Positions 1 to 44,713 of a stretch of 44,713 nucleotides of DNA are shown here, piece after piece (the first letter of the stretch is position 1; each line of letters starts with the position of its first letter). The translations under genes and the position numbers were made by a program. The DNA is from Octopus bimaculoides. Taxonomy: Eukaryota. The notes beneath the pieces are model-generated. The model made no database searches. It had not been told where the DNA came from and saw nothing but the letters and a program-made list of their open reading frames with translations. The stretch is taken from contig NC_068987.1 of NCBI RefSeq assembly GCF_001194135.2, positions 107,428,754 to 107,473,466 on the forward strand, written 5' to 3'.

Positions 1-122
1 TGAAGAAAACATTTTGTGTCTCACTGTGCGAGAATTGTTGTTTTTGTGGGCGTATCTCGCCTCCGAAAAACTTGTGAAAATGTTGCTGCTGGGCCCTGGA
101 TTACCGTTATTGGAATACCTTT

Positions 123-901
123 ACTGAATTTCACGCACGTCTTCCTGTGGTTGTGCTTAATGTCTCACTTAGCGGTGAGAAGAGTGTTTTGGACGTATCA
201 CTCCTCCCAAAATTGTGAACTTAGTTTGTAACAGTTTGTTGTTTACAAGCCATGATTTGAAAACTGCAAATAAATATTGTGAACTTTGTTTAAAAAAGAA
301 AAAGAATTTGTTGTTTTCAAACCACGTTTTGAAAGCTAATAGATTTGAAGAAAAGTCTTCCTCTTGCTTTGAACTACACCACGTGGAACCACGCAAAGGA
401 TTTAATTTTTACCAGCAAAGTGACGACTGCAGCGGAGCCGGGATCAAATCGGGCCGGAGTAACGGTCTGGCCTGAAAATTTGTTAATGAAATAAAGTAGC
501 ATTGCTTACCGAAAGGACATGTTTATTGTCGCTCCGGATTCACGTCGCTGAATGCCAGCGTCGTGAATTTTTGACGTACAACTACAGGTAAGACTTTTGT
601 GTTGTTGGGATTTAGGGGGCGGGGGGTTGTTGCTCTTGTTTATTTTTATGTCGAACAAGAATTCTCCACTGGATTCCACGCATTTGTTTGCCTGTGGTTG
701 TGCTTAAAGTCTCACTTAGCAGTGAGAAGAGTATTTTGGAGGTATCGCTCCTCCAAAAATTGTGAACTCGATTTGTAAAAGTTTGTCTTCAAATCATGAT
801 TTGTGAACCTTGTTTAAAAAAGAAAAGGAATTTATTGTTTTCAAACCAAGTTTTGAAAGCTAGTAGATTTAAAGAAAAGTCTTCCTTTTGCTTTGAACTA
901 C
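123..901 (+). repeat. Diverged direct repeat, copies ~123-377 and ~668-901 (second runs into gap), plus a shorter third partial copy at ~16-80
   Basis: cctgtggttgtgcttaa.gtctcacttagc.gtgagaagagt.ttttgga.gtatc...ctttgaactac occurs at 144-377 and 691-901 (offset ~547 bp, one internal indel). tgtctcact...gcgtatc...cctcc.aaaa.ttgtgaa also at 16-80. Confidence 0.85.
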
Positions 902-1249
902 NNNNNNNNNNNNNNNNNNNNNNNNNNNNNNNNNNNNNNNNNNNNNNNNNNNNNNNNNNNNNNNNNNNNNNNNNNNNNNNNNNNNNNNNNNNNNNNNNNN
1001 NNNNNNNNNNNNNNNNNNNNNNNNNNNNNNNNNNNNNNNNNNNNNNNNNNNNNNNNNNNNNNNNNNNNNNNNNNNNNNNNNNNNNNNNNNNNNNNNNNNN
1101 NNNNNNNNNNNNNNNNNNNNNNNNNNNNNNNNNNNNNNNNNNNNNNNNNNNNNNNNNNNNNNNNNNNNNNNNNNNNNNNNNNNNNNNNNNNNNNNNNNNN
1201 NNNNNNNNNNNNNNNNNNNNNNNNNNNNNNNNNNNNNNNNNNNNNNNNN

Positions 1250-2296
1250 AAAAATAAGACCACTGCTGTGGAGTGGGAGATTATCCCACCCAAGAAGTGG
1301 TTAAATGATTTCAGGGAAAGAACGGTGGTGTTGCGGACCTACGCTAGGTTACTCGACACCATTACGGTCTTTCCCAAAGTGGAAATTGAAAAGGAGTTAG
1401 CAGAATATCTGCCAACTATTAAGTTTATGGCAAGGGGTGTAAAATACGCGACGGTTTGGTTGCTATTTGACACCCCTGAGGTGGCTCGCAAGTTTGCGAG
1501 CCAGCCCTTAGAAAGGGAAAAAATTCTGATTCTTCCCCCATACTGTGGGAAGAAATTAACTAGGACTTGGATCTGTGGGCTGCCACCCGGTATAGATCCT
1601 GATTGGATAGAGGATACTATCCGATGGGGGCTGGGGGGCAGTGGAACCAAGCTCTTAAATGTGAAACTGTTACCTACAGCTGATTGGGTTGGGACAAAAG
1701 CGGTTTTGACCCTGTGGACCCAATCAGCCAGGGATCTGGTATTTCCGGTTTTTTTGAGGATGGCCGGCCAGAAATATCCGGTAATTCTTGAGGGACGTAA
1801 ACCCAAGTGCCACCGGTGTCTGAAGCCCGGTCATATCAAGAAAGACTGTCCCCAGGACCAGAGTAGGGTCCTGGAACAGTTAACAAATGTTGTTACACCC
1901 CGCTCCCCCAATGGAGGGAGAGACGGAGGAAGTCGAGGATGTGGAAACCTCCAGGAAAAAAAGGAAGGTGGGCAAGAATGGTTGCCCACCGAAAATCGTG
2001 GGGGAGGAGGAGGACCTTCCAGCAAAGGCGGAAGTACGCCCTACTCCAGTGGCCCCAAAGAAAAAGAAAAAAAAGAACGAGGCACGGCCGGTACTCGATA
2101 GTGCACCGTCGGCGTGTCCCGACACTCCGTTGGTGGGAATTGTACCACCAACGGAGGAATTGTGCCGCCGACAGTAGAAGCTGTGGGCTCACCCTGTGAG
2201 GAAATGGATCGGCTAATCCTATTCCGAAAGGGAGGGGGCCCTGCAGAAATTTGTGAATAAAAGGAAGCGTCAGAGAGAGGGAGTCCTCACCTGTAC
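1250..2296 (+). pseudogene. ORF1 (gag-like nucleic-acid-binding protein) of an L1/Tx1-clade non-LTR retrotransposon; 5' end hidden in gap, probably frameshifted near 1885
   Basis: Open frame after the gap (KNKTTAVEWEII...) contains an RRM-like segment (TRTWICGLPPGIDPDWIEDTI) and VILEGRKPK-CHRCLKPGHIKKDC, a CX2CX4HX4C knuckle at 1808-1849. An acidic/basic low-complexity tail (EEVEDVETSRKKRK...PKKKKKK) continues in another frame from ~1887. Confidence 0.85.
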
Positions 2297-2805
2297 NNNN
2301 NNNNNNNNNNNNNNNNNNNNNNNNNNNNNNNNNNNNNNNNNNNNNNNNNNNNNNNNNNNNNNNNNNNNNNNNNNNNNNNNNNNNNNNNNNNNNNNNNNNN
2401 NNNNNNNNNNNNNNNNNNNNNNNNNNNNNNNNNNNNNNNNNNNNNNNNNNNNNNNNNNNNNNNNNNNNNNNNNNNNNNNNNNNNNNNNNNNNNNNNNNNN
2501 NNNNNNNNNNNNNNNNNNNNNNNNNNNNNNNNNNNNNNNNNNNNNNNNNNNNNNNNNNNNNNNNNNNNNNNNNNNNNNNNNNNNNNNNNNNNNNNNNNNN
2601 NNNNNNNNNNNNNNNNNNNNNNNNNNNNNNNNNNNNNNNNNNNNNNNNNNNNNNNNNNNNNNNNNNNNNNNNNNNNNNNNNNNNNNNNNNNNNNNNNNNN
2701 NNNNNNNNNNNNNNNNNNNNNNNNNNNNNNNNNNNNNNNNNNNNNNNNTCCAGCCCGTAGCTACTCTCTGTGTACTGCCTTTATGGCAAATTGAAATGAA
2801 ATAAA
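1250..2805 (+). mobile_element. L1/Tx1-like non-LTR element: ORF1, gap, 3' end ...ggcaaattgaaatgaaataaa
   Basis: ORF1 as above. 2749-2805 matches the reverse complement of 44393-44449 at 56/57 nt and ends in an A-rich aaatgaaataaa terminus. Linkage of ORF1 to this 3' end crosses an N-gap (2297-2748) and is inferred. Confidence 0.6.
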
Positions 2806-2846
2806 GTAGCTGGCCTACCAACCACAGGGTTCCGGGTTCAGTTCCA
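2806..2846 (+). mobile_element. Headless remnant of tRNA-derived SINE family 1, starting exactly after ...gtggtaa of the intact head
   Basis: gtagctggcctaccaaccacagggttccgggttcagttcca matches intact copy 4559-4836 (rc: tgtgtggtaa-gtagcttgcttaccaaccacatggttccaggttcagtccca); includes B-box-like ggttcag. Confidence 0.8.
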
Positions 2847-2964
2847 TATAGTCTTTGGACTAAATTTTTACACGCTAGGCCACTGGTAGTAGAAATTTCT
2901 AATATTTCTATTACCCTTCGATATTATATATAATTATATATATATTTATGTAAATCTCTTTTTG

Positions 2965-3113
2965 GGAATTGGATCTCGGAATATATTTAAAGCTGTAATT
3001 AATGTTATGTCAACATCACGTTGAAATATTCTTTTGGATAAGAAGATTCGCGCAGCTGTCGACTTGTTCAACCCAGTGTTTACAGCTTTATATGTACATC
3101 GAGATCCAATTCC
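2965..3113. repeat. 34-bp imperfect inverted repeat with 81-bp spacer (MITE-like or hairpin)
   Basis: Left arm 2965-2998 ggaattggatctcggaatatatttaaagctgtaa; rc of right arm 3080-3113 ggaattggatctcgatgtacatataaagctgtaa; 29/34 identical. Confidence 0.85.
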
Positions 3114-3728
3114 TAGAAATAATTATTTCATGTTCTTTTGAAGATTAATTAATTCATTTGACGTAGTTGCGTGCGCCTTTGTGTATGTACCACGAATCGC
3201 TTGACTGCCGGTGTTGGTTGGTTTACATCTCAGTTTCCTAGCAATTCGGCAAAAGCGTAAGATAGAATATCTACCATGTGCAAGAAGGTGACCCACCATG
3301 GTTTTAATCCAATGGCTGAAAACCAAATGTAAAGTGCAATAGTTTCGTCTACATATAAATAAACATTGCATGTATTATACGGGACTATGTACAAAGGACC
3401 CCACAAAGAATAGGCATTCAATTTATCGAAACCGAGAATTAATGCAAACTATATTCACCAAATATAAAATGAATAATTTCCAGATATATAACCTTATGTA
3501 CAATTATTCATTTTAGACAATTATTAATTTGCTTAAATATCTTTACAGACAGTAAGATTTAACTAAGTCGTATGATGACGATGAGATATGAACTGACTAT
3601 TAAATATAATTATTTTAAGTATACACTTTGTGCAAGAGGTTAGTGACCATGAATTCATAATCTTATTAATAATAATAACACATCTCATCTTATAATTTTT
3701 AACAATTTCATCAACCATCGACAATGAT

Positions 3729-3868
3729 GGAGGAGTGGCTGTGTGGTAAGAAGCTTGCTTCCCAACCACATGGAACTGGGTTGAGGGCAGGTGTCTACTA
3801 CTATTGTCTCGGGCCGACCAAAGCCTTGTGAGTAGATGTGGTGGACGGAAATTGAAAGAAGCCCGTCG

Positions 3869-3916
<48 letters not shown>

Positions 3917-4265
3917 GTATGTATATGTGTGTGTGTGTGTGTGTGTATGCGTGTGTGTGTATGCGTGTGTGTGTGTGTATGCGTGTGTGTGTATGCGTGT
4001 GTGTGTGTGTGTGTATGCGTGTGTGTGTGTATGTGCGTGTGTGTGTGTGTGTGCGCGTTTGTGTGTGTGAGTGTATGTGCGTTTTTGTGCGTCTGTGTTT
4101 GTTCCCCACCCTATCATCGCTTGACAGCCGATGTTGTTACAAAAGTGACTGATAAAATAAGTACTAGGCTTACAAAGATTACGTTCTGGGGTCGAATTGT
4201 TCGACTAAAAGCGGTGCTCCAGCATGGCTGCAGTCAAATGACTGAAACCAGTAAAAGAATAAAGA
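3729..4265 (+). mobile_element. tRNA-derived SINE family 1, bipartite copy with internal (TA)n/(TG)n tract
   Basis: Head ggaggagtggctgtgtggtaagaagcttgcttcccaaccacatgg; body ccaaagccttgtgag...gaaagaagcccgtcgtata; microsatellite ~3868-4075; second module ...aataagtactaggcttac...gcagtcaaatgactgaaaccagtaaaagaat. Same modules recur at 4559-4836, 27804-28240, 32205-32818, 44028-44392. Confidence 0.9.
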
Positions 4266-4339
4266 AATCTATCGATATAGACAACAATCATAAAATAAGA
4301 CTATCGATGGTGATCGTGTATGAAATTGATTTAAAAGAA

Positions 4340-4505
4340 GATTGCTGTGTGGTAAGAAGTTTGACTCCCAGCCACATAGTTCCGAGTTCAGTCCATTGCA
4401 GGATACTTTGGTCAAGTGTCTTCTACTTTGGACTCGGACTCATCAAAGCCCTGTGAGTGGATTTGAAAGGCAGAAACTGTAAAAAGACTGTCATATATAT
4501 ATATG
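4340..4505 (+). mobile_element. SINE family 1, diverged 5' module
   Basis: gctgtgtggtaagaagtttgactcccagccacatagttccgagttcagtcc...caagtgtcttctac...gtgagtggattt...atatat. Confidence 0.85.
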
Positions 4506-4558
4506 ACGAGAGTAACTGGCCGAAACTGAAACAACGAACTCATACTCGACTGAAAATT

Positions 4559-4836
4559 GCTGAACCGCTAGTAACGGGGATGTAAACAAACCAGCATCGG
4601 TTGTCAAACGATGGTGGGGGGAGAAAAGCAAACATACATACACAAACACATACATACATATAAATTTAAAACGACGGGCTTTTTTCCAGTTTCTGTCTAC
4701 CAAATCCACTCACAAGGCTTTGGCCGGCCCGCGGCTATAGTAGAGGACACTTACCCAATGTGCCATACAGTGGGACTGAACCTGGAACCATGTGGTTGGT
4801 AAGCAAGCTACTTACCACACAGCCATACCTGCGCCT
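4559..4836 (-). mobile_element. SINE family 1, intact head (uninterrupted version of the putative LINE target site at 4805-4824)
   Basis: rc reads aggcgcaggtatggctgtgtggtaagtagcttgcttaccaaccacatggttccaggttcagtcccactg..., with A-box-like and B-box-like segments, short internal microsatellite and part of module 2. Confidence 0.9.
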
Positions 4837-4965
4837 GTGTAAGTAAATTCAAAAAATAAGAAGACGAAGAATAAAAATGAACATAAAGTAGAAGTTATAA
4901 AACTTGTTCCAGATTTTGAACTTGGAGCAACCATAATACTTTGGGATTGGTTTAGAAGGTGGTAT

Positions 4966-5195
4966 GGACTCGCGTGGCTTAGTGGTTAGGGTGTCAGCAT
5001 CATGATCGCAAGATTGGGGTTTCGATTCCTGGACCGGGCGACGCGTTGTGTTCTTAAGCAAAACACTTCATTTCACGTTGCTCCAGTCCACTCAGCTGGC
5101 AAAAATGAGTCACGCTGGGGAACACATCCATCCATCTTGGGAACACATACGCCATTGAAACCGAGAAACCGGGTCCAGGAGAATGGCTAGGCTTT
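4966..5195 (+). mobile_element. tRNA-derived SINE family 2
   Basis: A-box-like gtggcttagtggttagg, B-box-like gtttcgattcc, body gttgtgttcttaagcaaaacacttcatttcacgttgctccagtccactcagctggcaaaaatgag shared with 43389-43681. Confidence 0.8.
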
Positions 5196-5200
5196 AAAAA

Positions 5201-5348
5201 GGCGCAGTGGACGTGCAATGGCCCAGTGGTTAGGTCAGCGGACTCGCGGTCGGAGGATCGCAGTTTCGATTCCCAGACCGGGCGTTGAGTGTGTTTATTG
5301 AGCGAAAACAACTAAGCCACAAGGCTCCAGCAGGGGGTTGTGGCGACC
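5201..5348 (+). mobile_element. tRNA-derived SINE family 3, 5' part running into gap
   Basis: gcaatggcccagtggttag...gtttcgattcccagaccgggcgttg...tgtttattgagcgaaaaca matches the rc of full copy 15787-16173. Confidence 0.9.
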
Positions 5349-6368
5349 NNNNNNNNNNNNNNNNNNNNNNNNNNNNNNNNNNNNNNNNNNNNNNNNNNNN
5401 NNNNNNNNNNNNNNNNNNNNNNNNNNNNNNNNNNNNNNNNNNNNNNNNNNNNNNNNNNNNNNNNNNNNNNNNNNNNNNNNNNNNNNNNNNNNNNNNNNNN
5501 NNNNNNNNNNNNNNNNNNNNNNNNNNNNNNNNNNNNNNNNNNNNNNNNNNNNNNNNNNNNNNNNNNNNNNNNNNNNNNNNNNNNNNNNNNNNNNNNNNNN
5601 NNNNNNNNNNNNNNNNNNNNNNNNNNNNNNNNNNNNNNNNNNNNNNNNNNNNNNNNNNNNNNNNNNNNNNNNNNNNNNNNNNNNNNNNNNNNNNNNNNNN
5701 NNNNNNNNNNNNNNNNNNNNNNNNNNNNNNNNNNNNNNNNNNNNNNNNNNNNNNNNNNNNNNNNNNNNNNNNNNNNNNNNNNNNNNNNNNNNNNNNNNNN
5801 NNNNNNNNNNNNNNNNNNNNNNNNNNNNNNNNNNNNNNNNNNNNNNNNNNNNNNNNNNNNNNNNNNNNNNNNNNNNNNNNNNNNNNNNNNNNNNNNNNNN
5901 NNNNNNNNNNNNNNNNNNNNNNNNNNNNNNNNNNNNNNNNNNNNNNNNNNNNNNNNNNNNNNNNNNNNNNNNNNNNNNNNNNNNNNNNNNNNNNNNNNNN
6001 NNNNNNNNNNNNNNNNNNNNNNNNNNNNNGTCGGCACTTAATGTATATCGGCTGAATGGACGTCAGTGATTGGTTGAAATTACAGAAATACGACAACTTT
6101 AACATGGAATAACTTATGGATTTATTTTTTTTAAAGAAGACTAAGAGAAAAAGATGTTTTATATGACACATTCTACCAGTGTTCCAAGTTTCAAAGTGTT
6201 TCGTTAATGAAAAATGTGGCCCCCGTTTTTAAAAAGATCCCTTTCAACTCATTTTCATTTTGCCAAACCGTCAACGTACAAAGAACAGCACCGGTTGTGA
6301 AACGGTGAGAATGGGACAAACAAAAAAAAACCTGGCCAACACGAGCTTTCAGACACGCAAGCATATAT

Positions 6369-6519
6369 GACAGGCTTCCATGCTGTTCTCCTCGACCAAA
6401 CTCACTCACAAGGCATTGATAGTACTGGGTGTACAGTAGACAATAATATATTGCCCAAGTTGCCGCCAATCGAACTGACTGGAAACCGTGTTTGGGAGCC
6501 ACGCTTCTAAATCACACAA
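6369..6519 (-). mobile_element. Highly diverged SINE family 1 fragment
   Basis: gacaggcttcc...cactcacaaggcattg...cagtaga...ttgcccaag...gggagccacgcttctaaatcacaca is collinear with other minus-strand copies. Confidence 0.55.
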
Positions 6520-6769
6520 CGATGTTTTAAATTAACATTTTACAAAATGTTTACTGAATCTGTGAAAACAGGGTCGTTAAAGATTTAATATCGGATTCCT
6601 CTAGAGATTGTAATATTAAGGGATTTAGCTTCTAATTCTAGCAGGTCGAGTAGACGCCGTTCTTATTTACAGGAAAGTGATTGGACAACGCGAACCTTAA
6701 GTGCCGTAGTGACGAACAAAACCTAAGCACTTAACTAACTGATGGGTACCCGGGACAACGTATGAACTG

Positions 6770-7581
6770 ACAGTAGAAAGAAAGAGAGAAAGCGAGAGAA
6801 GGGGAGGGGGAGAGTAGGAGAGAGCTGGGGTGAGAGAGGAAGAGCTTGAGAGAAAGAAAGAGACAGATAGTCACACATGTATCTACGAGTGTGTGTATAT
6901 ATATATATATATATGAATATATATATATATACACATACACTCGTATATATATATATATATATATANNNNNNNNNNNNNNNNNNNNNNNNNNNNNNNNNNN
7001 NNNNNNNNNNNNNNNNNNNNNNNNNNNNNNNNNNNNNNNNNNNNNNNNNNNNNNNNNNNNNNNNNNNNNNNNNNNNNNNNNNNNNNNNNNNNNNNNNNNN
7101 NNNNNNNNNNNNNNNNNNNNNNNNNNNNNNNNNNNNNNNNNNNNNNNNNNNNNNNNNNNNNNNNNNNNNNNNNNNNNNNNNNNNNNNNNNNNNNNNNNNN
7201 NNNNNNNNNNNNNNNNNNNNNNNNNNNNNNNNNNNNNNNNNNNNNNNNNNNNNNNNNNNNNNNNNNNNNNNNNNNNNNNNNNNNNNNNNNNNNNNNNNNN
7301 NNNNNNNNNNNNNNNNNNNNNNNNNNNNNNNNNNNNNNNNNNNNNNNNNNNNNNNNNNNNNNNNNNNNNNNNNNNNNNNNNNNNNNNNNNNNNNNNNNNN
7401 NNNNNNNNNNNNNNNNNNNNNNNNNNNNNNNNNNNNNNNNNNNNNNNNNNNNNNNNNNNNNNNNNNNNNNNNNNNNNNNNNNNNNNNNNNNNNNNNNNNN
7501 NNNNNNNNNNNNNNNNNNNNNNNNNNNNNTATATATATACACACACATACAGGCACACGCATACACAAGCGCACACACGTG

Positions 7582-7640
<59 letters not shown>

Positions 7641-7740
7641 GTTTGTGAATGCATCTGTGATTGCGTATGCGTGCGTGTGTGAACTTAGAGAAAGAAAGAG
7701 AGACAGTGAGAGGTGGAGAGAGAGAAATAGAGAGAGTCAG
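6770..7740. repeat. GA-rich, (TA)n and (CA)n microsatellite cluster around an assembly gap
   Basis: Direct reading: (TA)n 6895-6965, (CA)n ~7585-7631, GA-rich flanks. Confidence 0.9.
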
Positions 7741-10700
7741 TGAAATTGAGATGAACTGTTAAGATAAACGGATAGCAATCCCCAAGCGACTTCAGGACGT
7801 TCCAGGCTCCAACTCACCAACCTACGTCTTTTTCATACGCTGACATACACACATACGTATCTAATATTGTAGGTACATCCATTTTATACATGGATGTACG
7901 CATACTATTTGTTGACATATCTTTAAGTGAGATAGTTAAAAAGAAATCCCAAAAAGGTGAGACTGACGACGGAGGAGTTTTCCTCTGTCTGCGAGTGAGA
8001 TAATGGAAGAGAAGGCAAGGATAATGGTTGTGGTGGTGGTGGTTGTAGTAGTAGTAGTAGTATTTGTAGTGGTGGTGGTGACTGTGGTTGTAAGGGTACT
8101 ATGTGTGTGTGCGTAGGTGTACACGTGTTGGGCGCTGGGAAATTTATATTAGTTCTTGTTTAATTTGAGTAAACGCTGCCTTATCTAGGCTGTGTAGCGT
8201 TACCTTGAACTGTTAGGCTCGCAATCCGTCTCGACATCTTGTTCGCCTAACCACGCACACATAATATGACTGTGTTTATGTAAATGTGGCAATGTGTGTG
8301 TGTGTTTGCGTGCCTGTCTCTGTGTGTGCATGTGAGTAACTCTACGTGTGCGTGCGTATATGTGTGTGTTTGCGTATGCGTGAGCGTTCCATGTGTATCG
8401 ATGTCAGCAGAAATATCCCTGAAGTGTATGCATGTGACTTAGTTTTGTTTCCTACGTACAAATATCAGTATCGCAGGCTTCCTATCTATCGTTAAGCCCT
8501 TATTCAAGCGCGCACTCCCTTCTTTGCACACACACACAGACAAACACACACACACTTATTCACACACCTGTGTGTGTAAATATAAACTGATCTTGGCGGC
8601 TAAATGTTATATATACATATGTGTGTGTGCGTGCGTGCGTGTGTGTGTATGTGTATGCGTGCGTGCGTGTGTATGTGTGTGTGTCGACTGCTATTTCCAG
8701 TAANNNNNNNNNNTGTGTATGTGTGTGTCGACTGCTATTTCCAGTAAACATTGGTGCTTTGTTGTACCACTACTCTCTCTCTCTCTCTCTCTCTCTCTGT
8801 CAATATATATATATATATGTGTGTATACATAACTTAAATGGATATAGGCACAATTACGTGTAAACAACAATTTATAACTCAAACTCGAGTGGTGTTGCCA
8901 CGTATCACCTACTTTTATTTAGTGTTTCCACTATTTGTATTTGTGTATATAAATACATCCTTTAAATATACGTGTTTATGAGCTTGCATATAGTATCTGT
9001 GCATATCTTTTTCCTATGCCGTGTGTGTTTGTATATACGTTTGTGTGTGTGTGTATTTGTGTTTGCGTGCGTCTGTGTCTGTGGACTCCCACCTAATTTT
9101 TTGTCTGGCTTTGTGTTTGTGCATGTGTCTATGTGTGTGTACCTATGTGTATGTCTCTCATGCGATGATATATATTGATACATTTACAAGCCTAGAAAAT
9201 GGCGTTTTTGTTTTTTTCCTTTCGCTTTTGGTTTTATTTTATTATTTTTTTGATAGACATAATATATTCACAGAGCATGGTGGTCTCTCGTGTCATTACT
9301 ATCTTCATTCGTATTTTTGAGTAGAATACGGTGGAATTGGTGCACAATGGACAAAAGAAGTAGAATTCGGTTGTTCTGTTCGTCTTAAATTCGAATCAAA
9401 TTGTCATAACATGCCTAGGTGAGACAGGTTGATACTGAAGTGGCTTCGCGCCCTCCATTGTCAGTTAAAGTTTAGACAGTGTCATGTGACAACTTGCTGG
9501 GGCTGCCTACTGGACCCTAGCAGCGGGAAATAGAAGAAAGAAGACATGCACCCAACACCAGAGCTGAAGACACCTCCGAAAGGGGGCAGTCCTCGCTACG
9601 TCAAAACGGTAGAGGAATAGGGGCCGAAACCGGACGTGGTTCCTCCTGATGATGTCTTNNNNNNNNNNNNNNNNNNNNNNNNNNNNNNNNNNNNNNNNNN
9701 NNNNNNNNNNNNNNNNNNNNNNNNNNNNNNNNNNNNNNNNNNNNNNNNNNNNNNNNNNNNNNNNNNNNNNNNNNNNNNNNNNNNNNNNNNNNNNNNNNNN
9801 NNNNNNNNNNNNNNNNNNNNNNNNNNNNNNNNNNNNNNNNNNNNNNNNNNNNNNNNNNNNNNNNNNNNNNNNNNNNNNNNNNNNNNNNNNNNNNNNNNNN
9901 NNNNNNNNNNNNNNNNNNNNNNNNNNNNNNNNNNNNNNNNNNNNNNNNNNNNNNNNNNNNNNNNNNNNNNNNNNNNNNNNNNNNNNNNNNNNNNNNNNNN
10001 NNNNNNNNNNNNNNNNNNNNNNNNNNNNNNNNNNNNNNNNNNNNNNNNNNNNNNNNNNNNNNNNNNNNNNNNNNNNNNNNNNNNNNNNNNNNNNNNNNNN
10101 NNNNNNNNNNNNNNNNNNNNNNNNNNNNNNNNNNNNNNNNNNNNNNNNNNNNNNNNNNNNNNNNNNNNNNNNNNNNNNNNNNNNNNNNNNNNNNNNNNNN
10201 NNNNNNNNNNNNNNNNNNNNNNNNNNNNNNNNNNNNNNNNNNNNNNNNNNNNNNNNNNNNNNNNNNNNNNNNNNNNNNNNNNNNNNNNNNNNNNNNNNNN
10301 NNNNNNNNNNNNNNNNNNNNNNNNNNNNNNNNNNNNNNNNNNNNNNNNNNNNNNNNNNNNNNNNNNNNNNNNNNNNNNNNNNNNNNNNNNNNNNNNNNNN
10401 NNNNNNNNNNNNNNNNNNNNNNNNNNNNNNNNNNNCTAGTCCCTCGACGATGAGGGACAAGGACTCACACAAAAACACACATACGAACACACATGCATAC
10501 ACACACGTTGGTGTATGTATGTATTAGTATATATATGCATAGATGTATGTATGTGTATAATTTTCGCTGGTTCATTTCGGCGGAAGGGGTGAACATATAC
10601 GAGGGAACCGCAAACCAATGCTTTTCAAATAGTTTCATGTGATGCATGTATTTCTTTCTCTACATATTACCGAGTGCTACTTATAATAAACGAAGCTATT

Positions 10701-11856
10701 GTTGGTCAGTTTACCATATTCCGAGAGATATATCTTATTTCTTTTGTTCTGCTTCAAATAACGCATAAACTTTTCAGTACCATTCTACCATTTATCATGC
10801 GTGTGAGACTTATAGACCAGAATCACTGGGCATCATCACTTTCAGGAACTTTCCACTTCCGCATCATCAAATCATCTGTTTTGTTATAGATTTTCTTTCA
10901 TAAAATTTGTTTTGTCTCGTTACGACTATTCACCACGTTTCTTTTAAATCCTTTTTATCAGCGTGCTTTCGCATTTTCTTAAACCGTTTTATTTCCAATA
11001 CGTTACCAAATATTTCTTGTTTCAGTGCTTGGTATATCACTCGCTAATGCGCTTTTGGGTAAACTCCCTTTCATTGTTTCTGGAGAGCTTGTTCTACTGA
11101 TACGCATTTATTATTTGTTGTTGTCAGCCTGTAACCCTCTGTGCACCTTGTTATACTCGCTTAGTAGCTCGTCCTTACATCAATCCTTCGCCGTCCTCTT
11201 TTCCGTTATAGCATCTATCCCTCTAAGAACTTTATTGAGCCACTTAGTTTGATTCTCAATTCCGTTTCCCCCCACACTATGCTTATATGAGGCCGTTTGC
11301 ATTTGGCATATTCTCAAATTCAATTTTTTGCATGAGGTGTATCAATTTTCTTCACTGCTTTTCGTCATTTTTCAATTTCGATTTATCTCAAAGCTGGTAA
11401 TCTCGTTCAATCCTTATTCCTTGTCTCGTTTATATATTAAAGTATGTTCCTTTCGCCTTCTCTTATATCGTTTCCCGCCATGCGATAAAACTTATTGTCA
11501 CCCTCACTACTACTTCTTTTCTCCTGTGTGTCATTGATCTTTTCCTCTTCCTTGTTTAATTTCTTCTATGTAACCATATTCTTCATCTTTCAATCTTCTG
11601 ACGATCTCTTTCAGTTCCAAATGGGAGAAGCATTCATTTTACTACATTTGAATTTCTTTTATCTATACTTCTTTGTTCTGTGTCAGCGAACATTTGTCTC
11701 TCTCTTTCTCTCCCCATTACTCACCCTAACTCTTTCTCTCTCTCTTTCTCTCTCTCNNNNNNNNNNNNNNNNNNNNNNNNNNNNNNNNNNNNNNNNNNNN
11801 NNNNNNNNNNNNNNNNNNNNNNNNNNNNNNNNNNNNNNNNNNNNNNNNNNNNNNNN

Positions 11857-12198
11857 GGTGCCCCTGAACTGGCTCTTGTGTGGGGTTGTTGTAGGATTTT
11901 GGAGCGCGATCGTTGCTGGTGCCCCTGGACTGGCTGTTGTCTGGGTGACACATGAGGTTTCTCGAGCGAGATGAGCGTGGCCGTTGCCAGTACCGCCTGA
12001 CTGGCCTTCGTGCGGTTGTCACGTAAAAGCACCCACTAAACTCTCTAAGTGATTGGCGTTAGGAAGGGCTTCCAGCTGTAGAAACACTGGCAAATCAGAT
12101 TGGAGCCTGGTGTAGCTATCTGGTTTCACCACTCCTCAGTCAAATCGTCCAACCCATGCTAGCATGGAAAGCGAACGTTAAACGGCGACGACGACAAC
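11857..12198 (+). mobile_element. 3'-terminal region of a non-LTR retroposon (RTE-type LINE 3' UTR or LINE-tailed SINE)
   Basis: gccagtaccgcctgactggccttcgtg...gattggcgttaggaagggc.tccagctgtagaaac...aacccatgctagcatggaaagcgaacgttaaacg followed by a degenerate (gac)n tail. Recognised as a common octopus repeat end from memory; clade assignment is inference. A ~64-bp direct repeat (ggtgcccctg.actggct) lies at its 5' side. Confidence 0.65.
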
Positions 12199-12889
12199 GG
12201 AAGCCTAAATAATATTATACACAAAAGCATTAAGAACAAAAAAATTTTGAGAAAGATGTCTACCGTGAGACCTAAGACCTGTAATACGTGATAAAACCTT
12301 AGTATTTACTGATACACAGAGTAACAACTCTTTATCTTAAAACGCTCAGCGTTAGCTGCAATTTCATCTGATGTTCAATATGATATATGAGAAGGAAATA
12401 CCAATTCTAGTGGGAAACCAAATGTTGCACCAAACAAACCGTTAAAATTTCAGTTTCTTTTATTTTAAGTTCCCATCATTTTTTTTTCTTCACATATTTA
12501 TTAATCCTATTTTTATCAGAAATTTTTTATCATTTTTCATCTATTTTTCTTTATCTCCAAAATTTTGCTGTTCAGGAAAATTACAGCCAGAAAAATTTAC
12601 TCACGCTCACAAGATACAATACAGGTGTGAGTGTGTATGATTGTATACACAATAGACAAATGAACACCTGCATATGTCTGTGCGTATCAGTGTCCTCTGT
12701 GTTTGTATTTGTGTGTGTTTGTGTAGATATATGCATGTCTTTTTGTACTATACACACACTAGGATACATACAGGGTTTTCGAGCTACATTTGACAGTTTC
12801 CATAAAAATAAAAGAAAGCACAATATCTCATCCGAAACTAGAAGTATTAAAAAGAAAAAAAAAATATCAACCAGATTGTAACTAGATGA

Positions 12890-13445
12890 TAATAGTTCAT
12901 CAAAGTAGCCACGCTCAGATTACCTCACGGCATCAAGACAGCTCTAGAACCTGGCGCATACACTTTGTTCCTGCGAAAATCTTGGCCACCAGCTCGGCCA
13001 TGTTGCAGCAGGCAGAGTGGTTGGTGTCGCACCCCGCACGGAATTACTTACAGTGAGGCGAATTTGGAGGCAGGAAATTTAGGCTGGTGAAGCCACGGAA
13101 ATTTTCCGACAACCAATTCTGACACTTTTCGGAGGTGTGAAAAGGAGACGAATATTGCTGTAACACATATGGCCTTCCTGCAACAATTCCGTCCAGCAAT
13201 AGATTGACCCGTTGCCAGCAGCTTCACGCAGGCGTTTTAATTGAGCTCAAAGCCCTTTTTATCAGTTGTTGGACGAAATCCGGCTTGCGGACGCATTAAG
13301 AAAGCCTACTGAATCCCATCCTGGTCGTCATTGCTTCGTAGTCTCCGTTGCAGATACCCATGTCACATTTCACAGCCTTTACGGTGTTCACAAAATATTG
13401 AGCAGCAGTCATAATGTCGCCATTTTCATACCCGGCGCAATTCAT
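12890..13445 (-). mobile_element. Internally deleted, decayed Tc1/mariner transposase, DD37D (maT) type
   Basis: Minus strand from 13178 reads GRPYVLQQYSSPFHTSEKCQNWLSENFRGFTSLNFLPPNSPHC (family pattern QQDSAPCHT...WPPNSPDCNPMD, 37-residue D-D spacing), a C-terminal GYFDE at ~12896-12910, and an N-terminal piece ...NTVKAVKCDMGICNGDYEA at ~13332-13388. TIRs not identified. Confidence 0.85.
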
Positions 13446-13758
13446 CTTGATAAGGTTAACACTTATCTAATATTCACATAACATCTAGTCGTCCATGTCA
13501 CTGAACTTTTTCTCAACATTAATCTTTAAGCTCGATACAGTTGACTGATCGCCAGCGCATGAAGCTCTGCCTAGAGAGATGAGATATAAAAAAAAAACAT
13601 GCAACTTAGCCCGAACAGTCTCTTAAAGATCGTAGGTTCAAAATCTCAAACACTTTTGTAACATTTCCGAGCGTCAAACTAATAGACCTGCTCGTTGTTC
13701 CCGCAGCTGTCTTCATCGTTTGATTGTTTGTTTTCTGTAAATTTGAACAATATATATT

Positions 13759-13792
<34 letters not shown>

Positions 13793-14493
13793 NNNNNNNN
13801 NNNNNNNNNNNNNNNNNNNNNNNNNNNNNNNNNNNNNNNNNNNNNNNNNNNNNNNNNNNNNNNNNNNNNNNNNNNNNNNNNNNNNNNNNNNNNNNNNNNN
13901 NNNNNNNNNNNNNNNNNNNNNNNNNNNNNNNNNNNNNNNNNNNNNNNNNNNNNNNNNNNNNNNNNNNNNNNNNNNNNNNNNNNNNNNNNNNNNNNNNNNN
14001 NNNNNNNNNNNNNNNNNNNNNNNNNNNNNNNNNNNNNNNNNNNNNNNNNNNNNNNNNNNNNNNNNNNNNNNNNNNNNNNNNNNNNNNNNNNNNNNNNNNN
14101 NNNNNNNNNNNNNNNNNNNNNNNNNNNNNNNNNNNNNNNNNNNNNNNNNNNNNNNNNNNNNNNNNNNNNNNNNNNNNNNNNNNNNNNNNNNNNNNNNNNN
14201 NNNNNNNNNNNNNNNNNNNNNNNNNNNNNNNNNNNNNNNNNNNNNNNNNNNNNNNNNNNNNNNNNNNNNNNNNNNNNNNNNNNNNNNNNNNNNNNNNNNN
14301 NNNNNNNNNNNNNNNNNNNNNNNNNNNNNNNNNNNNNNNNNNNNNNNNNNNNNNNNNNNNNNNNNNNNNNNNNNNNNNNNNNNNNNNNNNNNNNNNNNNN
14401 NNNNNNNNNNNNNNNNNNNNNNNNNNNNNNNNNNNNNNNNNNNNNNNNNNNNNNNNNNNNNNNNNNNNNNNNNNNNNNNNNNNNNNNNNNNNG

Positions 14494-14809
14494 ATTTAGA
14501 TTTCTTAAAAACTATTAAAAATACCTTAATTATACTAAATATGGCAGTTCATAGGCCCCATTTTGTATCCCCTGCTGTCATGCCTTCGAGACCTGCCAAC
14601 TTATACGTAGACTTTTATATTGTTAACTTTTCCCGATTGGATTTATAATAAACAATGATTAAAAGACAGTTTTGAGCTAGCCAGCCTGAAAGGCAGCGAA
14701 ATTGATAAATAGAGGGAGAGAGAGGGAGGGAGGGAAGATCGAAAGAGAAGGTGCAAGAGACACAGAAAAAACAAAGAAAAGAGTGAGAGAGAGACATGAC
14801 ACAAGCGTT
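14494..14809 (+). repeat. Copy 1 of a local segmental duplication
   Basis: atttagatttc...atatggcagttcat...cctgccaacttatacgtagacttttatattgt...cccgattggat...gacagttttgag...gagagacatgacacaagcgtt also at 15632-16414. Confidence 0.9.
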
Positions 14810-15592
14810 CCCATATAGTTGAAATTCACATAGTGAATTGAATCACTCATTCACGTAACACCCTTCCCCTCACCTCAGATGCAAAAAAAAAATGAAAAGA
14901 AAAGCATTTAAATTCTACTAAACAAAATCAAGCAAGAATAGCATTTAAATTCGTATAATCGCCCCTATGTACAGATAAACAACATAAATAACACGGAATA
15001 AATCTTTTTCAAATGATGCTACCATACTATTAAATGTTAATCACCACATCTCAACAATCAAATATAATAAATTTTACATCGCTAATATATCACTGATGTC
15101 GCCATACAACTACAGCTAAATTGAAAGTAACAAACAATTGGCAGAAACAAATTTTAGGTGTGGATATAATTGCTCAAAAATTCCTAAAATTATTATTAGG
15201 CACGATTATTGGGTAAACACACACACGCACACACACACACACACATGCACACGCACACACACAGAGATTCATCTCCTATTTTCTCCTATTTGGCTGTTTA
15301 TTTCGTGAAAATGTCATAAACTGTTTGTAAAGGCAATTGATAGGATATAGAAATGATCGGTGAGTTCCTAGCTCACAAAAGAAAGTGGTTGTATGTGTAT
15401 CTCAGATGGAAATAGAACATTGTGAGTTCGAGGCTCGTCGTACTCATAGACTGTTATTAAGTCAGACATGGCCCGGGCATTTTCTTCTCTAAGTATCCAG
15501 GAAATTTATCTAAGATCTTTTCATGAGGCTAAAACAACAGTAACATCGTCCTTTATAGGACTGGCATATTCTATTGGCATATAAATGTTACT

Positions 15593-15636
<44 letters not shown>

Positions 15637-15786
15637 GATTTCATTAAAACATATTAAAAGTACCTTAACTATTCTAAATATGGCAGTTCATCAGCCCATT
15701 TTGTATCCTCTGGTGTTACACCTTCGATACCTGCCAACTTATACGTAGACTTTTATATTGTCAACTGTTCCCGATTGGATATATAA

Positions 15787-16173
15787 TTGTTGTTGTTGGC
15801 ACTCCATCGCTTACGATGTCGAGGGTTCCGGTTGATCCGATCAACGGAACAGCCTGCTCGTGAAACTAACGTGCAAGTGGCTGAGCACTCCACAGACACG
15901 TGTACTTACAACGTAGTTCTCGGAGATATTCAGCGTGACACAATGTGACAAGGCTGACCCTTTGAATTACAGGCACAACAGAAACAGGAAGTAAGAGTGA
16001 GAGAAAGTTGTGGTGGAAGAGTACAGCAGGGTTCGCCACCATCCCCTGCCGGAGCATCGTGGAAATTTAGGTGTTTTCGCTCAATAAACACTCACAACGC
16101 CCGATCTGGGAATCGAAACCTCGATCCTATGAGCGCGAGTCCGCTGCTCTAACCACTGGGCCATTGCGCCTCC
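15787..16173 (-). mobile_element. Full-length tRNA-derived SINE family 3 with (caa)n tail
   Basis: rc: ggaggcgcaatggcccagtggttagagcagcggactcgc...ggtttcgattcccagatcgggcg...agggtcagccttgtcac...cacgagcaggctgttccgttgatcggatcaaccggaaccctcgac...ggagtgccaacaacaacaa. Confidence 0.92.
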
Positions 16174-16286
16174 ACGGATATTGACAGTTTTGAGGTAGCT
16201 AGCCTGAGAGGCAGAGAGATGGATACATAGAGAGAGTGAGAGGGAAGATTGTGAGAGAAGGAGAAAGAAAAGGGTGAGAGAGAGAG

Positions 16287-16398
16287 AAAGACAATGAGAG
16301 AGAAAGACAATGAGAGAGAAAGACAATGAGAGAGAAAGACAAAGAGAGAGAAAGACAAAGAGAGAGAAAGACAATGAGAGAGAACGACAAAGAGAGAG
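16287..16398 (+). repeat. 16-bp minisatellite, 7 copies of aaagacaa(t/a)gagagag
   Basis: Units start at 16287 and repeat every 16 bp with no spacers. Confidence 0.92.
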
Positions 16399-16430
16399 AC
16401 ATGACACAAGCGTTTTTAAGCAAAAGCTGC

Positions 16431-16588
16431 GTACCCGTAATTCGCTGTTCGGCAAAACAGATCGATAGAAAATATACTAGATTAAAAAAAAAAAAAGTAC
16501 TGGGACCGATTCATTCATTCGATTAAAAATTGTTTAAGGCAATGCTTCAGCATGGTCGCAGTCTAATGACTGAAACATGTAAAAGATA
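16431..16588 (+). mobile_element. Isolated second module (3' half) of SINE family 1
   Basis: ccgtaattcgctgttcggcaaaa...cagcatggtcgcagtctaatgactgaaacatgtaaaaga. Confidence 0.75.
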
Positions 16589-17438
16589 CATGCATAAATA
16601 CACGCACACGCATGGACACACACACACATACAGTCGTACACAAGTCACACACACAATCACATACACATATAACTGATCATTTGTATATCTGTCGTTTGAG
16701 ATAATTGTACCAACATCTGCATTCACAATCTCCTGTCTTTACATTTTTGCATCGATGTATATTTCGAGCTGCGAAAGATCTCTGGCAATTATGTTAACAC
16801 GGAAACACACACATACATATACATTCAATCACATACAATAATATAAACACACAGTGATACGCAGACACACTTTTAGCCACAACGTCGCGTAAAACTTCAC
16901 ATATATGTGTNNNNNNNNNNNNNNNNNNNNNNNNNNNNNNNNNNNNNNNNNNNNNNNNNNNNNNNNNNNNNNNNNNNNNNNNNNNNNNNNNNNNNNNNNN
17001 NNNNNNNNNNNNNNNNNNNNNNNNNNNNNNNNNNNNNNNNNNNNNNNNNNNNNNNNNNNNNNNNNNNNNNNNNNNNNNNNNNNNNNNNNNNNNNNNNNNN
17101 NNNNNNNNNNNNNNNNNNNNNNNNNNNNNNNNNNNNNNNNNNNNNNNNNNNNNNNNNNNNNNNNNNNNNNNNNNNNNNNNNNNNNNNNNNNNNNNNNNNN
17201 NNNNNNNNNNNNNNNNNNNNNNNNNNNNNNNNNNNNNNNNNNNNNNNNNNNNNNNNNNNNNNNNNNNNNNNNNNNNNNNNNNNNNNNNNNNNNNNNNNNN
17301 NNNNNNNNNNNNNNNNNNNNNNNNNNNNNNNNNNNNNNNNNNNNNNNNNNNNNNNNNNNNNNNNNNNNNNNNNNNNNNNNNNNNNNNNNNNNNNNNNNNN
17401 NNNNNNNNNNNNNNNNNNNNNNNNNNNNNNNNNNNNNN

Positions 17439-17500
<62 letters not shown>

Positions 17501-17501
<1 letters not shown>

Positions 17502-17634
17502 CGACAGGCTTCTTTCAGTTTCCTCTATCAAATACACTCCCAAGGCTTTAGTAGAAAACACTTGTCCAAGGTGCCACGCAGTAGGACTGAACCCGGAACT
17601 ATGTGGTTGGTCGGCAAGCTACTTAACACACAGC
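17501..17634 (-). mobile_element. SINE family 1 5' module with small internal deletion; head intact
   Basis: acgacaggcttctttcagtttcc...caaggtgccacgcagtaggactgaacccggaactatgtggttgg...caagctacttaacacacagc. Confidence 0.88.
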
Positions 17635-17761
17635 GAGTAGTAGTAGTAGTAGTATGATCATATGTGCAAGTGTGTAAATACTCACACACACATATATATA
17701 TATACATATATATACACACGCACACATACATAAACACATACATATATATGCATACATATGC

Positions 17762-17803
<42 letters not shown>

Positions 17804-18129
17804 TCACATATCTCTGAATAACATTTGTATTCTTGAACACAATGAGCACACGTGAGGGAATTCTCGTTTAGATCTTGATTAGAGAAACAGAAAATTAATA
17901 TTTTCACAAGTAACAATAAAAGAAAAAAAGTTAATAAAGATTCTTAAAAATTGAGAACTCTCAACACTATGACACCCAAAATTCTCTACGATCACAAAGG
18001 TCAAATCTCAGTGGGTAAGATGACTCACGACTATTGTCACCTCTTAAAGCTGTATCGATTACATATGCATTGTAAAGAAGGCAAGTTAGTCGACGGTAAG
18101 AACTTATCGTTGCCACTCACTTGAGCTGT

Positions 18130-18492
18130 CGACGTGGTCGCCGTCGACGATATCGTTGCTATCATCGCCATAATCTTCTCGCTCTACAACTTCATCAATG
18201 TCATCATTTCCACCATCACTGCCGTAACCACTGTCATCGGAACCACAACCACCACCAGCTTTATCACCATAACCAAACGACCGTCGCCTAACACCAGCAC
18301 CACCACCAACACCACCACTACCGGCATCAGCACCGTCCCTTCCGCCAGCACAATTGCCACCTTTATCGCTATCGCCACCACTGCCGCCCCCTACAAGCGC
18401 CGGCATCGACACTGTCACCGACACCACTTCAAACATCTTCCCACCATAATATTTGTAATAATTTTCTTTATTTCTCATATTTCATAATAATG

Positions 18493-18527
<35 letters not shown>

Positions 18528-18960
18528 GCTGCTACTACTGCTGCTACTACTACTGCTAACAATATTACTACTACTACTACTACTACTACTCAGTATTATC
18601 AACACAAACGACATCGCATTCAACATCATCATCGTCATCGTTATCAACATCATTTGTCCTTATCGTCGACGTCATCATACTCAATTCCATCACCATTGAC
18701 ATCATCATCATCATCATCACCGTCGTCATAGTCATCATCATCATCATCGTCAACGTCGTCGTCATCATCATCTTCATCGTTATTCATCAACGTTGACGTC
18801 GTCGTCATCATCATCATCATCATCAACGTCGTCATCATCATCAACGTCGTCATCATCATCAACGTCGTCGTCATCAACATAAGCATCGTCAGACCTCTGA
18901 GCAAATCTCGGCCTCAGAAACGAGATTATCCTCGATAAACCCATCCATCTCCAACGTCGT
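18130..18960. repeat. Compound trinucleotide microsatellite field: degenerate (ACC)/(ATC), (CTA)n ~18493-18590, (CAT)/(CGT) ~18700-18880
   Basis: Direct reading; accounts for the poly-L, poly-S, poly-D and poly-M ORFs in the track. Confidence 0.9.
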
Positions 18961-19499
18961 CATTGCCCTCGTCATTGTCAGCGCCTTTGTCATCCATAAC
19001 TTCAACAAAACAACACGAACAGCATCCCCCCCTACTCATCATCAAAAATAACAACGATCAAAACAAAAAAAACAACAACAACTATTAAGAGAATCGCCAA
19101 AATCTTCAACCAAAACCTATATAAAATAGGATTAGTAAACCTTGAGGAGGAATGTGTTTTCAAACTGTTGGTTCCATTGAGCCAAGCTAGTGCAAGCGCA
19201 CTACTTATATTCTATTTCAACCTCTCTCCGTCTCTCTTTCTCCTTCTCTCGCACTTTTCTATCTCTCGCTCACACTATCTTCCTATCTCTATATCTCTCT
19301 ATATATACATTTGTTTCTCCGTATTTTTGAGGTAGCCATATTCATTAGCACACGCATGCTCACAGTTTCCTTTATCTATACGCGAAAGCGTTCGCATGAA
19401 TTAAGATGTATGTCGACATACGTGGAGACACAAACACATGCATGCATAAAATCACGCAAGTACACATATATACTCACACACACACACGCTTGCATATAT

Positions 19500-19640
19500 A
19501 ATGCACGAACATCTATCTATCTATCTATCTATCTATCTCTCTGTACCTACCTGTCTGTCTGCATGCATGTATGTCAGTCTGTCTGTCTGTCTTTTAGTCT
19601 ACCTTGTCACTCTCTTCTCATCCAGCGCCAGCGCCACTCT

Positions 19641-19682
<42 letters not shown>

Positions 19683-19959
19683 NNNNNNNNNNNNNNNNNN
19701 NNNNNNNNNNNNNNNNNNNNNNNNNNNNNNNNNNNNNNNNNNNNNNNNNNNNNNNNNNNNNNNNNNNNNNNNNNNNNNNNNNNNNNNNNNNNNNNNNNNN
19801 NNNNNNNNNNNNNNNNNNNNNNNNNNNNNNNNNNNNNNNNNNNNNNNNNNNNNNNNNNNNNNNNNNNNNNNNNNNNNNNNNNNNNNNNNNNNNNNNNNNN
19901 NNNNNNNNNNNNNNNNNNNNNNNNNNNNNNNNNNNNNNNNNNNNNNNNNNCACATATAT

Positions 19960-19993
<34 letters not shown>

Positions 19994-20480
19994 TCATATA
20001 TATATATTTTTATATATATATATTTTTATATATATATACACATATATATATATATGCATATACATATATGTGTATGTCTATACATCTATATAAATATCGC
20101 AGCTTGTATACTCGCGCATGCGCACACGTATGGAGTTATTTACATGGTGTTATTGTATTTTCTGGGTTTTATGTTCCCTTACTGAAATAACGCCGCGGTT
20201 TAAAGAATTCTTGTTCAATGAACTATGGAAGGTTTAAATTGAAAATGGTAGGTGGTAGTTTATAAAGGTCAAATGTTTATATAATATTATTGATATTATT
20301 CTTGTATGGAAATATCAATGTGAACGGATATTCAATAAAATTTCTCTGTTGTATTTTTCAAAAATTTATCAAATATGTAGTTTAGATTAAATATATAGAT
20401 TACGCGATGAAATAGATTACACACACACACAAACACGCAGACACACACACACTCACACATGTATATATATACATAAATAC

Positions 20481-20511
<31 letters not shown>

Positions 20512-20617
20512 CATTTATATATGTGTATATAAGTATGTGTATATGTATATATATATATATATATGTGTGTGTGCGTGTATGCATGTACATTTATATATTT
20601 ATATATATATATATATG

Positions 20618-20660
<43 letters not shown>

Positions 20661-20710
20661 GTATGCGCTACCTATCTGTACATAGATATACGCACACATA
20701 TACACACATA
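19500..20710. repeat. (CTAT)n, (TA)n and mixed TA/TG microsatellite field
   Basis: Direct reading; gap at 19683-19950 is flanked by (TA)n. Confidence 0.9.
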
Positions 20711-20926
20711 TTCATAGAGGAGAATTTTGAAAGTGTCTTCATAACTTCCCTTACTTGCTGTCGTCAGAGATATCATGGCAACAGCAAGGGAGCATTGCTT
20801 TCAAAGACATTGCCAACATTTTCCTCTGCATGAAAAGAAATGAGCGATCCTTCCGTTCAATGTTTAACCGTTGTCATGTATAGTTTACCATGGAGACAAA
20901 TAGTAGATATTTCAAACACGAAAGCT

Positions 20927-21086
20927 GATGAGCTGGTAGAATTGTTTGCACGCCGAGCAAAATGTTTGGTGGCGTTTCGTCTGACTCTACGTGCTGAATT
21001 ATAAATCCGCCGCGGTCGAGTTTGCCGTTTACTCTTTCAGGTTCGATAAAATAAGTACCAGTTAAGCACTGGTGTCAACGTAATCG
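20927..21086 (+). mobile_element. tRNA-related SINE family 4, diverged
   Basis: gagctggtagaat...gcacgccgagcaaaatg...tcgataaaataagtaccagttaagcactggtgtc; same family as 28866-29031 and 43807-44000. Confidence 0.8.
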
Positions 21087-21737
21087 TGTTTCGCACTTCC
21101 TATATTTCAAACACTTGTTACCTGGTGCAAGCAAGTGTAAGACGGATAATCATTTCTTCATATTATTTGTTAGCATTAGAACTATGGGGGAAAAAAAAAG
21201 ATGTTGCATCGAATACACGATTATATAATGCACCATTTCATTCTGATTAGAAATCGGCAGACTGACGATTTCCAGGTACATATATTAAACTTATTTAAAC
21301 ATTTTACAAAATAAAAATGTTTCAAATTTTGCCACAAGGCCAGTAATTTCAGAAGAGCGGTTACTGGCTCCCAAAGGATCAAAAGGCAAAGGCGACACCA
21401 GTGGCATGTAAACTCAGAACGTAATGTCTAAAGAATTGCTGTTTAACATTTTTCCCGGCGTGGTGAAGATTCTATTCTACGAATATTGACGTGTATATAA
21501 AAATATGTGTGGGTCTCTGTGTGGGGGTAGGTGGATTGACTGAGCGAGCGCGAAAGAGTGTGCGTGTGTTTATATTTTCATTCGCTGAAACACTCGTATA
21601 CGCATAAATATTTATACACACACATAGACACACATATGCACACATATGAATGCACATACACACACGCATACATGCACATATATATAATTTGCACCTACGC
21701 CCATGCATATGCACATGCACCCTTCATATGCAAGCGC

Positions 21738-21742
<5 letters not shown>

Positions 21743-21798
<56 letters not shown>
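21743..21798. repeat. (TG)n microsatellite
   Basis: Perfect TG run of about 28 units. Confidence 0.95.
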
Positions 21799-21806
<8 letters not shown>

Positions 21807-22163
21807 TGTCTGATGTCATGTAAGGAAGAATGCGTTTGTAAGAAAATCTCTTCACGTTGCAGAGTTCGATCGCAACACTTGGCGATTTCTGCGAGTGACT
21901 TTCTATGCATGCAAGAAAAAAAAAAATTCTACATTCTGGACTGCGTTTCAAAATATATTTCAAGTATATATTTCACTGGCCTATGAATAGCATTTGAATA
22001 GTCATGGAATTATTTGCATGCTCCTATATTGGTCCGTCTGTACACCAATGTTCCGCTAAGTCTTGTAAAGCAAAGATTAAAAAATGCTGCGAATGAATCT
22101 TCACATTCTCGTAAATAGTGCGATCGTTAGAACGGCACACGAAATTTATGTTTTTAAATCAGA

Positions 22164-22288
22164 ATGTGAATGCGCATGGCTTACTGTTTAGAGTATTCTG
22201 TTCACGTTAGCAAGGTCGTGAGTTCAATATCCGTTATACGGTGGCGCGTTGTGTCCTTGAGCAAGGCACGTAACTGACGGAGTGCCAG
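22164..22288 (+). mobile_element. Miniature internally deleted SINE (family 2 head fused to the extreme tail), flanked by 10-bp direct repeat ttaaatcaga
   Basis: gcgcatggcttactgtttag...gagttcaat...gttgtgtccttgagcaaggcac joined directly to gtaactgacggagtgcca; ttaaatcaga at 22154-22163 and 22289-22298. Confidence 0.75.
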
Positions 22289-24016
22289 TTAAATCAGAGA
22301 TGAGTTCAATTCCTACTTATCTCTATCGTGTTTCTTGGGTCCGATAAAAAATGACGTATCAGTCATGTACCAGGGTTGGTATAATTGACTGTTCCTTCAC
22401 AGCAATATATTTTGCTGTGTAATAATTTTTTTTAAAAAATCAATAAGTTCTCTCGAACATATTTACCTTAACTGATAAAATATTCGAAGTATTTTTTGAA
22501 AAAAATTTTCTTTTCTGGTTTAACTTCTGTACTATTGCAAAGCAACCGTGTGGAACAAGTAAATTTTCGAAATTTGTGAACAAAATTTCCATGTTGTCTA
22601 AGGGAATTGTAATATTTACTTTCAAATCTATATATGTTGTATTAAATATATTTTAATATTTTAATATCTTTCAAATATTCGTATTTTCTTTCGAATGATA
22701 TTGTATTTATCTTATCCTGCTTCCCTTTCATAAATTTGATTGTAAAGATCAAATGAAAAACATTATAGTTTTAATAAAACAGAAGTATAAACATTTGAAA
22801 TGAAACCGCACTTTCCGTCTCATTTATTGTAAACAATTAACTGTGTACATCTGTATGTGTGTACATGCGTGCGTGCACGTGTGTGTTTGTGTGCGGGTGT
22901 CTATATGTGTGCATTGTAAGAATTCATATGCTTGTATGTTTCTGTGAGTGCGCACAATTATGATTGTGTGTGTATGCAGGTGTGTGTGTATGTGTGTGTT
23001 TGTATATGTATATTTGCGTGCATGCTGAGCAATTATATATAGGTGTATGAATATCTGTGTATATGTGTGCGTGTACGTGTGCGTGTGTCTGTATATATAT
23101 ATATGTGTGTGTGTGTGTCTGAGAGAGAAATAGAGGGAGAGAGAATGTGAGCTTGTTTACGTTTTTTAAGTTGTTTCAACTCCATTTAAAGATAATGAAA
23201 AGTGTATTTAGATATTCTAAACATTAAAATGTAATTCGTATTACGTTTTAAATACTTTCATTTTAAACATTAAAACCATATCTTTGTTACATTAAAATCT
23301 CTCCTATTCAGCTTTAATTTTATGCTGAAATATGAAGAATATGGCGTGATTAAAAGTTTATGAAGAATGGTAAGGTGATGAAATATTTTTAAATTGCAGT
23401 TAAATCTCCTTCAAGAAATTTTTCTTTCATTATTTAACTGGTTACATTGTCTCGACTTCGACCACACTTGGGTATTGATAACATGGTTTCTTAGATTACG
23501 TAAAACTGCGTTAATTTGCAACGGAATTATGTTCCCAATCGTGGGAAGCAGAATCGTATGAGAGGTGAAACTAGCAAAGTGAGGCAGAAATAGATTATAT
23601 ACAGCCACAATACTTACATCTATACATAGATATATACACACAGGCATGTTTACATTCATACATACATACATACATACAGACATACATAAAAATCCATCCA
23701 TCTTTACACAAACGTTCATACATGCATACTTAATATCCATTTACATCTACATATCAAAACATATGTATGCGCGCGTGTTTGTGTATGTATATATAATTCC
23801 GCACACACGTACACTCAAATTCGCTCACACAGACTCGCATACACGCACACGCACACGCACACGTACGCACACGCGCACATGATACCCCCCACTTGCACAT
23901 GTCCTCTTATTTCCAGACAATAAACTTCTTCTTTTCCTCAATAACATATTACCTCCCCTTCTAGTTTCTGTTGCCATTTTATAATTGTGACATAATCCCC
24001 TAGAAACGGAGAAAAT

Positions 24017-24310
24017 TTCAATAAATCATTAATTTATGTCGTATAGTGTTTGAAATGCCTGCATTTGTCTCTGATGTTGATATACATGTCACTGGTCACT
24101 CTAAGTTATCTCTCTCAGCTCATTTTCATTTAATTTGTGCGAATTGCATACGCCTTATATGTCCATCGCCAGCTGAATAGGAAACCTCTCATTCTGATAA
24201 CACTTACTGAGGTAGAAACACTGGCCCACGAGTCTTTATCTCCAGACAATAGACCGTCTTTTATCTCCAGATAATAAACCTTTGAGGACCACACTAGCAA
24301 CACTAGAAAC
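24017..24310 (+). repeat. 294-bp direct repeat, copy 1
   Basis: About 95% identical by manual alignment (~14 substitutions) to 25107-25400; offset 1090 bp. Confidence 0.95.
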
Positions 24311-24651
24311 ATTATCACAGACAACACAATATGCATTCTGCACCTAATTTACAACAGGCACAGCAGTTGCAAACTGAGCAAAGAAATATCAAATACACAG
24401 CTATAGACGCAAACAGTAAAGAGTCGTTGAACTATGAACATCAATAGATAAGCATCACGCAAAATAGGAGCATCACCCTTATAAATAACAAATATATATT
24501 CGAATATTTCCGAAGGACAAAAACCAAATGCTATTACTAGAACTTACTGGCGGAAAGCTACAAAATAGGCTAGAAGGATGGATCGTCTGTGCTTCGTCGG
24601 AATAAGGTTAGAGTTCCGTCTCACTTTGCCCCATTTTATCCAACATCGTCT

Positions 24652-24960
24652 CATTCAAAATAAGTAGTTTGAATGCACGTGACCTGTGGTTGCCAGGAGA
24701 CAATGCCCCCTACTTTTCGACGTTTCATCGCAACATTTAAATTTGTTGAAGCTCAGTGAAATAAAGATCTCCAAGTCAAAAGTTTTTGCATACATCTTCG
24801 GAAGGCACGAAGTTTTAGTTCAGCAATCGGCCAGATGAAATTTGGAAATGCTCTTTTCTTTCGGAAAGATCTCGATATCTTGATACGCACTCTTTTTATG
24901 GACCCAGAAGGTAAATTCGTTGTATAGGACATGACCAACAGCAAAGATCATAGCTTCTTA
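24652..24960 (+). pseudogene. Decayed N-terminus of L1/Tx1-type ORF2 (APE-like endonuclease)
   Basis: Broken frames read FKISSLNARDL (cf. xSLNxRGL), LSEIKI (cf. QET/SET motif), and GNALFFRKDLDILIRTLFMDPEGKFVV*DM at 24844-24933 (cf. GVAxLxRK...DxxGRxxxLD). Stops and frameshifts present. Confidence 0.7.
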
Positions 24961-25106
24961 GAAACGTCTAGATATTTAGCACTAAGAGGAGAGGGGAACA
25001 GCATTTACGACGCACACTCCAGCCCTGCTCAAGTAGCTGTTTGATAGGTTTCCACAATTTGAGGCGTTATAGTCTGGTGCATAGCAACTAGAAACTGGGC
25101 AAGCCG

Positions 25107-25400
25107 TTCAATAAATCATTAATTTATGTCGTATAGTGTTTGAAATGCCTGCATTTGTCTATGATGTTGATATACATGTCACTGGTCACTCTAAGTTATC
25201 TCTCTCAGCTCATTTTCATTAAATTTGTGCGAATTGCATACGCCATATATGTCCATCGCCAGTTTAATAGGAAACCTCTCATTCTGATAACACTTACTGA
25301 GGTAGAAACACTGGCCCACAAGTCTTTTTCTCCAGACAATAGACCGTCTTTTATCTCTGGACAATAAAACTTTGAGGACCACCCTACCATCACTAGAAAC
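25107..25400 (+). repeat. 294-bp direct repeat, copy 2, bracketed by actagaaactgggcaa
   Basis: See copy 1; the 16-mer occurs at 25087-25102 and 25392-25407. Confidence 0.95.
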
Positions 25401-27109
25401 TGGGCAACACGTTTCTGTCGTGCAAAGATAACAGAGACTGGAGTTGCGCGAAATGTTTAAGTGGGTGTTGATAGAGATATTGACAACAATAAATGTCATT
25501 CGTCCTGAACAGAGCGACTGGCGAAAAGTGAAGTAGATTTTGTGTAGCAAAGAATTAGTGATACAGAAGAAACAGATTAGAGAAATGCCTAGTAGTAAAC
25601 GTAAAAGAGGAGCTTAGGAAATGCGGCGTGACTGACGTGCATGCAGAAATATTGCCTCTCCTCACACACACCTGCTTTTCAAGGCAAAGCACGATGTTGG
25701 GTTGACAGTATGAAGATGCGTGCTCTCGAACATGAAGAAATGAAGATTGTTCGAGAAGTTAGCATGAGGATAGCACAACAAAGCAACAAATAATTCGTTC
25801 TTTACATCCTATTATGACAGCGTGCTATTCGATTTTAGCCTCTGTTTCCCGACTGTTGAGTTTGAGTCGGAAAGGGGATCGCAGCATAAGCTTTAATGAC
25901 GACATAAACGGCCTATCTACTCGTTGCTTCCTAATTTACGACCGATGGTGTCTTCTGAAGACTTGCTCTTTTGAACTCCTCTTACTTTTGTTATTTAAAT
26001 TGTGTTTCTCTGTCTCTCGATCCTTTCGAACAGAAAAACACAGAAGCAAATCGTGTTGATCCGGCGTTTTTGCCCTGCAACGGACGTATCACAGCTTTCT
26101 TTCGAGCATGCATAAACGTATAATAATAAACATCGGCATAAGCAATGCGTAGACCTGAGAAATCAACACGACCTGATATCCCTGCGAAGCCTTTAGAAGA
26201 TCTCAATGCTTGTCATTTTCCTGTAAAGTTCAAAAGCGGCAGTCAACACCGTCCTAAGTATTATTAATCCTGACCCTCACGTAATTATCCAGTTTCATTA
26301 AGGCTTGAACTTCTAAGAAGGCGTATAATACGTCAGCTCAGCTCTTTGCTTTCATTTAATAAATGCTATCTGCATCTAAATTTTTCATAGGCACACAAAA
26401 GGCTGTGTGGCCTTCGATATATACAGCATTGTTTCCTTTTCTCGCTGTTTAATTAAATGATGAAATAAGGGTGCACATTTTTTCTTACGTAGATATATTT
26501 GAAACTAAAAGACGCATTTTCCCACTAGATGATTCATGATGTTAACAAGTTCATTAGCTTTTTTGTGTTGACAGAAAGAAGGGTTCTAATTAGTTTGTTT
26601 ATCGCTTAGTTCAGTTTTCTCAGCGTTTCTTCTTTTGACAAAATGCTTTCATATTGTTGCTGTTGTCGTTCTCAACGTAGATATTTTCTTTTAAGTTGTT
26701 CAAAATGATGCTGGTATTTTTCTTTCAGTTAACTATCTTTCCATGTATTGTTGAATGGCGTGAACTCTACAGAGAAATTGAATTTAATCTCTATTTCTTC
26801 CTGTTTACATTCTGTAACAAAAAAAAAAAAAGAGAAGAAAAAACAAAAAACAAAAACGTGTTTGATTTCGTTCATGCTTTCACAGGCGTTTTTACATAGA
26901 GTATCCATGTTGTTCATTAACGGGTGGGAAAAAAATGTTTCGCAAATTAATGTCCTATTTCCTTAAACGGGGAAACCACGCACAAATAAATTCTATCCAG
27001 ATTATGCAAAAGATGGGCATAACAAATTTAACTTCAACACGTTTTCCACTGCGAAGAAATCCAAGATACTGTAAGGCACTAATGCCTACCCCGCAGCAAA
27101 AGCAAGTGG

Positions 27110-27330
27110 TTACGACGACGACGACAACGATGTCAGTGATGATGATGATGATGATGATGAAGGTGGTGGTGGCGGCGTCGGCGGCAGCGATGGTGGTGGT
27201 GGTGGTGGTGGTGGCAGCGGTGGTGGTGGTGGTGGTAGTGGTGATAACGAAGATGATGATAATGATGACAATGACGACGATGGTGATAATGATGATGATG
27301 ATGATGAGGAGCATGGTGATGATGACGATT
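27110..27330. repeat. Compound (GAC)/(GAT)/(GGT) microsatellite
   Basis: Direct reading. Confidence 0.9.
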
Positions 27331-27803
27331 ATCGGAAATTCTTTTATCTTCAAGATATCAAGGACAGTACAAAGACGGAATCCAGGCGAGTCGAACAAAC
27401 AAATAAAAGGATTAAGCAAGGAACAATGGAATGGATTTGATCGAAGATAACAATAAAAGCAGACATGAAAACTAATAGTAAACAGAACATCAATAATACA
27501 GAACAGGGAGGAGAAAAATATCTTTCATACAGGGATCCAAACGCATCAATAGCGCCATCATGTTTATCAGAATCATGTCACCACATTAAACTGATATAGC
27601 GAATCAAATATCTTGTACTATTTCGCACCGCGTAAGTAATGTGGCGTGGCGAATAGAAACAGACGTTGATGACAAAATAATACGCAAATGCCCATGGAAA
27701 TATACATACGTACATACGTACATACAAACATACGTACGTACATACATATATACATACATATATATATAGACATACATACATATATACATACAAACGTATT
27801 CAT

Positions 27804-28240
27804 AGGCGTACGAGTGGCTTTATGGTAACTAGCTTGTTTACGAACCACATGGTTCCACGTTCAGTCCCACTGCGTCGCACCTTGGGCAAGTGCCTTCTAC
27901 TATAGCCTCGGGTCAACCAAAGCATTGTGAGTGGATTTGGTAGACGGAAACTGAAAGAAGTCCGTCGTATATATNNNNNNNNNNGACGGAAACTGAAAGA
28001 AGTCCGTCGTATATATATATATATATATATATATATAGGCGTGTGTGTATATGTTTGTGTGTTTGTGTTTGTCCACCCAACCTCACTTGACAATCGATGC
28101 TGGTGCATTTACGTGACCGTAACTTAGCGGTTCGGCAAAAGGGGCCGATCGAATAAGTCCTGGGGTCGATTTGCTCGACTAAAGCTGATGCCCCAGCATG
28201 GCCACCTTCAAATGACTGAAACAAGTAAAAGAATAAAAGA
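27804..28240 (+). mobile_element. SINE family 1, bipartite near-complete copy
   Basis: gagtggctttatggtaactagcttgtttacgaaccacatggttccacgttcagtcccactgcg...gaaagaagtccgtcgtata, microsatellite, then module 2 ending aaatgactgaaacaagtaaaagaataaaaga. Confidence 0.9.
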
Positions 28241-28557
28241 ATACATATATACATGCATATATACATCCATACAAACATAGACAGATAGATAAATAGATAG
28301 ATAGATAAAAATCTTTCCAGATTTCTTTTGAAATCGATGGAATCTTTTTCTTCTTTGATTTGTTTTGGGGTAATGTTAAAGAGAGCAAAGCTTGTTGACG
28401 CAAAGAACGTGTGGTATTGTAGTGAATCTATGCGCTGTGAGACTCAAAGCGACGATGGAGAGAATAAATATTACGTATGTATATATATATGTGCATACAT
28501 GCATGCACATACATATAAATGTATATGCTTTTGAGCTAATATTAAATATTACAACTG

Positions 28558-28652
28558 TAGCTCGCTGGCAGAATGGTTACCACGAGCGGGCGAAATGCTT
28601 AACGGCATTTCGTCCGTCTTGATATTCTGAGTCCAAATTCTCCCGTTGTGCC
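28558..28652 (+). mobile_element. SINE family 4, 5' fragment
   Basis: gctggcagaatggttaccacgagcgggcgaaatgcttaacggcatttcgtccgtc...ttctgagtccaaattc. Confidence 0.8.
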
Positions 28653-28865
28653 AAATTAACATTAAATACATTACATGGTTTGTAACCAGCTAAGAAGGAT
28701 AGCTCTCCGTCATCATTTGACAATATACGACCCTACAGTCTTAAAGATAGGGTGAAATATTTTGCAGTGCAAAATAACACAGAGCTAGACCTGCTATTTC
28801 TTTAAGGGTATTTGTTATTTTATTACTGCCCACAAGTGGCTACACACAGATGAGACAAACAAACG

Positions 28866-29031
28866 AATCAAGTCGATTATATCGACCCCAGTGAGTAACT
28901 GGTACTTATTTAATCGACCCCGAAAGGATGAAAGGCAAAGTCGACCTCGGCGGAATTTGAACTCAGAACGTAGCGGCAGACGAAATACCGCTAAATATTT
29001 CGCCCGGCGTACTAACGATTCTGCCAGCTCG
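28866..29031 (-). mobile_element. SINE family 4, well-preserved copy
   Basis: rc: cgagctggcagaatcgttagtacgccgggcgaaata...cgttctgagttcaaattccgccgaggtcgactttgcctttcatcctttcggggtcgattaaataagtaccagttactcactggggtcgatataatcgac. Confidence 0.9.
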
Positions 29032-29799
29032 GGTATTTCTGTTAATTTAGATGTGACCTGAGTAAACACAACATTAAGTAAAGTAAAAACGTTAAAGAAT
29101 ATGGCGAGGCTGCGAAGCGAGAAGAACAAGATCAGCCACAAAACTGACATGGTTATATGTACGAATCTGTGTCTATTTGTCTGGATGTTGTAAATATATT
29201 TTTATATGGCGCCAAATGTTTTATTAACATATTTGTACAGGAAGATAAGAAGGATGGCATTAAAAGTATAAAAGATTAAATTATATTGACAAGAACCCTG
29301 CTCCACTCCCAAAAGAAACATACTACCTAATCAAGGAAATAAATGAAAAGAAAAATGGGGAATTAAGCAGTAAAAGTTGAAGGAGGGAGGAAATGGTTGT
29401 GCACCCCACAAAAAACTGCGGGTGTAGCTACATCTCATAGACATGATTGAAAAAACGTTGCTGAGGTCACTCGCCTGTGACACTTGCTGCAACAACCATT
29501 CCACAACGCCGGGCTCATTCCTCAGCTGAGAGTGTATCTGTGACATAATTGGTGATGATGGAACTAGCAGCCAAAGCTCTCAAATGTCAACCGTATCATC
29601 TTTTCTTAATGGACGATCATCACATAGAGATGAATGTGTCATAGGGGTACGATAATTATGATTAGAAAACAAAAGACAGGATGGTCAAGGCTAGAACGTC
29701 TTTCATCAAAGAGGTTTCCTCATTTGCAGCTGACTTGGAACTAAACAAAAAGTAGAACAACAAATACAGAACAAACAGCAAAACATCAACAGAAACAGC

Positions 29800-29945
29800 G
29801 TCATCGTCCTCCTCCTCCTCCTCCCCATCATCATCGTCGTCGTCGTTACCGCCGCCGTTTTAATCGTCATCATCATTGTCATCATCATCATCATCATCAT
29901 CAACAACAACAGCAACAGCAACAACAACAACAACAAAAACAACGG
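29800..29945. repeat. Compound (CCT)/(CAT)/(CAA) microsatellite
   Basis: Direct reading. Confidence 0.9.
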
Positions 29946-30724
29946 CATGACAACGACAAAATGGTTTATAATCGATTTCCACGTCTCCAAAGTTTTAAAA
30001 GCACGTGACATGACACAGAAGTAATTTCGAAAATGTTCTCGAATTATATTGTTATATATAATATTTCCTACTTTGTCATGTTATTTTTTGTTTATTTCTT
30101 TCATAAAATTCATAGTAGGCAGTAAACAATATTTTTTTTTCTTTATGCTCTGTATCCCATAAACACATTAAACTGTTATAGTTTTGCTGCAAACATATGG
30201 CGGAAATGTTTCACAAAAATCCTATTTCACTTTAATTGTATAGTAAAACATATCGAAAATCAAATTTAGCCAAAAAATATGTAGATTAATAATTTCATTT
30301 TAAACATTAAAGCTAGCTGTATTCTCCAGTAAGTATTGCCGACTTTGTGTGATGCTGCCTCTTATTTTGATAAAACCACTAAAAATGCGCACGTTGGGAA
30401 ATAATCAAATAGTTACATATTTTCGGGTAAAGACTTGGGATTTGCTGTCTCTCCTGTGTACCAATTCCAGTATTCATGATATTTCACATAATTGCATGCT
30501 AGCAGTTTTGGCTACAAAATATTATACATTAAAAAAGATGTCGGTCATTTGAATAATTCTCGTACAAACCATTGTACTTGGTGACTCGACTTACTGTATA
30601 TAACAGCTAAATATCATCCGAGTGATATCATACTCTCTCAAATGATGCGATGGATTGATACACCCGTACGTAATTATAATCTTTTCTGTTATGGACATAA
30701 AGCCATGGTTATTTTAGAAGAGGC

Positions 30725-30864
30725 TGGTCCATTACAGCGACGCCAACGCTCATCTGGTACTTATTTCATCGACCACGACAGAATGAAAAGCAAAGTCGAA
30801 CTCGGTGAGATTATGAACGTAGAGCGTAAAGACGGACGAAATACCAGTTAAGCGCGATGCCCGG
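30725..30864 (-). mobile_element. SINE family 4, diverged copy
   Basis: ctggtacttatttcatcgaccacgacagaatgaaaagcaaagtcgaactcgg...gacggacgaaatacc is collinear with 28866-29031. Confidence 0.75.
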
Positions 30865-31557
30865 AAAAGGAACAGGCTTAAACATGAATCTGCTTCATAG
30901 GGTGAGTTCTTGGGGCGTTAAAGTTCAATAACAACAATAGCAGCAATTGCCTATTGACTACAAATATATTGGATTGATGAATTTTATATCGCACCCGATA
31001 TATCCAACTTGCATGGCTTTCTGATATTTAACCGTGTTCTTATTTATCACGCAGTCAACCCAGATGCTGGAGACCAACGATGACAGCCGTCTCAGCGTTT
31101 GTGCCAAACCGTCTTTTATAGAGACATTCAGTAACTTGAGCTGTATTTACTATATTATAGAACATGTCTTCCGTTTTCAAAGACGGTGAGGAGATGCGGA
31201 TGCAATGTGAGCACTCTTTAGATTTAGTCACAGAGAGAAAATCATTGCATTATGATCATATTTCAAGGAGTTTTCAAATCCGCTGAAGTGTGTGTGTGTG
31301 CATGTGTGTTTCCGTATATACATACATATATACATATATATANNNNNNNNNNNNNNNNNNNNNNNNNNNNNNNNNNNNNNNNNNNNNNNNNNNNNNNNNN
31401 NNNNNNNNNNNNNNNNNNNNNNNNNNNNNNNNNNNNNNNNNNNNNNNNNNNNNNNNNNNNNNNNNNNNNNNNNNNNNNNNNNNNNNNNNNNNNNNNNNNN
31501 NNNNNNNNNNNNNNNNNNNNNNNNNNNNNNNNNNNNNNNNNNNNNNNNNNNNNNNNN

Positions 31558-31588
<31 letters not shown>

Positions 31589-32142
31589 TACAAAAATAAG
31601 AGGAATGACCAGCAAAAGTGGACTCCTATATGCTAGAAATAGATGCCGAATCATCTAACCACGAAAAATATGTTTTCAGTAAAAATTTAGCGACACAACA
31701 GACTGTAAAAGGGCAAGACAAGTGAAAAAAATACTAAATAAGAATAAAAAAACGATTACCCTACGTACCATGGTTTCACCTGTTAAAATTTACATAAGTA
31801 AATATCTGCAGTATTGTTTCATTTGTCTTATCGGAATCACTCAACGTTTCCTATGATGTTCTCTATACGACTGGCTAGGTGAGTTGAGCTCTTTAACCCT
31901 GGGGACGGAGTAATATTTCATTGAGGAAGATTAATCAAATCTGAAATCAGTGTTGATATGATTCCATCTTGCTTGCCGTAGGAAGCATGTTTCTCTTGTC
32001 AGTTGTCAGAAAAGTGCTCTTACGTGGCTTAGAGGGGTTTCGACTCTTACTTCTAGCACACTCCGTTACTTTAGTGTCGACTATACTCGTTGCTTTTTCG
32101 GTTGAAAATTGCAAATGGACACCTGAATAATTTATGTGTGTG

Positions 32143-32180
<38 letters not shown>

Positions 32181-32204
32181 TACGCGCGTGTGTGTGCAAG
32201 TGTG

Positions 32205-32531
32205 TGCTTCCCATCCACATAGTTCCGAGTTCAGACTCGCTGCCTGGCACCATGAGCAAGTGCCTTCTGTTACAGCCTGGGACTGACCCANNNNNNNNNN
32301 NNNNNNNNNNNNNNNNNNNNNNNNNNNNNNNNNNNNNNNNNNNNNNNNNNNNNNNNNNNNNNNNNNNNNNNNNNNNNNNNNNNNNNNNNNNNNNNNNNNN
32401 NNNNNNNNNNNNNNNNNNNNNNNNNNNNNNNNNNNNNNNNNNNNNNNNNNNNNNNNNNNNNNNNNNNNNNNNNNNNNNNNNNNNNNNNNNNNNNNNNNNN
32501 NNNNNNNNNNNNNNNNNNNNNNNNNNNNNNN

Positions 32532-32573
<42 letters not shown>

Positions 32574-32818
32574 GTGCACGTGTGTGTGTATGTGTGCGTC
32601 TCCTGGTGTGGGTTTGTCCACTCGCCCATCACACCGCATGACAATCATTGCTAGTATGTTTACGAAACTGTACTTTAGCGGTTCGACAAAAGAAACCAAC
32701 ACAATAAGTACTAGGCTTAGAATAATTCCTGGTGGCGATTTCTGGGACTTAAAGCAATTAAGATGATGTTCCAGAATGGCCGCGGTCAAATGACTGAAAC
32801 ATGTAAAAGAATGAAAAA
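32205..32818 (+). mobile_element. SINE family 1, diverged bipartite copy spanning a gap
   Basis: tgcttcccatccacatagttccgagttcag...gagcaagtgccttct before the gap; (TA)n and module 2 (aataagtactaggcttag...ggccgcggtcaaatgactgaaacatgtaaaaga) after it. Confidence 0.8.
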
Positions 32819-34444
32819 ATATAAGCATAAAATAATGTGTGTGTATGAGTGTGTGTGTGTGGGTGTTTGTGTGTGTGTGTTTTTGTGTGACTGTTTATAT
32901 ATGTATCTATATGCATAAATATATATATACACAAGCATATTGATTCATAGAGAAACGTTTGTGTACGAATAAAGGCAATACTCAGTACATAAAATGGAGC
33001 TCATATTGATAAACAGATCGACACATGTTCTGCATATAATAAAATAAGAACCTTTCGAAGTGCTGCATCACTTTGCTAACAAGTCGGACTCTGCAAATAC
33101 TCTCCTTAAATGTTTTGATGTGGCAATCCAAGTAAGGTGAAATTAATTTGAATACCCTGCTCCACCCAAATTTTGGAATTTAGCCTTCTCGGGAGGGGCT
33201 AACACCGCAGGGTGGGAAACAGTTGGTATGTTGTATGCATTATGCATAATCTAATGATTTTTAAAATTTTTATCGAGACAGGATGATCGTTGCAGGGCCA
33301 ATGGAATCTCGATGACTAATCGTATTCCGACGTTTTTTTAAGAATATTTCTTCCTTATTCGGGGTGGATACGATTCCTTTCTTCAACCGTGTGAATAGTC
33401 GATAAATCGCCCACGCGTACACATACGCACACACACATTCATATTACACATGCGCGCGTATGTGCATGGGTGCGTATCAATGGAGATTAGTCTGTGTATA
33501 GATGGATGTGCGCGCAATCGCGTAAGTAGGTGTGGAGACATAAAAAAAAGTTTTGGTCATTAATAAATTGCATGATATCGTGCAATCTATATATATACAC
33601 ATGTATAATAGATACACACACGCATATACATAAGCACTCTCTATATGTATGTGTGTGTATATATATATATATATGCATGCGTGTGTAATATATAGATGTA
33701 TATAAATATNNNNNNNNNNNNNNNNNNNNNNNNNNNNNNNNNNNNNNNNNNNNNNNNNNNNNNNNNNNNNNNNNNNNNNNNNNNNNNNNNNNNNNNNNNN
33801 NNNNNNNNNTATATATATATATATATATATATAAATACAAAGAAACGAAAGCTACTAAACATATAGCGACGTTCCACAGCATCTACTACACCTATACATT
33901 GGACAGAACCGCAATGATATTAATAAAAACAACAGAAACAGTAAGCAGAGAAACCTACATACAAAATTATTCTGACTCTTTCTGAATATTTGTCCATCAA
34001 TTATCATCTTATCACTCTATTTCCATTTGTACGTATAATACTGTTTTATTGTACATCACTATTTTCTTCTTTCTTTTTACCTTTTTTTTATGTTTCCTCT
34101 ATATTTCTTTCTTTTTTCTTTGCTAGTAGAGTTCGCAAAGATGGTTGTTACAGCAACCTTCTACGCACACTGGTTTCCTCCACTTCTCTCCTTCGTTTTT
34201 TCTTTATTTAAATTTATTTAGCAGTCATCTTCAACTACCACCAACTTCTCTATCAAAAGACTTCTTTTTTTCTATCTCTACATACACTGTAGCAGCATTA
34301 TTTATTATCTATTCAACACCATATTGCGAAACGTTTCGTCGAAATTTATCATCCTCAACTAAATCCATAGTGACATATTTGTCAAAAAATTCGTCTGTTT
34401 ATATTTGTATGATGTTTATATGCTTTATAATATAAATGCCGACC

Positions 34445-34740
34445 CTGTTGTTGTTGCTGCTGCCGTTGTTGTTGTTGCTGTTGTTTTTGTTGTTGTTGTT
34501 GTTGATGATGTTGTTGCAGGTATTGTTGCTATATTTGTTCTCGTTCATCGTTCATCTTCATCTTTTTGCGCCCCGATGTATATTTCTCGTCTTCATCGAC
34601 ATATCTTCTTCAAATACTTCTTTTCTTCACTGCTGTTGCCTGCTGCTGCTGCCGCCACCCCCGCCACCGCCGCTAGCACCACCACCACCACCACCACCAC
34701 CACCACCACCGGACACCATGAACAACAACAACAACAACAC
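34445..34740. repeat. Compound (GTT)/(GCT)/(CCA)/(CAA) microsatellite
   Basis: Direct reading. Confidence 0.88.
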
Positions 34741-35336
34741 TGAATACTATTGCTGCTCTTAATGCAGATTTCCATTAAATTCATGAAATCCGAAAAAAAT
34801 ATAAACTTGCAAAAATGAAAACGTTCCTTCTAATTACCGCAAATTAGTTAATATACATGAATATTCATTAGTCAATCAATTTACATATCTATATATTTAT
34901 CAATCATTTTAAATATCTTACACACACTGTCATATATTGCTACATNNNNNNNNNNNNNNNNNNNNNNNNNNNNNNNNNNNNNNNNNNNNNNNNNNNNNNN
35001 NNNNNNNNNNNNNNNNNNNNNNNNNNNNNNNNNNNNNNNNNNNNNNNNNNNNNNNNNNNNNNNNNNNNNNNNNNNNNNNNNNNNNNNNNNNNNNNNNNNN
35101 NNNNNNNNNNNNNNNNNNNNNNNNNNNNNNNNNNNNNNNNNNNNNNNNNNNNNNNNNNNNNNNNNNNNNNNNNNNNNNNNNNNNNNNNNNNNNNNNNNNN
35201 NNNNNNNNNNNNNNNNNNNNNNNNNNNNNNNNNNNNNNNNNNNNNNNNNNNNNNNNNNNNNNNNNNNNNNNNNNNNNNNNNNNNNNNNNNNNNNNNNNNN
35301 NNNNNNNNNNNNNNNNNNNNNNNNNNNNNNNNNNNN

Positions 35337-35382
<46 letters not shown>

Positions 35383-35425
35383 AGTGTGTGTTTGTCTATA
35401 TAACGGGCTTCTTTCAGTTTCCGTT

Positions 35426-35940
35426 ATTAAGAACCAATTACCTGAAATACAGAATAGACAATACATTAGAAAGTTATAAGTGCAGAATTAGTGGACAAAA
35501 TGGCGAATCCGTATGGTATATTCCCAGTCAATGTACACCACTATTTCAGAACGAATATAAGAGACACCACGACAGTATAGCAAGGATTGTTCATAGGACA
35601 CTTTGCAACATTTATGAACTTGGCAGAACAACAAATTGGTACGAACATAAACCCGATGGTAACATCAAAATTGATAATGCAATGATCCTATAGGATTTTA
35701 TGAGTCAGTGCGACCATATGATAGAGAATAAGAAGTCAGACTTAGTCTTAATTGAGAAAGAAACAAACTATGCTGGATCATAGATATGGGGTGCAGCACT
35801 TGCAGAAAATAGCACTGCTTGGAACTGCTTGAATACTCTGGATGGTGCTGGAAAAATAAGGGGTGTTACTTTAGTCCACTGGTAGAGAACAATAGCTGAC
35901 AACGTAGTACACCTCCAGCGTTAGAAGCTGTGCAAAGACA
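35426..35940 (+). mobile_element. 5'-truncated R4/Dong-clade RLE retrotransposon 3' fragment ending at a (TAA)n tract
   Basis: LRTNYLKYRIDNTLESYKCRISGQNGESVWYIPSQCTPLFQNEYKRHHDSIARIVHRTLCNIY...NWYEHKP...MIL*DF...ENKKSDLVLIEKE is the decayed CCHC finger plus start of the RLE domain; ...LQKIALLGTA C-terminus follows after an internal deletion; (TAA)n starts ~35945. Confidence 0.88.
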
Positions 35941-36654
35941 ATAGAATAATAATAATAATAATAATAATAATAACCACAACACCATCACCAACAACAACAA
36001 CAACAACAATAATAATAATAATGATAATGATAACAGTGGTGATGATGATGATGAAGAAGATGATGATGATGGTGGGGTGATGATGATGATGAGGATGATG
36101 ACGACAATGATGATAAAAATAAGAATAAACAGAAGGTATAGAGGAATCATTTATACTATAGACACAAAACCTGAAATTTGGGGGAGGAGTCAGAACGTTA
36201 CACAGTCCCCCAGTGCTTTACTGGTATTTATTTAATCCATCCTGGATGGATGATGACGAGGATGATGATGAAGATGACGATGGTGATGGTAGTGGTAGTG
36301 GTGGCGATGATGATGATGATGATGATGATTATGACAATTTCTTTAGATAATAATTATAACGATAAAGATAATAAAGACAACTAAAGTAAATGAATCAGGA
36401 GTTTTAGAAGAAAATAAAAATAAAACAAAAAGCAAGAATATTTTTTTCTTTCTTTTTTTTGGAAATGAAGCTGAAATGTATAAATGTATAAAATACTCTC
36501 AAATAAAATATAAAATAATGAATAAATATCGCTAACCTAGGAATGCTAATTATTCGATTCGCATCAATATATAACCCAACGATAATTTTATCGTCTGACC
36601 TCCCATGTATTTCTCCATACAGAAAACAAATCACTAGTGATAAGAAATGGTTTC

Positions 36655-36739
<85 letters not shown>

Positions 36740-37240
36740 TTCATTATTATTATTATATCATCGTCTCATCATCATTGTTGTTTTGTTTTGTTATGGTTAT
36801 TGTTGTTGTTCTGCTGGTTATTATTATGGTTTATTTTAGTTTTATTTTTTCATTTCATTATATATATATACTTTTTCCCCCTTGTCTGCCATTTTGTCTC
36901 TTTATCTTTCATGTTATTTCACTTTTAAATTTCCATCAAAATATTACGACTTCCTGTTTTATTTGATATGTTTGATTACTATTCAATGTAAAGGAATTAA
37001 ATAATAATAATAATATTAATAATTATAATGATGATGATAATAATAATAATAATAATAGCAATAACAATAATAATAATGATAATAATAATAACAATAATTT
37101 CTATATATTTTTCAAAAATACATTTTAAAAATATAATAAAATGGAATAAAATAAAAAACATGATAACGCTTTCATTTAGTTAAAATAACAACGAAAGCAC
37201 TACCGCCACCACCACCATCAACGACAACAAAAACTATAAT

Positions 37241-37274
<34 letters not shown>

Positions 37275-37275
37275 T
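35941..37275. repeat. Dense (TAA)/(GAT)/(TAT) microsatellite field including a perfect (TAT)n of ~27 units at 36658-36739
   Basis: Direct reading; source of the poly-Y, poly-I and poly-L ORFs. Confidence 0.9.
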
Positions 37276-37429
37276 TTCACAAAATGAAACTTGTACAAGA
37301 AATTTGATCAATATTCAAACAGATTTATTTCGATATTTTGAAGTGTAGCGTTCCAGGCGAGTATGGCTATCTCAAAAGATTGGAAGTACTATAAATTTTA
37401 AATGTCAATTTTGAACCAAGAGCAAACAT

Positions 37430-37600
37430 AGAAAGAAAGAAAGGAAGAAAGAAAGAAAAAAGACAAAAACAAAGAAGGATTGGAGAATGAAAGGCAGATG
37501 GAGAAAATAAATAATGGGGAGTACAGAGAGAAAGAAAGAAAGAATAAAGTGAAGCGAGAGAGGGCGGGCGACAGACGGTAGAGAGAAAGAGAGAGGGGGG

Positions 37601-37633
<33 letters not shown>

Positions 37634-37870
37634 CCAAAGAAAAATAAAGAAAGGATGAATGATAGAAGGGAAGAATGAGTGAATGAAAGAAAGGAGTGAG
37701 ACCGAAAGCATTGTAATAAAAATAAACAAAAGCGAAAGAGAGGAACAAAGACAAATAAATAAAGATAAGCATAAAGAAAGAAGAGTGAAGGAAAGCAATA
37801 AAAACACATAAATTGAACCGAGAGAGAGAGAGATTGGGGGAGCAAGAAGAAAAGTGTGAAAAGAAAGAAA
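37430..37870. repeat. Polypurine (GA-rich) low-complexity tract
   Basis: Plus strand almost entirely A/G. Confidence 0.85.
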
Positions 37871-37874
37871 CAAT

Positions 37875-37939
37875 GGGATCGATGAAATCGAGTAGTTCCA
37901 TCCTCCAAAATGTTAGGCCTTGTGCCTTTAGTAGAAAGG

Positions 37940-38009
<70 letters not shown>
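37875..38009 (+). mobile_element. 3' tail of SINE family 4 (37875-37940) followed by (TTA)n (37941-38009)
   Basis: gggatcgatgaaatcgagtagttcc...ccaaaatgttaggccttgtgcctttagtagaaagga-ttattatta. The start resembles ggggtcgatataatcgac of family 4; the rest is recognised from memory of the family tail. Confidence 0.65.
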
Positions 38010-38424
38010 NNNNNNNNNNNNNNNNNNNNNNNNNNNNNNNNNNNNNNNNNNNNNNNNNNNNNNNNNNNNNNNNNNNNNNNNNNNNNNNNNNNNNNNNNNN
38101 NNNNNNNNNNNNNNNNNNNNNNNNNNNNNNNNNNNNNNNNNATCAAGAATTGGGGTAGATTTTATCGATCAACAAATTCTTGGTTATTTGCTTACAGTAG
38201 AAAGAAATATTGTTATTGTTTTTCTACTTCTCAGAACGTTCGGTCTTGTTTGTTCTGGTAGATTCTGTGAAAGCGGACAGCAGCCTGTTGTCAGAAGTCT
38301 CACAAGTTATTTTCCCGCACATTATAAGCTTTGATACTTGGTTGTTAATTATTGTGGGAGACATTGAACACCCAAGTACCAAACTCAAAATATTAGCTGT
38401 CAGAATCAGAGCAGTTTTTGGGGC

Positions 38425-39037
38425 TTGCTCTGCTCTCATATCAATTCCGATTTCTTTGACATATTACTCGACCTTTTACAATATCCTCTTATGGGTCTCC
38501 CTTCATTATCAGTGAGTCCGCCCAAAATAATATTCCATGACAGCTAAATTCATCGACTTAGTCAATTTATTTCTAGCAGCTGTATAATGACGACCGGGCC
38601 TGTGTTGATCACTCACAGGGTACCTGCCTAGGTGAAGTCCGTCACCTGTAGTTGCGTCCTCATTTATTCGTGTTAATTCATTACTCCTATGCAGAGGAAA
38701 ATATGGATAAGGTTTTACAATCACCAGTATTTTTATCGAGACACCATGTCTGGAGGGGTTTGTGTAAAAAGACGCAAAGAGGATCTTCTCCCCTTAGGAG
38801 TTTAAGTGAGCTAGCATACACTGGACACTAAATCCAGTATTCAGTGCTACGCGGCTGGTGAATGCGTTGTTATTCGGATGGCTTTTGTCTCCTCAGAGGT
38901 CATCCGCGAATAGACAGGTCTTGTATTTGATCCTCCAGGGTGACCAAATAGCAAAAGACACCCTCCTCATGAAGCAACAAAATGTACTCTCGTCGCAAAG
39001 CAGCAAAAGGTCCCTATCGTCAAAAAGCAGCAAAAAA
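38425..39037 (-). mobile_element. 5' portion (UTR plus ORF N-terminus) of a second R4/Dong-clade element, 3'-truncated
   Basis: Minus strand reads ARNKLTKSMNLAVMEYYF / LTDNEGRPIRGYCKR / KEIGIDMRAEQ, matching the R4-clade N-terminal KWTKxMNxAVMECY...GxPxRGYRxRM...KExG...EQ pattern. The 5' end abuts the microsatellite at 39038. Confidence 0.75.
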
Positions 39038-39052
39038 TTATTATTATTATTA

Positions 39053-39084
<32 letters not shown>

Positions 39085-39087
39085 GTT

Positions 39088-39130
<43 letters not shown>
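39038..39130. repeat. (TTA)n/(ATC)n spacer between two R4 elements
   Basis: (TTA)n 39038-~39087 then (ATC)n to 39130. Confidence 0.95.
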
Positions 39131-39131
<1 letters not shown>

Positions 39132-42100
39132 TTTTACTTTTAATCTGCATCTTTGTTACAGTCACTTATCTAGACACACCCAGCGTCCTGGGGCGAGTGA
39201 AGGATAAGAGATGTTACAATATTACTGAAAGCTTGAGGAGGAGAGGTAGTGAAATATTTTCATGCAATACAACACAGACCTTTAAATGGATGTGGGCAGT
39301 ACTTGCGAGCACAATCTTTTGCTCAGAGACATGGTTTTTCTGGGATCTTGTCTAGATGTTTCTGACATCCCTTTTTTTAGCACCCTCAATATCAGGAACA
39401 GTTCTCGTTTTAAGATGTCACATCATTTGTATTTCAATTTCCAGGTCCTTATGTTTACTTAGTTTGTCAAATTTCTTGACAGGTATATCTTTATCAGTGT
39501 ACAAGTATTTTCTTCCCTCTCTTTAATAATTATGTCCGGTCGATTAGCCTGGATCGTTCTGTCAGTGTTGACTGGAAAATCCCAGATGATAGTGACATTT
39601 TTACCTTCAACGACTGGCTCAGATTGATGTTCCCACCAGTAAGTAAGCGTGCTGATTTTGTAGTGTTTACATATTTTCCAATATAAATATTGTCCTACCC
39701 TTTCGTGGCGATTTTTATATCCGTTTGGTGTGCGCACAAGACATCCCGAGACGAGATGGTCTATTGTTTCATCAAATGTGTCGCAGAATCTGTATTCAGT
39801 GTCAGAACCGTTTTGAAGAACACTAGTCTGGTAGTTTTTTGTGAGCAATATTTGGTCTTGTGCTGCCAATATGAAACCTTCAGTCTCTGCTTTCAGTCCT
39901 GAACTTCTCAGTCACTGATGGGTTGTTGCTTGGTCTACATCAGCATTTCAACTCCGTGCAGAGGCTTCTGGCTCCAACGCTCCTCAATTTGCGTTTGCCC
40001 GTTTTTTTTTTTCTTTGAAGTCTCCTTGGTCCATTTTAATTGTTTTGTGGCAGTTGTTTCAGATTCTTCAAATATTTCAGGAGTAATGCCAAGTTCCCTT
40101 GCGAATTTGCAAGCTTCCTTGGAAATCGCACATGACTTTTTGCTGCTTTCGTGTACGCACACAATTCACAGCATCCAGTCCTCTGTACTAGATAAGTACT
40201 TGTTCATTGCTATTGCGGAGGTCTTATAGCACAGTTCTATCTGTATCATTCCTCTTCCCAATTACTTCTAGGCAGGTACAGACGATCGACATCTGCTTTT
40301 GGGTGGTGCATGTTTTTAGAAATAAATATTTTTCTTGTCTTCGTGTCCAGGCGTTGAAGCTCTGTAAGATTCCAGTTAATGATGTTAAAACTATATTAGA
40401 CTCCAGGAAGTGCCAAGGTGTTAATGGCTTCGATGTTTGAGTTCAGTTTTTCGTTACCTGATCGTGTCGCATAAACTTGTAGTGGTTTTGGGTAGGTCTA
40501 GGACATTCGTTTGTGATATGGGCAATGGCTTCGTGCGCTATATTGCAGATGCGGCACAGCGAAGACACTTGCTCATTCCTAAGATTGGCCTTCCATTTCT
40601 TGGTCAAAATTCGATCATGCGCTGCCACTATGTTCTTTACTTCATTGAATTCCCAGTTCAACAAGAGTGTTCGACCAGTCCTGAAATCTGAGCTAAATAC
40701 ATATCATAAGGTGTAAGCTAATACATTTCTTAGCAGCTCCAGTTTGATATTTATAATTTCAACAGGTTTCCGATCATCTCTTTCGTGCTTGTATGCTGAA
40801 TACCTGAGCCTCCATTTATTTCTCAGTATCTCTAAGATTGTTCCTGCTGAAGTTCGTTTATAACTGCGTCCACATCTATCACAACTGAATTTGAGGTCTT
40901 CAATTTTCCTTTCTGGAATGTGACCTTAGTACATTTGTGAAGACCAAACTCCCGCCTGAAGTTATCACTGTGTGCTCTCACACGATCTAATAGGCCTTCA
41001 AGGTCATCATTGACTTTGCCACAAAGTTTTAAGCCATCCATATAAAATAGATGGTTTATTTTCTCCTCAATTTTATATCCATACCCTGCTCTGCTAAGTT
41101 CCCTTGCAAGAGGTATTCAGGCTCTGCAGAAAATTAGATGTGAAAGTGAGTCACCTTGGAAAATTCTACAGCTAGATTTAATATTGTTTGTAGTCAGTAT
41201 TCCATTGGAATGGTATAATTGGAGATTCATATTGCACACTGATATGTTATACTTCAAGTTTGAAATTACAGGAGAAATTTTGAAGATGTCCAGCAGTTTC
41301 ATGGTTCATGAATGTGGTATGATGTTAAAGGCCTTTTTTATAATCAATCCATGCGGGACTGAGATTTCTGCATTTGTTATGATAGTTCCCAAAGAACATG
41401 CGATTAGTTAGGAGTTGATCTTTGCATCCATATGAACCTTCTCGGCACTCCTTTTGTCCAGTGGGGAAAATATCGTTCTATTCCATAAATGTGGACAATT
41501 TCCCCACGAGAATGGATGTTAAAATTTAATGAGTGATAGACAAACAGGACATGGGCCGATAGGCTTTTGGAACTTACGTAGTTTATTCTTTGGGAGTAAC
41601 CCATTTTCTGACAACCTCTCATATGTTCATTAAACAGCTGGACTAACTTACCGTGTGCGCACGGGAGTGATGCGAGCCAGGAATTTGGCAATCTATCTTT
41701 ACCGGGGAACTTCCACTTACGAGCCTTCTTGAGGGCCATCCTTCGGTCTGTTATTGTGACGACTTCCCGTGTTTGTTCTTTTAAATTTTGGTATGATCCT
41801 TCTGTGCGTCTAAACCAATCTACATTTTTATTATATCTTCTCATCACTACAGATCCTTTTCCAAAATTTTCAACTTCTTCCACAGGTGAGGCGTCCTCAA
41901 CAGTTATTTTCTGCTTCCCTATTTCTCTATAGAATGTTTTCGCATTGGACGTGTACGGCTTATTTTGCTTCTGAAGCGTTCTTTCTTTGTTCATATTTTC
42001 GGATTCTTTGCTTCGACTTTTTGTTTCAGCGTTTCTTTTGCTGAAAGCAGTTCTTCTCTTGGTGGGAATCTATAATATCTCTTCATTTTTCTTCCTTTTC

Positions 42101-43370
42101 TGGATCTTACATCATTTTCAGAGATTAGTTCATTTAATATTGATATTTCTCCTCTCATTAATTCAATATATTTTTTTAATTTTACTTCTCCAATTTGGAT
42201 TTCTTCCCAGGTTTATTTTCCTTTCTTTATTTTTTTTCTTCTGAAACATACAATTGGTTGTTTCATTTGCCTTAGCAGATGCGTAAATAATTTCATTTAA
42301 ATCAGTAAGATGTGGTTTAAATTTTTGTGCGATGTCTTTTGTTACATAATTGCCAATTTTAATTTATTTTTTATTTTGGTTTGTATTTGACAGTTTATAA
42401 AGTGATTCTCCATCATTCATAGTTGCACGTCTTACGACTTATTCAGAATTTTCTGCTTTATTTCTATCATAGTCTCTCTGTATTCTTCATCAAATGTGTG
42501 GTCTTCAAATATTGTTTCTTTATCCCTTTCCTGACTATCTTCATCAGGTTCATTACAGCTTCTCATTTCTTCAGGCCTTTGCGTGACAGTCTTTGGATTA
42601 AGGCTCATGGTGCGCTATTCTTTTCATCTGTTTCTTCCTTTCCACCCTATTATATATTTAGGTCATTTTCCGCCGCGTGCTTGATCGTTAGACTATTATT
42701 TCTAAAGATATCCCTCTTAACATTTGTAAGTTGCTTTCGTCTAAATACTGTCTGCTCTCTCGATTTTGTGTTCTCCTTATTTTGTAAGAGTTTGCGGTGT
42801 GTCACTCTTGAGAACGCGTACCTAACGAATAAGGATATGCGCCTATTACGTTTTTAGGCTATCCCCTGGTCCATTTGGTCCTCTTTCATTATTAGTATTA
42901 TTAGCGCATTGTGGCTAATGTAGAAACCGTTATTAAAATCTCTACCCTTATTGTCACCTCTGCCATTATTACCGTTAGAATTACCTCTACCACGACATTA
43001 CAGTAGCAGAGACTATCGTTGATTACCGCTGTTTGTGTTCTTGCAGTCACCCTTACATGAGAACAGTGTAACCGTCATATCAACGCTCTCGTGAGCTGCA
43101 GCCGGGGACAGTCAGAATTAATTTATGACTGCCAGCCTGGTCCCTACTACTGTGTAGTTTTATTAAATGTTTAATTTCAACTTTTGCCTTGTACCCGAGA
43201 TCGCCTTGTACCAGAGATACACGATGGTGGTTGGGGTTAGTAGGAGGAAGAAGTGCAGCGTCGCGGACACAGACACATACCACCAGTCTATAAACAGGTT
43301 CAGCAGATGCTGAGAAGGGAGTCATCAAAGGATCGGTCGTACAACCATGCGGTCAGCAGAAGTCAAGTAT
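39131..43370 (-). mobile_element. Near full-length, decayed R4/Dong-clade non-LTR retrotransposon (single ORF: N-terminal domain, RT, CCHC finger, restriction-like endonuclease); 5' boundary uncertain
   Basis: In minus-strand order: RTKWTR (42868-42882); NAKTFYREIGK...KARKWKFPGKD; WIDYKKAF; IFQGDSLS; INHLFYMDGLKL (YMDD mutated, ~41030-41060); EFGLHKC; RSSGLKAETEGFILAAQDQ; YRFCDTFDETIDHLVSGC...RHERV; IIWDFPVNTDRTIQANRPDIII; KLSKHKDLEIEI; QKIVLASTAHI. Many stops and frameshifts; A-rich 3' end at 39131. Confidence 0.93.
40451..40766 (-). mobile_element. Internal fragment of a different R4-type element (CCHC finger region) embedded in the RT region of the host element
   Basis: IVAAHDRILTKKWKANLRNEQVSSLCRICNIAHEAIAHITNECPRPTQNHYKFMRHDQV (CX2C-X8-H-X4-C then RHD) lies between host GIQHTSTKEMIG (>=40767) and KTEL..IEAINTLALP (<=40450). 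Confidence 0.85.
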
Positions 43371-43388
43371 GTATTTACTACCACAGCA

Positions 43389-43681
43389 AGTGGCTTAGTG
43401 TTTAAGGCATTCGGGTCACGAATATTGAGGTCATAAGTTCGATTCCCGGTGACGTGTTGTGTCCTTGAGCAACATACTTTATTTTACATTGCTCCTGTCC
43501 ACTCAACTTGCAAAAGGGAGTAGTACCTTTATTTCGAAGGGTCAGCCTTATTACATTCTGTGTCAGGCTGAATCTTCCTAGGAATTACGCTAAGGGTACT
43601 CGTGCGCATTAATTACACAAGCAGGCTGTTCAGTTGATCGGATCAATTGGAAGGCTCGTCGTCGGAGGCGACGGAATGTCA
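43389..43681 (+). mobile_element. SINE with family 2 head/body and family 3 tail
   Basis: Head agtggcttagtgtttaagg...gttcgattccc, body gttgtgtccttgagcaa...ttgctcctgtccactcaac as in 4966-5195; tail agggtcagcctt...gctgaat...agcaggctgttcagttgatcggatcaattggaa...gacggaatgtca as in 15787-16173. Confidence 0.85.
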
Positions 43682-43806
43682 GTTGATCAATGAAAGCAGT
43701 GGGAGATCTTGGAGAAAACCAACTTACATTGCTCTGTTTTAAATTACTGATAGAAAAATTACTATTTTTAATATTCTTCTTCTTCTTATTATTATTATTA
43801 TTATTA

Positions 43807-44000
43807 AAGGCGGCGAGCTGGCAGAATCGGTAGCACGCCGGGCGAAATAGTTAGCAATATTTCGCCCGTCGCTACATTCTGAGTTCAAATTCTGCCGAGA
43901 TTGGCGTTGCCTTTCATCCTTTCGGGATCGATTAAATAAGTACCAGTTACGCACTGGGGTCGTTATAAACGGCTTAATTCCCTCCCACCAAGCTGTAAAA
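43807..44000 (+). mobile_element. SINE family 4 preceded by (TTA)6
   Basis: aaggcggcgagctggcagaatcggtagcacgccgggcgaaat...ttctgagttcaaattctgccgag...gcctttcatcctttcgggatcgattaaataagtaccagttacgcactggggtcg. Confidence 0.9.
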
Positions 44001-44027
44001 ATTTGTCGCAATTATTTGAAATCATTA

Positions 44028-44392
44028 TCTCTTTTACTTGTTTCAGTCATTTGACTGCGGCCATGCCGAAGTACCGCCTTTAGTCGAACAAATCAACCCC
44101 AGAACTTATTCTTTGTAAGGCTAGTACTTATTCTATCGGTTTCTTTTGCCGAACCGCTAAATTACGGGGACGTAAACACACCAGCATCGGTTGTCAAGCG
44201 ATGTTGGGGAACAAACACAGACACACAAACACATATATACATACACATATATACGACGGGCTTCTTTCAGTTTCCGTTTACCAAATCCACTCACAAGGCT
44301 TTGATCAGCCCGAGGCTACAGTAGAAGACACTTGACCAAGGTACCACGTAGTGGGACTGAACCAGGCACCATGGGGTTGGTAAACAAGCTAC
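44028..44392 (-). mobile_element. SINE family 1, complete except for the first ~20 nt of the head
   Basis: rc starts gtagcttgtttaccaaccccatggtgcctggttcagtcccactacg and runs through both modules; the expected ...gctgtgtggtaa is replaced by the putative LINE 3' end. Confidence 0.92.
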
Positions 44393-44713
44393 TTTATTTC
44401 ATTTCAATTTGCCATAAAGGCAGTACATAGAGAGTAGCTACGGGCTGGACAAAAACATTAATGAGATGAAATGGATGATAAATATGCTGGTATAATGAGA
44501 GAAGGCAGAAGCCGCCCGCCGAACTTTGCTTCTCTATAACACTGTTCTTTATAAAATTAAATTTTCACATTGAGGCTATGAACCTCGTACATAAAAAGTC
44601 ATAATTTAAGGCATTTGCCTCTTACGATTTTTCATTACACAATATGAGGCACTCGTCTTCTTAGGTTTTTTCGCCCGATATAGCCTTCGCTTCTCTCAAG
44701 CAACACGATGGGT
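44393..44713 (-). mobile_element. 3'-terminal 321 bp of the same putative Tx1-like element as 2749-2805; continues beyond the window
   Basis: 44393-44449 rc equals 2749-2805 at 56/57 nt; ends ...ggcaaattgaaatgaaataaa at the SINE junction. Confidence 0.7.

What the first reader, a model, noticed from the sequence alone, without database searches (positions are those of the whole stretch)
2749..2846. Putative site-specific Tx1-like LINE that inserts at one exact nucleotide in a tRNA-derived SINE head
Seen: the same 57-bp sequence ending ...ggcaaattgaaatgaaataaa occurs twice, 41 kb apart and on opposite strands (2749-2805 +, 44393-44449 -). Both times it is followed immediately by gtagc... of SINE family 1, at the point where intact copies (4805-4824, 17617-17634) read tgtgt(g/t)(g/t)taa^gtagcttgc. 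The two SINE remainders differ from each other, which argues against one segmental duplication. An L1/Tx1 ORF1 lies just upstream of the first copy. Known: the Tx1 clade contains sequence-specific families (Tx1 into Tx1d transposons, Keno into U2 snRNA genes, Mutsu into 5S rDNA, Dewa into tRNA-array spacers). Inference: a Tx1 family targeting the D-arm/A-box region of tRNA-like sequence, using an abundant SINE as a safe harbour and decapitating its Pol III promoter.
Basis: partly seen in the sequence, partly recalled or inferred. Interest (0 to 1): 0.88.

Follow-up and report, generated by a model that had tools for sequence, protein, structure and literature searches.

The report
Retroelement that homes into a SINE head
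In this octopus genome window, retroelement copies ending in the same ~20-base tail are joined to exactly the same nucleotide of an abundant SINE three separate times, which suggests a target-specific LINE-type element using the SINE as a landing site; its enzyme gene and clade were not seen.

Summary
The 57-mer occurs twice (56/57 identical) and abuts GTAGC of the SINE head at the same nucleotide both times. I found a third junction at 495/496. The 16-mer AATGAAATAAA|GTAGC occurs 3 times against 0.09 expected.

The events look independent. The 57-mers differ at 1/57 positions, the SINE remainders at 8/41 (p=0.004). The third tail shares only its last ~20 nt with the 57-mer. At the third site an Octopus sinensis paralogue carries the uninterrupted SINE head, like an empty site.

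Site-specific retro-insertion between the A-box-like and B-box-like motifs of the SINE is the best reading (about 0.6).

Corrections:
- Copy 1 starts at the edge of a 452-N assembly gap, so "57 bp" is a minimum length and continuity with ORF1 is unproven.
- The real link to the ORF1 family is window 1-495. This gap-free, ORF-less stretch has a 5'UTR 80% identical to the one upstream of ORF1, and it carries the tail and junction.
- ORF1 is a genuine LINE ORF1 (tandem RRM-like folds plus a CCHC knuckle). It is homologous to the ORF1 of full-length endonuclease/RT LINEs in O. vulgaris and O. sinensis.
- No ORF2, 5' junction or target-site duplication was seen. Tx1 membership is untested.

This is a new member of a known kind, since Tx1-clade families already target other transposons.

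The parts
2749..2805 (+). 3'-terminal 57 nt of retroelement copy 1. Its 5' side is cut off by assembly gap 2297-2748. It ends ...GGCAAATTGAAATGAAATAAA.
   Evidence: 56/57 identical to 44449-44393(-); it starts at the first base after the N-run
2806..2846 (+). SINE head remainder (SINE positions ~25-65, containing the B-box-like GGTTCAGTTCC) that received copy 1. It belongs to an old, rearranged SINE.
   Evidence: 88-90% identical to intact heads over the 39-43 nt that align; 8/41 mismatches to copy 2's remainder
3178..3269 (+). Body fragment of the same old SINE. It is separated from its head by ~330 bp of other sequence, including a (TA)n tract and an inverted repeat.
   Evidence: 72.5% identity to 44219-44129
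44393..44713 (-). 3'-terminal 321 nt or more of retroelement copy 2 (the 57-mer is 44449-44393). It is non-coding in all frames and runs off the window end.
44022..44392 (-). SINE remainder (position ~25 to the 3' end) that received copy 2.
   Evidence: aligns to SINE copies at 4813-4557 and 27827-28236 starting at the junction
1..495 (+). 'Unit 1', an ORF-less relative of the ORF1 element. Bases 123-377 are 5'UTR-like, followed by 118 nt and then the tail AAATTTGTTAATGAAATAAA (476-495). It is gap-free and runs off the window start.
   Evidence: 80% identity of 123-377 to 668-901; last 20 nt match the 57-mer tail, 0/500 shuffles
496..510 (+). GTAGCATTGCTTACC, equal to SINE head positions ~25-38. 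This is the third target remnant. It is flanked on the left by unit 1's tail and on the right by the 5' end of the ORF1 element.
   Evidence: The O. sinensis paralogue L001 9452-9487 has the uninterrupted head GGCATGGCTGTGTGGTAA|GTAGCTTGCTTCC at this place.
511..901 (+). 5' untranslated region of the ORF1 element, with repeated monomers. It continues into gap 902-1249.
   Evidence: homologous to L001 9490-9779, which runs on into the ORF1 ATG
1250..2177 (+). LINE-type ORF1 with two RRM-like folds, one CCHC knuckle and a basic tail. It is frameshifted near 1885-1900 and its start codon lies in the gap.
4557..4838 (-). Reference SINE copy with an uninterrupted head: GGCGCAGGTATGGCTGTGTGGTAA|GTAGCTTGCTTACCAACC...
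27805..28236 (+). Reference full-length SINE copy with an uninterrupted head.

Best explanation
A family of non-LTR retroelements shares a ~20-nt 3'-terminal motif, AAATT(T)G(TT/A)AATGAAATAAA. Its members integrate by target-primed reverse transcription at one fixed position of the abundant octopus SINE head.

Inferred mechanism: the bottom strand is nicked opposite ...GGTAA^GTAGCTTGCTTACC..., and the 3' OH of ...GCTAC primes cDNA synthesis on the element's 3' tail. The element therefore ends up between the A-box-like motif (TGGCTGTGTGG, upstream) and the B-box-like motif (GGTTCAGTCCC, downstream). Two bases (AA) at the junction are ambiguous between tail and target.

The family includes ORF1-bearing copies and ORF-less 5'UTR+tail derivatives. 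These would be mobilised in trans by an endonuclease/RT ORF2 that was not seen here.

Shown: three independent, identical 3' junctions; uninterrupted targets; an empty-site-like paralogue; and the tail on a relative of the ORF1 element.

Inferred: the cleavage specificity, the trans-mobilisation, the 5' junction near SINE position 38 (a ~14-bp duplication, or target sequence carried along with the element), and the L1/Tx1-group identity of the enzyme.
For: 1. Three junctions AATGAAATAAA|GTAGC occur against 0.09 expected.
2. The events are independent. The 57-mers differ at 1/57 positions and the flanking SINE at 8/41 (p=0.0037). Copy 1's SINE is old and rearranged. The third tail shares only its last ~20 nt with the 57-mer (0/500 shuffles).
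3. Five SINE heads in the window run uninterrupted through the site.
4. At the third site the sequence downstream (496-780) is homologous to O. sinensis L001 9477-9779 (global score 46.5 against a shuffle maximum of 11). L001 has the intact head ...GGTAA|GTAGCTTGCTTCC there.
5. SINE similarity stops at about position 38 in both species' ORF1 elements. This is a fixed boundary, as expected of a 5' junction.
6. Unit 1 (1-495) is gap-free, has a 5'UTR 80% identical to the one upstream of ORF1, and ends in the tail and junction.
7. ORF1 is a LINE ORF1. tblastn E=2.7e-19 to the ORF1 that precedes an Exo_endo_phos + RVT_1 + zf-RVT ORF2 in O. vulgaris L006. Its fold is two RRM-like domains plus a CCHC knuckle.
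8. Precedent: many Tx1-clade families are target-specific, including for other transposons (PMC4494074). L1-Tx1 is recently active in O. vulgaris (PMC13282606).
Against: - Only three junctions are available, all from one gappy 45-kb window that was chosen because it showed them.
- No 5' junction, target-site duplication or ORF2/RT is visible for any of the three copies.
- Copy 1 abuts an assembly gap and copy 2 runs off the window.
- The 15-nt remnant at 496-510 is not an exact duplicate of 2806-2819 (2 mismatches plus 1 indel). A simple picture of one element flanked by a duplicated target site therefore fails, unless the left copy is carried in the element's RNA.
- In O. sinensis no SINE remainder follows the ORF1 element within 10 kb, and neither species has an ORF2 after this ORF1.
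- No 57-mer or junction was found in ~150 kb of O. sinensis, O. vulgaris and O. bimaculoides loci.
- The 57-mer shows no homology to the 3'UTRs of the full-length LINEs in L005 and L006.
Confidence: 0.6

Rival explanations
1. Template-switch chimeras. Reverse transcriptase copying a SINE RNA (or the ORF1-element RNA) reaches a fixed 5' end or block at the G of GTAGC. It then jumps to the 3' end of another retroelement RNA. The product, [tail]+[SINE lacking positions 1-24], lands at random genomic sites. This resembles U6-L1 chimeras or the 5' additions seen in SINEU.
For: It would also give a precise junction at one SINE nucleotide. Recurrent 5' additions to SINEs are documented (PMC4494074). 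No 5' junction inside a SINE head has been seen for copies 1 and 2. Divergence between the SINE parts could reflect different source subfamilies rather than age (inference).
Against: Copy 1's SINE is internally disrupted and only ~72-78% like the others, while its 57-mer is 98% identical to copy 2's. That fits a young insert in an old SINE. The third junction lies in a 15-nt head remnant followed by non-SINE sequence, which cannot fold like a tRNA to create a fixed RNA end. The O. sinensis paralogue has the head contiguous in DNA. The junction is in the D-loop-like region, not at position 26 or 37 where tRNA modifications that stop RT sit (own knowledge).
Confidence: 0.15
2. The 57-mer is the fixed 5' extension or alternative head of a composite SINE subfamily that amplified as one unit. 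It is not an insertion.
For: Both copies show the same junction. The upstream part of copy 2 is non-coding. Composite SINEs with replaced or extended heads are common (PMC4494074, PMC5786205).
Against: Divergence is not uniform across the junction: 1/57 against 8/41, p=0.0037. The third junction has a different upstream element and no SINE body. The extension would remove the A-box-like motif and provide no recognisable Pol III promoter; no RNA family matches.
Confidence: 0.1
3. The pattern has no biological specificity. It reflects a segmental duplication, gene conversion, an assembly artefact at repeat-bounded contig ends, or chance nesting of a common repeat in a very common SINE.
For: The window has 16 N-gaps and copy 1 sits at a contig edge. 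The window was selected because it showed the pattern.
Against: The flanks differ in sequence, length and strand. The SINE remainders diverge 7 nt past the junction, so each junction must be read-supported (inference). A 16-mer seen 3 times against 0.09 expected, in three different contexts, is not explained by chance nesting.
Confidence: 0.07

Closest known systems
Target-specific Tx1-clade LINEs (Tx1L into Tx1D; Tx1-Mar into Mariner-N4_AMi; Tx1-8_Crp and Tx1-4_AMi into LTR elements; Keno into U2 snRNA genes). PMC4494074.
   Same: A LINE-type element inserts at one position of a multicopy sequence, which can be another transposon. ORF1 has a CCHC knuckle. Relatives in the same genomes have an endonuclease/RT/zinc-finger ORF2. 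The 3' end is A-rich without a long poly(A).
   Different: The target is the head of a SINE, which the papers read here do not report. No ORF2 or RT of this family was seen, so clade membership is untested. The copies seen are ORF1-only or ORF-less.
rDNA-specific LINEs R1 and R2, and co-transcription with the target (as discussed in PMC4494074).
   Same: The 3' junction is precise. Target sequence may be carried at the element's 5' end; here that would be SINE positions 25-38 in front of the ORF1 element in two species. Tandem occupancy of one target is also seen.
   Different: R2 uses a restriction-like endonuclease and R1 a different APE lineage. Their target is a host gene array, not a retroposon. 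Co-transcription is only inferred here.
Non-autonomous LINE derivatives: internally deleted L1 (Bao and Jurka 2010, as cited in PMC4494074), Bov-A, and HAL1-type ORF1-only elements (own knowledge).
   Same: Unit 1 is a 5'UTR plus a 3' tail with the coding part missing. The ORF1 element has no ORF2 in either species.
   Different: Those families insert without a fixed target.
Dada DNA transposons that target tRNA and snRNA genes (PMC3706591, PMC8869645).
   Same: They use small-RNA-type multicopy sequence as a harmless landing site.
   Different: They are DNA transposons with a transposase. They target functional RNA genes, not SINEs.
L1-mediated chimeric retrocopies and 5' additions to SINEs (SINEU). 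PMC4494074.
   Same: They produce a fixed junction between the 3' end of one RNA and a defined point of another.
   Different: They arise by template switching and land at random sites. Here the SINE parts look older than the inserts.

Membership tests
Target-specific non-LTR retrotransposon | Independent copies share the identical 3' junction with the same target sequence | tested here: met
   Three junctions AATGAAATAAA|GTAGC sit in three different contexts.
Target-specific non-LTR retrotransposon | Unoccupied copies of the target exist, ideally an empty site at a homologous locus | tested here: met
   Five SINE heads in the window run uninterrupted through the site. O. sinensis L001 9452-9487 has the intact head where the window has tail|GTAGC. 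It is a paralogue, not a proven orthologue.
Target-specific non-LTR retrotransposon | Fixed 5' junction, with a target-site duplication or deletion of constant length | tested here: inconclusive
   SINE similarity ends at about position 38 in front of the ORF1 element in both species. No element has both ends visible. 496-510 and 2806-2819 differ by 2 mismatches and 1 indel.
Target-specific non-LTR retrotransposon | Encodes (or is mobilised by) a reverse transcriptase with an endonuclease | tested here: inconclusive
   No ORF2 homologue is in the window or downstream of the O. sinensis ORF1. More distant ORF1 homologues in L005, L006 and L015 are followed by an Exo_endo_phos+RVT_1+zf-RVT ORF2.
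Tx1 clade (L1 group) | The RT domain of ORF2 groups with Tx1 in a phylogeny | not testable with these tools
   No ORF2 of this family is available, and there is no reference LINE set.
Tx1 clade (L1 group) | ORF1 with RRM-type domain(s) followed by a CCHC knuckle (type-I ORF1p; own knowledge) | tested here: met
   zf-CCHC at residues 186-202. AlphaFold model with pLDDT 82. Best structural matches are tandem-RRM proteins NONO/SFPQ and UP1. This feature is not exclusive to Tx1.
tRNA-derived SINE (SINE2) as the target | The head is recognisably tRNA-like, with A and B boxes | tested here: inconclusive
   A-box-like TGGCTGTGTGG and B-box-like GGTTCAGTCCC are visible. ARAGORN finds no tRNA. Rfam finds no tRNA match at the gathering score over the whole window, nor at E<=10 on the one intact head that was scanned.
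Composite SINE subfamily with a 57-mer head extension | Uniform divergence across the junction and a common 5' terminus | tested here: not met
   1/57 against 8/41 mismatches, p=0.0037. The 5' termini are not visible.

The most novel reading that the evidence does not exclude
An L1/Tx1-group lineage in octopus homes to a ~14-20-bp site inside the head of the genome's most abundant SINE. It includes ORF1-only and ORF-less riders that keep only a ~20-nt 3' recognition tail. Insertion splits the SINE's A-box-like and B-box-like promoter motifs. Repeated hits on the same target stack elements head to tail. In this reading a LINE uses a SINE as both a safe harbour and a victim.
Probability: 0.35. 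Interest if true: 0.65.

Novelty: new member of a known kind. Interest (0 to 1): 0.5.

Why it matters
Target-specific LINEs are natural examples of programmable, RNA-templated site-specific integration. Each new endonuclease/target pair adds a data point on how APE-type endonucleases acquire sequence specificity.

A SINE head would be an unusual target. It offers a very large number of neutral landing sites. Each hit would probably inactivate a SINE source copy, which sets up a LINE-against-SINE interaction that could shape octopus repeat dynamics. SINEs and LINEs each make up about 12% of the O. vulgaris genome (PMC13282606).

There is also a practical point. Precise nesting of this kind confuses repeat libraries and short-read assemblies. 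The gaps around these copies illustrate that.

Tried and rejected
- **Exact look-ups of window ORFs** across or near the junctions found nothing on record.
- **Protein search with the peptide spanning the junction** found no candidates.
- **Collection scans.** The 21-mer junction gave nothing in metagenome contigs and two chance bacterial hits in genome contigs. A SINE-core pattern gave nothing in metagenomes. No further same-species DNA could be pulled by pattern.
- **RT C-terminal query from the degenerate LINE at 39.4-42 kb** returned unnamed ENA contigs. The one fetched (L002) has no octopus SINE.
- **About 150 kb of O. sinensis, O. vulgaris and O. bimaculoides loci** hold no 57-mer and no tail|GTAGC junction.
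- **RNA folds of the tails** are no better than shuffles.
- **Homology between the tails and the SINE's own 3' end** is not significant (p 0.1-0.5). There is no evidence that the SINE is this element's partner.
- **Homology of the 57-mer or unit-1 tail to the 3'UTRs of the full-length LINEs** in L005 and L006 is not significant.
- **Similarity of unit 1's tail to window 2240-2267**, just after ORF1, is marginal (p=0.03). I did not rely on it.
- **SINE similarity beyond position 38 in front of the ORF1 element** is not significant. I dropped the idea that a whole SINE head is embedded there.
- **The first AlphaFold run** on a 2-sequence alignment gave pLDDT 43 and was unusable.
- **PDB and Pfam sequence searches on ORF1** gave only the zinc knuckle.

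Full report
**What is there.** The window is a gappy octopod scaffold with 16 N-runs. The closest proteins are from Octopus sinensis, O. vulgaris, O. bimaculoides and Argonauta. An O. bimaculoides locus shows the same gap style.

The 57-mer sits at 2749-2805(+) and 44449-44393(-), 56/57 identical. In both places the next bases are GTAGC... of the abundant SINE. In uninterrupted copies that point reads GGCGCAGGTATGGCTGTGTGGTAA|GTAGCTTGCTTACCAACC.

Copy 1 starts at the very first base after the N-run 2297-2748. So 57 bp is a lower bound, and the ORF1 'just upstream' is separated from it by an assembly gap. Copy 2 continues for at least 321 nt, non-coding in every frame, and leaves the window.

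**A third junction.** The 16-mer AATGAAATAAAGTAGC also occurs at 485-500. That makes three hits against 0.09 expected, and 0 of 100 shuffles reached three.

Here the tail AAATTTGTTAATGAAATAAA resembles the 57-mer's AAATTGAAATGAAATAAA over its last ~20 nt (0/500 shuffles). It does not resemble it further upstream. Downstream only 15 nt are SINE-like: GTAGCATTGCTTACC, positions ~25-38. The sequence then becomes the 5' region of the ORF1 element. SINE similarity beyond that point is not significant (p=0.23).

**Independence of the events.** The two 57-mers differ at 1/57 positions, but the adjoining SINE segments differ at 8/41 (Fisher p=0.0037). Copy 1's SINE is also broken by ~330 bp of foreign sequence, and its body at 3178-3269 is only 72% identical to copy 2's.

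This pattern fits a young insert in two old SINE copies. It does not fit a segmental duplication or one amplified composite unit. The third junction has a different upstream element and a different downstream context.

**Empty-site-like comparison.** Window 496-780 is homologous to O. sinensis L001 9477-9779. The global score is 46.5 against a shuffle maximum of 11, and BLAST agrees. That stretch of L001 leads into the orthologous or paralogous ORF1 (77% nucleotide identity).

At the position of the window's tail|GTAGC junction, L001 reads ...GGCTGAGGCATGGCTGTGTGGTAA|GTAGCTTGCTTCC. This is the SINE head from its own 5' end, uninterrupted. In both species SINE similarity stops at about position 38. 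That is the behaviour of a fixed 5' junction, about 14 bp downstream of the 3' junction. It could also be target sequence carried along at the element's 5' end.

**Link to a LINE.** Window 1-495 has no Ns. Bases 123-377 are 80% identical to 668-901, the 5'UTR that precedes ORF1. In O. sinensis that UTR runs straight into the ORF1 ATG. In unit 1, by contrast, 118 nt and the tail follow directly. Unit 1 is therefore an ORF-less relative of the ORF1 element, and it carries the tail and the junction.

ORF1 (1250-2177, frameshifted near 1890, start in a gap) has one CCHC knuckle. With a 48-sequence alignment it gives a confident model (pLDDT 82) whose best structural matches are tandem-RRM proteins.

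It has 71 relatives. All of those that carry a name are from octopods. It is homologous (tblastn E=2.7e-19) to the ORF1 that precedes a 1132-aa Exo_endo_phos + RVT_1 + zf-RVT ORF2 in O. vulgaris L006, and to similar ORF1s in O. sinensis L005 and L015.

So it is a genuine L1-group LINE ORF1. However, this particular ORF1 subfamily has no ORF2 after it in either species. Clade assignment to Tx1 could not be tested.

**Most likely mechanism.** Target-primed reverse transcription at a sequence-specific nick. On the bottom strand the cut would be 5'-...AGCTAC^TTACCACA-3'. The exposed 3' end primes on the shared ~20-nt tail. Two A's are ambiguous between tail and target.

The shared tail on otherwise unrelated 3' regions is what a stringent RT-recognition signal would look like. 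It would let ORF1-only and ORF-less derivatives ride on an autonomous partner. The arrangement tail|15-nt remnant|next element at 476-520 is what repeated hits on one target would give.

The insertion lies between the A-box-like and B-box-like motifs, so it would split the presumed Pol III promoter. All of this paragraph is inference from the junction anatomy and from the known biology of target-specific LINEs (PMC4494074).

**Weak points.** The evidence is three junctions in one pre-selected window. No 5' junction, duplication or ORF2 was seen. Bases 496-510 are not an exact copy of 2806-2819. No SINE remainder lies within 10 kb downstream in O. sinensis. No further copies turned up in ~150 kb of other octopus loci. 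The 'tRNA-derived' label rests only on box-like motifs, because ARAGORN and Rfam do not see a tRNA.

The main rival is template switching at a fixed RNA end. It is disfavoured by the age contrast between inserts and SINE parts, and by the third site, which is not tRNA-like. It is not excluded.

**Comparison with known systems.** Many Tx1-clade families are target-specific, and several target other transposons: Tx1D, Mariner-N4_AMi and LTR elements (PMC4494074). L1-Tx1 families are recently active in O. vulgaris (PMC13282606). Four literature searches found no LINE reported to target a SINE head, but the library is incomplete.

If confirmed, this is a new member of a known kind with an unusual target, not a new principle. 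Interest is moderate (0.5). Probability that site-specific insertion is right is about 0.6. Probability that it is a Tx1/L1-group lineage behaving as in the novel reading is about 0.35.

Noticed in passing
L006 4440-19184 (O. vulgaris OX597840.1) and L015 (O. sinensis CM016867.1): Head-to-tail tandem arrays of full-length LINEs (ORF1 of 372 aa plus ORF2 of 1132 aa with endonuclease, RT and zf-RVT). In L006 there are three units with a period of ~5278 bp, 99.1-99.7% identical, joined tail (...GGGTAAATAAAATAAAA) to head with no obvious spacer. The same family is arrayed in O. sinensis. How such arrays form is unexplained.
   Followed up: partly
L005 9720-9780 and 15340-15370 (O. sinensis CM016872.1): A LINE with ORF1 and ORF2 homologous to the L006 family is flanked on both sides by (ATT)n/(TTA)n microsatellite. 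This hints at microsatellite-specific insertion, as in Kibi, Koshi or Dong. It rests on a single copy.
   Followed up: no
L005 9080-9365: A ~285-bp palindromic, MITE-like insert with terminal inverted repeats sits inside an otherwise normal SINE copy.
   Followed up: no
window 2847-3177: The old SINE that received copy 1 is interrupted by ~330 bp. This stretch contains a (TA)n tract and a 40-bp inverted repeat (2959-2998 against 3080-3119, 82%). It may be a small foldback or MITE insertion.
   Followed up: no
window 39422-42069 (- strand): A degenerate, multiply frameshifted LINE ORF2. Its 150-aa C-terminal domain has 411 relatives with E<=1e-10 in unnamed ENA eukaryotic contigs (best 66-72% identity). 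It is unrelated to the finding.
   Followed up: partly
window 1-901 and L001 9600-10000: The 5'UTR of the ORF1 element is built of repeated ~70-140-nt monomers (GTCTCACTTAGCGGTGAGAAG...) whose number differs between copies. It also contains a conserved splice-donor-like CAG|GTAAGA (586-594; TAAG|GTAGGC in O. sinensis). The meaning is unknown.
   Followed up: no
L008-L013 (Logan contigs, SRR11869384-94): Six near-identical ~1.7-kb contigs, probably transcripts, encode a 294-aa distant ORF1 homologue with no ORF2 on the contig. At least one ORF1-only member of this superfamily therefore appears to be expressed in some octopod.
   Followed up: no
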